This document shows, piece by piece, positions 1-64,000 of a stretch of DNA of 64,000 nt; position 1 is the first letter of the stretch, and every line of letters begins with the position of its first letter. The stretch is taken from positions 96,001 through 160,000 of the forward strand of contig OZ244044.1 of NCBI GenBank assembly GCA_965215275.1, given 5' to 3'. A program made the position numbers and the translations under genes. The notes under the pieces are model-generated. The model had not been told where the DNA came from and did no database searches. It worked only from the letters and a program-made list of their open reading frames with translations. Source of the stretch: Thermodesulfobacteriota bacterium (GTDB lineage: Bacteria; Desulfobacterota_D; UBA1144; Nemesobacterales; JAJCZQ01).

Positions 1-543
1 AAAGGCTTCCAGATCTCTGTTTAGTTTAATATTATCGTTCTTTTCATAAAAAAGCAGATTCACTGCTCCCTCAGGCAGGGTTCTGATTATATCATTGTAA
101 TTTTGAGGTTCTTTAATCTCAACTGGCTGACTTCTTCCTGATTGTTTGCATGATTCCAGGGCGATCTTCGACCATCTTTTTACCTTATCTGTATGCTGAA
201 CGACCGTCCGCTCCGTATATATGGGAGTGAGGGTCTTTACACCCAGTTCGCTGCATTTCTGAACTATGAGGTCCATCTTGTTTCCCTTGAGAATAGACTG
301 GAACAAGCAGATATTTAATCTGGATTCGTTGTCTAATATTGATGATGTTTGAATTTCAGCAGTTAATTCTTTACCTGAGATAGATTTTATAACTGCCTGA
401 TATATAATGGAGTTTTCATCAAACAGTTCTATTTTTTCTCCCTTCTTACATCTCAATACCTTTACAATATGCTTATAATTATCCCCGGATATACTTATCT
501 GGTTTTCTTTTATTTGTAAGCTTGATACAGGGAACCTTGGCAT
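1..543 (-). CDS. rsmE: 16S rRNA m3U1498 methyltransferase RsmE (runs off the window edge)
   Basis: Manual translation from ATG 543: MPRFPVSSLQIKENQISISGDNYKHIVKVLRCKKGEKIELFDE..., later KMDLIVQKCSELGV and ALESCKQSGR, all typical of RsmE. Confidence 0.85.
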   Translation of the reverse strand, partial: MPRFPVSSLQIKENQISISGDNYKHIVKVLRCKKGEKIELFDENSIIYQAVIKSISGKELTAEIQTSSILDNESRLNICLFQSILKGNKMDLIVQKCSELGVKTLTPIYTERTVVQHTDKVKRWSKIALESCKQSGRSQPVEIKEPQNYNDIIRTLPEGAVNLLFYEKNDNIKLNRDLEAF

Positions 544-555
544 TTTAATACTCGA

Positions 556-2094
556 TCATTTGAACTGCTTGGAAGTCTTGGAACAGTATTCGAGCAACTT
601 GGCAACCAATCCCTCGATTGTGTGCTCTTTAGCGGTAATTACCGGTTTAAATCCACTGGACAGTAAAGTGTCAGACGTTATTGGACCTATTGACGCACAG
701 TCCGCGTTGTGTAGATATATAGAGTCCTTACCCAGTATTTTCAGAAAGTTGTTTACACTGGAAGAACTTAGAAAGGTAACAAGGTTTACCTTATTTGATC
801 TGAGCATCTCTATAAACTCTTTCTTTACCGAGGGTTTAATCCTGGGCATTACAGTTTCATAACAGTTCACAACGGTAACCCTGCCGTTTAGCTTTTTTAG
901 TGTTGCTGGTAGAGCATCTCGACCGATCCTTGATCTTGGTATTAAAAAGTTCCTGCCTTCAATATCAGATGGTTTCAGGCTGGATATTATTCCTTCCGCC
1001 GTGTATTCTGATGGAACGATATCGGACGATAGTCCGTAGTTTTTCAGTTCATAATCTGTTTCTTTACCAATTGCTATGATCGTTTTGCCGAAAAATATCC
1101 TTGCATCAAGTCTGTTGTGCAAAACCCTTGAAAGAAAGTATTTAACGCCGTTAACGCTGGTAAAGATCACATAGTCGAATTTACCCATGTTCTTGATCGC
1201 TCCGTCGGTCCCTTTCTGAGAGTTCATTGGGACCGTTTCAATGGTCGGGAACTCAATTACGTTGGCACCGTATGAACTTAACATGTCGTGGAATTTTGAT
1301 GCCTGATCTTCTGCTCTTGTAATCACTATGTTCTTTCCAAAGAGAGGTTTTTTCTCGTACCAGTTTATCTGCTCTTTCAGGTTCACTATTTTCCCCACCA
1401 ATATAATTGCTGGAGATTTTATGGATGGGTCTGAAGAAACCATCTTCGTTATACTTCCGACAGTTGCCGTAATTGATCTTTGCTTCGGGATGGTACCCCA
1501 TGAAATCACCATGGCTGGTGTGTCTTCTGGCACCTTTTCTTTCATCAGTTTTTTCATAATAAGTGAGATGTTTTTCAGTGCCATAACAAAAACCATAGTG
1601 TCTTGCTTCGATATTGCTTTCCAGTTCAGCCTGGAATCTGGCTTAGATGGGCTTTCATGTCCGGTAATAACGGTAAAGGAGGAGTTGTAACTCCTGTGAG
1701 TAAGCGGTACGCCTGAGTAAGCTGGGACAGAACTGATAGAACTAACGCCAGGCACGACTTCTATCGTAATTCCGGCATTGACCATGGCTTCTGCCTCTTC
1801 TCCTCCGCGGCCGAATATGAACGGGTCGCCTCCCTTTAATCTCGCCACGGTTTTGTTTCTTCCAGCGTAGTATATGAGCTTTTTATTTATCTGGGTCTGG
1901 GTGCTCTCTTTCTTACCGGGAGTTTTACCAACGTAGATCAGTTTTGCGGATTCTTTGCAGAAATTCAGCAGTTTCCTGTTTATTAATGCGTCATATACGA
2001 CAACGTCTGCGGTCTTTAGTATATTCTTACCCTTAAGGGTTAATAATTCAGGGTCGCCGGGACCGGCACCTATAAGATAGACTACTGCTTCCAT
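556..2094 (-). CDS. cobA: Uroporphyrinogen-III C-methyltransferase / uroporphyrinogen-III synthase fusion (CobA-HemD)
   Basis: VYLIGAGPGDPELLT, RLKGGDPFIFGRGGEE; C-terminal HemD half with VITRA, FTSVNGV, SIGPITS. Confidence 0.92.
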   Translation of the reverse strand: MEAVVYLIGAGPGDPELLTLKGKNILKTADVVVYDALINRKLLNFCKESAKLIYVGKTPGKKESTQTQINKKLIYYAGRNKTVARLKGGDPFIFGRGGEEAEAMVNAGITIEVVPGVSSISSVPAYSGVPLTHRSYNSSFTVITGHESPSKPDSRLNWKAISKQDTMVFVMALKNISLIMKKLMKEKVPEDTPAMVISWGTIPKQRSITATVGSITKMVSSDPSIKSPAIILVGKIVNLKEQINWYEKKPLFGKNIVITRAEDQASKFHDMLSSYGANVIEFPTIETVPMNSQKGTDGAIKNMGKFDYVIFTSVNGVKYFLSRVLHNRLDARIFFGKTIIAIGKETDYELKNYGLSSDIVPSEYTAEGIISSLKPSDIEGRNFLIPRSRIGRDALPATLKKLNGRVTVVNCYETVMPRIKPSVKKEFIEMLRSNKVNLVTFLSSSSVNNFLKILGKDSIYLHNADCASIGPITSDTLLSSGFKPVITAKEHTIEGLVAKLLEYCSKTSKQFK

Positions 2095-2172
2095 TATATC
2101 TGAAAAAGAAACCGCAGACGTACCATATTGTCAAGTATTATAGCTGCTGGTACTGAATGACTGACGGCAATT

Positions 2173-3414
2173 TTACTCCCAAAGCAGATGTAGAGGGACG
2201 GCATAAAGTCCATCTCCGAAAGTGCCGCTGGTATTGCCGTTGTAAACTACCACGCCTCCTGCAAATTTTTTTCCTGCAGCCGTTTTAAACCTGCGCAACC
2301 CACGAAAATCAGATTTCCTTATCGTTGCAGACGCCTTGACGTCCACGCCTGCGAATTCGGTTCCTCTTTGTATCACGATATCCACTTCTGCACCTTTTTT
2401 TTCACGATAGTGAAAAAATTCATGCAGGTCTTCATGTCCGCTCGCCTGGCGTCTCAGTTCCTGCAGAACAAACGTTTCAAGAACATGGCCAAATAACGAA
2501 CGGTCTTCGACCAGTGCTGCTGGATTCATGTTCATCAGGGCACAGGCAATACCCGTGTCACCAAGATGGAGTTTTGCGGTTTTTACCATCTTTTTCGTAG
2601 GATTTTTGTACCAGGGTGGTATTTTCTCCCACAGAAACATATTCCTAAGTAGTGACATATAGTCCTGAATTGTAGTTCTGCTGAGCTGGAAGGACGATGC
2701 CAGCGAGTTTACATTCAGCAGTTGAGCGGTTTGAGTTGCCATCAAAACAAGCAGGTCGGACAGGATTTCTGGTGACCGGATGAGTGGGGCAATGTCTGAT
2801 ACATCTCGCTGAAGGATCGTTTCAATGTAGTTTTTATACCAAGTAGCTTGTTTCCTTGCACTGGATAGTTTCAGTGCCACTGGGTATCCGCCTGCTGTAA
2901 TTCTGCTTGCAGTGTTTTCCTGCGAGGTTTCCTTATGCTTATTATGTCTAAAGTCAGCGGAAAACAGTGCATCGAGAAATTTAGGATGGTTTTGTGATAG
3001 TTCGCTTTGGGATAGAGGCCGCAGTTTAATAATAATCATACGTCCAGCCAAAGAATCTGTTAATTGACGCACTTGTAGAACATTTACCGAACCGGTCAGT
3101 ATAAAACGTCCTGCCTTGCGGTTGCGGTCAACGGACAACTTGATCGTGGAAAAAAGTCCAGGAACTTTCTGTATTTCATCCAGTATTACCTTGTCAGGCA
3201 AGTTTTGCACAAAACCAATGGGGTCGTTTTTGGCAAAACTGCGTGTATCTTCATCATCAAAGCTTCTGTAGTCATATCCAGCGACTTTGCCCACCATACA
3301 TGCGAGTGTTGTCTTACCGCACTGGCGAGGTCCCTGTACTAACACGACGGGTGAGTCTTGCAAGGATTCTTTCAAGCGTGTTTCGATGTGACGTTTATAG
3401 ATAACTTTTTTCAT
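2173..3414 (-). CDS. AAA+ ATPase with DUF4143 C-terminal domain
   Basis: Walker A GPRQCGKTT, Walker B ILDEIQ, FILTGS, DSLAGR, GGYP; C-terminal YREKKGAEVDIV...VDVKAS. Confidence 0.85.
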   Translation of the reverse strand: MKKVIYKRHIETRLKESLQDSPVVLVQGPRQCGKTTLACMVGKVAGYDYRSFDDEDTRSFAKNDPIGFVQNLPDKVILDEIQKVPGLFSTIKLSVDRNRKAGRFILTGSVNVLQVRQLTDSLAGRMIIIKLRPLSQSELSQNHPKFLDALFSADFRHNKHKETSQENTASRITAGGYPVALKLSSARKQATWYKNYIETILQRDVSDIAPLIRSPEILSDLLVLMATQTAQLLNVNSLASSFQLSRTTIQDYMSLLRNMFLWEKIPPWYKNPTKKMVKTAKLHLGDTGIACALMNMNPAALVEDRSLFGHVLETFVLQELRRQASGHEDLHEFFHYREKKGAEVDIVIQRGTEFAGVDVKASATIRKSDFRGLRRFKTAAGKKFAGGVVVYNGNTSGTFGDGLYAVPLHLLWE

Positions 3415-3436
3415 ATTTAATCAAGTATAACTTTAA

Positions 3437-3652
3437 AAGGGTACTGATTGTTAGTTTAGAGGGGGTACTGATTGTCAGTTTGAAGGGGGTGCTGATTGTC
3501 AGTTTGAAGGGGGTGCTGATTGTCAGTTTGAAGGGGGTACTGATTGTCAGTTTGAAGGGGGTACTGATTGTCAGTTTGAAGGGGGTACTGATTGTCAGTT
3601 TGAAGAGGGTACTGATTGTTAGTTTGAAGAGGGTACTGATTGTTAGTTTAAT
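3437..3652. repeat. Tandem array of nine 24-bp units, consensus GGGGGTACTGATTGTCAGTTTGAA
   Basis: Units start at about 3437, 3461, 3485, 3509, 3533, 3557, 3581, 3605 and 3629; outer copies are degenerate; no spacers. Confidence 0.95.
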
Positions 3653-4321
3653 GAGAGAGTAAGGGTAGGTAGAGGGAAAGCGGGTGGAAGTTTCCAGAAC
3701 TTAAATACCTTCCGTGAAAGCTATTTTAAATGGCATAATTAGAAGACTATTTATGGAAATAGTGTACTGTAGTAATCAAGAGAAAAGCTAACGGAAAAAA
3801 TGCCCAAGGCCATCAAGGTTTCAGCCTTTTTGGTAAGAATTTCCCAAAAGAAAAGCTATCTTTAAAATAAAGAGTTTTTGAATGTAGTAATTAACATTTT
3901 TAACAAAGGCAATATTGTGTTGGGTGGAATATTTGTATGAATCCTGCGAATCCTGATGGATGCTGATAAGTTATCAATTTTAAGAAAAAAAAACAGTTCC
4001 TGTTACCAAAATATTAAAGGTTGTGTCAAGCAATCTTTATCAGTCGCTGGTTTTGCGTTTGTCTTTCATTTCAACAGTTATATAACAATAACTGTTGTAA
4101 CAGCAAAAAAGATAAACCTAATAAACAAGAGACACTGACCTCCCTGTTCTCAATGATCGTTTGTTTACTATTCCAACTGAAAAGTATGCTGGTTAGAATA
4201 TTAAAGGAATATAAGCAGAAACGGTGGTGCTTTTCTCGTTGTATCCCTAAATTCATTGCAAGTGGTTGAAGGTAAGCATTCAAATCTGTATCCTTAAAGC
4301 GGAACAAAATAACTGACACAA

Positions 4322-6334
4322 GTGCATAGAAAGTTCAATCTTGATAGCGATTTCAAACCCAAAGGGGATCAGCCTGCGGCAATTGATAAACTCGTGCAAG
4401 GCATCGATCAAGGTATAACCGATCAGGTGCTTCTTGGGGTTACAGGCAGTGGAAAGACCTTCACCATTGCAAATGTAATCAGTGAAGTACAAAAGCCCAC
4501 GCTTGTTTTAGCCCACAACAAAACCCTTGCCGCTCAACTTTTTTCCGAAATAAAAGGGTATTTTCCTGATAACGAAGTGCATTATTTTGTAAGTTACTAC
4601 GACTACTATCAGCCTGAGGCATATGTACCTGAAACGGATACTTACATAGAAAAGGACGTATCGATAAATGAGGTTATAGACAGGCTTCGCCACGCGGCAA
4701 CGACTTCGCTTTTCGAAAAGAGAGACGTGATCATCGTGGCAAGCGTATCTTCGATCTATGGTATTGGTTCGCCTTCAGACTACTACGGGATGCTCACGAT
4801 CCTTAAAAAGGGCAGTGAATTCTCAAGAGACGAACTGCTGAAAAAACTTACCGAGGTTCAGTACACGAGAAAGAGCACGTACCTTGAACGGGGGACTTTC
4901 AGATCCAGGGGGGACATTGTGGACGTTTTTCCGTCTGATAAGGATGATTCCGCGTACAGAATTGAGTTTTTTGGAAATGAAGTGGAAAAGATCAAGGAAA
5001 TAGACCCGGTAAGCGGCAGGACAAAACGAGAGCTTTTAAAAGTCACTATTTTCCCCGGGTCCCATTACGTTGCTCCCAAGGAGAAATTAAAACAGGCGAT
5101 AAGAACAATAAAGAAAGAACTTCAGGAAAGGCTTGCTTACTTTCAGAAAAACAATATGGAACTTGAGAGAAACAGATTAAAGGAACGAACGAACTACGAT
5201 CTTGAACTGTTTGAAACTATGGGATTCTGTCCCGGTATTGAAAATTATTCAAGGCATATATCGGGAAGAAAGGAGGGAGAGGCCCCTTATACTCTGATGG
5301 ACTACTTTCCAAATGATTTTCTCTGTATCGTTGATGAAAGCCACCAGATGTTGCCCCAGATAAGAGCTATGTACCACGGGGACAGAAGCCGAAAGCGGTC
5401 GCTCGTGGACAACGGGTTCAGACTGCCTTCAGCTCTGGACAACAGGCCTCTTAACTTTGATGAGTTCGTGGAAAAATTGGGGCAGGTTATATATGTTTCA
5501 GCCACCCCGGCACAATACGAATTAAGCAGAAGCTGTGGGAGCGTGGTTGAGCAGATAATAAGACCCACAGGACTGCAGGACCCGGAAATAACTATTAAAC
5601 CTGCTACCGATCAAGTTGATGACCTTCTTGCTGAGATCCGGCTTGTGGTGAAAAACAAGGAACGGGTGCTGGTAACGACGTTAACAAAAAGAATGGCGGA
5701 AGACCTTACTGCGTACTACCGGGAGATAGGCGTGAGGATAAGATATCTTCATTCTGACGTTGAAACGCTTGAAAGGATGAAAGTGATAAGAGACCTGAGG
5801 ATGGGAGAATATGACGTTTTGGTCGGTATAAATATGCTCCGTGAAGGGCTTGATATTCCGGAAGTTTCGCTCGTGGCGATACTTGATGCGGACAGTGAAG
5901 GTTTTCTAAGGTCTGAGACATCATTGATCCAGACGTTCGGAAGAGCGGCAAGGAACGTGAACGGCAGGGTTATATTATACGCCGACAGGGTTACGGACTC
6001 GATAAAAAGAGCGATGAGGGAATCTGACAGAAGAAAGAGCATTCAGATGAAGTACAATAAGGAGAACAACATTACACCAGTGAGCATTACAAAGAACATA
6101 ACCAATATACTGAGTTCGATATACGAGTCTGATTACGTGACCGTTCCAAAGGATATGGACGACGACTATACGGATATACCGCCGGATAAGATACCGAAAG
6201 AGATCAAAAGGCTTTTCAAGGAGATGAAACTTGCAGCCAAGGACCTTGAATATGAAAAGGCGGCTGAAAACAAGAAAAAGATCGACAAGTTGAAAGAAAT
6301 GGAAACTGCATACCTGAAGGAGCAGAAAAACTAG
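4322..6334 (+). CDS. uvrB: Excinuclease ABC subunit B
   Basis: [32 protein letters not shown]-terminal UVR coiled coil. Confidence 0.97.
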
Positions 6335-6494
6335 AAAACATCCGTCAGTGTTTACCCATTATACCTGCCATACTTTGATAAGTTCTCAGGTTGTGCAATA
6401 CCCTCTTGACCTCCCATAAGCCAGGGAGAATAAGTCCGTCTTGTTGAAACTGGTGAATTTTTGCCTCTTCAGGGAAAAAGAGGCAGATGATTCC

Positions 6495-6523
6495 TTGCTC
6501 TAAATACAACCATTATGTATTAT
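6495..6523 (+). promoter_or_regulatory. Putative sigma70 promoter of the rimP operon
   Basis: TTGCTC-17 nt-TATTAT. Confidence 0.5.
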
Positions 6524-6531
6524 TTACTCTG

Positions 6532-6557
6532 AAAAAGCGGTTTAACCGCTTTTTTTT
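6532..6557 (+). terminator. Terminator-like hairpin in the rimP leader
   Basis: AAAAAGCGGT-TTA-ACCGCTTTTT hairpin ending in a T-run, between the putative promoter and the rimP ATG. Confidence 0.65.
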
Positions 6558-6575
6558 ATTGTTTGAGTAATAAAA

Positions 6576-7049
6576 ATGTTGGAATATGGCGAAAACAGCG
6601 TTGTTAAAAGCGTGGAGGAGCTATCTGATCCGCTCCTTAACAGTTGTGATATGGAACTTGTTGATATTGAATACAGAAAAGAGGGTAAGGGTAAGGTGTT
6701 AAGGGTCTATATTGACAAGGCAGCAGGGGGAGTAACCGTTGATGACTGTGCTAATATAAGCAGGGAACTGGGACTGATACTGGACGTTAATGACGTTGTG
6801 CCCGGTGGGTATACACTCGAGGTATCTTCTCCCGGTTTAAAAAGGGTACTTAAAAAGATAGAGGATTTTAAAAGGTTCAAGGGAAGTTTTGTATCGGTTA
6901 AGACAGAGGAACTGATAAACGACAGAAAGACGTTTAAGGGAACCCTGGATGATTGCCTGTTGGATCATATAGTGGTTGAAATGGACGGTACATTGCATGA
7001 AATCCCTTTTGGGTTAATAAAAAAAGCAAACTTGGAAATTAATTTTTAA
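6576..7049 (+). CDS. rimP: Ribosome maturation factor RimP
   Basis: LRVYID, VTVDDC, YTLEVSSPG; lies directly before nusA. Confidence 0.95.
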   Translation: MLEYGENSVVKSVEELSDPLLNSCDMELVDIEYRKEGKGKVLRVYIDKAAGGVTVDDCANISRELGLILDVNDVVPGGYTLEVSSPGLKRVLKKIEDFKRFKGSFVSVKTEELINDRKTFKGTLDDCLLDHIVVEMDGTLHEIPFGLIKKANLEINF

Positions 7050-7058
7050 TGAGGTGAG

Positions 7059-8414
7059 GTGTTTATGATCACTGAACTCAGTAGGGTTATAGATTCTATA
7101 GTTAAAGATAAGAACGTAAATAAGGACGAGATCATTCAGGCAGTGGAAAATGCGGTTTTGTCCGCTGCTGAAAAGTTGTTCAGAATGAACGGTAAGGATA
7201 ACGAACTGGAAGCTCGTTATAACGAGGAAACTGGAGAAGTTGAGTTGTTTGAGTTTAAGGAAGTGGTCGATGACTTGAACTACCCTGATGTGGAGATCTC
7301 TCTCCAGGATGCTGGAGAACTGGATTCGGATGCAGAAGTCGGAGATATGATCGGCGTCAGGATAAGTCCGGATTTTTCAAGGATGGCTATACAGAACGCC
7401 AAGCAAAAGGTACTTCAGAGCGTCAAGGAAGCTGAAGGCAAGGTCATATACGGTGAGTTCGTAGATAGAAAAAGCGATCTGATAAGCGGTATAGTGAGAA
7501 GGATCGAAAGAAGGAACGTAATAGTCGATCTTGGCAGAACGGAGGCAGTTCTGCCGAGAGAAGAGCAGGTGCCGCACGAGTATTACAATCCGAAGGAAAG
7601 AATAAGAGCGATCCTTTTGGATATACTGGAAACAAAAAGAGGCCCACAGTTGATCCTGTCAAGGGCAAATACTGAATTTGTCAGAAAGTTGTTTGAAACG
7701 GAAATACCCGAGATCCCCGAGCAGATCGTAAACATTAAATCGATCTCAAGGGACCCGGGAAGCAGAACCAAAATATCAGTTCACTCCAACGACCCGGACG
7801 TTGATCCCGTTGGGGCATGCGTGGGTATGAGAGGGGCAAGGGTGCAGAATATCATACAGGAACTAAAGGGTGAGAAGATCGATATAGTTCTGTGGTCGGA
7901 CGATGCCGCAAGATATATGTGCAATGCTTTATCTCCAGCTAAGGTCAATAAAGTCATCATTGACGAGAGAGAAAAGGCTATGGAGGTCATAGTTGAAGAT
8001 GATCAGCTCTCACTTGCAATAGGACGAAGGGGACAGAATGTCAGGCTTGCGTCTCAGCTGACGGGTTGGAAGGTCGATATCAAAACCGAGACAGAGGTCA
8101 ACAAGGAACAGGGGGAAGTCGTTTCATTGTTCATTGCCTTGCCCAACCTTGGAGAATTTACTGCAAATATTCTGTATACGGAAGGTTACAGAAGTCTGGA
8201 AGATATAGCTTTTGCGGACCCAGAGGTGCTGTCACGGATCTGTGGGGTCGAAGACCTGAACGAAATAGAAAAGATACAGACTGCGGCGAGGGTTGCACTG
8301 AAGGACAAACTGGAAAAAATAACATCGGAGGAAGCCGCTGCAGATAATAATCAGGAAGAGGAGACCGAGGACCAGAAAACCAATGAAGGAGTTAATAACG
8401 ATATAACGGTTTAA
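7059..8414 (+). CDS. nusA: Transcription termination factor NusA
   Basis: S1/KH motifs RDPGSRTKI, VGACVGMRGARV, SLAIGRRGQNVRLAS. Confidence 0.97.
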   Translation: MFMITELSRVIDSIVKDKNVNKDEIIQAVENAVLSAAEKLFRMNGKDNELEARYNEETGEVELFEFKEVVDDLNYPDVEISLQDAGELDSDAEVGDMIGVRISPDFSRMAIQNAKQKVLQSVKEAEGKVIYGEFVDRKSDLISGIVRRIERRNVIVDLGRTEAVLPREEQVPHEYYNPKERIRAILLDILETKRGPQLILSRANTEFVRKLFETEIPEIPEQIVNIKSISRDPGSRTKISVHSNDPDVDPVGACVGMRGARVQNIIQELKGEKIDIVLWSDDAARYMCNALSPAKVNKVIIDEREKAMEVIVEDDQLSLAIGRRGQNVRLASQLTGWKVDIKTETEVNKEQGEVVSLFIALPNLGEFTANILYTEGYRSLEDIAFADPEVLSRICGVEDLNEIEKIQTAARVALKDKLEKITSEEAAADNNQEEETEDQKTNEGVNNDITV

Positions 8415-8430
8415 AACAAGCACTGTTAAA

Positions 8431-11001
8431 ATGAGAGTATACGAACTGTCCAAAGAGATCGGAGTAGACAACAAGGAAGTGATAAAGATCGCCAATAAGA
8501 AATATGGCTTGAAATTAAAGAGCCATACAAGTGCAATTGAAGACAAGGTCGCGTCCAAGATAAAAGAAAGTATGCTGAAGAACAATGAATCAGCTCATGC
8601 CGTTGAGACCGAAGAAAAAGAACAGGTAAAGACGTTTAAGAATGAAGCCGGGCAGGAGGTCGTTGAAAGAAGAAAAGGCAGTAAGGTAATACTAAGAAGG
8701 AAGAAAAAAGTCGCTGATGTTCCGGAACCGGAACCTGTTCCAGAGGACGTTAAAACTGAAGCGGATCAAGTTGCTGCCACAAGTACCGGAGATGAGAAAT
8801 TAAAAGAGGAAACTCCGGAAATTGCTGACTTGGGATCTGCACCCGACGACCCCGCAAGTCAGCTGCAGGATACAGCGGACACGGAGGTGCAAGGGCCGGA
8901 AACATCGAAGGAAACCGGTCCTTACGAAGAAGGTAAGAAAGTTGAGGCTCGTACGGACAAGACCGCTGAAGATGACAAGGTCGTAAAGAACAAAAAGTCC
9001 AGACGAGCAAAGATAAGCAAAGAAGATGTAATTGATGAAGAGACTTTTGAGGAACTTAGAAAAGCCTTCAAAACCAAACTCCCATCTCGCAAGAAAGAAT
9101 ATGTGATCAGGGACAGGGCCAGGCATTTTGATCGTGGAAGAAGGGACAGAGGTCCACAAAAGGTCTTAGATACCCAGATCAGTGCAGATGCTCAGGATGA
9201 CCAGAGCTTGTTAAATAAAACAGGTGGTCAGTTAAGCAAAGAAGTTGAGAAAAAACCTATAACGATCGGTGAAACGGTCCCTGTAAACGAACTTGCCAAA
9301 AAAATGAGCATAAAAGGTGTTGAACTCGTTAAAAAACTGTTCCATCTTGGAACCCCTGCAACTATAAATCAAACGATTGACGGTGATACAGCTGCGATCG
9401 TTGCCGAAGAGTTTGGTCATAAAATAATAGTTAAGAAATTTGAAGAGGACGATTTTCTGATAGACCATTCTGAAGAGGGGAAAGATAAGCTGGAAGCACG
9501 TCCGCCGGTGGTAACGCTTATGGGACACGTGGACCACGGAAAAACCACGCTGCTGGACTCCATACGTCAGACGAAAGTCGTTGACGTTGAGGCTGGCGGT
9601 ATTACTCAGCACATAGGTGCTTATAAAGTTACCTTGGACGGCAGAACGATCGTTTTTATCGACACCCCGGGCCATGAAGCCTTTACGTCAATGCGGTCTC
9701 GCGGTGCGAACATAACCGATATAGTTATTTTAGTAGTGGCAGCAGATGATGGAGTTATGCCTCAAACGGTTGAGGCTATCAGTCATGCCAGGGTCGCAGA
9801 AGTACCATTGATAGTGGCGATAAATAAGGTCGATAAAGAGAACGCGGATATCGAAAAGATAAAAAGACAGTTATCCGAAAACGATATAGTGTCTGAAGAG
9901 TGGGGAGGTAATACGCTGTTTGCAGAAGTTTCAGCAAAAACAAAAAAAGGTATAGACGGTCTGCTTGAACTCATTTTGCTTCAGGCTGATGTTATGGAAC
10001 TGAAAGCAGTTGCGGATAAACGTGCCAACGGGGTCGTTATAGAGACTAAGCTGGACAAGGGGAGAGGTCCGGTATCCACGGCACTTGTAACCGAGGGTAC
10101 GTTGAGGGTGGGAGATATTGTTACCTGTGGAGTGTTCTCGGGTAAGGTCCGTGCTCTCCGGGATGAAAACGGCAAAAACCTCAAAGAGGCAAAACCGTCG
10201 ATACCCGTAGAGATAATGGGTGTTTCAGGTGTGCCTTCGGCGGGTGAAAGGTTTTACGTTGTAAAAGATGAAAAAGTTGCCAAAGACGTAATTGCCCATA
10301 GAGAAGAAAGATCAAGGGTAAGAACGCAGCTGCCTTCTGATAACATTTCTCTGGAAGACCTGTTCTCCAATATGGAAGAGAACGAGGTAAAAGAACTGTT
10401 CTTGATAGTTAAGGCTGATACCCACGGTTCGATCGAAGCATTAAAAGAATCAATAAATAAATTAAGTAATGAGAAATGTAAGGTTAATTTTGTGCATTCA
10501 GGCGTGGGAGGTATTAATGAATCCGATATCGTTCTTGCGCGGGCATCAAATGCGGTCGTGGTTGGATTTAACGTCAGACCGGATACAAAGGCACTCAGGA
10601 CCGCGGAATATGAAGGAATCTGCCTGGAACTCCACAGTATCATATACGACGTTTTAGACAGGATTAAAAATGCCATGGAAGGGTTATTGAAGCCCATTAT
10701 ACAGGAGAGAATCGATGGAAGGGCAGAGGCCAGGGAAATCTTTCATATTTCAAGAATTGGAACGATCGCTGGTTGCATGGTCTCTGATGGCACTGTTAAC
10801 AGGGACAACAAGGTAAGGATCTTGAGAGAGTCAGTTGTTATATATGACGGGGAATTAAGATCTTTAAAAAGATTTAAAGATGATGTCAGGGAAGTTCAGT
10901 CTGGATATGAGTGTGGTATCAGTATTGAGAATTTTAACGATATTAAAGTTGGTGACGTATTTGAGTTTTATCACCTTGAGGAGATCAAGCAGCAGCTTTA
11001 A
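8431..11001 (+). CDS. infB: Translation initiation factor IF-2
   Basis: [41 protein letters not shown]. Confidence 0.98.
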
Positions 11002-11009
11002 GTTCCTGT

Positions 11010-11274
11010 ATGATCGCTGGTTTAATACAGTACAAAGGATAAAAGAAGAGCAGTAAAAAGCCCTGCAGAAAAAGTCAGGTGTGAGTTCCGAAACTTACAA
11101 ACTTATCAGTTTCCGAGCTGTGTTCAAACGGCCTGTGGAAAAAACAGGTATTTTTACTGTGCTGAACGCTGTTCAGCCTGTTAGTTCTGACTTGGACCGC
11201 GCGTTCTGATCTGCTTAAAAAATACAGGTTCCTGTGATATAGTTTCCGGTCACGTTGAACTGTCAGTTCTTTAG
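11010..11274 (+). pseudogene. Degraded DUF503 (YlxP-like) gene
   Basis: Frameshifted pieces MIAGLIQY / KDKRRAVKSPAEKVRCEFRN / LSVSELCSNGLWKK at the usual infB-DUF503-rbfA position. Confidence 0.7.
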
Positions 11275-11283
11275 GTGTCTGAA

Positions 11284-11637
11284 ATGGGATACGGCTATAA
11301 AAGATCCAGGCAAGTTGGTGAGCAGCTAATGCGCGAAATTTCCAATATGATAACGATCGGTGAGATCAGGGACCCTAGGGTAAGGTCGGTCGTTATAACG
11401 AATTTCCATCTGTCGGACGACCTGGGATATTTAAAACTTTACTTTATGACCATTTCAGACGGTTTTGATATAAGCAGCGTTAAACAGGGACTGGACAGTG
11501 CTGCTAAATTCATCAGACAAAGGCTGGGAAGCAGAGTAAGGTTAAAAAAACTGCCAAAAATAGAATTTGAATACGATAAGGTATTAGAAAGTGGTTATAA
11601 AATTGATGGTCTTATAAAAGAGGTGATATGTGACTGA
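11284..11637 (+). CDS. rbfA: Ribosome-binding factor A
   Basis: IRDPRV, LSDDL, IRQRLGSRVRLKKLPKIEFEYD; alternative GTG start at 11275. Confidence 0.92.
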   Translation: MGYGYKRSRQVGEQLMREISNMITIGEIRDPRVRSVVITNFHLSDDLGYLKLYFMTISDGFDISSVKQGLDSAAKFIRQRLGSRVRLKKLPKIEFEYDKVLESGYKIDGLIKEVICD

Positions 11638-12625
11638 CCATCTGGAACAGGTTACCAGGGCCGTTTTAAAGTGTAAAAGCCTTTTGCTGGCATCCCATGA
11701 AAGCCCTGATTGTGACGCTCTTGGTTCAATGCTTGCGTTAGGACATGGTTTGTCAGGTATAGGCAAGAGAGTTGAAATGTACAGTTCAGACGGTATTCCT
11801 GATCACCTGAAGTTCTTACCGGGCTGGAAAAAGATCGTAACTGACCTGTCCATATTAAAGGAAGAAAAATACGACCTGATAGTGCTTCTGGACTGTACGG
11901 ACGTATACAGGCCGGGAAAGGCCTTTGGAAAGCTCGTTAGCGGTTTTGATAAAACGCTGGTCATAATTGATCATCACTTCACTAATAAAAGTGACTGTGA
12001 TATATCTCTTGTGGATCATAACGTTGCCTGTACGGGCATTTTAGTCCATAAACTGCTCAAGCGATGCAGTATAGAGATCAGCAAGGACATAGCTGATTGT
12101 ATATTGTCGGCGATAATAGGTGATACCGGGTCTTTTCGTTATTCAAATACGAACTCCGAAGCTCTGCGAACATCAGGGGAGTTACTGGAAGCCGGTGCTG
12201 ACCTGACGATGGTGACGCGGTCGATATACGAGAACGAACCACTGAAAAAAATAAAATTGATCTCGGAGGTAATAAATACCCTTGAGGTGGACGATACGAA
12301 AAAAATAGCATCATTATACGTTGATGAGTCAATGTATAAGAGGACCGGCACGACAAAAGAGGATACGGAAGGTATCATTAATATAGCAAGAAGTATAAAC
12401 GGTGTTTCTGTCAGCGTTTTTTTTAAGCAGGACCGTGTGAACGGCAGTGACCGCATGCCGAGCTGGAGAGTGAGCCTAAGATCAAAATATGATGTGGACG
12501 TTTCTAAAATTGCACAGAGATTTGGAGGTGGTGGACACGTTAAAGCCGCCGGACTATCGATCGAGGGCAGTATAAAAAGCGTTAAAGACAGAGTTCTGCA
12601 ATCTGTTAAAGAAGCTGTCAGATGA
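11630..12625 (+). CDS. nrnA: DHH/DHHA1 phosphoesterase (NrnA-like)
   Basis: HESPDCDALGS, IIDHH, GDTGSF, FGGGGHVKAAG. Confidence 0.88.
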   Translation: MTDHLEQVTRAVLKCKSLLLASHESPDCDALGSMLALGHGLSGIGKRVEMYSSDGIPDHLKFLPGWKKIVTDLSILKEEKYDLIVLLDCTDVYRPGKAFGKLVSGFDKTLVIIDHHFTNKSDCDISLVDHNVACTGILVHKLLKRCSIEISKDIADCILSAIIGDTGSFRYSNTNSEALRTSGELLEAGADLTMVTRSIYENEPLKKIKLISEVINTLEVDDTKKIASLYVDESMYKRTGTTKEDTEGIINIARSINGVSVSVFFKQDRVNGSDRMPSWRVSLRSKYDVDVSKIAQRFGGGGHVKAAGLSIEGSIKSVKDRVLQSVKEAVR

Positions 12626-13539
12626 ATGGAGCATTGATACTGAACAAGCCGGAAGGTATTACTTCGAACGGGGCTCTGAGCAAGGTTAAGAAACTACTGA
12701 ACTGTAAGAAAGCAGGTCATACCGGAACGCTGGACCCTTTTGCCACTGGTGTGCTTCCAATACTTTTTAATGAAGCCACAAAGGTTATTCCATATCTTAT
12801 GGACAGCGTTAAAGAGTACATTGGAACCATGGAACTGGGCGTTTCAACCGACACGCTTGACAAGACGGGTAATGTAATAAATAAAAATAAAATTGGAAAA
12901 ATCAGTGAAAGTGATATAATAAAATGTTTTTGTAAATATAAGGGAGACATTAAACAGACGCCTCCCATGTTTTCCGCAGTTAAAAAAAAAGGCGTCAGGT
13001 TATACAGTTTGGCAAGAAAGGGTATAAGCGTTGAGAGGGAGTTAAAGGACGTCAGAATAGAGAAATTGGAACTGCTGGATTACAGACCACCTCATGTGCA
13101 GTTTTATGTAAAGTGTTCACGGGGGACTTATATAAGGTCTTTAAGTGGGGATATTGGTAATGACCTGGGATGCGGCGGATATCTTAAAGTACTGAAAAGG
13201 ATCTCCAGTGGGCAATTTTCGATCGATGATTCGTTTACCATTGAAGATATAAAGAGTTCAGATTTCAAGATAATAAAACTGAACGATTTACTGGGTCACC
13301 TGGGATCGATCGAGGTAAGTGATGAGATTGCCAGTATAATACGCGATGGAAAAAAGCTGTTGAAAAGTTACTTTACCGGGGTTTTATTTCCGAATTTTGA
13401 AGGATCAGAGATATTGGCCGTTAAGAACAGCGGCGACCTTATGGCAATAACAAGAGCGCAGGTTCCATCTGACAGAATAAGCAGCCTGGACGATAAGGAT
13501 ATAATTTTAAAGGTTTTACGAGTTATTAACGTCAATTGA
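12622..13539 (+). CDS. truB: tRNA pseudouridine(55) synthase
   Basis: KAGHTGTLDPFATGVL, QTPPMFSA, CSRGTYIRSL. Confidence 0.96.
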   Translation: MNGALILNKPEGITSNGALSKVKKLLNCKKAGHTGTLDPFATGVLPILFNEATKVIPYLMDSVKEYIGTMELGVSTDTLDKTGNVINKNKIGKISESDIIKCFCKYKGDIKQTPPMFSAVKKKGVRLYSLARKGISVERELKDVRIEKLELLDYRPPHVQFYVKCSRGTYIRSLSGDIGNDLGCGGYLKVLKRISSGQFSIDDSFTIEDIKSSDFKIIKLNDLLGHLGSIEVSDEIASIIRDGKKLLKSYFTGVLFPNFEGSEILAVKNSGDLMAITRAQVPSDRISSLDDKDIILKVLRVINVN

Positions 13540-13561
13540 TCATTTTAGGAGGGATGAGAAG

Positions 13562-13831
13562 ATGCCACTTGATCGGGAAGAGAAATTAGAGGTTATAAAA
13601 GAGTATTCAGGTTCTGAAAAGAACGTTGGTTCTACCGAAGTTCAGATAGCGTTGCTATCAAAAATGATAGACAGGTTGTCAGTTCACATGAAGCAAACCC
13701 CCAAAGACAATCATTCGCAAAGGGGATTAGTACAGCACGTAGCGAAAAGAAGAAAGTTATTAAATTATCTTAAGCAAAAAAATTCACAAAAATATAGTGA
13801 TTTAATCCAAAAATTAGGGTTAAGAAAGTAA
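13562..13831 (+). CDS. rpsO: 30S ribosomal protein S15
   Basis: 89 aa; GSTEVQIALL, KDNHSQRGL, LGLRK. Confidence 0.97.
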   Translation: MPLDREEKLEVIKEYSGSEKNVGSTEVQIALLSKMIDRLSVHMKQTPKDNHSQRGLVQHVAKRRKLLNYLKQKNSQKYSDLIQKLGLRK

Positions 13832-13850
13832 AACTATTAGGAGGTTTTCC

Positions 13851-15962
13851 TTGCCGATTCCACATAAAACAACAGAGAAGCAGCTTTTTGAAAAAAACTA
13901 TAGGTTCGAGATAGGAAAAGTAGCAAAACAAGCGAGCGGTTCCGTTCTGGCGACGTATGAAGGTACGACGATACTTGCTACCGTTGTAGCGGAAAAAGAA
14001 GGGCTGGAGGGTGAGGATTTTCTTCCTCTTACAATTAACTATCAGGAGAAATCCTATGCAGCCGGTAAAATACCAGGTGGTTACTTTAAAAGGGAAGGAA
14101 GACCCTCAGAACAGGAAGTTTTGATATCCAGGCTTATAGACAGACCGCTCAGACCGTTAATACCCAAGGAGTTTAATTACCCGACGCAGGTTATGGTAAC
14201 CGTTCTGTCGGCCGATGGTAAGAACCCTCCGGACGTCCTGTCACTCAATGCTGCGTCCGCGGCCATAATGTTATCCGATATACCGTTCGAAGGTCCGATA
14301 GCGGGGGTTAGAGTAACAAGAATAGATAATGAGTTTATCTGCAATCCCACTAAAGACCAGATCGAACTGGGTGATATGGATATCGTTGTTGCTGGTTCTC
14401 AGGAGGCTTTGGTTATGGTCGAAGGTGGAGCAAAGGAAGCAGCTGAATCCGATGTTATTGATGGATTGTTGTTTGCCCATGACTGTATAAGGGAGTTTAT
14501 CAAGATGCAGGAAGAAATGGTAGACGGTCTGGATATTGAAAAAAGGGTCGTAAGATCATCTGATATTGATCCGGAATTAAAGAAAGCGGTTTATGAACTT
14601 GCCGGACCAAAGCTCCATGAGTCCCTCATCGCGGACTCTAAGTCCTCAAGGAAAAACAACATACAGAGCATTTATCAGGAGACAACGGAAAAATTAACGG
14701 TGGATCTTGAAGATGATGCGGACGGTATTGCGAAATCCTATGAAAGTTTATTGAAAGAAGTTATGAGAGAAATAGTGGTCAAAAAAAAGATCAGGCTCGA
14801 TTCAAGGGATTATGAGACCGTAAGGGATATTGATATAGACGTATCTTTCCTGCCGCGAACTCACGGGTCCGCACTTTTTACAAGAGGAGAGACGCAGGCG
14901 GCGGTGGTCGCTACGCTGGGTACACCTTACGACCAGCAAAGGATTGACTCGCTGGATGGTGATATAACCAAAAAATTCATGCTTCATTATAATTTTCCTC
15001 CTTATTCCGTTGGAGAGACTTCAAACAGACTTAACCCCGGGCGTCGTGAGATCGGACACGGTGCACTGGCCGAGAGGGCTATCATACCGGTACTGCCGGA
15101 TAACGAAGATTTTCCTTATACAGTACGCGTTGTATCTGAGATCCTCGAGTCGAACGGCTCATCATCGATGGCTACCGTTTGCGGAACTTCCTTATCGTTA
15201 ATGGACGCAGGTGTGCCTATCAGCAAGCCCGTGGCAGGAATAGCCATGGGTCTGATCAAAGAAGGTGATGAATTTGTCATCTTATCGGATATTTTAGGTG
15301 ATGAAGACCACTTAGGGGACATGGATTTTAAAGTTGCCGGAACGCAGGATGGAATAACCGCTGTTCAGATGGACATCAAGGTCAGGGGCGTTACAAAGGA
15401 GATACTGGAAAAAGCACTGAACCAGGCAAAGGATGCCAGGCTTTTTGTGTTAGATAAAATGAACGCAGTGTTATCAGAGCCCAGAGAGGATACGTCTGAA
15501 TATGCTCCAAAGATAGACATCATGACCGTGCCTCAGGATAAGATCAAGGACGTTATAGGTCCCGGAGGTAAGAACATTAAAAAGATCATTGAGGTCACAG
15601 GCGCCCAGATAGACATAAACGATGCTGGCGTAGTGACGATCGCTTCTCCGGATTCAGCTTCCTGTCAGAATGCCATTAAGTATGTAAACACCTTAATTGA
15701 AGAGGTGGAGATAGGTAAGGTATATATAGGTAAAGTGAAGAGAATACTGGATTTTGGGGCAGTTGTGGAACTTGTGAACGGGAAGGATGGACTGGTCCAT
15801 ATATCGGAACTCTCAACAAGCAGGGTCAAAAGCGTCTCGGATATCCTGAGCGAAGGTGATGAGATATTAGTTAAGTGTATTACAAAAGAAAGGGACGGAC
15901 GAATAAGATTGAGCAGAAAAGGGGCATTGGATGAAAATATAGAAGATTATAAAACCGTTTAA
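13851..15962 (+). CDS. pnp: Polyribonucleotide nucleotidyltransferase
   Basis: KREGRP, RREIGHG, ESNGSSSMA, GDMDFKVAGT, KH and S1 domains. Confidence 0.98.
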   Translation: MPIPHKTTEKQLFEKNYRFEIGKVAKQASGSVLATYEGTTILATVVAEKEGLEGEDFLPLTINYQEKSYAAGKIPGGYFKREGRPSEQEVLISRLIDRPLRPLIPKEFNYPTQVMVTVLSADGKNPPDVLSLNAASAAIMLSDIPFEGPIAGVRVTRIDNEFICNPTKDQIELGDMDIVVAGSQEALVMVEGGAKEAAESDVIDGLLFAHDCIREFIKMQEEMVDGLDIEKRVVRSSDIDPELKKAVYELAGPKLHESLIADSKSSRKNNIQSIYQETTEKLTVDLEDDADGIAKSYESLLKEVMREIVVKKKIRLDSRDYETVRDIDIDVSFLPRTHGSALFTRGETQAAVVATLGTPYDQQRIDSLDGDITKKFMLHYNFPPYSVGETSNRLNPGRREIGHGALAERAIIPVLPDNEDFPYTVRVVSEILESNGSSSMATVCGTSLSLMDAGVPISKPVAGIAMGLIKEGDEFVILSDILGDEDHLGDMDFKVAGTQDGITAVQMDIKVRGVTKEILEKALNQAKDARLFVLDKMNAVLSEPREDTSEYAPKIDIMTVPQDKIKDVIGPGGKNIKKIIEVTGAQIDINDAGVVTIASPDSASCQNAIKYVNTLIEEVEIGKVYIGKVKRILDFGAVVELVNGKDGLVHISELSTSRVKSVSDILSEGDEILVKCITKERDGRIRLSRKGALDENIEDYKTV

Positions 15963-15977
15963 TAATTAACTGTAACA

Positions 15978-16913
15978 TTGCTGAACAACTCAACAATTCC
16001 TAAAATAATAGCTGTTTTAGGTCCTACGGCAGTCGGAAAGTCAAAGTTTGCCATTGAATTAGCACAAAAGATCGATGCCGAGATAATAAGTGCTGATTCC
16101 ATACAGATTTACAGATATTTTGATATAGGTACTTCAAAACCTTCTCATGCTGAAAGAAGGTCTGTCCCTCATCATTTAATTGACATCAGATATCCAGATC
16201 AGGATTTTAGCGCCGGATCATACAGAGAGGCGGCGACCAGGATAATAAACGAGCTGAGTAGGAAAAACAGGAGAATAATTATCGTTGGTGGAAGTTTTCT
16301 GTACATCAGGGTTCTGTTGTCGGGATTGATAGAGAATGTGCCCGCAAATGCAGACGTCAGGAAGGAAATTGAAAAAGTTAAGAGTGAAAAGGGAACGGAA
16401 TACCTTTATAACGAGTTGAGGCAGATAGATGCTGACTATACCGATAAAATAAACAGGAACGATTTTATAAGGATACAAAGAGCACTGGAGGTATATTACT
16501 TAACGGGTACTAAGATATCTGAGCTGCACAAAACCCATGGGTTTAGCGGGAATGAATATAATGCGTTAAGACTGGCATTATATTCTGACCCTGAACGTCT
16601 CAACGGGATTATCAATAATCGAGTTGATACCATAATGCAAAAAGGATTAGTGGAAGAAGTAAGGTATATTCGCTCGCTTGGTTACTCAAAAGACGCAAAA
16701 CCGATGGGATCTATCGGGTACAAGGAAATAAATCAATATCTGGATTCAGAGATCGACTTTGAAGAAGCGGTCGAACTGATCAAGAGAAATACACGCAGAT
16801 TTGCAAAAAGACAGATGACCTGGATCAGAGGAGAGGATGACCTGCGGTGGTATGAGATAGAAAGGGAAAAGGAAAAGCTGATGCAGGACTGTCTGGATTT
16901 TTATGGTCTATAG
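15978..16913 (+). CDS. miaA: tRNA dimethylallyltransferase
   Basis: GPTAVGKS, SADSIQIY, DIGTSKP, TRRFAKRQMTW. Confidence 0.96.
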   Translation: MLNNSTIPKIIAVLGPTAVGKSKFAIELAQKIDAEIISADSIQIYRYFDIGTSKPSHAERRSVPHHLIDIRYPDQDFSAGSYREAATRIINELSRKNRRIIIVGGSFLYIRVLLSGLIENVPANADVRKEIEKVKSEKGTEYLYNELRQIDADYTDKINRNDFIRIQRALEVYYLTGTKISELHKTHGFSGNEYNALRLALYSDPERLNGIINNRVDTIMQKGLVEEVRYIRSLGYSKDAKPMGSIGYKEINQYLDSEIDFEEAVELIKRNTRRFAKRQMTWIRGEDDLRWYEIEREKEKLMQDCLDFYGL

Positions 16914-17378
16914 ACCTGGATCGTTTATCTCTTCTTCTATTTTTTTCAGATAGCCTTCTTTATCCTTTTCAACGGTATTTTTCATAGCCGTCCTGTTCCT
17001 GGAGTATATGAACCTTATCATAATAAAAAAGCCCAGTATAATGACCAGCAGCGGAGCAAGCCATACTATCAGCCTTATACCTCTGGTGGGAGGCGAGGCC
17101 AGTACCGATTCTCCATATCTTTCAGTGAAATAGCTAAAGATCTCCTGTCTGGACTCTCCAGCTTCCAGCTTTCTTTTTATTATCTCTCTGAAATCATTTG
17201 CCAGTGCCGAGTTTGATTCCGCTACCGTCTGTCCCCTGCAGACCGGACACATCAGTTCATCCGATATATCAGATACTTTTTTTTCTATGGATCCATATAC
17301 CTCGGGAGCAGGTAACAACATTAAGGACAGAAGCAGTATCTTAACTATGGAAAGAGATAGATGTACCGTTTTATACAT
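16908..17378 (-). CDS. ccmH: Cytochrome c biogenesis protein CcmH
   Basis: LMCPVCRGQTVAESNS, YGESVLASPP plus TM helix; start at the second Met is inferred. Confidence 0.85.
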   Translation of the reverse strand: MYKTVHLSLSIVKILLLSLMLLPAPEVYGSIEKKVSDISDELMCPVCRGQTVAESNSALANDFREIIKRKLEAGESRQEIFSYFTERYGESVLASPPTRGIRLIVWLAPLLVIILGFFIMIRFIYSRNRTAMKNTVEKDKEGYLKKIEEEINDPGL

Positions 17379-17394
17379 ACAGGTATTATAACAC

Positions 17395-17919
17395 TTATTC
17401 AGCAAGTAGCTTTCCAAGGAAGTGATCTGTAACGTTGTCAGTAAGTTGTCCCTGAAATCTGTTAACTACTATCCCTTCTTTACTGATGAAGTACGTTTCG
17501 GGTACGCCCGCTATTCCGTAATTAACGTGTATTTCGTTATCCGGATCAAAACCGTTAGAGTAATCTGGCCGGTGTTTATTTATAAAACTGACGGCATTTT
17601 CGTACTTGTCCCAAATATTAACCCCAATGAAAACAGTGTCTTTATCCCGGTATTTTCTATATGATCTGTTTATGACCTCCAGTTCCTCAACGCAGGGTAT
17701 ACACCATGAAGACCAGAAATTGAGAACGATCGCCTTACCGTCGAGAGAACCAGAGTTCAGGTTCTTACCGTCAAATGTTGTCAGGTTAAATGGCGGGTAT
17801 TGTTTTCCGGTCAGAGAAGAACTGTTCAGGTTAGTGTTATTTTGAAACAATGCCAGATACATTATAAGTATAAATAAGACTATTATGGTAAAGACCAGAG
17901 TTAACGAGATATTCTTCAT
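17395..17919 (-). CDS. Membrane-anchored TlpA/CcmG-like thiol-disulfide oxidoreductase
   Basis: N-terminal TM, LNFWSSWCIPCVEE, YGIAGVPETYFI. Confidence 0.85.
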   Translation of the reverse strand: MKNISLTLVFTIIVLFILIMYLALFQNNTNLNSSSLTGKQYPPFNLTTFDGKNLNSGSLDGKAIVLNFWSSWCIPCVEELEVINRSYRKYRDKDTVFIGVNIWDKYENAVSFINKHRPDYSNGFDPDNEIHVNYGIAGVPETYFISKEGIVVNRFQGQLTDNVTDHFLGKLLAE

Positions 17920-17940
17920 GCTTTTTAGTTTAAACTGCTG

Positions 17941-20133
17941 ATGAACAGACTGATCATTGTATCGAACAGATTACCTATCACTGCAAATATTGATAGTGAA
18001 AAAATAAGAATAAATCCAAGTGTCGGGGGATTGACCACGGGTATGAGTTCTTTAAAGACCTGGCGGGAAAGCCTGTGGATCGGGTGGCCTGGGATCGATA
18101 TAACAAAAAGTTCAAAGAAAAACGAAGGCAAATTAAAAAGACTTTTAAAAAAAGATAACTTATATCCGGTATTTCTTACGGACCAGGAGATCGATGATTA
18201 TTACCATGGGTTTTCAAATGAAACTATCTGGCCCCTTTTTCACTACTTTCCTCAATACGCCGTCTATGATAAGAAGTTCTGGAGTTCATACAGGGAAGTA
18301 AACGGGAAGTTCAGCAAAATAGTTTTAGAGACAGCAAGACCGGATGACATTATATGGATACATGATTATCATTTAATGTTATTACCTAAGCTCATAAGAG
18401 AGAAGCTCCCTAAAGTTCAGATCGGTTTCTTTCTGCACATCCCGTTCCCTTCTTCCGAGATATTCAGGCTTTTACCTTGGAGAAATGAAATAATTGAAGG
18501 TTTGCTTGGTTCCGATCTGATAGGCTTTCATACTTTTGACTATGTAAGGCATTTTGCAGAAAGTGTAAGAAGGATAATAGGTATTGAGCACCATCTGGGC
18601 AAGTTTACCGCCGATCAAAGACCTATAAAAACCGATGCGTTCCCAATGGGTATCGATTTTGAGAAGTATTCCAGGGCTCCGCAAAAAGATATAGTGAAAG
18701 AAAAGGTCAGACGTATAAAGAGAATAATAGGCGGTGGTCATACTTTGATCCTGTCCATAGACAGGCTGGACTACACAAAAGGTATCCCCCAGAGGCTGGA
18801 GGCATATAAGCTTTTCTTGGAGAACAATCCTGAATACAGAGAGAAGGTGATCTTTTATCTTATAATCGTTCCGTCAAGAACGGAGGTGCCTCACTATAAG
18901 CAGCTTAAAGAGCAGATAGATAATCTGATCGGCAATATAAACGGACAGTTCGGCACTCTGAGCTGGAACCCTATCAGGTATCTGTACAGATCTTTTGATT
19001 TCGACAACCTTATCGCTCTTTACTCTCTCGCGGATATTTTATTCATAACGCCTTTAAGGGACGGAATGAACCTTGTTGCCAAGGAGTTCGTTGCAGCAAA
19101 GATGGACAGTGCCAAAGGTGTGTTGATATTAGGGGAGATGGCAGGTACGGCGAAAGAGCTCGGTGAGGCAATAGTTATAAATCCCAACGATGTTGAACAG
19201 ACCTCCAGTGCTTTAAAAATGGCGATTGAAATGCCTCATAGCGATCAGAGAACAAGAATGATGGCAATGCAGAAGAGATTAAAGAGATACGATATTACAC
19301 GGTGGGCCGGGGATTTTATGGAAAGCCTTGGTAATATAAAAATTGTAAGGGATAAGATGCATTCGGTTGAGATCTCGATTGATGCGATGAATAAACTGAC
19401 CAGCAGGTATAAGAAAAGAAAAAACTGCCTGTTCTTGCTTGATTATGATGGTTCTCTGGTGGAATTTGATAAAGACCCTTTAAAAACGTCACCTGATGCT
19501 GAGCTGTCGAAGGTACTGAAGCGTCTCTCAAATGATAAAAGGAACGAAGTCGTCGTTATAAGCGGACGAGATAAGGGGATACTGGAAAAATGGCTTGTAA
19601 GTCTGACCAATGGTTTAGCGGCCGAGCACGGGATATGGATCAAGGAAGCAAGGGAAAGATGGAAAACTATCGAGCAGTTATCTACGGATTGGAAAAAAGA
19701 GATAAGGCCCATACTGGAACTTTTCGTTGACAGAACCCCTAATTCTTTTGTAGAGGAGAAAAAATATTCTCTTGCTTGGCATTACAGAAAAGTAGACCCT
19801 GCACTTGCCATAGTAAGGGTGGGAGAACTTAAAGACACTTTGTCACATAAAATGGTCAACATGGAAGTTGGCGTGCTTGAGGGTAATAAGGTGGTTGAAA
19901 TTAAGTTCTCAGGAATTAACAAAGGCAGGGCGGTACTTTTCTGGCTTACAAAGAAAAAATGGGATTTGATAATAGCGATAGGGGACGACTGGACCGATGA
20001 GGATATGTTCGACGTGCTTCCAAGCGATACGTTCTCTATCAAAGTGGGACATGGTGCTTCAAAGGCAAAGTACAGGCTGCCTAATGTGCAGTATGCACGG
20101 GATTTTCTAAATCAGCTTTCGAAGATCAGCTGA
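17941..20133 (+). CDS. Bifunctional trehalose-6-phosphate synthase/phosphatase (OtsA-OtsB fusion)
   Basis: IVSNRLP, WIHDYHL, FLHIPFP, DRLDYTKG, DGMNLVAKE; HAD domain LDYDGSL, GDDWTDED. Confidence 0.95.
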   Translation: MNRLIIVSNRLPITANIDSEKIRINPSVGGLTTGMSSLKTWRESLWIGWPGIDITKSSKKNEGKLKRLLKKDNLYPVFLTDQEIDDYYHGFSNETIWPLFHYFPQYAVYDKKFWSSYREVNGKFSKIVLETARPDDIIWIHDYHLMLLPKLIREKLPKVQIGFFLHIPFPSSEIFRLLPWRNEIIEGLLGSDLIGFHTFDYVRHFAESVRRIIGIEHHLGKFTADQRPIKTDAFPMGIDFEKYSRAPQKDIVKEKVRRIKRIIGGGHTLILSIDRLDYTKGIPQRLEAYKLFLENNPEYREKVIFYLIIVPSRTEVPHYKQLKEQIDNLIGNINGQFGTLSWNPIRYLYRSFDFDNLIALYSLADILFITPLRDGMNLVAKEFVAAKMDSAKGVLILGEMAGTAKELGEAIVINPNDVEQTSSALKMAIEMPHSDQRTRMMAMQKRLKRYDITRWAGDFMESLGNIKIVRDKMHSVEISIDAMNKLTSRYKKRKNCLFLLDYDGSLVEFDKDPLKTSPDAELSKVLKRLSNDKRNEVVVISGRDKGILEKWLVSLTNGLAAEHGIWIKEARERWKTIEQLSTDWKKEIRPILELFVDRTPNSFVEEKKYSLAWHYRKVDPALAIVRVGELKDTLSHKMVNMEVGVLEGNKVVEIKFSGINKGRAVLFWLTKKKWDLIIAIGDDWTDEDMFDVLPSDTFSIKVGHGASKAKYRLPNVQYARDFLNQLSKIS

Positions 20134-20233
20134 GGAGCGTGACCGGACGGTAAGATCATGTATTGAAACCTGTATACGGGGTCGGGAACTTTTCAGACCT
20201 TTACCACTGCTGAAAAATGAAATGGTCCGGAAA

Positions 20234-20449
20234 TTATCGGTCGTTCAGTAACAGCGGAACGATATCTTTAAGGACGTCCGAGTCTTTCTCACTGATATTT
20301 ACAAGGATACTTTTAATATCGTCCCACAAGACGTCGGGTTTTTTTGTCTCGTTCTTTAACTTTAAAAGCAGTACCTTTAGCTCCTGGTCGGTCAGTCTGT
20401 TTATATACTCGCTAAGAAAACCATTTTTATTTTTTTTATCTTCAGACAT
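20234..20449 (-). CDS. Small hypothetical protein
   Basis: 71-aa ORF filling the intergenic space; helical, charged composition. Confidence 0.55.
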   Translation of the reverse strand: MSEDKKNKNGFLSEYINRLTDQELKVLLLKLKNETKKPDVLWDDIKSILVNISEKDSDVLKDIVPLLLNDR

Positions 20450-20477
20450 ATTAGTATAAAATAAAAATAACCGTTAA

Positions 20478-23087
20478 ATGGCAATTAATCAAAGATATAA
20501 AAAGAGTGGTTACAAGGTCCTGAAAATAGCAGGGTGGTTTTCTCTGGTCTGTCTTATAGCGTTGACAACTGCTTCGTACTTTGTTTATAAGCACTATTCA
20601 AGGGATCTGCCTGACTTAAAGGACGTAACCAATTACAGACCAACGCTGGTCAATGAAATATATTCCTCGGATGGTCAGCTCGTGGGCAAGTTCGGTCACA
20701 CGAAGAGAAAGTTGGTTGATATTGATCATATTCCAAGATATCTGGTCAATGCGTTCATTGCCGTTGAGGATAGAAGGTTCTTGGAACATAAGGGACTGGA
20801 CACAAGGGCGGTATTGAGGGCGATCGTTCAGAATTTCAGGCGAGGCAACATCGTGGAAGGCGGCAGCACGATAACTCAGCAGGTCGCTAAAAACCTTATA
20901 CTGACCTCTGAAAGGACCTTCACAAGGAAGATCAAAGAAGCAATACTTTCTTACAGAATTGAAAAAAACCTTTCCAAGGACGAGATCCTGTATCTCTATC
21001 TCAATCATATCTATCTTGCCGGTGGAATATATGGGGTGGAAGCGGCAAGCAACAGCTACTTTGGAAAATCAAGTAAGGATATAAACGTTTCCGAAGCCGC
21101 TTTACTTGCCGGAATACCCAGGAGACCTGAGAAATATTCACCGAGAAAAAATTTGGCGGCATCTTTGGAGCGACAGAAACTGGTCCTGAAGATCATGAAA
21201 CAGGAAGGAGTAATTAACGCCCGTCAGTACGAACAGGGTGTGAATTACCCGATCAGAATTGTTGCAAGTCCTTACAAGAGTTACCAGACGGCACCTTATT
21301 TTGTTGAATATGCAAGAAAGTACCTTGAGAATAAAGTAGGAGAAGAAAAATACACACTCGGGGGATACAAGGTAATTACCACCCTTAATGTGGATTTAAA
21401 TTTAGCTGCTGAATGGGCTGTAAAAAGAGGTCTGTATAATTACGAATCCAGGTGGGATAATAACTTTATAATAGACCACCTCGATTCAGCAGAATCCATA
21501 GAGGAGTATCTAACTGGTCAGCAGGAAGCGGATTATAAAGATGAAACGGTAGTGGACGCCGTGGTGACCAAAGTAAGCAAGTGGAATGGTCCGATCAACG
21601 TTGCAAATGTTTCATTTGCTGATTACACGGGTGAGATCAAGTACGTTGTTTACAACAGGAGAAATAACCCGTCTCCTGAAAGTATAGGATTTAATCTTTC
21701 AGACAAACACTTACCAGCAAGTTCATATAAAGGTATTTACATTATTCCGGAAAAGCTCTCAGTCGGGGATGTGATCAGCGTACAGATCAGCAGTTTTAAT
21801 AATGAAGAATATACCGTAAGCATAGAGCCCAGGTTCCAGAACGAAGCACAGGCTGCTCTCATATCGATTGATAAAAGCGGCAGCATAGTTGCAATGGTCG
21901 GAGGAGTTGATTTCAGATATTCCAAACTTAACAGAGCAACACAGGCACTAAGACAGCCGGGTTCAGCTTTCAAGCCTTTGGTCTATTCTGCCGCTCTTGA
22001 TAAAGGTTATACACAAACTTCCATGTTACTGGACATGCCCGTCACGATAGGCGAATGGGAACCGAAAAATTACGACGATGAATACAGAGGTGAACTGCTG
22101 CTGAAAGAAGCATTACTGAATTCAAGGAACCTGGCGTCTGTAAGGTTAATTATGGACATAGACCCGACTTACGCTGCAGATTACAGCAGACAGTTTAAAT
22201 TTGAATCCAGTCTGAACCCGTACCCGTCGCTGGCACTGGGTGGGTCGGAGGTAACGCTTCTGGAAATGACCCGTGCTTACTCTGTTTTTGCAAATGGAGG
22301 GCAATGGATAGAACCAAGGTTCATTTTGAGAATATATGACAGGAACAATCAGATAATAGAAAATAACACGGGTAAGTATTTCGTCGATAAGAAGGAAATA
22401 TTAAAACGAAACAGGCTAAAGCAGCGAAACAGGCTGTTAAAGGAGTTATATGAAAAAAAGGGCAAGTACCTGCCGGAGAGCCTTGTTTCGGACGAGTTGA
22501 TACAGGAGGAGGAATTTACCAGTTTGGATTATGAAAATATTGATTCAAAGAGTGGTTTTTTAGCGGCCAATGAATTTATTGAGCTATTGAGAAAAAGCAG
22601 TCTGACGTTCGACGCAGTCAATGATACTGAAAAGATAATATCAGAGGACACAGCTTATATAGTTACCAATTTGCTTCAGGCCGTTGTTAAAGAAGGAACG
22701 GCTGTCAGAGCTAACTTCTTGAATTCCAAATCGCCCATTGCGGGTAAAACTGGCACATCCAATGATTTCACGGACGCATGGTTTGTTGGTTACAGTCCGG
22801 AACTGGTAACTGGTGTTTGGGTGGGGAACGATAATCACAGTACTTTGGGAGAAGAGGAGTCCGGAGCAAGGGCTGCGTTGCCAATATGGATAAGTTATAT
22901 GAATTCTGCACTTGATAAGTACAAAGCGGAGAGTTTTAAAGTTCCCGAGGGTATAAAGTTCTTTGAAACACAGTATGGTAAGATACCTTACAGTATCGAA
23001 TCATTAATAGAGGAAACCCCGGATAAGATCAATTCCCAAATAACCGTTCCGCCGAATCTATTGCGATTTATTCCCTCGGAGTCGTAG
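20478..23087 (+). CDS. mrcA: Class A penicillin-binding protein 1A
   Basis: Transglycosylase EDRRF, GGSTITQQ, RKIKE; transpeptidase SAFK, SRN, KTG. Confidence 0.92.
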   Translation: MAINQRYKKSGYKVLKIAGWFSLVCLIALTTASYFVYKHYSRDLPDLKDVTNYRPTLVNEIYSSDGQLVGKFGHTKRKLVDIDHIPRYLVNAFIAVEDRRFLEHKGLDTRAVLRAIVQNFRRGNIVEGGSTITQQVAKNLILTSERTFTRKIKEAILSYRIEKNLSKDEILYLYLNHIYLAGGIYGVEAASNSYFGKSSKDINVSEAALLAGIPRRPEKYSPRKNLAASLERQKLVLKIMKQEGVINARQYEQGVNYPIRIVASPYKSYQTAPYFVEYARKYLENKVGEEKYTLGGYKVITTLNVDLNLAAEWAVKRGLYNYESRWDNNFIIDHLDSAESIEEYLTGQQEADYKDETVVDAVVTKVSKWNGPINVANVSFADYTGEIKYVVYNRRNNPSPESIGFNLSDKHLPASSYKGIYIIPEKLSVGDVISVQISSFNNEEYTVSIEPRFQNEAQAALISIDKSGSIVAMVGGVDFRYSKLNRATQALRQPGSAFKPLVYSAALDKGYTQTSMLLDMPVTIGEWEPKNYDDEYRGELLLKEALLNSRNLASVRLIMDIDPTYAADYSRQFKFESSLNPYPSLALGGSEVTLLEMTRAYSVFANGGQWIEPRFILRIYDRNNQIIENNTGKYFVDKKEILKRNRLKQRNRLLKELYEKKGKYLPESLVSDELIQEEEFTSLDYENIDSKSGFLAANEFIELLRKSSLTFDAVNDTEKIISEDTAYIVTNLLQAVVKEGTAVRANFLNSKSPIAGKTGTSNDFTDAWFVGYSPELVTGVWVGNDNHSTLGEEESGARAALPIWISYMNSALDKYKAESFKVPEGIKFFETQYGKIPYSIESLIEETPDKINSQITVPPNLLRFIPSES

Positions 23088-23159
23088 CTTTGATCGTTGA
23101 AAGCCTGTAAACCTGAAAGGTACGATCAGCCACTGCGGGATCGGAAAGCAGCCAAAAGG

Positions 23160-24449
23160 TTACAGTTTATCTTTTATTTTTTCTTCCAGCTGATCTCTGT
23201 ACTCATCTATGTCTATATTGATCCTTGCAGCACCAGTGTCTATTGCAGCCTGTGCAACTGCAACTGATTCCCATACCAGTACCCTGGGATCAAATGGTTT
23301 TGGCACTATGTAATCAGGACCGTATTCAAAGGTCTCTTTACCATAGGCCTTTGTCACACTTGAAGGAACTGGTTCTTTAGCCAGAGATGCAAGGGACCTT
23401 GCGGCAGCAACTTTCATTTCTTCATTTATTTCCTTTGCCCTGACATCAAGTGCACCTCTGAAAATGAACGGAAATCCCAGAACATTATTTACCTGATTAG
23501 GATAATCGGACCTTCCCGTTGCCATAATGATGTCCTTTCTGGCATCTTTAGCGTCTGGGTAGGTGATCTCAGGATCGGGGTTTGCCATAGCAAAGATTAT
23601 TGGATTATCGGCCATGGTCCTTACCATGTCTTTGCTTATTGCTCCACCGTTTGAAAGTCCCACGAACACGTCTGTACCTTTCAAGGCGTCCTCAATGGTC
23701 CTGCACGACGTTTCAGATATAAATCTTTCCTTCTGAGGGTTCAGTCCTTCCTTTCTGCCTTTGTATATAACCCCTCTGCTGTCGCACATGATCATTTTGT
23801 CCCTGTTTGCTCCAAGCAGGATGAAGAACTCGGCACAGGCGATTGCGGATGCACCTGCGCCGTTAAAGGCGAACCTTATATCACCGATGTCCTTGCCCAC
23901 GAGTTCACATGCGTTCAGCAGACCTGCACCGGATATTATTGCAGTTCCGTGCTGATCATCGTGGAATACGGGAATATCCATCTCTTCTTTTAACTTTTCC
24001 TCTATGTAAAAGCATTCGGGTGCTTTTATATCTTCCAGGTTTATACCACCGAAAGTAGGTTCAAGGTACTTAACGGTCTTTATCAGTTCATCAGGATCAG
24101 TGGTGTTTATTTCAATGTCATAGGCGTCCACGTCGGCAAATTTCTTGAACAGGATGCTTTTTCCTTCCATAACGGGTTTTCCCGCGATCGCGCCTATATT
24201 GCCCAGTCCTAATACGGCCGTACCATTTGAAACGACTGCAACTAAATTACCCTTATTTGTATATTCAAATGCTGAATTCTCGTCCTTGCTTATCTCAATG
24301 CACGGTTCTGCCACGCCAGGAGAGTAAGCCAGTGATAAATCCCATGCTGTGTCACAAGGTTTGGTGGGTACGACTTCAAGCTTACCCTTCCTTTCCCTTC
24401 TGTGGTATTCAAGAGCAGCTTGTTTTAGTTCGTTTTGACTATCGCTCAT
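23160..24449 (-). CDS. NAD(P)-dependent malic enzyme (MaeB-type ME domain only)
   Basis: [38 protein letters not shown]. Confidence 0.92.
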
Positions 24450-24672
24450 AAAAAGGACCTCCGTTAAGATTTGTTACAAGCATTATCTGTAAGTTTGTTT
24501 ATATACTCCACTAATTTTAACTGCAATAATTGTTTTTTCACATTCACGACCGATATTAAAATAAAGGCGTCAGTTTTCCCATTTACGAATTTTAAAGAAA
24601 TTAGTATAAAAACTCTTTGATTAGTAGTCAAATAAGCTGTTTAAAATAAACGTTAATATCAATTCCTTAACT

Positions 24673-25431
24673 TCAGAATCTCTGCCAGAAATTTATTCCA
24701 AATATATCAAGTACTTTCTGCCCGTAAATGTTTAAATAGAAAACTTTATTTGAAAGCATCAGCAGTCCAACCGATACAAGAGTAATTCCTACTACGTATT
24801 TGTAATATATATAGTGCTTTTTGATGAACTTAAATGTAGTCAGGGCTTTGCTGAAGGCGACCCCGGTTATAATGAAGGGAGTTCCGAGACCGAGGGAGTA
24901 GATCAACAGGAGCTGACCTCCTTTTAGTGCACTGGCTTCCGTGCTGGCATAGATCAGTATCGTGGCGAGTATGGGACCGATACAGGGCGTCCATGCAAAG
25001 CCGAATAATGCCCCGAATAAAAAAATACCCAGAAGGCCAAGGGGATCATTTTGAACGTTAATTCTTTTTTCTCCAAGGAGTTGAGGGATCTTTATGATCC
25101 CCGTGGTGAATAATCCAAGCAGTATTATGGTAATACCTGAAATGCTCAGCAGCACTTCCTTGTGCGTTCTCAGGACCTGTCCGATCAGTGAAGCTGAAAC
25201 TCCAAGAGAGACAAAAACAGTGGTGAAACCCAGTCCAAAGAGGACCGTTGGGAACAGTATACCGGTTATTTTGTTCGTTTTTTTGCGGTCTGATGACAGT
25301 TCATCGTACGACAGCTTTGTAACTAAAGAGAGGTAGCCGGGGATCAGAGGCAGTACACAGGGGGACAGAAAAGATATTAACCCTGCTAAAAATGCAGCTA
25401 TTATACTTACTTCGGCAACGGGTGTGTTCAT
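24673..25431 (-). CDS. ccdA: Cytochrome c biogenesis protein CcdA
   Basis: SFLSPCVLPLIP and FAWTPCIGPIL; multiple TM helices. Confidence 0.92.
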   Translation of the reverse strand: MNTPVAEVSIIAAFLAGLISFLSPCVLPLIPGYLSLVTKLSYDELSSDRKKTNKITGILFPTVLFGLGFTTVFVSLGVSASLIGQVLRTHKEVLLSISGITIILLGLFTTGIIKIPQLLGEKRINVQNDPLGLLGIFLFGALFGFAWTPCIGPILATILIYASTEASALKGGQLLLIYSLGLGTPFIITGVAFSKALTTFKFIKKHYIYYKYVVGITLVSVGLLMLSNKVFYLNIYGQKVLDIFGINFWQRF

Positions 25432-25931
25432 TACAGGATCCCTTCCAGTTTGTTCTTAAATACCTTCTCGTCCGATCTGCCGCGAAAAGGCCCGTACCTT
25501 ATATAGTGTATTTCTCCCTTTCTGTTTATAAAATAAGTTACAGGTAAGGCAAAAATACCGTAAGACGTTGAGACCTCACCACCGGTGTCAGATAAGTTAA
25601 TGTAGCTTATATTGAGCTTTTGTAACGTGTCCAGAGCCTCTTGCTTTTTATCCAGAACGTTTATCCCTACCAGGACCAGTTCACGATCTTTATATTTTTT
25701 CCATGATGATTCAAAAAACGGCATTTCTTCTTTACACGGCGTACACCATGAAGCCCAGAAGTTCAAGATCAGCGGTTTGCCTTTAAAGTTTTCGAGTTCG
25801 TAAGATCTGTCGTTAGTCAGGCTTTTCAATCTGAAGTCCTTCAGGGTATTAGCAGTGGGTCTGCCATCACGGCCGCATGCCACCGTTAGCGAGAGAATTA
25901 ATATACAGAGTATTGATCTTGTTACTTTCAT
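25431..25931 (-). CDS. TlpA-family disulfide reductase (lipoprotein)
   Basis: Lipobox-like LTVAC; NFWASWCTPCKEE. Confidence 0.88.
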   Translation of the reverse strand: MKVTRSILCILILSLTVACGRDGRPTANTLKDFRLKSLTNDRSYELENFKGKPLILNFWASWCTPCKEEMPFFESSWKKYKDRELVLVGINVLDKKQEALDTLQKLNISYINLSDTGGEVSTSYGIFALPVTYFINRKGEIHYIRYGPFRGRSDEKVFKNKLEGIL

Positions 25932-25944
25932 TTTTGCTGAGCTT

Positions 25945-26580
25945 TTAATCTTGCAGTGGGTATTTTTTAAGCAGTTTCATTACGTTATTATCTATATCAC
26001 TGACGTCGTCAACGTCGTTTAACTTCTTGAGAACTGCACACCTTATGTTCAGAGAATTGATCTTTTTTATCGTTTCGTCAAATACTGAATCAGAGCTCCA
26101 CGGGATATCCTCAAATATATATGGAAAGTTCTTATATCTCAGCCCGATCAGATAATAACCACCATCGTACGTGGGACCGATAACGCAGTCTGAACCTTTA
26201 TCAAGATGAGCAAAAGCCGTTCTTATGATCTTATGGTCCAGTTCAATGCAATCCGAACCTATAACGATGGTATTCTGAAATCCGTTTGAAAAGGAACGGT
26301 CAAAGGAATTAGATATCCTTTCTCCAAGCGTTTTGCCACTTTGTGGAAAATGATCGATCCCGTCTTTGCTGATCCATTTTTTTATAAGGTTTTCTTTGTT
26401 GCGTGGGGTAAAAGCGATCGAGATCTTGAAATTATCCGAGGTAGCTATTTTGTTTATGATGTGATACACGAGCGAAGAGTACAGGTTTGCCGCTTTTTCA
26501 TCGCCGATTACCCTGGCAATCCTGGTTTTTACCTTTCCGGGATCGGGGTATTTAACAAAAACTATCAGATTGTTGTCCAT
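25945..26580 (-). CDS. TIGR04282/DUF2064-type arsenosugar-biosynthesis glycosyltransferase
   Basis: FVKYPDPGKVKTR, QSGKTLGER, IGSDC, GPTYDGGYYLIG, IPWS. Confidence 0.85.
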   Translation of the reverse strand: MDNNLIVFVKYPDPGKVKTRIARVIGDEKAANLYSSLVYHIINKIATSDNFKISIAFTPRNKENLIKKWISKDGIDHFPQSGKTLGERISNSFDRSFSNGFQNTIVIGSDCIELDHKIIRTAFAHLDKGSDCVIGPTYDGGYYLIGLRYKNFPYIFEDIPWSSDSVFDETIKKINSLNIRCAVLKKLNDVDDVSDIDNNVMKLLKKYPLQD

Positions 26581-26588
26581 CTGATACT

Positions 26589-27590
26589 TCAGGTGATAGA
26601 ACCACCACAGCTGCTTCCCGGTCCTGCGGTACAGCCAAAGCAGTGTGAGGCGAATTTGATCTTTCTCTTTAAGAACTTGTTCAGGTCTAAGTTATATATA
26701 GTTAGGGGCTGATCTCCTGCGTGAGTCTGCATATTGAGCATCTGGTTAAAATCACAGTCGTATACTTTCCCGTCATAACCTACGCTTATCATGTTCCTGC
26801 ACATGATGCCTTCGGCGGCAACGGGATTGAACGCATCCATCAGTTTATTCATATAATCTTCATAGGCTCCGAGCGTCTGGAGTTGATCTTTGAACCTGTT
26901 TATCGGCATATTGACGATCGTAAACAGATTATTGAACTTTATACCGTATTTACTTTCAAGCTCTCTTCTGAAATCTTTTTCAAGATCGTTTTGATCGGCT
27001 GGTAAAAATGCTCCTACCGGGTTATAAACAAAATTCAGGACCAGACCCGTCTTCTCGACCCCATAACCCAGTTTGTTGAGCATGGAGATGGATTCTATGC
27101 TTTTTTCAAATACCCCTTTACCTCTCTGTTTATCTGTAAAATACTCCTGATAGTAAGGAAGCGAGGCAATTACCTCAACTCTGTTCTCAGCGAAGAATTC
27201 AGGGATGTAGGCCTTGTTCTCCCCTGTCACGGGATTACCATCTATGGTTACTGTAAGGTTGTGGCGCACCATAACGTGCTTGTTCAGCTTTCTGGCTTCA
27301 GTAACAAAATAGTCAAAGTGCGGGTTCAGTTCCGGTGCTCCCCCCGTGAGGTCAAGGTTTTTTATACATTCGTTGTTCTTCAGAACCTGCAGACATTTAT
27401 TGACTGATCCAATGCTGATCTGTTCCGTTCTCTTAGGTGATGAGTCAACGTGGCAGTGAACACAGGCCTGATTACACAGCTTTGTAACGTTAACCTGAAG
27501 AGTGGTTACAGAGAGAGGTGAGAGGTCGAGGGAACCGTTCTTAATAAATCTGTGGAAATCATACTTGCTGTCTCTAAGATGTTCTGACAT
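26589..27590 (-). CDS. arsS: Arsenosugar biosynthesis radical SAM protein ArsS
   Basis: CNQACVHC (CxxxCxxC), DLTGGAPELNP, YDCDFNQML, HCFGCTAGPGSSCGG. Confidence 0.9.
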   Translation of the reverse strand: MSEHLRDSKYDFHRFIKNGSLDLSPLSVTTLQVNVTKLCNQACVHCHVDSSPKRTEQISIGSVNKCLQVLKNNECIKNLDLTGGAPELNPHFDYFVTEARKLNKHVMVRHNLTVTIDGNPVTGENKAYIPEFFAENRVEVIASLPYYQEYFTDKQRGKGVFEKSIESISMLNKLGYGVEKTGLVLNFVYNPVGAFLPADQNDLEKDFRRELESKYGIKFNNLFTIVNMPINRFKDQLQTLGAYEDYMNKLMDAFNPVAAEGIMCRNMISVGYDGKVYDCDFNQMLNMQTHAGDQPLTIYNLDLNKFLKRKIKFASHCFGCTAGPGSSCGGSIT

Positions 27591-27608
27591 AGGTCTGGTC
27601 TGTTTTAT

Positions 27609-27944
27609 TTATAAAGCCCCGTGCTTTTTCATAGTGTTGTGCATCTGGACGGCATGTATCAGTTTGATGCCGGCTTCAAGTGACGCTGCCACGTGAACCG
27701 CCTCGGTCATCTGCTCGGGATTTGCTCCTGATTCCAGGCACTGGGTCGTATATGCATCAATGCAGTAGGGGCACTGGCGAGAATGTGATATTGCCAGGGC
27801 GATCAAGGCCTTTTCCCTCCTGGTCAATGCTCCATCCGTGTTGATTGACGCGTTGTAATACTCAAAGAACTTATCCATGAGCTCTTTACTGAATCCGCCT
27901 ATTTCTGAAAATCTTTTAAGGTCGTCCGAATCGTAATAGTTCAT
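27609..27944 (-). CDS. Arsenosugar-biosynthesis-associated peroxidase-like protein (AhpD/CMD family)
   Basis: GALTRREKALIALA, QCPYCIDAY, EAVHVAA; adjacent to arsS. Confidence 0.85.
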   Translation of the reverse strand: MNYYDSDDLKRFSEIGGFSKELMDKFFEYYNASINTDGALTRREKALIALAISHSRQCPYCIDAYTTQCLESGANPEQMTEAVHVAASLEAGIKLIHAVQMHNTMKKHGAL

Positions 27945-28076
27945 TGTTTTTTCCCTGCTGCTGAGATCCTCCAGATCCTGTTATGAAAAGGAGGTATTAC
28001 CTCAATGACATTTTCTGAATATAATATCTTTATTCGTTTATCAATTCAATTGAAAAGGAGTCGATCAAGGCAGGTC

Positions 28077-28757
28077 ATGCTGAAGGCAATTATATTTGAT
28101 TTTGACGGCGTTATAGCTGATACGGAACCGGTACATCTTGAAGCGTTTAAGAGTATACTCAAAGATATTGATATATCCCTGTCTGATGAAGATTATTATA
28201 ACAAGTACCTGGCTTATGATGACAGAACGTTGTTCACGGAAGTTTTAAAGCTCTCTGACAGGGGTTCTGACGATGTTTTAATACAGGACCTAATTCACAG
28301 GAAAAAAGACCTTGTAACCCGCGTGTTCAATGAACGGGTCGTCCTTTTTCCAGGTTTTTTAAGCTATTTAGAGAAAATAAAGGGCAGATACCTTCTTGCT
28401 GTTGGTTCAGGGGCGTTGAAGTCCGAGATCACACTGGTTCTGGAAAAGTTTGGTATAGAAGGGGACTTTCACGTTATAACTGCTGCCGATAACGTTGTTA
28501 ACTGCAAGCCGGACCCTGAAGTATTTCTGACCTGTTTAAGATCCCTGAATAAAATAAGCCAGGGCGGTATTTTACCGGAGGAATGCCTGGTATTTGAAGA
28601 TTCAATATCCGGAATAAAGGCCGCAAGATCGGCAGATATGAAATGTGTTGCAATCAGCAACAGTTATGATGAAAGACTTCTATGTGAAGCGGACGTTGTC
28701 GTAAGCGGCTTTGAAGAGTTGAACATGAGAGATATAGAGGTTCTTTTTGATCGATAG
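28077..28757 (+). CDS. HAD-family phosphatase
   Basis: IIFDFDGVIADTE, KPDPE, VFEDS; ATG 28077 preferred over 28005. Confidence 0.9.
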   Translation: MLKAIIFDFDGVIADTEPVHLEAFKSILKDIDISLSDEDYYNKYLAYDDRTLFTEVLKLSDRGSDDVLIQDLIHRKKDLVTRVFNERVVLFPGFLSYLEKIKGRYLLAVGSGALKSEITLVLEKFGIEGDFHVITAADNVVNCKPDPEVFLTCLRSLNKISQGGILPEECLVFEDSISGIKAARSADMKCVAISNSYDERLLCEADVVVSGFEELNMRDIEVLFDR

Positions 28758-28843
28758 TCAGTTAAGATGAAAAGTTCTCGTTTTACAAGTAGGTTATGTA
28801 AAATATTTTTAAAACCAAACCACAAGGCAGATACTCGGTCGTT

Positions 28844-29407
28844 ATGAAAAAAGGTAACTTGTTCGTATTTTCCGGTCCTTCGGGAAGTGGTAAGACCACT
28901 CTGGCTAAAAAGATAGCCAGCCAGTCTGATGATATAGTCTTTGTAATATCCTACACGACCCGTGTCAAAAGGGATGGAGAGGTGGACGGTAAGGATTATC
29001 ACTTTGTAACGATGCAGGAATTTAGGAAAATGTTGAGAAACAAAGAGTTTGCAGAGTGGGCAGAGGTATTTGGAAACCACTACGGAACACCTCTGAACGA
29101 GGTAAACGACCATCTGAACGGCGGAAAGGACGTTCTGCTTGAAATTGACGTCGAGGGTGCAAGGCAGATCAAAGAGAAGTTTGACCATTCAGTACATATT
29201 TTTATCCTTGCTCCTGATATGAAGGAATTAGAGAAAAGGCTTGTAGATAGAAATACCGATAAAAGTTCAGAGATAAAGAACAGATTGAGCTTAGCAGATA
29301 AAGAGATGATCAAAGGAAAGGGTTATGACCATACCGTTATAAACGACGAGCTTGACCGGTCACTGGCTGAAATAAAAAAGATCATAGAGATAGAGAAAAA
29401 TAAATAA
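28844..29407 (+). CDS. gmk: Guanylate kinase
   Basis: SGPSGSGKTT, SYTTR, GEVDGKDYHF, YGT, EIDVEGA. Confidence 0.96.
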   Translation: MKKGNLFVFSGPSGSGKTTLAKKIASQSDDIVFVISYTTRVKRDGEVDGKDYHFVTMQEFRKMLRNKEFAEWAEVFGNHYGTPLNEVNDHLNGGKDVLLEIDVEGARQIKEKFDHSVHIFILAPDMKELEKRLVDRNTDKSSEIKNRLSLADKEMIKGKGYDHTVINDELDRSLAEIKKIIEIEKNK

Positions 29408-29462
29408 TAATTATAGATAAATACAGTATATATCTATAAATTACTTTAGGTTTGCTGGAACT

Positions 29463-31619
29463 ATGATAAGACTAAACGATATAATAGACAAGGTTTCATC
29501 GTACAGTACCTTATCAGAAGGCGACATAGATCTGATCAACCGGGCATACGTATATTCTGCTAAAGTACATGCGGGTCAGAAGAGAGCTTCGGGTGAACCT
29601 TATTTGAGCCATCCTTTGGAAGTTTCATCTATATTAGCTGATATAAAACTCGATGTTCCGACGATCGCCACAGGGCTGCTTCACGACACGGTGGAAGATA
29701 CCCTTGCCACTCTTGATGAGATTGAAAAGCTTTTCGGCAGCGACGTTGCGTTCCTTGTTGACAGTACGACCAAGATCAGCAGGTTAAATTACGTTTCCCG
29801 TCTTAACGATCAGGCGGAAAATATCAGAAAGCTCTTTCTCGCAATGGCAAAGGATATAAGGGTTATTCTGATAAAACTTGCCGACCGTCTGCATAATATG
29901 AGAACCATTAAGTATCTGGATAAAAACAGGATAATGAAGGTTTCAGAGGAAACCATAACCATATATGCCCCACTTGCACATCGGCTCGGTATTAACTGGA
30001 TGTACACGGAACTTGAAGACCTGTCGTTCAAATGCCTTAATCCTTATGATTACAGAAAGGTACACAGATATGTTTCGAGCAAGAAGAAAGAGTGGGAGAA
30101 CTACCTGAACGAAGTTAAATCAAAGTTGACCGATAAGTTGAGCGAGGGGCAGATAAAGGCGGAAGTTACGGGAAGGTTCAAACATAATTACGGGATTTAT
30201 GCAAAGATGAAAATACAGAGCCTTGAGATAGATAAAGTGCACGACATACTTGCTTTCAGGGTTATTACGAACGATGAGTACGACTGTTACAAGACCCTGG
30301 GATTAATACACGGCATCTGGAAGCCGGTGCCCGGAAGGTTCAAGGATTATGTGGCCCTGCCAAAGCCCAACGGGTACCAGGCTCTGCACACCACGGTACT
30401 GGGACCATTGAACGAGCAGGTGGAAATTCAGATAAAGACAAAAAGCATGCACGAGTATGCAGAGTATGGATTTGCATCGCACTGGAGATACAAGGAAAAG
30501 GTGAACGGGAATGCAGATCAGGATATGTACGCGTCTCTTAAAAAGATCATGGAGCATAAGGATATAGAGGACCCTATTGAATTTATGGAAGCTATCAGAG
30601 GTGAACTTATATCTGAGGTAATTTACGTTTTTACTCCCAAGAGTAAACTTATTGAACTGCCAAAAGGTGCAACGCCCGTGGATTTTGCATACGCTATTCA
30701 TTCTGAAGTTGGCGATTTTTGCAGCCGGGCCTTCGTGAACCGAAAACCTGCTGAACTGAACCACGAGTTAAAAACGGGTGACACGGTGAGGATCATAACT
30801 AATAAAGACCAGCATCCGGACCCTGAATGGAACTCGTTCGTGGTAAGTTCCAAGGCCAAGACAAAGATAAGGTCCTGGTTGAGAAAAGAGGAGAACAGAA
30901 AGTCCGAAGAAAGTGGAAAAACCATAATTGAAAGAAAGCTGAAGAAGTACGGTATACAGCTCAGTGAAATGATAAAGGATCAAAGCTGCCTGGACAGGTC
31001 GTTGAAAACCCTGGGACTGAAAGATATGAAAGAAGTGTACAGAGCCGTGGGGTTTGGGAATATTTCAGCTGATAGGGTAATTGAGGTCATATATCCGGAT
31101 ATTAACCTTGATTCACGGGAAAGAAAATCCAGGATTCATGATATTTTTCAGAATATAAGTAAGATCCAGTTCAGGAACGCCGTGACCATAAAGGGTTTTG
31201 ACAAGGTGATGGTCAGGTTTGCCAAGTGTTGTTCTCCGCTCCCTGAAGAACTGGTCTCTGGTTTTATAACAAGAGGAAAGGGCGTGGCAGTACACAGGCA
31301 CGATTGCTCTTACCTGCTTGACGTGGATCCTCAGAGACGAATAGACGTGCAGTGGAACGAAGAGTTTACCGGACAAATGCCCGTGAGGGTTTCGGTGGTG
31401 TATGCGGATGTACCGCAAAAACTGGCAAGAATAAAGCGGGTACTGCTGAGATCAGGTGCAAAGGTCATGAACGTGGAAAGTCACAAATTTGAAGTAGAAA
31501 AGATCAAAAGCGTTATGGAGATATTGGTGGAGAACGTGGATCATTTCAATTCCATAGTGGATTCTTTAAAAAAACTGAAAGACATAATAGTCGTGGAGAG
31601 GGTTTTAAAGAGGGTTTGA
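29463..31619 (+). CDS. spoT: Bifunctional (p)ppGpp synthetase/hydrolase
   Basis: LLHDTVEDT (HD), PKPNGYQALHT, TGS domain (ATPVDFAYAIH), CCSP. Confidence 0.93.
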   Translation: MIRLNDIIDKVSSYSTLSEGDIDLINRAYVYSAKVHAGQKRASGEPYLSHPLEVSSILADIKLDVPTIATGLLHDTVEDTLATLDEIEKLFGSDVAFLVDSTTKISRLNYVSRLNDQAENIRKLFLAMAKDIRVILIKLADRLHNMRTIKYLDKNRIMKVSEETITIYAPLAHRLGINWMYTELEDLSFKCLNPYDYRKVHRYVSSKKKEWENYLNEVKSKLTDKLSEGQIKAEVTGRFKHNYGIYAKMKIQSLEIDKVHDILAFRVITNDEYDCYKTLGLIHGIWKPVPGRFKDYVALPKPNGYQALHTTVLGPLNEQVEIQIKTKSMHEYAEYGFASHWRYKEKVNGNADQDMYASLKKIMEHKDIEDPIEFMEAIRGELISEVIYVFTPKSKLIELPKGATPVDFAYAIHSEVGDFCSRAFVNRKPAELNHELKTGDTVRIITNKDQHPDPEWNSFVVSSKAKTKIRSWLRKEENRKSEESGKTIIERKLKKYGIQLSEMIKDQSCLDRSLKTLGLKDMKEVYRAVGFGNISADRVIEVIYPDINLDSRERKSRIHDIFQNISKIQFRNAVTIKGFDKVMVRFAKCCSPLPEELVSGFITRGKGVAVHRHDCSYLLDVDPQRRIDVQWNEEFTGQMPVRVSVVYADVPQKLARIKRVLLRSGAKVMNVESHKFEVEKIKSVMEILVENVDHFNSIVDSLKKLKDIIVVERVLKRV

Positions 31620-31685
31620 CGACCTTGACCTCTACTTGACCTCTATTGAAACAAAATTAATTCGGTATATAATCAACATTCCGAT

Positions 31686-32633
31686 ATGCTGAGTTCTTTT
31701 TATAACAGGCGTAAAGTAAAAAAAAGCCGGGAACTGTTAAGATCAGCCAAGTTAATGATCACTGAAAACGGTGCGGAACTGGATTCAGGCACTCTGACCT
31801 CATTAAAGGATAAAACGTCTGTTCTTGAGAGGTCCATTAAAGAAGGAGATCTGAACAGTATCGGATCTGCCTGTGATTCACTTATAAACTCCCATCCGGA
31901 CACCCTCAGTAAAGTTAAAAAAACCCAGTTGAGGAGGAACGTTGAGTCAGTTCTGATCGCCTTGCTTCTTGCTTTGCTTATAAGGACGTTCATCGTACAG
32001 CCTTTCAAAATTCCTTCTGCTTCCATGGTACCTACGCTGCTGGTCGGCGATCATCTGCTCGTAAGTAAATTTATTTACGGAACCAGAATACCTTTCACCG
32101 ATATTAAGGTATTTCCCCTTAATGAGATCGAAAGGGGGGACGTGGTGGTTTTCAGGTTTGCAGATAAGGAGTTTTCCAGTGACCAGAAGTACCTGCGTGA
32201 CGTTCACTACATAAAAAGGGTTATAGGCGTTCCTGGTGATAAGATAGATATGAAGGGCAGGGAGGTCTATATAAACGATAAAAGGATAGAACAGGAGTTT
32301 AATGACAACTATTTTTATTATGAAAAAGGAATTGAGGTTAAAACGGATAAATACGTAACTGCTTTAGGGGACCATGAATTTGACGTTATATATAAAAGCG
32401 GTTCGTTCGATACAAAAAGAGGCAAACTTGATTTTCCGATAACGGTTCCCGAAGGAAAGGTATTTGTTATGGGAGACAACAGGGACAACAGCTATGACAG
32501 CAGATTCTGGAGTTTTTTGCCATCGGGTTACGTGCTGGGCAAGGCGTTCGTTATACACTGGTCATGGGACTTTGACCAGGGTGGTATTTTAAATAAAGTA
32601 AGATGGGGCAGAATATTTTCAACAATAGACTGA
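31686..32633 (+). CDS. lepB: Signal peptidase I
   Basis: IPSASMVPTL, YIKRVIGVPGD, MGDNRDNSYDSRFW. Confidence 0.95.
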   Translation: MLSSFYNRRKVKKSRELLRSAKLMITENGAELDSGTLTSLKDKTSVLERSIKEGDLNSIGSACDSLINSHPDTLSKVKKTQLRRNVESVLIALLLALLIRTFIVQPFKIPSASMVPTLLVGDHLLVSKFIYGTRIPFTDIKVFPLNEIERGDVVVFRFADKEFSSDQKYLRDVHYIKRVIGVPGDKIDMKGREVYINDKRIEQEFNDNYFYYEKGIEVKTDKYVTALGDHEFDVIYKSGSFDTKRGKLDFPITVPEGKVFVMGDNRDNSYDSRFWSFLPSGYVLGKAFVIHWSWDFDQGGILNKVRWGRIFSTID

Positions 32634-32691
32634 TATGTCGCGGTCGCGGTTTGTATGATAAGGCAATTACGGGGATTTTATTATCATTGTT

Positions 32692-33243
32692 ATGAAAGAA
32701 AAAATTATGAAAGAAAAGGTCTTACTTAGCTCAAGGGAAATAGACAGAAAGATATTGAGGATCGTTCACGAGATAATTGAGAAGAATCGTGGGGTGAGCA
32801 ACGTTGCAATAATAGGAATAAAAACACGAGGGGAATTTATAGGCAGAAGGATAAGTGAGAGTTTAAAAAAAGCAGAAAAGAAAAAGATCTTATTTGGCAC
32901 CCTGGATATAACTCTGTACAGGGATGACCTGAGAAATAAACTGAAGTTACCTGAGCTCAAAAGGACCGATATAAGTTTTGATATAGATAAACTGAAGATC
33001 ATACTTGTGGACGACGTGCTTTATACGGGACGTACGATAAGAGCTGCAATAGATGCAGTAATGGACCTTGGCCGTCCATCTAACATACAGCTTGCAGTAT
33101 TGATCGACCGTGGATTAAGGGAGTTACCTATCCATCCTGATTTTGTGGGATTGGAAATAGAGACTTCGGATAAAGAAAAGATCAATGTATTTTTAAAAGA
33201 GCACGATAAAAAAGATGAAGTAGTGCTTATAGAAAATGGGTGA
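32692..33243 (+). CDS. pyrR: PyrR regulator / uracil phosphoribosyltransferase
   Basis: LDITLYRDD, LVDDVLYTGRTIRAA, RELPI. Confidence 0.95.
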   Translation: MKEKIMKEKVLLSSREIDRKILRIVHEIIEKNRGVSNVAIIGIKTRGEFIGRRISESLKKAEKKKILFGTLDITLYRDDLRNKLKLPELKRTDISFDIDKLKIILVDDVLYTGRTIRAAIDAVMDLGRPSNIQLAVLIDRGLRELPIHPDFVGLEIETSDKEKINVFLKEHDKKDEVVLIENG

Positions 33244-34180
33244 GTTTAACAGAAAACATATAATTTCTCTTTCCGAATTATCCGCTGATGAAATAGATCA
33301 TATTCTGGATACCGCCGTATCCATGAAACAGATAACGACCAGGGATCTGAAAAAAGTGCCCACTTTGCAAGGTGTTACCGTGGTCAATCTTTTTTTTGAA
33401 CCCAGTACCAGGACCAGGTCTTCGTTCGAGATCGCAGAAAAAAGATTAAGTGCAGACGTGCTTAATTTCACTTCATCGCAAAGCAGCGTCGTAAAAGGGG
33501 AATCGCTCGTTGATACGGCCAAGAACCTGCAGTCCATGGGAGCAACTATAATCGTAATAAGGCATCCTATGTCGGGAGCACCCTGGGTACTGGCAAGAGA
33601 ATCCACCGCGTCAATTATCAATGCGGGGGATGGCTGTCATGAGCATCCCAGTCAGGCGCTACTTGATCTGTTCACTATAAGACAGATAAAAGGGAAGATC
33701 GACGGTCTGAACGTTTTGATAGTTGGAGATATCCTGAACAGCAGGGTTGCAAGGTCCAATATATACGGACTTTTGAAACTCGGGGCGAATATCAAGCTTG
33801 TGGGACCGGGTTCTCTGATACCGAGTTATTTTAAAGAAATGGGACTTGACGTCTTTTACAGACTTGAAGACGCCCTTGTGGATACGGACGTAATTATTAT
33901 GTTGCGGATTCAGAAGGAAAGGAAGAGCCTTGAGTACTTCCCGTCGATCAGAGAATATTCCAGGTTCTTTGGATTGACCGGTGAAAAGCTCAAATTGGCA
34001 AAAGATGACGTTATGATAATGCACCCGGGTCCAATTAACAGAGGTGCGGAGATGACCTCTGAAGTTGCAGATGATGGGAGGTCGGTGATCTTGGATCAGG
34101 TTACGAACGGAATAGCCATAAGAATGGCGCTTATATACCTTGTTGCCAGATGGAGGTCTGATGAAAATGATACTGATTAA
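33236..34180 (+). CDS. pyrB: Aspartate carbamoyltransferase
   Basis: FFEPSTRT, HPSQALLD, HPGPINRG. Confidence 0.97.
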   Translation: MGEFNRKHIISLSELSADEIDHILDTAVSMKQITTRDLKKVPTLQGVTVVNLFFEPSTRTRSSFEIAEKRLSADVLNFTSSQSSVVKGESLVDTAKNLQSMGATIIVIRHPMSGAPWVLARESTASIINAGDGCHEHPSQALLDLFTIRQIKGKIDGLNVLIVGDILNSRVARSNIYGLLKLGANIKLVGPGSLIPSYFKEMGLDVFYRLEDALVDTDVIIMLRIQKERKSLEYFPSIREYSRFFGLTGEKLKLAKDDVMIMHPGPINRGAEMTSEVADDGRSVILDQVTNGIAIRMALIYLVARWRSDENDTD

Positions 34181-35456
34181 AAGCGGCAGAGTGATAGACC
34201 CTGCCAATAACGTTGATAGTATTAAGAACGTTCTTATCAGTAAGGACCGTATAGAAGGCTATCCGGAAGATATAAAGGCTTTTGGATCAAATCGTCGCAA
34301 GGTAAAGGTTATTGATGCCGCAGGCATGGTCGTGGTCCCCGGGCTGATAGACGTACATGTTCATCTGAGAGAACCTGGGTACGAGCATAAGGAAACGATA
34401 AGAACGGGAACCTTATCCGCGGCGGCAGGAGGTTTCACTTCCATAGCCTGCATGCCAAATACAGACCCTGTTAACGACAATGCATCAGTGACTGATTATA
34501 TTTTACTTAAAGCTCTTACAGAAGGTGTCGTTAATGTTTTTCCGATCGGGGCAATAACCAAAGGTGAAGAAGGAAAAGAGCTTGCCGAGATCGGTGAAAT
34601 GTGCCAGGCAGGCTGTGTAGGGATATCGGACGACGGTATGCCCGTTGTAAATTCAAATCTGATGAGAAGGGCTATGGAGTACGTGAGGTCCTTTGATATT
34701 CCTGTAATTACTCATGCAGAAGACAGATATCTTTCAGACGGAGGCGTTGTTAATGAAGGAAAGTATTCAACTCTTCTTGGATTAAAAGGTATTCCCAGTG
34801 CATCTGAAGAGGTGATGATCGCCAGAGACGTCAGACTGTCTGAACTGACCGGTACTCACCTTCATGTGTGTCACGTGTCAACTGAAGGTTCCGTAAGGAT
34901 AATTAAAGATGCTAAAAAGCGAGGTGTAAAAGTAACTGCAGAGGCAACCCCTCACCATTTTATCCTATCTGATGAGGAGGTGCTGGACTTCAACACTAAT
35001 GCCAAAATGAACCCACCTTTGAGATCTGAAAAGGACGTTAAAGCTATAAGAAAAGGGCTTAAAGATGGTACGATCGATGTGATCGCAACTGATCACGCTC
35101 CGCATAGTGAAGATGAAAAGAACGTGGAGTTTGATAAAGCTCCTTTTGGCATTGTTGGATTAGAAACGGCATTGCCATTATCCCTGACCCTCATAGACAA
35201 AAAGATACTTACCTTAAACCAGGTCATAGAAAAGTTGACTGTGCTGCCTGCCAAGATTATAAACATTGACAGAGGAACTCTCGGTCAAAATGAAATAGCG
35301 GACGTGACCATCTTTGATCCAAACGAAAGTTTCACAGTTGATAAAAGCAAGTTCAGCTCAATGAGCAATAACACTCCTTTTGATAAATGGAAATTGAGAG
35401 GCAAGGTCAAATACACTATCGTCTCCGGCCGAATTGTTTATACAGATAAGGTTTAG
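34167..35456 (+). CDS. pyrC: Dihydroorotase
   Basis: DVHVHLREPG, KMNPPLR, ATDHAPH; start probably at the ATG near 34161-34167. Confidence 0.95.
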   Translation: MILIKSGRVIDPANNVDSIKNVLISKDRIEGYPEDIKAFGSNRRKVKVIDAAGMVVVPGLIDVHVHLREPGYEHKETIRTGTLSAAAGGFTSIACMPNTDPVNDNASVTDYILLKALTEGVVNVFPIGAITKGEEGKELAEIGEMCQAGCVGISDDGMPVVNSNLMRRAMEYVRSFDIPVITHAEDRYLSDGGVVNEGKYSTLLGLKGIPSASEEVMIARDVRLSELTGTHLHVCHVSTEGSVRIIKDAKKRGVKVTAEATPHHFILSDEEVLDFNTNAKMNPPLRSEKDVKAIRKGLKDGTIDVIATDHAPHSEDEKNVEFDKAPFGIVGLETALPLSLTLIDKKILTLNQVIEKLTVLPAKIINIDRGTLGQNEIADVTIFDPNESFTVDKSKFSSMSNNTPFDKWKLRGKVKYTIVSGRIVYTDKV

Positions 35457-35650
35457 TTACTTACTAAAGAACTTATTTTTCAAACATGGTCCTCCATGTT
35501 CCTTAGGTAAAAGTCCCATATTACTATTGGATGTAGAATGATACATTAATTAAGGACATTCACTTTAAATAATATAGAAGTTTATATTGTTTAGATTTAT
35601 TCCAAAAAGTTAAATAGAAAACTCCATGAATTTACCAAAGAGGGTTAATT

Positions 35651-36796
35651 ATGGAGACAAAAACAGTTCAAAAAATGTTTAAGTTCAAAGTAGAAAATTT
35701 AGGTTGCATAAAAAAAGGGGAATTCACGCAAAAACCACTGACTATCTTCTGTGGTCCCAATAACAGTGGAAAAACTTGGACTATGTATTCTCTTTATCAT
35801 TTTCTTTGTAAGATCACATCAGCAAAAAAAGATATAACTTTGAGAAAATTTAATACATCTTTATCAAATGATCTGCCAGATGTGTTTAACACCACGTCAG
35901 AAAATATAAAAAACGCTAATTTCAGCTTTAATGTTACAACAGAGCATTTTGATCATATATTAAAAACAGAAATAAATAGTGATAGTAATACTTTCCTTAT
36001 ACCAGCAGAACGAAGCGGTTTGCATTTGTTCTTTAGAGAGTTAAGAACCAGGCGTACTGCTTTATTACATTATGCGTCTAAAGAAAATATTAATATTCAT
36101 CAATTATTAGAGGATGTTATACACTCCCGTTACTCCATTCCTGTTGCAAAATATATTAACTGGTTGAATCAGATGGATGAAATAACAAAGCAAAGAGCGG
36201 ACTTTCACGATTTCGCACAACAAATACAGAAAAAATTAGTAGGTGGTATTTACAAGGTGTCTGCTAAAACCAGTGATATAGAATTTAAACCCTATCAAAA
36301 AAAGCGCGATGGAAATAGCACTCAGTATATGAGTTTGCACCTTACCTCCAGTATTGTGAAAAGCTTGTTCGGGCTTTGGTTCTATTTACAGAATCAAGCA
36401 AAGAAAGGAGATGTTTTAATGATAGATGAACCAGAATTAAATATACACCCGGAGAATCAAAGACAAATCGCACGATTATTGGCTAGATTGGTCAATGCAG
36501 GGCTAAAAGTGGTTATTAGCACACACAGCGATTATATTGTAAGAGAACTCAACTCACTTATTATGCTAAATCAGGATAAAGATAAAAACTTACAAACTAA
36601 ACATAAATATTTGCCAGATGAGATATTAAAAACAGAACAAGTTGCTGCCTATCTATTTGATGATCAAACTATAAAGCCCTTTGAAATATCAGACGATGAT
36701 GGTATTTATGCAACCACTTTTGATAGAGTGATAAAAGATATAAATCAGGTTAACGACGATATCTATTATAGCTTACAGGATAAAGAGTGCGACTGA
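35651..36796 (+). CDS. ABC-type (AAA_15/AAA_21-like) ATPase, AT-rich and probably acquired
   Basis: GPNNSGKT, LIPAER, LMIDEPELNIHP, ISTHS. Confidence 0.8.
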   Translation: METKTVQKMFKFKVENLGCIKKGEFTQKPLTIFCGPNNSGKTWTMYSLYHFLCKITSAKKDITLRKFNTSLSNDLPDVFNTTSENIKNANFSFNVTTEHFDHILKTEINSDSNTFLIPAERSGLHLFFRELRTRRTALLHYASKENINIHQLLEDVIHSRYSIPVAKYINWLNQMDEITKQRADFHDFAQQIQKKLVGGIYKVSAKTSDIEFKPYQKKRDGNSTQYMSLHLTSSIVKSLFGLWFYLQNQAKKGDVLMIDEPELNIHPENQRQIARLLARLVNAGLKVVISTHSDYIVRELNSLIMLNQDKDKNLQTKHKYLPDEILKTEQVAAYLFDDQTIKPFEISDDDGIYATTFDRVIKDINQVNDDIYYSLQDKECD

Positions 36797-36903
36797 GAAA
36801 TACTATAACAATGCCGAGTTTTCCACCATATCAGTTCTATAGGTCTTTCGGTCTTTGAAGCGTGAAATTTTAAAGAACCACCTGATCCAGACACGCTCTG
36901 TGT

Positions 36904-38523
36904 TTAATACTTCTGAAGATTTTGTGGAACGTACCACTCAAGCAGATCAGGCCCCAAAGGGTAAATAATTACATTTTTAAATCTGTTGTTTACTGCCACC
37001 GTTGACATACCGCAGAAAAGAAAAGTATATGGCTGTTCTTTATGAACTATTTCGGCAAATTCCTTGTAAAGAACAATTCTTTTTTTTCTATCAAATTCCC
37101 GTCTTGCCCTGCTGATTAGCTCGTCGGCTCTTTTGTTTTTAAATCCAACGAAATTGGACCCTCTCTCAGCTTGAGTCGAACTCCATATCTGGTACGGGTC
37201 AGATTCAACTCCCATGCTCCATCCGAGTGTGACGGCATCGAACTTTCTCTCGTTCAATCTTGTGGTAAACACTGCCCATTCCGTTTTTCGTATTTTCATA
37301 ATAATACCCGTCTTATCAAGTTCCTCTTTTAATATCGTTGCTATTTTCTCTCCGGTTTCTGATCCGCTGGGCAAAAGGAACTCGAACTCGAACTTGATTC
37401 CGTTCTTGTCCCTTATTCCATCACCGTTATGATCCGTCCATCCTGCTTCCTCTAATAGTTTTCGTGCTTTTTCAGGATTGAATTCAAAAGGGTCAATGGA
37501 TCTGTTGTACTCGGGACTGTTTATATAAAAAGGGTTGGTGATGATAACGCCCAGATCAAGGAGCACTTTTTTTAAGATAAGTTCTCTGTTCAGAAGATGG
37601 GTCATTGCGGTCCTGACCCTTCTGTCGTTGAAGTAGGGCTTATTTGTGTTCCAGCCTATGAAGCTGTAGTTGGGTCTGTAGTATTTATGTTTATTGAATT
37701 TTTTTTTGAAGGATTGGGTCTTGCTTTGCTTATCCCACTGAATTGGAGTAAGTCCGGAATAATCAAGTTCACCTCTCTTTAAGACCTGAAAAGCCACAGT
37801 TCTGTCGTTTATTATCTTAAAAACGATCTTTTGCAGTTTGGGCTTCTCTCCCCAGTAGTTTTCATTTTTTTCAAGCAGTATCTCACTTCCTGTGGTCCAT
37901 TTAACGAATTTATACGGACCCGTGCCTATGGGCTTTCTTGAGTGAGGGTTTTTATTAAAATCTTTTCCGCTGAAAAGATGAGCGGGAACGATCGGCATTC
38001 CACCGCAGAATTCCAGAGCCAGGAAATAAGGTCTGGAGTAAATGAACTCGACCGTGTGGTCGTCAATGGCTTTTACGTCAAGTATATCCTTATAGTAGTT
38101 CCTTAAGTGTGGAGTATCAACCTCCGGGTCCATTATAGATCTGTATGAAAAAACAACGTCCTTAGAGGTAAAAGGTACTCCGTCCTGCCATTTGACTTTT
38201 TGCTTTAATCTGAACTTGTACCTTAGCTTATCATCGGAAATTTCCCACGACCTTGCAAGAAGAGGTTTGATCTCCAGCGTCTTGTTATCTCTTTTTGTAA
38301 GGGTCTCGTAGATATTACCGTTTATTACTGACTCATAAACATCAGTAGCGGTTATAGGATTTAAAGTTGAAGGTTCGGACGACAGATGGTAGATAAGCCA
38401 TCCACCGGAAGCTTTTTTCCCGTTATTGTTCTTTAGTTCGTTCTGATTACAGGAAGATAGATAAAGACTTCCAAAGATATATATAAATACCAAAAAGATC
38501 TTAGCAGGATTGCTTAACTTCAT
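36904..38523 (-). CDS. Peptide ABC transporter substrate-binding lipoprotein (SBP family 5)
   Basis: Lipobox LSSC, EPSTLNP, PIGTGPYKF. Confidence 0.9.
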   Translation of the reverse strand: MKLSNPAKIFLVFIYIFGSLYLSSCNQNELKNNNGKKASGGWLIYHLSSEPSTLNPITATDVYESVINGNIYETLTKRDNKTLEIKPLLARSWEISDDKLRYKFRLKQKVKWQDGVPFTSKDVVFSYRSIMDPEVDTPHLRNYYKDILDVKAIDDHTVEFIYSRPYFLALEFCGGMPIVPAHLFSGKDFNKNPHSRKPIGTGPYKFVKWTTGSEILLEKNENYWGEKPKLQKIVFKIINDRTVAFQVLKRGELDYSGLTPIQWDKQSKTQSFKKKFNKHKYYRPNYSFIGWNTNKPYFNDRRVRTAMTHLLNRELILKKVLLDLGVIITNPFYINSPEYNRSIDPFEFNPEKARKLLEEAGWTDHNGDGIRDKNGIKFEFEFLLPSGSETGEKIATILKEELDKTGIIMKIRKTEWAVFTTRLNERKFDAVTLGWSMGVESDPYQIWSSTQAERGSNFVGFKNKRADELISRARREFDRKKRIVLYKEFAEIVHKEQPYTFLFCGMSTVAVNNRFKNVIIYPLGPDLLEWYVPQNLQKY

Positions 38524-38534
38524 CCGTTTCTTTT

Positions 38535-39311
38535 TCAGCCGATTTGCTCTTTATCGTTCTTATGACCGTCCATAAAGGGCTTTATAATATCTATGGGAAG
38601 AGGCACAACAATGGTTGATCCTTTATCCGAGGACATTTCCATCATTGTCTGTAAATACCTTAACTGCAGTGACATCGGGTTTTTAGACAGAATATCAGAA
38701 GCTTCAGCGAGCTTTGTTGATGCCTGATATTCACCTTCAGCTGCTATGACCTTTGCTCTTCTTTCTCTTTCTGCTTCAGCCTGGCGTGCCATTGCTCTTT
38801 GCATTTCCTGTGGCAGGTCAACGTATTTTACTTCTACCAGTGTAACCTTTATGCCCCAGGCATCCGTTTGTTTATCAAGTACGTCCTGAAGTTTTAAGTT
38901 CAGTGTTTCCCTTTCTGCTAACAGGTCATCAAGTTCGACCTGTCCCAGTACGCTTCTCAGGGTTGTTTGTGCCAGCTGGGACGTTGCATACAGGTAATTT
39001 TCCACCTGAACTTCCGCTTTTTCCGGTTCCAGTACCCTGAAATAAACCACGGCATTTACCTTTACCGAGACGTTATCCTTGGTAATTACGTCCTGAGGAG
39101 GTACGTCCATTGTAATTACCCGCAGGCTTATTTTCACCATCTTATCTATGAAAGGGATAATAAATTGTAACCCAGGACCCTTTGTACCCGACAGTCTTCC
39201 AAGTCTGAAGATAACACCTCTTTCGTACTCTTTAAGTATCTTGACGCTGTTGTAAATTATGAGTAATCCGATGATAACAACAAAAACGATCATTCCCATT
39301 GTTGCCTCCAA
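38535..39311 (-). CDS. SPFH/slipin (stomatin-like) protein
   Basis: [33 protein letters not shown]. Confidence 0.93.
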
Positions 39312-39314
39312 ATT

Positions 39315-40730
39315 TTATACTTTGGATACTTTTATATCCAAGCTTCCTTCACTTTCAATAACTTTTATCTCATCATCTTTATTTAATACTTCTTCGCTGT
39401 GTACGTTCCAGTATTCACCATTTATAAATGCTTTACCTGTTTTTCCACTGCAATCGATCATTTTACCGCGCTGACCCACCAATCCTTCATAACCGCTCAT
39501 TGTGTTAAGGTCCCATGTTTTCCTTACCGAGTAGATTATAAATACGAAGAATATTCCGAGTGCAAGGGAAGTTGCAAATATAATGCTGTAGCCAACTCTC
39601 AGGTTCGATTCATCTGTATCGAACAGCAACAACCCTCCAAAAACAAAGCTCAGCAATCCTGCAAGGCTAAGAAGTCCGTAGCTTGTGACGTACAGCTCTG
39701 AGACGAACAACGCAAGTCCGATAAAGATCAATGCAAGTCCTGCGTAATTAAAGGGCAGTATTTGAAGTGAGACGAACCCGATTATCAATGAGATCAAACC
39801 GGCAACACCGGGGAATATGGTACCGGGATTATAAAACTCTATAATTATTCCAAGAGACCCCAGAGATAGCAGCAGAAACGCTATATCTGGGGTACTAAGA
39901 ATGTTTATGATCTTCTGCTTCAGGCTCATTTCAAGTCTTTTCTGCTCTGTACCTTTTGTGTTCAATACGACCGCTTTTTCACCGACCTTTACTTTTTTTC
40001 CATTGACCGAGTTAAGCAGGGAGGGGATGTTGGGAGATATCAGGTCTATTACGTTCTTTTCCAGAGCTTCTTTTGCAGTTATGGAATCGCTGCTTCTTAC
40101 GGCATTCTCGGCCCATTTGACGTTTCTTCCTCTTTCTTCGGCGATACTTCGTATAAAAGACACTGCGAACTTCTCTATCTTCTCGCCCATAATATTTTCG
40201 GTGGTTTTATCTTCTTTATTTCTGTTCTTTCCCTTTTCAAAAGGATTTTTCTGAGGTCCGCTGTTCCTGTTACCTATACTTACTGGATGTGCTGCACCGA
40301 TACTTGTACCCGGAGCCATAGCGGCAACGTTACCGGCCAGGGTAATGAACACCCCGGCTGATGTAGCTGATGCACCTTTTGGGGACACATATACGATTAT
40401 GGGGACCTCGGAATTAAGTAATAATTTAACTATGTCCTTTGTTGAACTGAGAAGACCTCCAGGTGTGTCAAGTAAAATAAGTACTGCCTCTGAGCCTTCT
40501 TTCTCGGCTTCTTTTATACCTGCCTTTATATAATCGGTCGTTGAGGGGTTTATAGTGCCGTTTATCTCAATGGTTATAACGTTCCGGCCAAGGTCGCCGC
40601 CTGCAGGGTCTGACGTTGTCTGAGCATATGAAGTTCCGTGGAAGGAAAACAAAGCGATCAACAGGAAATTCGTTATGTATGGATACATAATTATCATCAG
40701 ATTATACACGGTGTCTTTGGATAATTCCAT
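39315..40730 (-). CDS. nfeD: NfeD-family membrane serine protease
   Basis: LDTPGG, ATSAG, GTSIGAAHPV, TM bundle, C-terminal OB domain (NGEYW); paired with SPFH gene; true start may lie downstream. Confidence 0.9.
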   Translation of the reverse strand: MELSKDTVYNLMIIMYPYITNFLLIALFSFHGTSYAQTTSDPAGGDLGRNVITIEINGTINPSTTDYIKAGIKEAEKEGSEAVLILLDTPGGLLSSTKDIVKLLLNSEVPIIVYVSPKGASATSAGVFITLAGNVAAMAPGTSIGAAHPVSIGNRNSGPQKNPFEKGKNRNKEDKTTENIMGEKIEKFAVSFIRSIAEERGRNVKWAENAVRSSDSITAKEALEKNVIDLISPNIPSLLNSVNGKKVKVGEKAVVLNTKGTEQKRLEMSLKQKIINILSTPDIAFLLLSLGSLGIIIEFYNPGTIFPGVAGLISLIIGFVSLQILPFNYAGLALIFIGLALFVSELYVTSYGLLSLAGLLSFVFGGLLLFDTDESNLRVGYSIIFATSLALGIFFVFIIYSVRKTWDLNTMSGYEGLVGQRGKMIDCSGKTGKAFINGEYWNVHSEEVLNKDDEIKVIESEGSLDIKVSKV

Positions 40731-40836
40731 TGAGAATATTGCTTAGTATAGACCAGGGTTAAGAAGAGAACCGAACCTTCTTGCTTTACAGTTTCATGAA
40801 AGGGAACTTTATAGGGTTTATCTTGAATAATGCTAC

Positions 40837-41490
40837 TTGTTTATTTATAGTATATTTACATTAACAGTGGAAAAAATTAAATATACACAGAAAGAACTGA
40901 AGCAGCCGGATAAGTTCACAGCTTTTATTGTAAGGCTGGTGGACAAGGTTGAAAAAAACTTTAATAAGATTCTGTTTGCTCTCGTTGCCACCGTTCTGGT
41001 ATTTGCTTTCGTTTTAGGTTTTAACTTTTACCAAAATAAAAAAAGCGATGGCGTTGGAGCTAAGTTTGCAGATGCCCTTGAACTTTACAACAGTGGTAAT
41101 GCTGAGGAAGCGCTGGGCAGATTTTCAGATATAGCATCAAGGTATCCAGACGAGCAGGCGGCTAAACTCTCCATCTATTATTCCGGAACTATATACTACG
41201 ACTCTGATCAGTATGAGAAAAGCATTGAAAAGATGCAGGAATATCTTGAAAGTAAACCTGATAGCCAGGTCCTTAGGGATAGCAGTAATTTAACGCTAGG
41301 GCTTGCTTATTATAATCTGCAAAAATGGGAAGATTCGATTAAATCCCTGTCCAAGATAGATAGTTCAGACAGTCTTTACAGAAAAGCGGCTAAGATAAAC
41401 CTTGCTCTTGCCTATGAAAAAACGGGTCAGGCCCAGAAGGCACAGGAAATATACAAACTTATTCTTCCATATCTGACCGCTTCTGAATGA
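40837..41490 (+). CDS. Membrane-anchored tetratricopeptide repeat protein (YfgM-like)
   Basis: KELKQPDKF, one TM helix, TPR-like helices. Confidence 0.75.
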   Translation: MFIYSIFTLTVEKIKYTQKELKQPDKFTAFIVRLVDKVEKNFNKILFALVATVLVFAFVLGFNFYQNKKSDGVGAKFADALELYNSGNAEEALGRFSDIASRYPDEQAAKLSIYYSGTIYYDSDQYEKSIEKMQEYLESKPDSQVLRDSSNLTLGLAYYNLQKWEDSIKSLSKIDSSDSLYRKAAKINLALAYEKTGQAQKAQEIYKLILPYLTASE

Positions 41491-41586
41491 TCGCGAGATA
41501 AACTGGTAGTTGAACTTACATTTATAGGTGGTTCAACACAGCTTTACATGATTATTATCACTGTAAGAAATAAAAGAAGTCCATAC

Positions 41587-41616
41587 TTGACATTCGTTCA
41601 TAATACCTGGTAAAAT
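41587..41616 (+). promoter_or_regulatory. Near-consensus sigma70 promoter
   Basis: TTGACA-18 nt-TAAAAT with extended -10 TG, ending 9 nt before ATG 41626. Confidence 0.6.
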
Positions 41617-41625
41617 AAAAGAGTT

Positions 41626-44600
41626 ATGAAAAGATCAAACATAAAAACACGTAGTTCCATTACCCCCCCCCCCCCGTGTATACCTGAACTTTCAGCCTGG
41701 TATAAGTATTTTGTAAGAACAATGTTTAAGATAATCCCCCCCCCCATCTAAGTCATTACTAACTTTAGTCTTTATTCTTCTGTTTATACTGGTAATAGCT
41801 GCAAAAGGGCAGAGCAGCCTGGAAGAAACATTATCTGAATGCAGAGGCATCAGTGCAGACACGGAAGATCCGTTATACGGATGTCAGTGGCATCTGAAGA
41901 ACACGGGGCAGTTAAGTTTTTCCGGAAATAGAATAACTGCAGGAGAAGATATAAACATAGAGGGGGTGTGGAACGAAGACGTATACGGTACCGGAATTAA
42001 CGTAGCAATAGTAAGTGACGGTATCGACCTTTCACATGAGGACCTTTCTGCAAACGTCCGTTCCGGACCGAACTATGATCTTTCTGACAGTTCATCCTTT
42101 AGTGGGACAAGAGCGGCAGGAGTAACAGCAGCAACTGGATATAACGGACTGGGAGTAAGAGGAACAGCACCTGGTGCGAGTATATACAGTTACAGGTTAT
42201 CCGGTGATATCAGTGAAGCGGACGCGGTGGTCCGTAATAAGGAAATAACAGCAGTATCGGTTAACGGCCGGGGATCTGAGGACGGAGCTTTTTTTCAGGA
42301 GGCTTCATCTTCCTGGGAAGAAGGAGTGGAACTTGGTATAAAGCAAGGGTTTTACGGTAAAGGGGTGTTTTACGTCCGGGGAGTAGGGGACGGGCATGAA
42401 AGAGGAGATCAGGCTAATTTTAATGAATATTCCAGCTATTACGGAGTAACAGCCGTCTGTTCAACGGACGGCTTTGGAAAGAAGAGTATTTTTTCAGAAG
42501 AGGGAGTAAATCTGTGGGTATGTGCACCTGGTTCTGATATTGTAACTACTGATAACAAAAACGATTACGTTGTAACTTCCGGAACATTTCTATCAGCTTC
42601 ACAGGTTGGAGGAGTGGCAGCACTGCTGAGAGAGATAAACGGGAATCTGAGCTGGAGGGATATAAAGCTTATACTTGCGGGTTCAGCACGGCAGAACGAT
42701 TTTTTTGATATGAGCTGGGAGACTGGAGCTGTTAAATACGGTTCTGATACGGAAAGATATAATTCTAATCCTAAGTATGGTTTTGGCGTGGTAGACGCAG
42801 AAGCAGCTGCAGAACTTGCAAAAAGCTGGAAAGGCGTTGGAGAGATGAGGACCATTACAGCTTCTTCAGATAATGAACTGACAATTCCTGATGGAGATGG
42901 AGAAGCGGACGGGGTCCTTGTTTCCAGACTTATGATACCGGACCTTGAAGAGGTAACATTTACGGAGTTCGTTGAAGCTGAGCTTGTTCTTTCGTGTGAC
43001 TGCTTACAGGACCTTAATATACAGATAACCTCTCCTTCCGGGACAGTATCTGAACTTGTGCGGGAGGTTGTAAGGGGATCTTCGAATGAAGAAGAAAACT
43101 GCGTCAGTTACCTGAGAAGAACACATCGTTTCGGGTCGGCTAAACACCTCGGAGAAGACCCTTCCGGAGAATGGATCCTTAAGATCTCTGATACTGCTCC
43201 CGGAGATGAAGAAGATGAAAAAAACACTGTTACCTTACACTCATGGAGCATTAAGGTATACGGGAATTTTTATCAGGGACCTGGCAGTGAGATAAGTACT
43301 AAACATCATTTCAGTTTTGACAGTCAGACGATAGATGATCAGGTGTATACAACAAGGGTTCAGATAACACCATTAGTGCTGCCTAGGGGAACTGGAGCGA
43401 ATGGATCAGTAGGTTACAGTATATCTCCTAATGTACCTGCTGGATTGAGTTTTGATCCTGACACCCGGGTGCTGAGCGGAACACCAACTACTCCACAGGG
43501 CAAGACTACTTATACATATAGAGCAACAGACGAAAGACCCGATACGATTAGTTTGCGCTTCGGTATCACGGTAAAAGGTCCAGCCGGTGATCCGAGCTTC
43601 GGCAGTCAGACGGTAGAAAATCAGGTTTTTGTTAATGGTTCAGCAGTAACGTTAACTCTGCCTCAGGCTACCGGAGGTAACGGAACTTTAAATTACAGTT
43701 TAACTAATAGTATAGGTGATCCAATTAAAATTAATGGATTGGATTATAACGAAAACACCAGAACGTTAAGTGGAACGCTCAACGTTTCTCCAAGTGGATT
43801 ACCTATAACTCAAACTTATACCTACAAGGTAACTGATGATGACGGTGATTCTGACAGTATTACTTTCTCTATTACTATAGAAGCGAACTCAGAGCCGAGC
43901 TTTGGTGGTCAGTCTATCCCAAATCAGATATATATTGAAGGGACTACGGCAAACCTTCCAGTAACACTGCCTGCTGCAACGGGAGGGAATGGGACTTTAA
44001 CTTACAGTTTAACCCCTTCATTACCAACTGGATTGAGCTTTGAGCCTGCTACCCGAGTGATAAGTGGAACAGCACCTGATCCTACTCCGTTTACTTTTAG
44101 AACTTTCACATATAAGGTAACGGACAGTGATGGAGATAAAGTTGAGCTGACGTTCATAATACAAATAATAAAAGACACCCAGCCAGCCTTTAATAATACG
44201 ATAACAGATAAGGTGTATTATACGTTTACAGGAGTAACGGAAACGTTACCTGAGGCAGCAGAAAATAATAATCTACCTTCAACTTACAGTTTAGTTCCTG
44301 CATTACCTGATGGACTGATCTTTACCCCTGCTACCAGAGAGATAACAGGAACACCAACTGCTGCAACGTCTGAGACTGATTATACGTATACGGTTGCTGA
44401 TCTAAATGGAGATACGGACGAGTTAACGTTCAGTATTACTGTAAGAGCAGAACCGAACACAATGCCGACCTTCGGAAGTGAAACTATAGATAACAAGGTA
44501 TATATAAACGGAGAAGCAGTAAATGAAACACTGCCTGAAGCAACGTCAGGGAATGCTCCATTAACTTACAGCTTAACTCCTGCCTTACCTGCCGGATTGG

Positions 44601-45160
44601 ATTTTACCCCTGCTACACAAGTTATAAGCGGAACACCGACTACTGCAACGTCTGAGACTGATTACACGTATACAGTAACGGACGCAGATAATGATACAGA
44701 TGAACTGGAGTTCAGTATTACAGTGGAAGAAGACAGCGAACCGGACTTCAGCGTGACGACGATAGAAGATCAGGTGTACATGGGGAGATCAATAAGGTTG
44801 CCGGTAGCAACGGGAGGGAATGCACCGTTAGTATACAGTATAACGCCTCCCTTACCTCCTGGGTTGAGATTGGACAGAAACACAGGGATAATAAGCGGGA
44901 CGCCCGCGAGTGCGTCGTCTGAGAGGACCTACACGTACACGGTAACGGACAGGAATGGAGACATTAAAGAGTTGACCTTCAGGTTCAGTGCAGCGGCTCC
45001 GCCACCGACAGGTAGTGATTCAGGCGGAGGTGGAGGAGGATGTGCCGTATCAGAGCAAAGCAGCGTTGATGAAGATATTCTCGGAGTAATGGCATGTCTG
45101 ATACTTATACCTGTGTCAGTAACGATAAGAAGAAAGAGAAGAGCTCAGGTAAAGACTTAG
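41626..45160 (+). CDS. S8 subtilase-like domain + P-domain + He_PIG Ig-like repeats + C-terminal sorting signal; frameshifted at the C10 tract
   Basis: Frame of ORF 41966-45160 extends upstream through SKSLLTLVFILLFILVIAAKG (signal peptide) and DPLYGCQWHLKNTGQ; repeats LPxGLxFxPATRxISGTP; C-terminal GGGGGC-TM-RRKRR. Confidence 0.8.
41663..41745 (+). repeat. Two poly-C tracts (C13 at 41663-41675, C10 at 41736-41745)
   Basis: Homopolymers read directly in the 5' coding region of the S8 gene. Confidence 0.9.
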
Positions 45161-45419
45161 CAATGCAGTCCTTTCCAAAACACTGAACGAATTAAAATCT
45201 CTCAGTCAGAATAAAGGAATAATAACAAGTAGAAAACCCAAAGATAATTCTACAGGTAGATAGGAACCTTGATGGCATTGGTACTTGTTTTTTAATCTCG
45301 GGCAACACGGTATACAATGCTAAAATTTCTAACTTTAAACTATTTCAGCAAAAACAGCAGAAAAACACTTACAATCAACAAACATCAGCAGTTTTATGGA
45401 CGTTGTTTTAAAGTATTTT

Positions 45420-45502
45420 TGCCGAAGGGGAGACTCGAACTCCCACGCCCTATGGGCACTACCCCCTCAAGATAGCGTGTCTACCAATTCCACCACTTCG
45501 GC
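45420..45502 (-). tRNA. tRNA-Leu (anticodon GAG)
   Basis: Reverse complement GCCGAAGTGGTGGAATTGGTAGACACGCTATCTTGAGGGGGTAGTGCCCATAGGGCGTGGGAGTTCGAGTCTCCCCTTCGGCA: cloverleaf, long variable arm, TTCGA T-loop; CCA not encoded. Confidence 0.95.
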
Positions 45503-45577
45503 GTTTAAATAAAACATAACTGACGTTGAAAGTAGTCTAAAGTTTGTTATGTTGAAGAAAACTATCTTACTGATAGG

Positions 45578-46801
45578 TCATGCCCCGAACTTTTTTAGCC
45601 TGCCTGAGTGCGCAAGCAGAAGTGGCATAATATCAGTCGATTTAATAATTCCAAGGGAACCTTTATTACATTCCGTTTCATTAAAACCCTTAATATTACT
45701 TAATCTTGAATATTTGGAGTTTATCATGATGGGAACAGGGTGCCAGCTATGGGACATAGCTATGGATGGAGTTGAATGGTCGCCTGTTACAACAAGAACA
45801 TCTGGATCAAGGTGCATTATCTCAGGAACTGAACTGTCAAACTCCTCTATAACCCCGACCTTTCCATCAAAATTACCATCTTCACCGTAACTATCGGTCC
45901 CTTTTATATGAAGGTAGATAAAATCATAATTGTCCATTGATCCCTTAAGTGTCTCGATTTCACCTGCAATGGTTTTATCTGATACCTGCAGTACTTCCAT
46001 CCCGACCAGTTTTGCAACGCCCCTGTACATAGGATAAGCCGCGATACAGCCTGCTTTTAATCCGTAGGCATCTTTATAAGGGTCCAGGTAAGGACGTACC
46101 GATATTCCCCTTAGTAACACATAGTTTGCTTTTTTCTCGTTCCTTATCTTTTCAGCGATACGGCTAATGAGCTTTGTGATAACTCTGGCAGGTTTTAACG
46201 CTTCTTGGGTCGACCCGTTCGGGATAAGAGGACTTAATCCAGCCTCCTGAGGGTCGGTGTCGTTGATGTTATCTCCCCCAGTGGCGATTTTTTCCGGGAA
46301 GGTGAGCTTTAAGGCGAATCTGTGATCTATTCCTGAATAAAAGCTGATCTTAACTCCATCAATATGTTTTATTTGTTCAGATAAAAGTCCAACGATCCTT
46401 TTATTTTCCTTTGTTGGTATTCTTCCAGCTCTTCTGTCCGTAATGACCGGCAAGCCGTCTTGATATATGGCAGTTGCGAAATTCCCTCTTATTGCAAGGT
46501 CATTTTCGTCCAGACCAACGCCAAGACCCAGTACTTCAAGCACGCCTCTGCCAATCCTGTGAACAAATGGGTCATAGCCAAATAATGCCAGGTGTGCCAC
46601 ACCGCTGCCGGGCGTAATGCCCCTTGCCACCGGAATATGCAACCCACAGGACGACTTTTTGGCAAGTTCGTCCAGATTGGGCGTGTCGGCAGCCTCGAGT
46701 TCGGTTTTTCCATCTTTTGGTAAACCGCCTAATCCGTCTAATACACAGAAGACTATCTTGGTGTTGTTTTTGTTTATTAACTCTCTGATCACGTTATTCA
46801 T
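45578..46801 (-). CDS. apgM: 2,3-BPG-independent phosphoglycerate mutase (ApgM type)
   Basis: VLDGLGG, TPGSGVAHL, TDRRAGRI, VTGDHSTP, HSWHPVP. Confidence 0.92.
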   Translation of the reverse strand: MNNVIRELINKNNTKIVFCVLDGLGGLPKDGKTELEAADTPNLDELAKKSSCGLHIPVARGITPGSGVAHLALFGYDPFVHRIGRGVLEVLGLGVGLDENDLAIRGNFATAIYQDGLPVITDRRAGRIPTKENKRIVGLLSEQIKHIDGVKISFYSGIDHRFALKLTFPEKIATGGDNINDTDPQEAGLSPLIPNGSTQEALKPARVITKLISRIAEKIRNEKKANYVLLRGISVRPYLDPYKDAYGLKAGCIAAYPMYRGVAKLVGMEVLQVSDKTIAGEIETLKGSMDNYDFIYLHIKGTDSYGEDGNFDGKVGVIEEFDSSVPEIMHLDPDVLVVTGDHSTPSIAMSHSWHPVPIMINSKYSRLSNIKGFNETECNKGSLGIIKSTDIMPLLLAHSGRLKKFGA

Positions 46802-46815
46802 TTATCCATCCATCA

Positions 46816-47577
46816 CTAGTTTAGTATAAATACCTGTCCGTCAAATGCCGGGGAGATATTCTTTGGAAGCTGGCTTTTTAGCGATCTGTAATCAAGTTCA
46901 TGGCCCATGTGGGTTAAAACAGCTTTTTTAGGCTTGATCTTGTTTATCATATCAACTGCCTGCTCCACGTTAAAATGTGCCACATGTTCCTTATACCTTA
47001 AGGCTCCGATGATCAGCAGGTCAAGTTCGTTTAATTTTCTAAGTGATCTGGCCGGGATACCACTGCAGTCGGTCAGGTACGCCATACTGCCGATCCTGTA
47101 GCCGAGTATCATCCAGTCTGCATGATTTATCTCAACGGGTGTTATATCTATCCCTTTGAAATTGAATTTTCTGTTAACGGTCTTAAAATTAAGTCTTGGC
47201 TTCCCTCCTGCAGCGGGGAAACTGTCAAATATGTATTTAAAGTTTTCTTTTATATTGCTGACCGTAAAGGAATTCCCGTAGCAGCATATCTCGATCCTGT
47301 TAGTGAAGTTAAAGGTTCTGAGATCATCTATTCCATGGGTGTGGTCCGCGTGGGAATGGGTATAAAGGACCGCGTCGATCCTGCTAACGTCGTTCGCCAA
47401 AGCCTGGAAGCGAAGGTCCGTTGAACTGTCGATCAGCAGGTTCAGTCCGTTCTTTCTTATAAGTATCGAACTTCTTGTTCTTTTATTCCTGGGATCTCCG
47501 GAAGTGCAAACGTCGCAGTTACATCCGGCTATCGGAACTCCGGTCGAAGTGGAGCAGCCGAGTATTATGACCTTCAT
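46816..47577 (-). CDS. MBL-fold metallo-hydrolase (PhnP-like)
   Basis: GCSTSTGVP, CxCxxC, THSHADHTHGIDD, AYLTDC. Confidence 0.9.
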   Translation of the reverse strand: MKVIILGCSTSTGVPIAGCNCDVCTSGDPRNKRTRSSILIRKNGLNLLIDSSTDLRFQALANDVSRIDAVLYTHSHADHTHGIDDLRTFNFTNRIEICCYGNSFTVSNIKENFKYIFDSFPAAGGKPRLNFKTVNRKFNFKGIDITPVEINHADWMILGYRIGSMAYLTDCSGIPARSLRKLNELDLLIIGALRYKEHVAHFNVEQAVDMINKIKPKKAVLTHMGHELDYRSLKSQLPKNISPAFDGQVFILN

Positions 47578-47649
47578 AAATACAAAAAATTATCATTATT
47601 TACCCGTTATTGCAAAATGATTTGAAATACATATAATAGACTTTTTAAA

Positions 47650-49368
47650 GTGCATAGAAGAAAAACAAGCATCATAGTATATACCATCTTTATTCTGGTA
47701 CTGTCTGTTTATTTTACACAGAGCTATGCCAAAGACAGGGGAACGGTACTGTTCAATGAAGCCAACCATCTTTATGGCAGTTTGGCCGTAGACACCAAAA
47801 AATCACAAGATAAAGAAATATGGGAAACCATTGCTCAAGTATTTTTCAGCGTATACGAATCATACCCTAAGAGCAAAAAAGCACTTAATTCACTCTTTCT
47901 GTCTGGCAAGATGTACGAAGAGATAGGGGACAGGTTCAGTTCTTCCTCTTCACATAAGAGATCAATAAGTTTATCACGTCAGTTCGTTAAAGCCTTTCCT
48001 TACAGTGATCTGGCCGATGATGCACAGATCAGGATCGCAAGGGTCTATGAAAAGCTCGGTAACAGGTCACAGGCTTACGTTGAGTACAAAAAGGTCGTGA
48101 ACGATCTGCCTCGGGGCGACATGCTGACCATAGCAAGAAGAGAAGCAAGAAAACTGATGGTTCACAGGTCTGAAAAGATCGATGAACACAAGCCTGCTCC
48201 GACCAACGGTTCAAAGGCCAGGCTCACAAAAATAAGACACTGGTCAACGAAAAACTCGACCAGGGTCGTTATTCAGCTGGATAGGTCGGCTTCATACAAG
48301 TCCCGGCTGCTTAAAGCTGATCCGGATATAAACAAGCCTCCGAGACTGTTCGTTGATATTAACAACACCTACGTGGACGATGACCTGTACATGGAGCCTT
48401 TGACGATGGGTTTGCTTGAAGATATAAAATATGCCCAGTATACAAAAACCAAATCCCGAGTGGTCTTATATATAGACAGTTTTGAGAACTACAATGTCTT
48501 TTCATTGCCGAACCCCTTTAGGATAGTCATGGACATATGGGGTGAAAAGGGCAAAGTCGCTACAAGCAGAGACAGGAAAAAATTAAGGATAAGACCTGAT
48601 AAAAAAGCCGGTTCTCTTCCTTCTCCAGGACAGTTAGATAGTTTAAGACAGGCATTGGGGTTAAAGATCCGTACGGTCGTGATAGACCCGGGACACGGAG
48701 GGCATGACCCGGGCGCGGTAGGTCCGAACGGGGTCAAGGAGAAGGATATAAACTTAAAGATAGCCAAGGAACTTAAAAGGATCCTTGACAGTAAAGGTAA
48801 AGAGATCGGAGTAGAAAAGGTTTATCTGACCAGGTCCAAAGATCGTTTTATCCCGTTGGAAGAAAGAACTGCCATTGCCAAAAAGCGGGGTGCAGACCTG
48901 TTTATATCAATACACTGCAATGCCTCCAGGAACAGAAAGGCCGTAGGGTCAGAAACCTACGTTCTGAGTTTTACAAAAAACAAAAGAGCACTTGAAGTCG
49001 CAGCACGAGAAAATGCCACTACAACAAAAAGGGTCAGCGACCTGGACGACATTCTGAAGAAATATCTCCTGAGTTCAAAGATAGAGGAATCTGAAAAGTT
49101 TGCAGCTTATGTACAGAGTTCCATTTATAGTACAGTAGCTCCGCGATATAAACGTTTTAAAAATAAAGGTGTTAAAAGAGCACCTTTTATCGTTTTAATT
49201 GGAGTTGATATTCCGAGCATACTCGTTGAGACGTCCTTTATATCAAATCCCACAGAGGAAAAAAGACTTAACAATTCCAAATACAGAGTGCGTATAGCCC
49301 AGGGTATATATGAAGGTATAAAACGGTACTCTGCTGAAATTCAAACGGCAAGATCATTTGGCGGCTGA
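47650..49368 (+). CDS. N-acetylmuramoyl-L-alanine amidase with TPR and AMIN domains
   Basis: VIDPGHGGHDPGA, EKDINL, FISIHCNA, LVETSFISN. Confidence 0.92.
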   Translation: MHRRKTSIIVYTIFILVLSVYFTQSYAKDRGTVLFNEANHLYGSLAVDTKKSQDKEIWETIAQVFFSVYESYPKSKKALNSLFLSGKMYEEIGDRFSSSSSHKRSISLSRQFVKAFPYSDLADDAQIRIARVYEKLGNRSQAYVEYKKVVNDLPRGDMLTIARREARKLMVHRSEKIDEHKPAPTNGSKARLTKIRHWSTKNSTRVVIQLDRSASYKSRLLKADPDINKPPRLFVDINNTYVDDDLYMEPLTMGLLEDIKYAQYTKTKSRVVLYIDSFENYNVFSLPNPFRIVMDIWGEKGKVATSRDRKKLRIRPDKKAGSLPSPGQLDSLRQALGLKIRTVVIDPGHGGHDPGAVGPNGVKEKDINLKIAKELKRILDSKGKEIGVEKVYLTRSKDRFIPLEERTAIAKKRGADLFISIHCNASRNRKAVGSETYVLSFTKNKRALEVAARENATTTKRVSDLDDILKKYLLSSKIEESEKFAAYVQSSIYSTVAPRYKRFKNKGVKRAPFIVLIGVDIPSILVETSFISNPTEEKRLNNSKYRVRIAQGIYEGIKRYSAEIQTARSFGG

Positions 49369-49371
49369 TCA

Positions 49372-51063
49372 ATGAACATTAACGGCGAAATCGCCCGAAT
49401 ATTCAATAATATCGCCAATATGCTTGATATCGCGGGTGAAAACCCGTTTAAGGTACGTGCCTACAAGAGGGCTTCAAGGAACATCCTGAACCTGGATAAG
49501 GATATAGGGGACCGCTCAGGCGGGGACGATATAGAAAATATTGATGGTATTGGCAAGGACCTTGCAAAGAAGATAAGGGAATTCATTGATGAAGGAAGAA
49601 TGCAGTATTATGAGGACCTGAAGGCGAAGATACCTGAAACGCTTACCGATATGCTGAACGTTCAAGGTATCGGACCAAAACTTTTAAAGACCCTTTATCA
49701 GGACTTTAACGTGCGTGAGTTCAGTGATCTTGAGAGGGTCATTGAGAGTCCGGAACTGCTGCAGGTTAAGGGTATTGGAATAAAGAAGATAAAAGAGATC
49801 AGGGTCGGAATTAAGCTTTTCAAGTCCCATATAGATAAGATCAATCTGGGATTTGCCCTGCCGGTAGCGGAATCGCTCAGAAATGAACTGGCGGGGATCA
49901 GGAACGTTGACGATGTAAAAATAGTGGGAAGCCTCAGACGAGGTTCAGAGACCACTCAAAGCATAGATATTATCGTTGTTTCCGATAAAACGGAGCAGGT
50001 AAGGGAAGCGGTTATTAACTCAACATTCGTAAGAGAGGTACTGAAGAGCGATGATCATGGTCTTTCTTTACTTCTGAACAACAATATGCCTGTCAACGTA
50101 TATTTAAGCACCAGAGGACCTTCTGTTTATTCAACCTTTCTCAGAACCGGTTCTGAAGGTCACGTTGAAAGGATCGAAGATATGGCAAGGCAGAACGGTA
50201 CTGACCTGACAAGTGCGAACTTCAGTTCAGAAGCCGATCTGTACGCAGAGCTTGATATGCAGTATATACCCCCGGAACTGAGAGAGGATAAAGAAGAAAT
50301 AAAACTGTCGATCTCAGGTAAGCTGGGAACATTGATCGACATAAAGGATATCAGGGGAGACCTTCACACTCACAGTACGTGGAGTGACGGAAGGTCCACG
50401 GTAAAGGAAATGGCCATAAGGGCCAGGGACCTTGGATATGAATATATTGCTGTTACGGACCATTCCCCGTCGTCGCGTATAGCGAACGGACTGGACGTTG
50501 ACAGATTAAATAAAAAAATAGAGGAGATCAGAGAAGCAGATGTGGCAGTTGATGGAATTAAGGTCATTATGGGAGCTGAGGTGGATATAAAACCCGATGG
50601 CAGGCTGGATTATCCCGACGAGGTGCTTAAGGAACTTGACGTGGTTATTGCCTCGGTACACAGTAATTTCAAGATGGAAAAGGACGAGATGACCCGAAGA
50701 ATAACGTCGGCACTGCGCAATCCTTACGTTGCGGCCCTTGGTCACCCGACGGGAAGGCTTATAGGATTTCGCAATCCTTACGATATTGATATGGACGAGA
50801 TAATGGATACCGCCCGAAAATACGGTAAGGCCCTGGAGGTTAACTCTTCCAATATGAGACTTGATCTGAAAGATGAGCACGTAAAAAATGCGGTTGATAA
50901 AGGTGTAAAACTTATTATTTCAACGGATGCCCATCACGTTGATCAGCTTGCTCAGATGATATACGGAATACTCACGGCCAGAAGGGGCCGGGTCAGAAAG
51001 GATGACGTTGTAAATACAGGCCATTTAAGGGAACTGCAAAGCTGGCTCAACAACTTCAGATGA
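49372..51063 (+). CDS. polX: DNA polymerase X / PHP exonuclease (non-canonical)
   Basis: ENPFKVRAY, GSLRR, IPPELRE; PHP motifs DLHTHS, TDHS, GHPTGR, STDAH. Confidence 0.92.
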   Translation: MNINGEIARIFNNIANMLDIAGENPFKVRAYKRASRNILNLDKDIGDRSGGDDIENIDGIGKDLAKKIREFIDEGRMQYYEDLKAKIPETLTDMLNVQGIGPKLLKTLYQDFNVREFSDLERVIESPELLQVKGIGIKKIKEIRVGIKLFKSHIDKINLGFALPVAESLRNELAGIRNVDDVKIVGSLRRGSETTQSIDIIVVSDKTEQVREAVINSTFVREVLKSDDHGLSLLLNNNMPVNVYLSTRGPSVYSTFLRTGSEGHVERIEDMARQNGTDLTSANFSSEADLYAELDMQYIPPELREDKEEIKLSISGKLGTLIDIKDIRGDLHTHSTWSDGRSTVKEMAIRARDLGYEYIAVTDHSPSSRIANGLDVDRLNKKIEEIREADVAVDGIKVIMGAEVDIKPDGRLDYPDEVLKELDVVIASVHSNFKMEKDEMTRRITSALRNPYVAALGHPTGRLIGFRNPYDIDMDEIMDTARKYGKALEVNSSNMRLDLKDEHVKNAVDKGVKLIISTDAHHVDQLAQMIYGILTARRGRVRKDDVVNTGHLRELQSWLNNFR

Positions 51064-53075
51064 TGATCAAGAACATGTCACTTGAAGACGTAAGGAAAAA
51101 GATAGAATCCCTGAGGGTAGAACTGGATAACCACAATTATCTTTACTACGTGAAGAACAGTCCCGTGATCTCAGACCAGGAGTTTGACGAGATGCTGGAA
51201 GAACTGATTGAACTGGAGAACGCATATCCAGAGTTTATCGTTGATGACTCGCCATCAAAGAAGGTCGGAGGGACCGTAGCCGAGGGATTTGATCCTCACG
51301 AGCATATCGTTCCTATGATGAGCATAGACAATATTACAAACGATGCAGAGGCATTTGATTTTAACGGCAGAACACAAAGGTTTTTAAACTCCACTGACGA
51401 TATCCAGTTCATTGCTCAGCCGAAGTTTGACGGTGTTTCAGCTTCCCTGGTCTATGAGGAAGGTAAACTGGTCAGTGCTGCGACAAGGGGAGACGGTAAG
51501 ACAGGAGAGGATGTCACCGGTAATATAAAGACCATCGGTTCCGTTCCATTACTTTTTAGAAATGAACCAGACCCGCCACGATTAATTGAGATCAGGGGAG
51601 AGGTTATATTCCCGATCCGATCTTTTAACAAACTGAACAGACGTCTGGCTCAGGCTGGAGAGCCGCTGTTCGCCAATCCCAGAAATGCGGCTTCAGGTAC
51701 GTTAAGGCAGCTTGATTCCAGCGTTACGGCAAAAAGGCCCTTGGATTTTTACGCATGGGGTATCGGACACGTGGATGGTCGCGAGTTTAAAACGGAAACG
51801 GAGGTAATGGACCAGATAGAACGTTGGGGATTAAAGGTGGACGATGGAATTAAAACGTGCAAGGACATAACGGAAGCAATTTCCTATCATCACGGAATGG
51901 AGAAAGGAAGGGATAAACTTGATTATGAAGCTGATGGGGTGGTAATAAAGGTAGATGAGATAAAACTCAAGGAACTTCTTGGTCACACTGCCAAGTATCC
52001 GAGATGGTGCATAGCGTTTAAATTTAAATCACGTCAGGCGACCACGGTGATCGAGGATATTACGGTACAGGTAGGGAGGATAGGTCTTCTGACCCCGGTT
52101 GCAGAACTAAAACCCGTAAGTATCGGTGGGATAACCGTCAGACGGGCTTCTTTGCACACGGATAACATTATAAGATCCAAGGATATCAGGATTGGCGACA
52201 CCGTGGTTATTCAAAGGGCGGGTGACGTGATACCTGACGTCGTCAAGCCGGTACTGGAAAAACGTACAGGGGATGAGAAACCTTTTGTAATGCCCGAGAA
52301 ATGTCCTGTCTGCAGTACACCTGTGGAGCAGGAAAACGCTTATCTCTACTGTACTAACCTTTCATGCAGAGCACAGATAAAGGGAAGGATATGCCATCTG
52401 GCTTCAAAGGGTTCATTTGATATTGAAGGACTTGGAGAGAAGATAGTCGATCAACTGATAGAAAAAGGGCTGTTGAACGATTTAAGTGATATTTTTTACC
52501 TGAAAACGGAGAGCCTGGACGGTCTTGAGGGATTTGCTGAAAGATCTTCAGAAAACCTGATCGACGAGATCAGTAAAAGTAAAAAGATCAGTTTTGAGAG
52601 GTTTATAAACGCTTTAAGTATTAAACACGTGGGAAGTAGTTCAGCTCAGCTGCTGGCTCAGGTCTTTAATGATCTGGACGAACTTATGAATGCAGCGTAT
52701 GAGCAGCTGACGGAAATACACGGCATTGGTGATAAAATGGCAGAGAGCATCAGGGGTTTTTTTCAGAACAAGAAAAATATCGAGGTGATAAAAAAGATAT
52801 TGGACTCCAAAGTAGAGGTCCATAATGATCATAAAAGGTATGAGAACAACAGGTTTAAAGGGATTACTTTTGTTGTCACGGGTACTCTGGTGGACTACGG
52901 CAGGAACGAAATCAAAGCACTGATCAGGGAGAACGGAGGCAAGGTGGTAGCTGCCGTTTCTGGAAAGACCGATTACGTGCTGTACGGAGAAAATCCAGGG
53001 TCAAAGCTGGATAAGGCAAATGATCTTGGTATTAAGACCATTAATGAAGAGGATTTTAAAAATTTAATATGTTAA
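51060..53075 (+). CDS. ligA: NAD-dependent DNA ligase
   Basis: PKFDG, TRGDG, NPRNAASG, DGVVIK, CPVC zinc finger, BRCT domain. Confidence 0.97.
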   Translation: MMIKNMSLEDVRKKIESLRVELDNHNYLYYVKNSPVISDQEFDEMLEELIELENAYPEFIVDDSPSKKVGGTVAEGFDPHEHIVPMMSIDNITNDAEAFDFNGRTQRFLNSTDDIQFIAQPKFDGVSASLVYEEGKLVSAATRGDGKTGEDVTGNIKTIGSVPLLFRNEPDPPRLIEIRGEVIFPIRSFNKLNRRLAQAGEPLFANPRNAASGTLRQLDSSVTAKRPLDFYAWGIGHVDGREFKTETEVMDQIERWGLKVDDGIKTCKDITEAISYHHGMEKGRDKLDYEADGVVIKVDEIKLKELLGHTAKYPRWCIAFKFKSRQATTVIEDITVQVGRIGLLTPVAELKPVSIGGITVRRASLHTDNIIRSKDIRIGDTVVIQRAGDVIPDVVKPVLEKRTGDEKPFVMPEKCPVCSTPVEQENAYLYCTNLSCRAQIKGRICHLASKGSFDIEGLGEKIVDQLIEKGLLNDLSDIFYLKTESLDGLEGFAERSSENLIDEISKSKKISFERFINALSIKHVGSSSAQLLAQVFNDLDELMNAAYEQLTEIHGIGDKMAESIRGFFQNKKNIEVIKKILDSKVEVHNDHKRYENNRFKGITFVVTGTLVDYGRNEIKALIRENGGKVVAAVSGKTDYVLYGENPGSKLDKANDLGIKTINEEDFKNLIC

Positions 53076-53473
53076 ATACATTAAAAGATCAAGGTTTAAT
53101 GTCGTTTCAAGATACTCCTGATATTAACATTTATAGCGTTAATGTTAGTAAAGTTAGTCCTCCTCCAGATATGGCTAAAATACAGAATTCTGTAAGAAAA
53201 AAGTAAAATAAAAATTTTTTAAGAGAGGTGTTTACAATAAGTAGTGATAGAAACTAAATATTGTGTTCTAAAGTTAGTAAGAACATTACACCTAATGAGT
53301 TTATGGTAGTTCCTAATCTTAAGAAAATTAGAAGTTTAAAAAATGAATTGATGGGATTATTTAAAGAAAATGACAGATCATTTGAGAAACTACAGTCTGT
53401 AGCAAAAGAAATTGGTAATAGTTAAAAGACTTGAATATAGAAATAGTAGAAGATGATAAAGGATATATTATAG

Positions 53474-54037
53474 ATGGGGATAGCAGAAAAAAATAATAAG
53501 AAAAATATTATTGTGTCAATAAAGACACCTAATGATCTTGGATTGGATTCAAAAACTTTGCAGGATAAAACTAAAGAAATTAAAATACCCAGCATTTCTA
53601 ACGGTTATCATAAATTTTGTTTAATACGAGATGAAAAAATCTTGTATGAAATAAACAATGGATTTATTTCTTGGGTTCTTAAATTAATACCTTATTTTAA
53701 TAATTGTTTTTATCTCGAACATAAATTTTCTGAACATGAGATAGAAGTTGTTTTTGAAGATTCTAGAGATTTATGTTTTTATAGAAATTATTTTTCTAAA
53801 TGGATGGTTGTATATAATAATACTCATACTGGGGATATTAAAGTGTATTATAAAAATGAAAATGCGGGACTCGTAAGTATGATTACATTTCATAACATAA
53901 AAATCAAAGAAATCAGACCTGTAAATTTAAATTTGAATAATGATAATAACATAGAATTTAGCGTAATTTTTACATCTACCAAGATTGAATATGGATTAGA
54001 TTTAAGAAAAGAAAATAATAATGGAGGTAGTAAATGA
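53474..54037 (+). CDS. Hypothetical protein, T4 gp19-like tail-tube fold suspected
   Basis: IEVVFEDSRDLCFYRNYFSKW...DIKVYYKNENAGLVSMITFHNIKIKEIRPVNLNLNNDNNIEFSVIF resembles the gp19-family C-terminal pattern (by eye). Confidence 0.45.
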   Translation: MGIAEKNNKKNIIVSIKTPNDLGLDSKTLQDKTKEIKIPSISNGYHKFCLIRDEKILYEINNGFISWVLKLIPYFNNCFYLEHKFSEHEIEVVFEDSRDLCFYRNYFSKWMVVYNNTHTGDIKVYYKNENAGLVSMITFHNIKIKEIRPVNLNLNNDNNIEFSVIFTSTKIEYGLDLRKENNNGGSK

Positions 54038-54501
54038 GTTATCAAATAAGTAAAGAGCAAGTAATCAAATATATATCTGATACTTTATCAAAAGAAAATG
54101 AACTTTTAAATATAGAATATGGAGAATGTAAAACTATTTTAAATGATTTAAATCGAAAGATAAAAGAGCGTGAGGAAAGCGTTAAATATACAAGGGAACA
54201 GATTGCATCTATTGATGCATTGATAAAAGATTTAGAAAAAACATATTCTAACGGTTGGAATAGAAACTTGTTGAAGATCAAAGATGGCGATATAAATATA
54301 GAAACCAAAGAATATATTAAATGTTTATATAATAATGTTCTACCAATGAGAAAAGCAATTATATCACAAAAACTTGCAAATTTAGAAAATGATTTAAATG
54401 TACTGAACGAAGAAAGGTATTCTCTTGTAGAAAAAGTTAATAAAAAGGGATTTGAATATAAGTCTGTTAAATGGATTGATCAAGTAATTAAAAAACAATA
54501 A
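54034..54501 (+). CDS. Hypothetical coiled-coil protein
   Basis: GGAGG RBS, start overlapping the upstream stop region, heptad-rich sequence. Confidence 0.6.
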   Translation: MSYQISKEQVIKYISDTLSKENELLNIEYGECKTILNDLNRKIKEREESVKYTREQIASIDALIKDLEKTYSNGWNRNLLKIKDGDINIETKEYIKCLYNNVLPMRKAIISQKLANLENDLNVLNEERYSLVEKVNKKGFEYKSVKWIDQVIKKQ

Positions 54502-54514
54502 AAAACTATAATGA

Positions 54515-55059
54515 ATGGTAATAATCACGAAGCTGACTTTACAGAACTTCCTGTCGTATAAAGAATTAGAACTTAACTTCAAACCTGGCAGACACCTTAT
54601 TCTTGACAGTATAGACGGAAATCCTACTATATCTAACGGATCGGGTAAATCATAGATGGTTTACTCGTTTCTTTATTCGGTCAGACCAGAGCTGAAATCA
54701 TCAGTACTAACGATCAAGAAGATTGCGTAGCTACTGTTGAATTCAATGTAGATAAATCATCTTACAAGATAGAAAGATATCATAAACATAAAGAACATAA
54801 GAATGTTGTTAAGATATATAAAGATTTGTTAAGATATATAAAGATAAAGAAGATATCACTCCTTCCAAGATATTAGACAGTAAGGCATATGTTAAGTAAG
54901 ATACTTGATATATCTTATGATGTATTCGTCTCGTCTTTTGTAATCCTTCAGGGTATGCCAGCTGTCTTTGGCAATCTATCTGACACTGGAAGAAAGTCAT
55001 TACTTGAAGATGTATTAAATTTGGGGACTATATACAATGTTGCACAAAATAAAAAGCAT
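54515..55059 (+). pseudogene. SbcC/Rad50/T4 gp46-like recombination ATPase, N-terminal fragment, frameshifted
   Basis: MVIITKLTLQNFLSYKELELNF...SNGSGKS* (stop 54653-54655); next frame IDGLLVSLFG...VEFNVDKSSYKIER; then KILDISYDVFVSSFVILQG...RKSLLEDVLNL; 20-bp tandem duplication at 54806-54845. Confidence 0.75.
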
Positions 55060-55962
55060 TTATTCTGTTGAGAACGGAATGGGCATAAAGCAGCCTATAA
55101 ACACTAAAAGCGTTAACAATGCCAGCAGTTTTCTCTTAATACCGATATCCTCTTCCTCATATTCGGTGGGTGGATGACCGGTTCCGATCAGTATTAAGGC
55201 AAGCACCCAGATAAGCCATCCGAACCATCCTTCCAGGGCAAGGTAATTGCTTAACCCCTGAATGTCCATGCCCAGAGCCTGAAACAGGTTCATGAACGGT
55301 TCTGAACCCATACCGAGTATTACAAGAAGGACTATTGAAGCGTGAGAGAAGAAAGAATGGACCTTTTTACTGAACAATGAAAATATTAAATGCCCTCCAT
55401 CAAGCTGTCCTGACGGTATAAGGTTGATAGCCGTTACAAACAGACCTATCCATCCTGCAAACGCCATTGGGTGAAGCATGATGTCTTCACCTTCTTTTAT
55501 AGCTTCACTTCCCAGGGTCATATCTACAAAAAGTTCAAACAGTAAAGATGAACCCAGGCGTATGACCGACCCGTTCTCGAACTCGGTCACTGGGACGACC
55601 TGCGACATCTTAAGTCCGATAAAGAGGATCGGTAGTGTAGCGACCACTCCAAAAAGCGGTCCTGCAACGCCGATGTCGAACAGCGAGCTCTTTGATCTTA
55701 TCTGTGATTTGATCTTTATGAAAGCTCCCATCGTACCGGCTATAAAAGGTGGCGGAACAGGTATAAAGTAAGGTGGAGAAACAAGGACGTTATGCCTTCT
55801 GGCGTACATATAGTGGCCAAGTTCATGGGAACCCAGTATGAACAGGATCGAAAAAGAGAAGAATATGCCACTGGCAATGCTCCCTCCTTGCAGATATCCG
55901 GAAAGAAAAGTAGTAAATACAGTGGCGACGAAAAGCACGATATGGATCACGGTCAAGTTCAT
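55060..55962 (-). CDS. Site-2 protease (M50) family
   Basis: HELGH, AGP, NLIPSGQLDGGH. Confidence 0.92.
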   Translation of the reverse strand: MNLTVIHIVLFVATVFTTFLSGYLQGGSIASGIFFSFSILFILGSHELGHYMYARRHNVLVSPPYFIPVPPPFIAGTMGAFIKIKSQIRSKSSLFDIGVAGPLFGVVATLPILFIGLKMSQVVPVTEFENGSVIRLGSSLLFELFVDMTLGSEAIKEGEDIMLHPMAFAGWIGLFVTAINLIPSGQLDGGHLIFSLFSKKVHSFFSHASIVLLVILGMGSEPFMNLFQALGMDIQGLSNYLALEGWFGWLIWVLALILIGTGHPPTEYEEEDIGIKRKLLALLTLLVFIGCFMPIPFSTE

Positions 55963-56017
55963 GGTCCTTGCTGTATGTATGGGGTATAAAGGGCAGCTGT
56001 TGGGTTTTTATGACCGC

Positions 56018-58315
56018 TCATTCAAGTTCAACCAGAGAAGGGTCTATGCTTTGAAGCACCTCATGTATATAACGTGCTATTTCTGCTTCTTTTTTCTGCG
56101 TTATTATTTCGGTCCTTACCTGATCCAGGAGCTTGTGGTCGAACTTCTGTATAAGATATCTTACAAGGGGTACCTTTACAGGAGAAACGCTGAGATTCCT
56201 GTATCCGAGCGACAGCAGGATAAGTGCTCCGGAAGGCGACCCTGCCATTTCACCACAGATGGATATTTCCTTGTTAAGGGACCGTGCTTTTTTATTTATA
56301 TCGTCCATCATTCTTAAAACGGATGGATGAAAAGAGGAGTACAGATGTCCTACGGCGTTTGAGTTCCTGTCAACGGCAAGAAGATACTGGATCAGGTCAT
56401 TCGTTCCAACTGAAATGAAGTTTATGAGCTCTTTATAGTCCTCAAGCTGATACACTATAGCGGGAACTTCTATCATCAGGCCCAGGTCAGGGATATCTTT
56501 GTTCTCAATATCCAGTTCTGCGGCAGTATCCTCGATGATCTGCTTGGCAGTTTCTGCTTCCCACACGTAGGATATCATCGGCAGAAGTATCCTGAACTTG
56601 CATCCTTTCCTTATTGAAAGCAGGACCGCCTTAACCTGGTCCTTGAACAGATCAAGATATTCCATCGAGAACCTTATGGCCCTCAGTCCCAGCAAGGGGT
56701 TTTCCTCATCTGGGATATTGAAGTAGGGCAGTATCTTGTCAGCACCGATATCCAGGGTCCTTATATTGACCACGCCTTTAAAGTGTTTTGCCACTTGTTT
56801 GTATATTTTTATCTGTTCTTCCACTCCGGGCCACTCTTCAAGTTGAGTGAACGCAAACTCCGTTCTGAACAGTCCCACGTCTTCTATCTCGTAACGTTTT
56901 GCAATGTCTATATCAACGGGAAATCCGATATTGGCGGTTATGGATACGTTTAATACGTTATCTCCCCTGACCTTGCTTTCCTTTTCGATCTTTTCCTTTA
57001 ATAAAATACTTTTCTTTTCGGCGTTCTTATACTCCTCTACAAGGGTGTTATCGGGGTTTATGAATATAAATCCGGTAGTGCCGTCAACGATCAGTTTATC
57101 TCCGGAGTCCACCAGATCACATATACCTTCAATACCCACAACAAGTGGTATCCCGAGAGATTTAGCTATGATCACGGCATGAGAGGTCTCACCACCTTTC
57201 TCGGTAATAATCCCTCCAACGTTGTTCCTGCTCAGCATCGATACAAATGACGGTCCTATTTCATCTGTGATAACCACTTGTTTGTTAACCTTGGCCGGGA
57301 TGTACCTTTCATTTTTCTTAGACCCTGCAAGGTCGTGAAGCAGTCTTTCACCGATATCCCTGAAATCCTGTGCCCTTTCTCTGATATATCTGTCTTCAAG
57401 GTTTTCAAACTGGGAGGCGATCAGCTCTATTCCACCTACGACCGCCTGTTCCGCGGTGGTTTTCTTTTTTCGCAGTTTATCAAGTACGGTGCTTTTCAAA
57501 GAGTCGCTTTTTAATATCATTAAGTGAGAATGAAATATATCTATTTCGTTCTCGGACAGGATACTGTCCTTTGACAGTCTGTCTATAAGTTCGTGCAGGT
57601 CGTTCTCAACGTTTTTAAAAGATCTGAAAAGCCTGTTTTCCTCCTCTTTCGGCGAGGACCGTTTAACTGTATTTTCATTTCTGATCTGCTGAAAAAGACC
57701 TCTCATCAAAAATGCGTTCCCTATAGCAAGTCCTGGAGATGCTCCTTTCCCTTGATAGGTCTTGGTCTTATGTTTTAAGATCGAAGGTGTTTTAAGTCGT
57801 TCCAGTCTGTCGGCAACTTCCAGCAGTCCTGCCAGTCTTGCCGCGATTATCTGAAAAAGTGTTTCCTCGGCCGGATTAATATGTCGTGACTTAATGGTCT
57901 GTCCCACCAGTACCCCTAAGCATTCGTTGTGCAGTATGATCGGTGTACCCAGGTAACTTTCGTACTTTTCTTCACCTATTTCAGGAAAATACCTGTAGTT
58001 TCTGTGAAGTGAAGCAGGGGTAACTGCCAAAGGACGCATAGTATAGTAAACCAGTCCTGTCAGTCCTTCGTTCGGTTTTAAAACGACTTTGTTCTTTCCT
58101 ATGTTAAGTCCTATTGTTGATCTCAGAGTAAGTTCCTTGTTTTTTTTGTCCCATATATAGATGGATACCACGTCGAAATTCAACGAATTGCTTATTTTGT
58201 TCACTACGTCCTTTAAAATATTATCCAGACCACTTGATTGATTGATCAGATCACTGATTTCGTGAACAACCTTTAAATGTAAATGCTCTCTATTGATCAA
58301 GCTTTGTGCTTCCAT
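56018..58315 (-). CDS. ptsP: PEP-protein phosphotransferase with N-terminal GAF domain (EI-Ntr-like)
   Basis: GAF N-terminus, TSHAVI phospho-His motif, GLFRTE, RTLDIGADK, SVGTNDL, ICGEMA. Confidence 0.92.
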   Translation of the reverse strand: MEAQSLINREHLHLKVVHEISDLINQSSGLDNILKDVVNKISNSLNFDVVSIYIWDKKNKELTLRSTIGLNIGKNKVVLKPNEGLTGLVYYTMRPLAVTPASLHRNYRYFPEIGEEKYESYLGTPIILHNECLGVLVGQTIKSRHINPAEETLFQIIAARLAGLLEVADRLERLKTPSILKHKTKTYQGKGASPGLAIGNAFLMRGLFQQIRNENTVKRSSPKEEENRLFRSFKNVENDLHELIDRLSKDSILSENEIDIFHSHLMILKSDSLKSTVLDKLRKKKTTAEQAVVGGIELIASQFENLEDRYIRERAQDFRDIGERLLHDLAGSKKNERYIPAKVNKQVVITDEIGPSFVSMLSRNNVGGIITEKGGETSHAVIIAKSLGIPLVVGIEGICDLVDSGDKLIVDGTTGFIFINPDNTLVEEYKNAEKKSILLKEKIEKESKVRGDNVLNVSITANIGFPVDIDIAKRYEIEDVGLFRTEFAFTQLEEWPGVEEQIKIYKQVAKHFKGVVNIRTLDIGADKILPYFNIPDEENPLLGLRAIRFSMEYLDLFKDQVKAVLLSIRKGCKFRILLPMISYVWEAETAKQIIEDTAAELDIENKDIPDLGLMIEVPAIVYQLEDYKELINFISVGTNDLIQYLLAVDRNSNAVGHLYSSFHPSVLRMMDDINKKARSLNKEISICGEMAGSPSGALILLSLGYRNLSVSPVKVPLVRYLIQKFDHKLLDQVRTEIITQKKEAEIARYIHEVLQSIDPSLVELE

Positions 58316-58499
58316 AATAAATACCCAGGGACCTACGATGTCTTTGTTGAAATATTCATGCGTAAAGTTAATTTTATTATAATTCTGTTATTAGTATTTC
58401 CAATCAAATACTATTATAAAGAAAAAGAGCAGGTAGATATATAGGCAAATTCATATTTGGATATCAGCCTGTCTGTGCCAAGGACTGAAAGAGATAGAA

Positions 58500-59921
58500 A
58501 TGAACAATGAAGCAAAAGGCAGCAGCATTTACAGAATAGCTATAATAGGGTCTGGTCCGGCAGGGTTTTTTGCTGCAGGATATCTGTTCGATAATAAAGA
58601 CCTGAATATTGAAATTGATATGTATGACAAACTTCCAACTCCTTTTGGACTTGTCAGGTCGGGCGTGGCACCCGATCATCAGAAAGTAAAGAGCGTTACA
58701 AGGGTTTATAACAAGATAGCTGAAAATCCAAAGTTCAGATTTTATGGACTGGTCGAATTTGGGCTTCATATTACCCTTGAAGATCTGAAAAAGTTCTATC
58801 ATCAGGTAATTTTTGCCACCGGGACACAGACCGATAGAAGAATGAAGATCTCCGGCGAAGGTCTGGAAAGGAGCTATACTGCTACAGAGTTTGTTGCATG
58901 GTATAACGGACACCCTGCTTTTGTCGATTTTGATTTTGATCTGACTGTCGAAAAAGTGGCGATCGTAGGTATTGGTAACGTAGCAGTGGACGTGGCGAGA
59001 ATACTGTGCAGGTCTGCAAATGAACTTTCAAAAACGGATATTACGGACTATGCGTTCGATAAACTCATAAACAGCAATGTAAAGGAGATATATATGCTCG
59101 GGAGACGTGGACCCGCACAGGCGGCGTTTACAAACCCTGAAATAAGAGAACTTCAAAATCTTGAATCCGCGGATGTCATAACATTAAAGAAAGAAGTTGA
59201 ACTTGATGCTCTAACTACCTGTTATTTATCAAAAAACCCTGTCAGATCAACGGAAAAAAAAGTGCAGATGCTAAAAGAGTTCTCGGAAAACACCTGCGAT
59301 AAGGATAAACGTCTTATAATCAGGTTCCTTGTGTCTCCAGTGGAACTTCTGCCTGATGGAGAAGGAGGTGTTAAAGGTATTAAACTTGCGAAGAACGAAC
59401 TGTTCAGATCCGATGATGGTTCTTTAAGGGCACGTCCCACGGGTGAGCATGAGATATTAGAGGTAGGCACCGTGTTTCGCTCCATAGGGTACTACGGAAC
59501 CCCTCTTGCAGGTGTACCCTTTGATGAGTATCGTGGGATTATACCCAATAAGCAGGGCAGGGTTACCGACGAAAAAGGGAACAGCATTTTAGGACTGTAC
59601 ACGGCAGGATGGATAAAACGCGGACCCACCGGAGTTATAGGAACGAATAAAATGGATTCGTCAGAGACCGTTTCGGCGATGGTCGACGATATTCGCAGCA
59701 ATAAGACCTTTAAACCTGAATTTACCAGTTCAGAGAAAGTGGAAACTTTACTTGAAGAAAGCAAGGGAAGTGATTCGGGTTATATTGACTATGCCGACTG
59801 GCTTGAGATAGATAAGGATGAGGTCAGTAAGGGAAAAATAAAAGGGAAACCTCGGGTGAAATTTACCACTGTTGAGGATATTAGAAAGCTTTTAAATAAA
59901 AAAAGGGAATTATATAGTTAA
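58500..59921 (+). CDS. Ferredoxin/adrenodoxin-NADP+ reductase (FprA-like); stop codon now supplied by the inserted element
   Basis: IGSGPAG, PFGLVRSGVAPDH, GIGNVAVDVAR, GWIKRGPTGVIG. Confidence 0.9.
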   Translation: MNNEAKGSSIYRIAIIGSGPAGFFAAGYLFDNKDLNIEIDMYDKLPTPFGLVRSGVAPDHQKVKSVTRVYNKIAENPKFRFYGLVEFGLHITLEDLKKFYHQVIFATGTQTDRRMKISGEGLERSYTATEFVAWYNGHPAFVDFDFDLTVEKVAIVGIGNVAVDVARILCRSANELSKTDITDYAFDKLINSNVKEIYMLGRRGPAQAAFTNPEIRELQNLESADVITLKKEVELDALTTCYLSKNPVRSTEKKVQMLKEFSENTCDKDKRLIIRFLVSPVELLPDGEGGVKGIKLAKNELFRSDDGSLRARPTGEHEILEVGTVFRSIGYYGTPLAGVPFDEYRGIIPNKQGRVTDEKGNSILGLYTAGWIKRGPTGVIGTNKMDSSETVSAMVDDIRSNKTFKPEFTSSEKVETLLEESKGSDSGYIDYADWLEIDKDEVSKGKIKGKPRVKFTTVEDIRKLLNKKRELYS

Positions 59922-60060
59922 GTAGACAAACTTACCTATACTGTTCTGAGTGCAGAGTTCCTCTATCCCTGTTCTCTTTTGATCTGATACTCTTAGCACT
60001 CATCGGGAGTATTGCTACCTTATTCCCGCCCGATATGAAGTCTCCTTCATTAAGAGTATT
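59885..60060 (-). ncRNA. Putative omega-RNA overlapping the tnpB 3' end, plus flank-derived guide
   Basis: Several stems: ATGAAG-GAGA-CTTCAT, ATCGGG/CCCGAT enclosing GTA-GCAA-TAC, GAGTGC/GCACTC, TATAGGTAAGT/ACTTAACTATA; boundaries approximate. Confidence 0.6.
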
Positions 60061-61223
60061 GATATTTTTACCTGCATTTATATCCCTGTCTTCTGAATAA
60101 CCGCAATATATACAGTTAAATACTCTTTGATACAAAGGCAGTTTTGGATTTATCTTTCCACATTCAGAACAGGCTCTTGTTGTATAATGAGCTTTAACTA
60201 AAACCAGCTTGCCTCCAGCTATCTCGGCTTTGTAAGCAAGTTGATGTTTGATCTTACCCCATTGCTGTTCCGTTATGGATTTAGCAAGATGATGGTTCTT
60301 TACCATTCCTTGTATATTCAAATCCTCTAATTTTATATGATTACTCTTCTTTACGGTCTCTGTTGTTAATCTGTGTATAGCATTATTTTCACGATCGGTA
60401 GTTCGTTCCCATTCCTTCGCTAACGATAAAACTTTCTTCTTTCTGCTATCAGAACCTTTTACCGCTCTTGAAACAATTCGTTGCTTTCTTTTCAGTTCCT
60501 TCCTGTCTATCCTGATACCGGGAACTTTAGTTCCATCTGAAAAAGCTAATCTGTTTGTTATTCCAAAATCTATCCCTATGGATTTATCCAAAGGTCTCTT
60601 CTTCTCATCTGTAAACTCACACAGAAACTGGAGCTTAATTCTTAACGAACTTTGAATTACTCTTATTATTGTTTTAGGTGCTTTCAAACAAACACACTCT
60701 GGCATACTACCTTTGAAAGATAATCTGCCAAGTCCCTTTATCGTTAAATATGTTCTTCTGCCTGTCTTCTTTATGTTTTTATAATTGTTTGTTTCAAATG
60801 AACGAACTGGTCTGTTTGAACTTTTATATTTAGGTCTGCCAACCTTCCTTACCTTCTTACCTGCTTTTTTATTCCTTAAATAGCTCAAATAAGGACTATA
60901 TGCATTATCCAGTCTTTCCAGAACGCTTCTTTGAGCTACCGCATTAAACTTTTCAAATCCCTTGTCTTGCTCTCGGACCTCAGTTAGTTCGTTAAACTGT
61001 TCGTATTTAGAGATAGTTCTTCCATACCAATCCCAGGATCTTAACCTATGGTACAAGGCACTGTTATACAGATCGGTAAGCTGATTTAAGAATTCATCCA
61101 GCCTTTTATGAAAACCACTATCTGCCTTTACAGTTCGTGTAATCGTTCTAACCATGCTATAATACTACCATTTTCCTACCAATTTTACAAGTTCTTTCTT
61201 GTCAACTTAACTATATAATTCCC
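59905..61223 (-). mobile_element. Non-autonomous TIR-bounded element carrying only tnpB (IS1595-like ends)
   Basis: TIRs GGGAATTATATAGTTAAGT(A/T)GACAA at 59905-59929 and 61199-61223 (24/25 match); direct repeat TAAAAAAA at 59897-59904 and 61224-61231. Confidence 0.85.
59932..61155 (-). CDS. tnpB: RNA-guided endonuclease TnpB
   Basis: LYNSAL, RuvC-I GIDFG, RuvC-II KLEDLNI, zinc finger CSECG...CIYCG, RuvC-III DRDINAGKNI. Confidence 0.93.
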   Translation of the reverse strand: MVRTITRTVKADSGFHKRLDEFLNQLTDLYNSALYHRLRSWDWYGRTISKYEQFNELTEVREQDKGFEKFNAVAQRSVLERLDNAYSPYLSYLRNKKAGKKVRKVGRPKYKSSNRPVRSFETNNYKNIKKTGRRTYLTIKGLGRLSFKGSMPECVCLKAPKTIIRVIQSSLRIKLQFLCEFTDEKKRPLDKSIGIDFGITNRLAFSDGTKVPGIRIDRKELKRKQRIVSRAVKGSDSRKKKVLSLAKEWERTTDRENNAIHRLTTETVKKSNHIKLEDLNIQGMVKNHHLAKSITEQQWGKIKHQLAYKAEIAGGKLVLVKAHYTTRACSECGKINPKLPLYQRVFNCIYCGYSEDRDINAGKNINTLNEGDFISGGNKVAILPMSAKSIRSKENRDRGTLHSEQYR

Positions 61224-61230
61224 TAAAAAA

Positions 61231-61287
61231 ACACCAAGCTGAACTACTGTATTAACAGAGTTAATATGTAGATAAACAGCTTGGTGT
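61231..61287. terminator. Long inverted repeat between convergent genes, possible bidirectional terminator
   Basis: ACACCAAGCTG...CAGCTTGGTGT with an inner imperfect stem CTACTGTATTAAC/GTTAATATGTAG. Confidence 0.55.
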
Positions 61288-61303
61288 ACTTTGTCGAGCG
61301 TTA

Positions 61304-62602
61304 TTAGCTCTTCTTCCTTTTTGAGATCGGTGAGTATTTCCTTGCTTTATAACCCGTGTAAACCTGGCGTGGTCTTGCGATTCTTCTTTCTGGGTCTTCC
61401 AGCATCTCTTTCCACTGTGCAAGCCATCCCGGTGTTCTTCCAATTGCAAAAAGTACTGTGAACATGCTCGTTGGCAGTCCCATGCTTTGATATATCAGAC
61501 CGGAATAGAAGTCCACGTTCGGATATAAACGACGTTTTACAAAATAATCGTCTTCAAGGGCTATTCTTTCAAGTTCCAGTGCAATATCAAGAAGAGGGTT
61601 CTTACCTGTTTCCTCGAACACGTCATGTGCTGCGTCCTTTATGATCTTGGCTCTGGGATCATATGCTTTATAGACCCTGTGACCAAATCCCATAAGCCTG
61701 AATTCACCCCGCTTTGCCCTTTCGATATAATCAGGGATGTTCTTCTTGGACCCTATTTCTCGAAGCATCTTTAAAACGGCTTCATTTGCACCGCCGTGCA
61801 GCGGACCGTACAATGCCCCTATAGCGGATGCCGTTGCAGTATAAGGATCAGGTTCTGAGCTTCCCACGTTCCTCATGGCGCTCGCACTGCAGTTTTGCTC
61901 ATGATCGGCGTGAAGTATGAACAGAACATCAATGGCTTTCTCGATAGCTTTATTGGGTTTGTATTTTAGTTCGGCCATTTTAAACATCATGTTCAGAAAA
62001 TTCCCTGTATAGCTGAGGTCGTTGTCAGGATATATATAAGGAAGTCCCATGATATGTCTGTAGGAAAATGCCGCAATGGTCGGTACTTTTGCTATAAGAC
62101 GGTTTATCTGAAGTTCATTGTTCTCGTTATCAAAGATCTCCTTGGCTTCAGGATAGAAGGTCGACAGTGCAGCGACCGTACCCATGAGCATTCCCATTGG
62201 ATGTGCGTCATATCTGAAACTGTCAACCAGCTTTTTAATGTTCTCATGAATATAGGTATGATGGGTTATGTTGTGTTCAAAGTCCCTGAGCTGCTTCCGG
62301 TTCGGCAGTTCTCCATTAAGCAGTAAATATGAAACTTCAAGAAAAGAACTTTTTTTAGCAAGTTCTTCGATCGGGTAACCCCTGTAGCGTAAAATACCTT
62401 TTTCACCATCAATGAAGGTAACTTTACTTTTGCATGATGCAGTGTTGCCAAAGGCAGGGTCGTAACTCATCATTCCAAAGTCAGTATCTTTTACCTTGAT
62501 CTGCCTGAGGTCGGTTGCCCTGATGGTATCGTTCTCAACGGGAACCTCATAAACCTTCCCCGTTCTGTTGTCCGTTATCGTCAGTGTACTTTTCTTTGCC
62601 AT
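61304..62602 (-). CDS. gltA: Citrate synthase
   Basis: YRGYPIE, LHADHEQN, GPLHGGANE, GFGHRVYK, YPNVDFYSG. Confidence 0.96.
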   Translation of the reverse strand: MAKKSTLTITDNRTGKVYEVPVENDTIRATDLRQIKVKDTDFGMMSYDPAFGNTASCKSKVTFIDGEKGILRYRGYPIEELAKKSSFLEVSYLLLNGELPNRKQLRDFEHNITHHTYIHENIKKLVDSFRYDAHPMGMLMGTVAALSTFYPEAKEIFDNENNELQINRLIAKVPTIAAFSYRHIMGLPYIYPDNDLSYTGNFLNMMFKMAELKYKPNKAIEKAIDVLFILHADHEQNCSASAMRNVGSSEPDPYTATASAIGALYGPLHGGANEAVLKMLREIGSKKNIPDYIERAKRGEFRLMGFGHRVYKAYDPRAKIIKDAAHDVFEETGKNPLLDIALELERIALEDDYFVKRRLYPNVDFYSGLIYQSMGLPTSMFTVLFAIGRTPGWLAQWKEMLEDPERRIARPRQVYTGYKARKYSPISKRKKS

Positions 62603-63008
62603 AAAAATCCTCCTTAAAACCGTTATGGATTATAGTATTAGCAGTGCTAAGACCTAATTATTTAATTTGAGTATAATACTTTATAGGATCTGATGAGATA
62701 TTGCAATAATCCATGACAATTATTGCTAATGATCTTTTCTGTCCAGATGCTTTCACTCTGTAAGTCATTATATCTGATCGCTGCTGAAAATCAACTTGCT
62801 GTAAACCTGATGAAGGGTTTTTTAACTGATAAAGAGAGGTCAGACGGTCAGCAGGCTCTTACTGTATTATAATAACCCGTTCGTTTTTAAACGAAGCGTT
62901 GACAGTTCAGGCTGACGGTGACCGGTAAGATAGATATACAGCAGGAAGCGGTTATTATTGGTTATGATTTTAATTCTGCCAGTAATCAAGACGGGTCTGT
63001 AGCTGTTT

Positions 63009-64000
63009 ATGAAAGATTATCTGATAAAAAGGTTTTTCCTGCTTGTTCCGACGGTCCTTGGAATAACTATCATAACGTTTTTTATCATCCAGCTTGCTCC
63101 TGGTAATCCGATCCAGCAGAAACTGGGAATTAACGAGAGCGTAAGAGCTGAGTCCATCACAAAGGACATAATAGAACAGACGAAGAAGTTATACGGTCTG
63201 GATAAACCGGTCCATGAAAGATACGTTATATGGTTAAAGCAGATCGTAACGCTGGATTTCGGGAATTCGTACAAGGACCACAGGCCCGTTATTGATAAGA
63301 TCGCGGAAAGGCTGCCCGTTACCCTTGCGTTGAATTTTATCTCGATATTCCTTATATACGTTATCTCAATACCTTTGGGCGTTTATTCTGCAGTCAAGCA
63401 GCGAACGACCACAGAAAGACTGCTTACGTTCTTTCTGTTCATAATGTATTCAACCCCCAGCTTCTGGATGGCGATGATATTGATATTTTTTCTCGGGGGT
63501 GGGGACTTCTGGGACGTTTTTCCCGTTTACGGTATTTTTTCGCAGGGGTATGAAAATTACAGTCTTGTGGGTAAATCGCTGGATTTTCTATGGCATATCA
63601 CGCTCCCCGTGTTCTGTCTGACCTACGCGGGTTTGGCGTCCCTTTCGAGATTTCAGAAGGGAAGTCTGCTCGAAGTGCTGAGAGAGGACTATATAAGGAC
63701 CGCCAGAAGCAAGGGGCTTGACGAGAGAAGGGTTCTTTTCAAGCATGCCCTGAGAAATTCCCTGATACCGATCATTACCATCATGGGAACGATACTCCCT
63801 GCACTTATTGGCGGCAGTGTTATTATCGAAACGATATTCTCCATTCCCGGTATCGGCAGATTAGGATTTGAAGCCATATTATCTCGTGACTATCCGCTTA
63901 TTATGGCCATTGCCACAATATCGGCTTTTCTGACCTTAATAGGGATACTGATCTCTGATATAGCGTACGTGCTTACTGACCCGAGAATAAGTTTTGATTG
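63009..64000 (+). CDS. Peptide ABC transporter permease (OppB/DppB family); stop lies at the window edge
   Basis: Manual translation MKDYLIKRFFLLVPTVLGITIITF...LAPGNP...DYIRTARSKGL...KHALRNSLIP...DPRISFD. Confidence 0.9.
   Translation, partial: MKDYLIKRFFLLVPTVLGITIITFFIIQLAPGNPIQQKLGINESVRAESITKDIIEQTKKLYGLDKPVHERYVIWLKQIVTLDFGNSYKDHRPVIDKIAERLPVTLALNFISIFLIYVISIPLGVYSAVKQRTTTERLLTFFLFIMYSTPSFWMAMILIFFLGGGDFWDVFPVYGIFSQGYENYSLVGKSLDFLWHITLPVFCLTYAGLASLSRFQKGSLLEVLREDYIRTARSKGLDERRVLFKHALRNSLIPIITIMGTILPALIGGSVIIETIFSIPGIGRLGFEAILSRDYPLIMAIATISAFLTLIGILISDIAYVLTDPRISFD

Follow-up and report, generated by a model that had tools for sequence, protein, structure and literature searches.

The closest described relatives of the system reported here are TnpB nucleases associated with DDE transposases. 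In the available passages of Altae-Tran 2023 (PMC10691335), six such branches with inverted terminal repeats (DDE-1 to DDE-6) are distinguished, the 3′ end of tnpB lies within 250 bp of the element end, and solo tnpB genes are moved in trans. The supplement gives TA as the motif of the DDE-5 branch and places it 8 bp upstream of the transposon end. IS1595 is named 0 times in the main text as available and once in the supplement, in a profile list. A 2026 review (PMC13565253), as far as it was accessible, lists ISL2, IS630 and IS1031 among the DDE families with TnpB, describes the association of TnpB with DDE transposases in prokaryotes as rare, suggests inflexible target recognition as the cause, and calls for work on prokaryotic DDE-TnpB systems. 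A literature search with most subscription papers outside its coverage returned no paper on TnpB within IS1595 ends. DDE-associated TnpB is already described in general (Altae-Tran 2023), and IS1595 ends with a G motif are a variant; that set may already cover the clade examined here, and DDE-5 might be IS1595.

Three further systems serve as reference. According to the accessible parts of the review (PMC13565253), the target-adjacent motif (TAM) of Fanzor elements includes the 5′ TSD, and their scaffold the 3′ TSD; Fanzors are recognized by a RuvC-II glutamate shifted beside the zinc finger and by a eukaryotic host. In the ISDra2 TnpB complex, the bases −5U to −3C take part in the pseudoknot and not in the local pairing that had been predicted for them (PMC10097598, as far as available). 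Finally, IS1595 elements usually give 8-bp TSDs (PMC8101967, in the part at hand).

The window analysed here, a stretch of 64,000 nucleotides from a Thermodesulfobacteriota genome, contains a tnpB-only element of 1319 bp (about 1.3 kb) with the following surroundings (window coordinates).

58500..59921, plus strand: host NAD(P)/flavin oxidoreductase-like gene, its stop codon now inside the TIR
59897..59904, no strand: TSD copy downstream of tnpB, predicted guide start
59905..61223, minus strand: non-autonomous IS1595-type element with tnpB as sole ORF (from TIRs, TSD and near-identical genome copies)
59905..59929, no strand: TIR at the tnpB 3′ end; in the predicted RNA it forms the 3′ side of the terminal hairpin and also the pseudoknot tip
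59932..61155, minus strand: tnpB, 407 aa (RuvC D196, E277, D358 and zinc-finger cysteines)
61199..61223, no strand: TIR at the tnpB 5′ end
61224..61231, no strand: TSD copy upstream of tnpB
61232..61286, minus strand: hairpin resembling a terminator, 3′ of citrate synthase (z −6.15)

The two 25-bp TIRs are complementary at 24/25 positions and are flanked by an exact 8-bp TSD, TAAAAAAA. The element is inserted in the U tract of the hairpin 3′ of citrate synthase. In the oxidoreductase-like gene that faces it, the insertion replaced the last three residues, TPS, with RELYS. Contigs of four sequencing runs connect both flanks to the element ends, and they contain no joint that skips the element; no empty allele was thus observed, an absence that carries no weight as evidence. 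A promoter and terminator scan called nothing above chance, and the hairpin upstream of the element was likewise not called. An inward-pointing TTGACA in the 5′-end TIR (61200–61205, minus strand) is a possible −35 motif, to which the scan paired no −10. Elsewhere in the window (53474–55071), short AT-rich ORFs between DNA ligase and protease-like genes are possibly a foreign insertion.

Both the TIR type and the 8-bp TSD are those of the IS1595 family. The genome (1.99 Mb) gives 28 matches to the IS1595 transposase domain (DDE_Tnp_IS1595), and its transposase-bearing IS1595 elements have the same end type and 8-bp TSDs. Compared with the ends of 14 of these elements, the TIR of the window element is identical at 17–22 of 25 positions; no transposase with ends identical to it was found in the genome. 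Like the IS1595 elements described in the accessible part of PMC8101967, the window element combines an 8-bp TSD with TIRs of about 25 bp beginning with GG; unlike them, it has no transposase and tnpB is its sole gene. An autonomous IS1595 element can be eliminated since DDE_Tnp_IS1595 is absent within the element, the 28 matches lying elsewhere in the genome. Assignment to IS200/IS605 (IS1341 group) is ruled out by the 25-bp TIRs and the 8-bp TSD, whereas IS200/IS605 elements are described as lacking both TIRs and TSDs (PMC13565253, accessible parts); the model NF038281 scores 178 bits, below its cut-off of 425. The genome holds one weak match to a Y1 transposase, the enzyme type that acts on the hairpin ends of IS200/IS605 elements, distant from the window element. 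IS607, a group whose ends serve a serine recombinase and lack TIR and TSD, is excluded by the same TIR and TSD, with NF038280 at 104 bits against a cut-off of 350.

Copies of the window element that are 99.4% and 96.6% identical occupy unrelated sites in the genome, and because of these near-identical copies we consider it likely that the element was moved in trans by the IS1595 transposases of the genome. IS1595-type ends enclose 18 full-length elements with tnpB alone, which fall into three lineages (8 in A, the lineage of the window TnpB, 7 in B and 3 in C), as well as fragments, and no transposase was found inside any delimited tnpB element. Five full-length tnpB elements (G000:C1:82022, 327507, 772121, 1094941 and 1695227) have flanks that do not form a TSD, which suggests adjacent deletions or recombination between copies.

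The encoded protein has the domains and catalytic residues of a TnpB nuclease. RuvC residues D196, E277 and D358 are intact and conserved, the domains PF01385 and PF07282 (OrfB_IS605, zinc-finger) are matched, and the generic TnpB model NF040570 scores 190 bits, above the cut-off of 100. The predicted structure (pLDDT 88) is closest to the folds of ISFba1 and ISDra2 TnpB (TM 0.68–0.73), with ISFba1 TnpB (PDB 8iaz) retrieved by Foldseek at E 1.9e-22. Residues 380–407 are predicted to be disordered, and the part coding for them overlaps the predicted RNA. The overlap of the RNA with a disordered C-terminal tail recurs in ISDra2 (PMC10097598, as available; PDB 8h1j, 8exa). The protein is not a Fanzor: E277 stands 52 residues before C329 and not beside the zinc finger, and the host is bacterial.

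Relatives with about 40% identity occur in 22/36 genomes of one genus that belongs to the same taxonomic order, and none were found in the 4 genomes of the same family. Further relatives with the same ends come from genomes labelled Arenicellales, Paracoccaceae, Pseudomonadales, Longimicrobiales, Binatia and others. In the home genome, the lineage C proteins are about 28% identical to the window TnpB; their elements, at G000:C1:202418–203706, 714634–715929 and 1724035–1725337 (L003, L005, L017), have IS1595-type ends. Lineage B, at G000:C1:735945–737502, 1616480–1618027, 1618044–1619604 and four more positions (L001, L007, L009, L010, L016), encodes proteins of about 460–485 aa with an N-terminal insertion and has the same scaffold type as the window element; two of its copies lie just 16 bp apart.

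The first-pass annotation of this DNA had proposed an omega-RNA with the transposon TIR as its terminal hairpin and a guide that would start in the TSD; it had named neither the TIR family (IS1595) nor the earlier description of DDE-associated TnpB. The stems it had listed are all present on the minus strand: ATACTCTTA (60051–60059) with TAAGAGTAT (59987–59995), ATGAAG-GAGA-CTTCAT (60035–60050), GTA-GCAA-TAC (60009–60018), and GAGTGC/GCACTC within 59996–60002 and 59947–59953. We add a further stem, ATCGGG (60029–60034) with CCCGAT (60002–60007), which presents a loop containing GGGAAT. The resulting model has the following parts.

59905..60059, minus strand: predicted omega-RNA scaffold, about 155 nt (from stems in homologs)
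60051..60059, minus strand: 5′ strand of P0; its pairing with 59987–59995 crosses P3 (pseudoknot topology)
60035..60050, minus strand: P1 hairpin with GAGA loop; GNRA is not conserved in this loop
60002..60034, minus strand: P2 stem; its loop holds GGGAAT (60022–60027) and an optional inner hairpin (60009–60018)
59947..60002, minus strand: P3 (59996–60002 with 59947–59953), enclosing P4 (59967–59971 with 59953–59957)
59912..59941, minus strand: P5 terminal hairpin, the last tnpB codons paired with the TIR
59905..59910, minus strand: tip ATTCCC, predicted to pair with 60022–60027 as the 3′ side of the pseudoknot

Folding of the single sequence gave a weak signal (z −1.65, 14/200 shuffles as good), and an Rfam search over 3001 bases returned 0 matches at E up to 5; homologs were therefore needed. 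The terminal 45 nt fold with z −2.46; the opposite element end reaches z −2.67 but at a much weaker energy (−3.5 kcal/mol). We assembled 74 distinct tnpB 3′ ends; eight loci that lacked such ends or gave spurious pairs, together with one identical row, were removed before alignment. RNAalifold applied to a MAFFT alignment missed the 3′ strand of P0, P2 and P3 because the aligner had offset two groups, and pairs were therefore counted by anchors.

By this count, 97.4% of the 1332 cells of the 18-pair named structure are paired, versus 85.4% after shuffling and 35–50% in slid controls, and 11/18 pairs show two-sided change. The anchor-segmented stems P0, P2 and P3 beat all 1000 cross-sequence shuffles; since the 74 sequences are related, these controls overstate significance. 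Pairs 4–9 of P0 are kept in 74/74 ends and pair 1 in just 18/74. All five pairs of P1 hold in 74/74, as do five pairs of P2, with a sixth in 68/74; the pairs of P3 hold in 72–74/74. Parsimony on the protein tree indicates concerted changes, for example at P1 pair 2 with 5/5/5 steps (5′ side, 3′ side, joint). The main stems thus stay paired with compensatory changes across homologous ends. The GNRA caps listed by the annotation are present in the window element and are not conserved in the homologs; the inner GUA-GCAA-UAC hairpin is absent from many relatives. A structured RNA overlapping both the tnpB 3′ end and the element end is indicated, by covariation only.

How the TIR enters this predicted structure was the central claim of the annotation, and its two component pairings can be formed. 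The sequence TATAGGTAAGT (Tyr, Arg, stop and 2 nt) faces the TIR sequence ACTTAACTATA with 10/11 pairs, and the motifs for pairing of the terminal ATTCCC (59905–59910) with the internal GGGAAT (60022–60027) are both present. In the 74 ends, the four outer pairs of P5 hold in 69–74, two of them with two-sided changes; farther in, pairing is frequently lost (pair 5 holds in 56/74, pair 6 in 52/74). A TIR-arm stem of at least 4 bp is found at 63/65 tnpB 3′ ends, compared with 12/53 5′ ends and 11/25 TnpB-free ends, with mean terminal-stem energies of −7.6, −2.8 and −2.8 kcal/mol, respectively. The left TIR, the right TIR and the inner strand of the hairpin vary jointly (n = 57: ATAT/ATAT/GTAT 18, ATGT/ATGT/GTGT 17, ATAG/ATAG/GTAG 4, ATCC/ATCC/GTCC 1). 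Because the inner strand adjoins the TIR, an exchange of ends moves both as a block, and the independent compensations may number about 3.

The pseudoknot between loop and tip is nearly invariant: four pairs hold in 72–74/74 ends, and pair 5 is broken in 17/74. For this reason its pairing (0.872) hardly exceeds that of shuffled combinations (mean 0.856, maximum 0.869). In the second Gly codon, the synonymous third position is nonetheless G in 71/74. More informative are loci outside this set, in which GGGAA/UUCCC is rewritten on both sides (L298, 6 bp; L300, 5 bp; L288, 7 bp; L247, 5 bp). L121 and L007 show a two-sided rewriting as well. L298 and L300 have a different TIR start, GGCTC, with the RNA loop rewritten to match the tip, and are the best natural test pair for the pseudoknot. 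Nine distinct loop/tip combinations from the outside set are 84% paired versus 69% when shuffled, and 0.5% of the shuffles are as high. L237 and L295 fail, with just 3 pairs each; the parsing of this set missed P2 in 10/36 loci and chose a wrong stem in L144. In lineage C, the hairpin loop is GGGAA or a one-base variant in 18/22 loci, and in the other four the script chose an upstream match. The tip also has an alternative partner, a GAA immediately before P5. These observations agree with the proposed co-evolution of scaffold and TIR: the inner hairpin strand follows the TIR variant, the hairpin is characteristic of tnpB 3′ ends, and the loop changes with the tip.

The arrangement resembles that of ISDra2, in which, according to the available passages of PMC10097598, the last scaffold bases likewise form a pseudoknot and the terminal stem is made from the element end. 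On its reverse strand the IS1595 end finishes in UUCCC, which places U at −5 and C at −3, just where ISDra2 forms its pseudoknot; capture of such an end was therefore likely easy. The crossing of P0 and P3 has a strand order that differs from that of ISDra2. RNA structure or covariation for IS1595-type ends was not found in the accessible passages of PMC10691335 on DDE-5.

The predicted guide and its target-adjacent motif lie immediately outside the element.

59885..59904, minus strand: predicted guide, about 16–20 nt
61232..61233, minus strand: candidate TAM, TG, in which G is conserved; it may reach into TSD base 1

In 33/34 distinct A-lineage insertions (those with at most one TSD mismatch, three same-site loci left out), the TSD is immediately preceded by G, with the dinucleotides TG in 21, GG in 8, AG in 2, CG in 2 and GT in 1. 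The mirror position is G in 9/34, and the ends of 11 TnpB-free elements have G at 0/22. Counted separately, A-lineage copies whose two TSDs differ at two or more bases have G in 12/17. As a further control, transposase elements of five relatives were considered, of which 1/22 loci had a TIR and TSD pair within the retrieved DNA. An outside set was drawn from 86 of 160 listed loci (9/80 metagenome, 77/80 genome; three duplicates out), of which 48 had a TIR-TSD pair, 47 of them distinct. A TIR rule, introduced once the list had been seen, removed eleven as chance pairs, among them L250, which looks genuine. Among the remaining 36 loci the upstream base is G in 28, A in 7 (four of them from Arenicellales) and T in 1, and the mirror base is G in 7/36; with all 47, G is upstream in 30 and at the mirror position in 10. 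We propose a TAM of about one base, the G (mostly as TG or GG) directly upstream of the TSD, as a candidate based on sequence comparison.

The longer motif CTTGGTG, which the annotation had offered as a TAM region, is not borne out: positions −3 to −5 are mixed, and CTTGGTG is an arm of the terminator-like hairpin. The U-rich guide, whose seven U's might shorten the transcript, has the same origin, since the element sits in the U tract after this hairpin. The claim that the guide begins in the TSD gains support from the conserved base just outside the upstream TSD, with the reservation that the start may be base 2. The first TSD base is fixed by lineage (9 steps versus 26.1 when shuffled, five same-site loci left out), and the guide may therefore start at base 1 or base 2. 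We lean slightly toward a start at base 1 with a first-base preference; a start at base 2, in which base 1 would be the last base of a TG+T motif, has somewhat less than an even chance. No lineage signal was found at TSD bases 2–8 (base 8: 32 steps versus 31.2 when shuffled), on which ground guide-directed site choice was rejected.

Other lineages differ at the upstream position. Six correctly delimited B-lineage copies of the genome have no G upstream of the TSD and carry A instead, and the C lineage has TA upstream with A as first TSD base in 3/3. In C-like elements of the related genus, the first TSD base is A in 12/12, with GA, GG, TG, AG or TA upstream. Set beside DDE-5 as the available part of PMC10691335 describes it, the window element has the same geometry, with 8 bp between the upstream motif and the element end; the TA motif itself is absent from the window lineage (G, as TG or GG) and present solely in the genome's C lineage (3/3). 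The ISDra2 TAM is the 5-nt TTGAT, whereas the present element has DDE-type ends, a candidate motif of about 1–3 nt and a target that is partly duplicated. The likeness to Fanzor elements, as given in the accessible parts of PMC13565253, is that of a TnpB-family nuclease in TIR elements with TSDs, and a TSD within the TAM would correspond to the base-2 register. Unlike in Fanzor, the system is bacterial, has the canonical RuvC-II glutamate and retains the pseudoknot, and at least 7 of the 8 TSD bases are free and therefore part of the guide.

Could the nesting of scaffold and TIR be fortuitous, an IS605-type tnpB riding as IS1595 cargo, with the hairpin and GGGAAT/ATTCCC either accidental or serving a DNA function of the TIR? 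IS1595-type ends in this genome do hold several other kinds of cargo, the single-sequence fold is not significant, and a 4–5 bp stem also occurs at 11/25 TnpB-free ends. Against this stand the end-specificity of the hairpin and its adherence to the TIR variants, the rewriting of the loop where the tip differs, the near-fixed synonymous G of the second Gly codon and the upstream G, which is found only with these TnpB elements. The homologs thus argue against chance nesting, as the annotation had maintained, despite the weak fold of the window sequence, and we regard a passenger tnpB as extremely unlikely.

Two further alternatives concern the upstream G. An asymmetric target preference of the transposase might give both the G and the fixed first TSD base, the true TAM being different or absent. 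In the related genus, the first base does vary with the TIR (A in 15/17 TCTAG ends, T in 16/23 TCAAC ends), no IS1595 transposase of the genome is matched to the element by identical ends, and the TnpB-free control is small, at 11 elements. That same control has G at 0/22 ends, however, TSD base 8 carries no lineage signal, and within a single genome TnpB lineages that share the TIR type have different bases upstream of the TSD (G, A, TA); we therefore consider the explanation unlikely. We think it very unlikely that the TnpB-RNA complex helps to choose the insertion site, instead of or besides later rescue. The near-completeness of G even in 99%-identical copies, set against the 0/22 baseline, would fit such steering, since post-insertion selection would need fast removal of most new insertions. 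Against it, the lack of lineage signal at TSD bases 2–8 means that sites are not copied from the donor guide, and the delimited elements contain no internal transposase. In CAST effectors the RuvC residues are not intact, unlike those of the present TnpB.

We therefore favor, with a probability of about 0.8, a tnpB-only element with IS1595 ends whose predicted scaffold runs from the tnpB end to the TIR tip, whose guide would extend into the TSD and whose nuclease would cut empty sites beside a G. An IS1595 transposase would move the element in trans, and a transcript through tnpB and the TIR would be processed to an omega-RNA that reads on into the duplicated bases. The TnpB-RNA complex would then cut empty alleles of the insertion site that carry the adjacent G, and the filled copy would serve as repair template and restore the element, so that G-adjacent insertions would persist. 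Self-cutting would be avoided at both filled junctions. The upstream junction should be spared because it offers the motif and just 8 matching bases, ISDra2 TnpB needing about 12; the downstream junction, because its full match stands behind CC and not G. As the annotation had predicted, the filled allele matches the guide at the TSD only, with exactly 8 contiguous bases at the left junction (11/20 in total). The match is 8 bases in 24/28 exact-TSD elements and 9–11 in the other four. When nine A-lineage guides were compared with the genome, (T/G)G followed by a 12-base match occurred 0 times and G followed by a 12-base match once, for the guide of the window element.

On the favored reading, these elements present a directly testable solution to inflexible target recognition, with a motif reduced to about one base that lies outside the TSD, the TSD as guide start and a scaffold rebuilt on a borrowed end, and tnpB elements with IS1595 ends would be bacterial counterparts of Fanzor elements. 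Should the motif prove to be G or TG/GG, a nuclease of 407 aa (about 380 aa without the tail) would target far more widely than ISDra2 TnpB. Lineages A and B offer a natural comparison from which to map the residues that recognize the motif. A bolder version holds that this TnpB clade, widespread in bacteria, was re-housed in IS1595 ends more than once, with rewiring of pseudoknot and hairpin to each new end, that the motif is a single G, and that the nearly complete G bias of even very young insertions comes from the complex helping to steer insertion, as a minimal forerunner of nuclease-steered transposition; we see it as a long shot.

Several other loci came to light in the course of this analysis. 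At L033, the DNA 3′ of a tnpB-like gene holds short direct repeats, each about 36 nt long, which resemble a small CRISPR-type array. IS1595-end elements of about 420–440 bp (G000:C1:17470–17889, 21513–21955, 1898058–1898472 and 1900512–1900957) are paired around cargo; the region G000:C1:17470–21955 has one TSD and encloses, as judged by eye, an ABC-type ATPase-like and two TPR-like ORFs. In transposase-bearing IS1595 elements at G000:C1:675417–678070, 1002026–1005187, 1304051–1307389, 1516018–1519071 and 1812584–1815955, the passengers resemble by eye DNA methyltransferases and restriction enzymes. Finally, G000:C1:1028600–1033127 contains a single ORF of 1183 aa between IS1595-type ends, without a transposase.

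What the first reader, a model, noticed from the sequence alone, without database searches (positions are those of the whole stretch)
59897..61231. TnpB packaged between DDE-type terminal inverted repeats with an 8-bp TSD: candidate new class of RNA-guided transposon
Seen: 25-bp TIRs (GGGAATTATATAGTTAAGT[A/T]GACAA, one mismatch) at 59905-59929 and 61199-61223. Identical 8-bp flanks TAAAAAAA lie outside both. The only cargo is tnpB with RuvC D-E-D and zinc finger intact; its stop is 2 bp from one TIR and its ATG 43 bp from the other. Known: prokaryotic TnpB normally travels with Y1 (IS200/IS605) or serine (IS607) transposases, whose ends lack TIRs and make no TSD. About 25-bp TIRs with 8-bp AT-rich TSDs are typical of the IS1595 family, and GGGAATTAT fits my recollection of the ISNwi1-group end consensus (ggnnatTAT). 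Inference: a non-autonomous IS1595-type element has adopted TnpB, paralleling Fanzor capture by eukaryotic DDE transposons, and is mobilised in trans.
Basis: partly seen in the sequence, partly recalled or inferred. Interest (0 to 1): 0.92.

Follow-up and report, generated by a model that had tools for sequence, protein, structure and literature searches.

The report
TnpB nuclease cassette with IS1595 ends
A 1.3-kb mobile cassette carries only the gene for an RNA-guided DNA cutter (TnpB) between the ends of an unrelated transposon family (IS1595), is likely moved by that family's enzyme, and sits beside a base that tracks one amino acid of the cutter, which likely marks the cutter's recognition motif.

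Summary
Observation confirmed. The genome holds 20 tnpB cassettes with these ends (13 with intact, all different 8-bp duplications) and intact IS1595 transposases with the same end family. Homologues occur in several phyla; a sibling site's empty allele keeps one copy of each duplication.

In 87 of 87 insertions the base just 5' of the upstream duplication is a purine, against 26 of 48 for transposase-bearing controls. It tracks residue 76, the equivalent of ISDra2's TAM-reading Q80: Arg gives G in 64 of 66, Gln gives A in 9 of 9, but only 2-3 independent contrasts support this. The terminal repeat likely closes the omega-RNA pseudoknot. So the TAM likely straddles the duplication's edge and the rest seeds the guide. 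TnpB would cut empty alleles; insertion itself shows no sign of RNA guidance.

Not a new class: DDE-associated TnpBs with inverted ends, solo copies, and a motif 8 bp upstream (DDE-5) were reported in 2023. This scan saw the family before, in at least 9 genomes and elsewhere in this one. The IS1595 assignment, residue-base code and register were not found in my searches.

The parts
61231..61233 (-). Predicted TAM, 5'-TGT-3': two flank bases plus the first base of the upstream duplication
   Evidence: G at this position in 8 of 8 clade-A copies, T next in 8 of 8; register inferred from R76 = ISDra2 Q80
61224..61231 (.). 8-bp target-site duplication on the upstream (TAM) side
   Evidence: sequence
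61199..61223 (.). Terminal inverted repeat at the 5' side of tnpB, IS1595-type
59932..61155 (-). tnpB, 407 aa; R76 codon 60928-60930; RuvC D196, E277, D358; residues 376-407 have low model confidence and overlap the omega-RNA
59905..60040 (-). Predicted omega-RNA scaffold: two covarying stems and a pseudoknot between the loop at 60022-60027 and the last bases of the terminal repeat; 5' limit uncertain
   Evidence: synonymous change drops in codons 371-405
59905..59929 (.). Terminal inverted repeat at the 3' side of tnpB, likely doubling as the 3' end of the RNA scaffold
59897..59904 (.). 8-bp target-site duplication on the downstream (guide) side
   Evidence: sequence
59888..59903 (-). Predicted 16-nt guide: duplication bases 2-8 plus 9 flank bases (start could be one base earlier)
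   Evidence: inference; no RNA data
58500..59921 (+). Host flavoprotein oxidoreductase gene (PF07992) whose last codons were replaced by the insertion
   Evidence: frame test against G001
61304..62602 (-). Host citrate synthase, convergent neighbour
   Evidence: adjacent to the oxidoreductase with no element in G001

Best explanation
This is a transposase-free cassette with IS1595-type ends and an 8-bp duplication whose only gene is an intact tnpB; it is likely moved by an IS1595 transposase encoded elsewhere, and its TnpB is predicted to cut element-free copies of the same site so that repair would copy the cassette in. SHOWN: the ends, duplications, multiple copies, transposases with the same end family, an empty allele at a sibling site, conserved catalytic residues, a one-sided purine next to the upstream duplication, and its match to residue 76. 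INFERRED: (1) transcription runs through the 3' repeat into the flank; (2) the repeat's last bases close the pseudoknot; (3) the TAM is two flank bases plus duplication base 1 (5'-TGT here); (4) duplication bases 2-8 plus flank form the guide, so the occupied site offers only a 7-base match and the empty site a full one; (5) insertions that happen to land next to a TAM are kept or spread by this homing, which is why nearly all surviving copies have one.
For: Same end family and 8-bp duplications around IS1595 transposases: 48 elements; none of the 101 tnpB or transposase elements in that call carries both genes. Empty allele: one contig of run X5 joins across G000 1616480-1619604 with no extra letters, leaving one copy of each duplication. 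At the window site, removing the element plus one duplication puts the host stop at the same codon as in G001. Purine at the key position: 53 of 53 versus 26 of 48 controls, p 3e-9, and absent on the mirror side; 33 of 33 in new loci; pooled 87 of 87. Within G000: clade A G in 8 of 8, clades B/C/D A in 11 of 11, non-TnpB elements G at 0 of 22 ends. R76 aligns with ISDra2 Q80, which reads TAM base -2 (PMC10097598). Arg: 64 G, 2 A; Gln: 9 A, 0 G; Lys: 6 G, 4 A; Leu: 1 A. Duplication base 1 is never G (0 of 87), T in 8 of 8 clade A, A in 15 of 15 clade D. RNA: 10 of 16 pairs change on both sides; pseudoknot position 5 shows four Watson-Crick pair types. dN/dS 0.15-0.34; D-E-D invariant in 81 of 81 full-length rows.
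Against: No cleavage, RNA or transposition data. The residue-base link rests on 2 independent contrasts on well-supported branches (3 counting F73), which cannot reach significance. The F73 explanation for the two Arg exceptions is post hoc. A review reports that Q80 substitutions in ISDra2 did not substantially improve use of other TAMs (PMC13639567). Selection after insertion must be nearly absolute to give 87 of 87, yet TnpB-free elements also persist with intact duplications. The transposase with the closest ends (3 mismatches, G000 1100815) is split in two frames; intact ones differ at 5-8 of 25 positions. No empty allele of the window site itself was seen in 4 runs laid, and runs X3 and X5 carry the element there. 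Counts use only insertions whose duplication has at most one mismatch.
Confidence: 0.62

Rival explanations
1. TnpB helps choose the insertion site: the ribonucleoprotein binds a TAM and positions the trans-acting IS1595 transposase so that the element lands oriented, with the TAM at the edge of the duplication.
For: There is no unexplained exception among 75 Arg or Gln insertions once F73 is allowed; orientation and register are exact; TnpB-free elements survive without any TAM.
Against: No guide-like similarity between sibling target sites (duplication bases 2-8, p 0.16; flank, p 0.075). A TnpB bound on TAM and seed would be expected to cover the bonds the transposase must attack (inference). 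Homing can produce the same end pattern.
Confidence: 0.2
2. Same biology, different register: the TAM lies wholly outside the duplication and the guide starts at duplication base 1.
For: The strongest signal is the base just outside the duplication; the 2023 paper describes the DDE-5 motif as 8 bp upstream of the end.
Against: Q80 reads -2, not -1; duplication base 1 is lineage-biased (T 8 of 8; A 15 of 15) while base 8 is not; in ISDra2 the last scaffold base lies beyond the pseudoknot.
Confidence: 0.2
3. The flank bias comes from the transposase or the end subfamily, and TnpB is a passenger.
For: End subfamilies differ between TnpB lineages and may use different transposases; independent contrasts are few.
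Against: Transposase-bearing elements show no bias (T14, G13, A13, C8). Four TnpB-free G000 elements with ends like two clade-A copies have no G at either end. The bias is one-sided relative to tnpB, and tnpB and its RNA are under constraint.
Confidence: 0.07
4. TnpB mainly binds its own left junction (TAM plus 7-base seed) and blocks the transposase or its own promoter, so copies beside a TAM are excised less often.
For: The geometry places a TAM and partial seed match directly against the 5' repeat in every copy.
Against: A 7-base match is short for stable binding (own knowledge); the nuclease residues are invariant, which a pure blocker would not need.
Confidence: 0.08

Closest known systems
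DDE-associated TnpB branches DDE-1 to DDE-6, especially DDE-5 (Altae-Tran et al. 2023, PMC10691335)
   Same: Inverted terminal repeats, TnpB 3' end near the element end, solo TnpBs within transposase-type ends; DDE-5 has a TA motif 8 bp upstream of the end, the same spacing as here.
   Different: The passages I read name only IS630 (DDE-6); a 2026 review lists ISL2, IS630 and IS1031 (PMC13565253). DDE-5 is listed among branches with rearranged catalytic sites represented on plasmids, whereas these have canonical D-E-D. The motif here is mostly G, switching with residue 76. Figure 4 and Additional files 10-11 were not visible, so this family may be, or overlap, DDE-5.
IS200/IS605 TnpB, ISDra2 (PDB 8H1J, 8EXA; PMC10097598) and solo IS1341
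   Same: Fold (TM 0.64-0.71 to TnpB structures), RuvC triad, zinc finger, RNA overlapping the gene's 3' end and ending in a pseudoknot at the element end.
   Different: Inverted repeats and 8-bp duplications instead of hairpin ends without duplication; the TAM is separated from the left end by 7-8 bp; no linked Y1 transposase.
Fanzor in eukaryotic DDE transposons
   Same: TnpB-like nuclease inside inverted-repeat elements that make duplications.
   Different: In Fanzors the 5' duplication is part of the TAM and the 3' one lies in the RNA scaffold (PMC13565253). Here the duplication is long and variable and would mostly form the guide seed. RuvC-II E sits about 50 residues before the zinc finger, as in TnpB, not 6 as in Fanzor.
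IS1595-family passenger-carrying and non-autonomous elements
   Same: GG-starting ends, 8-bp duplications, zinc-finger DDE transposase in the same genomes (PMC8101967).
   Different: The passenger appears to use the end and the duplication as working parts of its RNA.

Membership tests
IS1595 family (non-autonomous derivative) | 8-bp target-site duplication | tested here: met
   13 of 20 G000 cassettes with at most one mismatch; empty allele with single copies
IS1595 family (non-autonomous derivative) | Terminal inverted repeats shared with IS1595 transposase elements | tested here: met
   48 transposase elements bounded by the same end family; 3-8 mismatches in 25 to the window repeat for bounded G000 elements with good ends
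IS1595 family (autonomous IS) | Encodes a DDE_Tnp_IS1595 transposase | tested here: not met
   Only tnpB inside the ends; 0 of 101 elements carry both
IS1595 family (non-autonomous derivative) | Moved by an IS1595 transposase in trans | not testable with these tools
   Inferred from shared ends; needs a transposition assay
ISNwi1 group | Group end consensus and transposase clade | tested here: inconclusive
   Consensus is recalled only; search listed two papers that I did not read; no reference sequences were compared
TnpB RNA-guided nuclease | RuvC D-E-D, zinc finger, TnpB fold | tested here: met
TnpB RNA-guided nuclease | Structured omega-RNA ending in a pseudoknot at the element end | tested here: met
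   By covariation only; expression not observed
TnpB RNA-guided nuclease | TAM-dependent cleavage guided by flank-derived RNA | not testable with these tools
   Flank bias and residue match are indirect
IS200/IS605 and IS607 | No inverted repeats, no duplication, Y1 or serine transposase | tested here: not met
   NF038281 and NF038280 below cut-off
DDE-5 branch (Altae-Tran 2023) | Motif 8 bp upstream of the end | tested here: met
   Same spacing; TA in some lineages, NG in most
DDE-5 branch (Altae-Tran 2023) | Placement in that branch of the TnpB tree | not testable with these tools
   The paper's alignments and tables are not held
RNA-guided transposon (CAST-like) | Insertion site chosen by guide pairing | tested here: not met
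   No excess similarity among sibling targets; an indirect test with 47 sites

The most novel reading that the evidence does not exclude
TnpB does not only guard the site afterwards but steers the insertion: a TnpB ribonucleoprotein reading a 2-3 base TAM positions a borrowed IS1595 transposase, giving oriented insertion in fixed register, retargetable by one residue (Arg for G, Gln for A). That would be a minimal two-protein, TAM-directed integration system.
Probability: 0.2. Interest if true: 0.9.

Novelty: new variant of a known kind. Interest (0 to 1): 0.62.

Why it matters
It shows how an RNA-guided nuclease can live on a transposon that makes long, variable target duplications, a case a 2026 review calls rare and mechanistically open: the terminal repeat would close the RNA pseudoknot, and the duplication would supply the last TAM base and the guide seed. 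The insertion sites act as a natural TAM screen. They predict compact nucleases of 380-485 aa with very short TAMs and a one-residue switch at the Q80-equivalent position, which is cheap to test. The system also makes homing versus guided target choice separable by experiment.

Tried and rejected
Rfam scan of the element: 4 chance hits, none near threshold. Single-protein locus search in genome contigs: nothing; the alignment search worked. Autonomous elements with both genes: none; two G066 loci with tnpB near a transposase have separate ends. Guided insertion by sibling guides: not supported. Promoter scan: at chance level. Sequencing runs: no RNA holder listed. Empty allele of the window site: no joint in X3, X5, X7, X8, with X7 and X8 only patchily covered. 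TnpB-transposase complex prediction: no answer, score 0.04, no evidence either way. Phylogenetically independent pairs for residue 76: 2-3 pairs, all in the same direction or uninformative, not significant. A formal one-clade test for one versus two captures returned no result, so two captures rests on the FastTree and 25-28% identity. G000 1951904 is not a TnpB and was dropped. L164 is a spurious end pair without duplication. L070 repeats the L045 insertion and was dropped. Copy 327507 was left out of clade-A counts because its duplication is shifted by one base.

Full report
Observation. The element spans window 59905-61223 (1319 bp, 36% GC against 42% for the genome). It has 25-bp inverted repeats with one mismatch, TAAAAAAA on both sides, and one ORF, a 407-aa TnpB.

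The family in this genome. G000 (1.99 Mb, one contig) has 66 exact copies of the 12-base end motif against 0.75 expected. Of 26 regions hit by TnpB queries, 20 are bounded by these ends, and 13 of those have an 8-bp duplication with at most one mismatch, all different. They fall into clade A (407 aa, the window's; 85-99% identical), clades B and C (463-485 aa; 44-51% to A) and clade D (400-405 aa; 25-28%). There are 28 PF12762 matches; three tested proteins pass NF033547. Several transposases keep the full catalytic motif, but the one with the closest ends is split in two frames. No resolvase was found, and the single weak Y1 hit is a 271-aa protein with no tnpB beside it.

Distribution. Homologues at 35-43% identity occur in genomes labelled Arenicellales, Pseudomonadales, Paracoccaceae, Dehalococcoidia, Gemmatimonadota, Latescibacterota, Binatia and Thermodesulfobacteriota, and in 14 of 60 relatives. 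Some labels suggest sponge symbionts; that reading is from recall. Of 116 loci L013-L130, 70 have an end pair and 43 a duplication. Of 71 more distant TnpB loci (37 with enough flank), one has a spurious pair and none a duplication. The main clade (110 rows, support 99) is separate from clade D in a FastTree, suggesting two captures; this was not formally tested.

Real insertions. Run X5 holds a 5.8-kb contig that joins across G000 1616480-1619604, skipping two adjacent cassettes and leaving one copy of each duplication. At the window site, G001 (same genus) has the two host genes adjacent with no element. The junction DNA has diverged, so the single 8-mer is not seen directly. Removing the element plus one duplication copy, but not zero or two, puts the host stop at the same codon as in G001. 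Runs X3 and X5, from two studies, carry the element at this site.

The flank signal. With elements oriented by tnpB, the base just 5' of the upstream duplication is G 43, A 10, C 0, T 0 in 53 insertions. In 48 transposase-bearing elements it is T 14, G 13, A 13, C 8; a few of these rows are nested and share an end. The mirror position downstream is unbiased. In G000, clade A has G in 8 of 8, clades B/C/D have A in 11 of 11 (5 of these with imperfect duplications), and 11 TnpB-free elements have G at 0 of 22 ends.

The residue match. Residue 76 aligns with ISDra2 Q80, which hydrogen-bonds TAM base -2 (PMC10097598). I picked this position by homology after seeing the G/A split; it then ranked first among the columns scanned, tied on errors with four columns that need more states. 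As a prediction test, 117 further loci gave 38 elements, 33 of them new: 33 of 33 purine, Arg with G in 24 of 24, Gln with A in 1 of 1, Lys mixed, one unassigned. Pooled over 87: Arg 64 G and 2 A, Gln 9 A, Lys 6 G and 4 A, Leu 1 A, unassigned 1 G. Both Arg exceptions are the only rows with Phe at 73, the equivalent of ISDra2 F77, which contacts a target-strand thymine; this explanation is post hoc. Against: insertions are independent events but lineages are not, and only 2-3 independent contrasts exist. A review also reports that Q80 changes did little to retarget ISDra2.

Register. If the biased base is TAM -2, duplication base 1 is TAM -1. It is never G (0 of 87), is T in 8 of 8 clade-A copies (p 9e-5 against controls) and A in 15 of 15 clade-D copies (p 3e-4). 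The guide would then start at duplication base 2. This is inference.

RNA. The last 135 or so bases hold two stems with compensatory changes; 10 of 16 named pairs change on both sides and 96.7% of cells pair, above all 500 shuffles, which ignore relatedness. A loop GGG(A)(A) can pair with the element's last bases. The three G-C pairs were part of my search pattern and are no evidence. Positions 4 and 5 each pair in 78 of 88 loci, with Watson-Crick counts 75 and 62 against shuffle means 64.5 and 40; about 8 rows were misregistered. Synonymous divergence falls to 0-0.095 in codons 371-405 against up to 0.49 elsewhere, and dN/dS for codons 1-370 is 0.15-0.34 over 10 pairs. No RNA data exist in what I could reach.

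Mechanism. Most likely an IS1595 transposase moves the cassette to AT-rich 8-mers. The RNA reads through the 3' repeat into the duplication and flank. At the occupied site TnpB finds a TAM and only 7 matching bases; at an empty allele, from precise loss or from an element-free chromosome, it finds a full match and cuts, and repair copies the cassette. Copies beside a TAM are thus retained or driven. The completeness of the bias is the weak point of this model and keeps open that TnpB acts at insertion. Sibling targets show no guide-like similarity, so base-paired targeting is unlikely.

Prior art. Altae-Tran 2023 (PMC10691335; main-text passages and passages of the supplement PDF; Fig. 4, tables and additional files not seen) reports six DDE-associated branches with inverted ends, solo TnpBs within such ends, and a TA motif 8 bp upstream of DDE-5 ends. 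IS1595 appears there only in a profile list. The unseen files may bear directly on novelty. I read passages of PMC13565253, PMC10097598, PMC13639567 and PMC8101967. Searches for TnpB with IS1595, DDE ends, TAM and TSD, ISNwi1, sponge symbionts and DDE-5 (listings only, apart from the papers named) showed no paper that names this pairing; subscription journals are largely not covered. This scan noted the family in at least 9 genomes, including the purine bias, and at G000 1834243; look-ups for the residue link found nothing.

Verdict. Real, widespread and under constraint; a new variant of a known kind. The specific, testable additions are the transposase family, the repeat-closed pseudoknot, the TAM register and the residue-base match.

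Noticed in passing
G000:C1:17470-21955, 1028600-1033127, 1496306-1500591, 1897941-1900957: Stretches of 3-4.5 kb with neither tnpB nor transposase, bounded by the same ends and an 8-bp duplication; at least two appear to be host-like genes between a pair of roughly 430-bp miniature elements, i.e. composite transposons.
   Followed up: partly
G000:C1:675417-678070, 1002026-1005187, 1812584-1815955: IS1595 elements with passenger genes that look like DNA methyltransferases by eye (recalled motifs, not scanned).
   Followed up: no
G000:C1:1616480-1619604: Two tnpB cassettes sit head to head 16 bp apart; each one's predicted TAM comes from the other's duplication, and both are absent in run X5.
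   Followed up: partly
G000:C1:396221, 1973424, 1982938: Several copies of the commonest 313-aa IS1595 transposase lack the last catalytic Glu.
   Followed up: no
L059:1318-3182 and L063:1327-3179: 1.85-kb tnpB cassettes with about 620 extra bases before the gene and no clear ORF there.
   Followed up: partly
window 61226-61292: A 16-bp imperfect inverted repeat with a 35-base loop between the convergent host genes; the element inserted at its A-rich edge.
   Followed up: no
G000:C1:1883440-1883715 (L011): A 271-aa protein with a weak Y1 match, resembling REP-associated tyrosine transposases by recall; not linked to tnpB.
   Followed up: no
G000:C1:1742862-1743187: A 326-bp internally deleted clade-A copy that keeps both ends, a perfect duplication, the RNA region and the upstream TG.
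   Followed up: no
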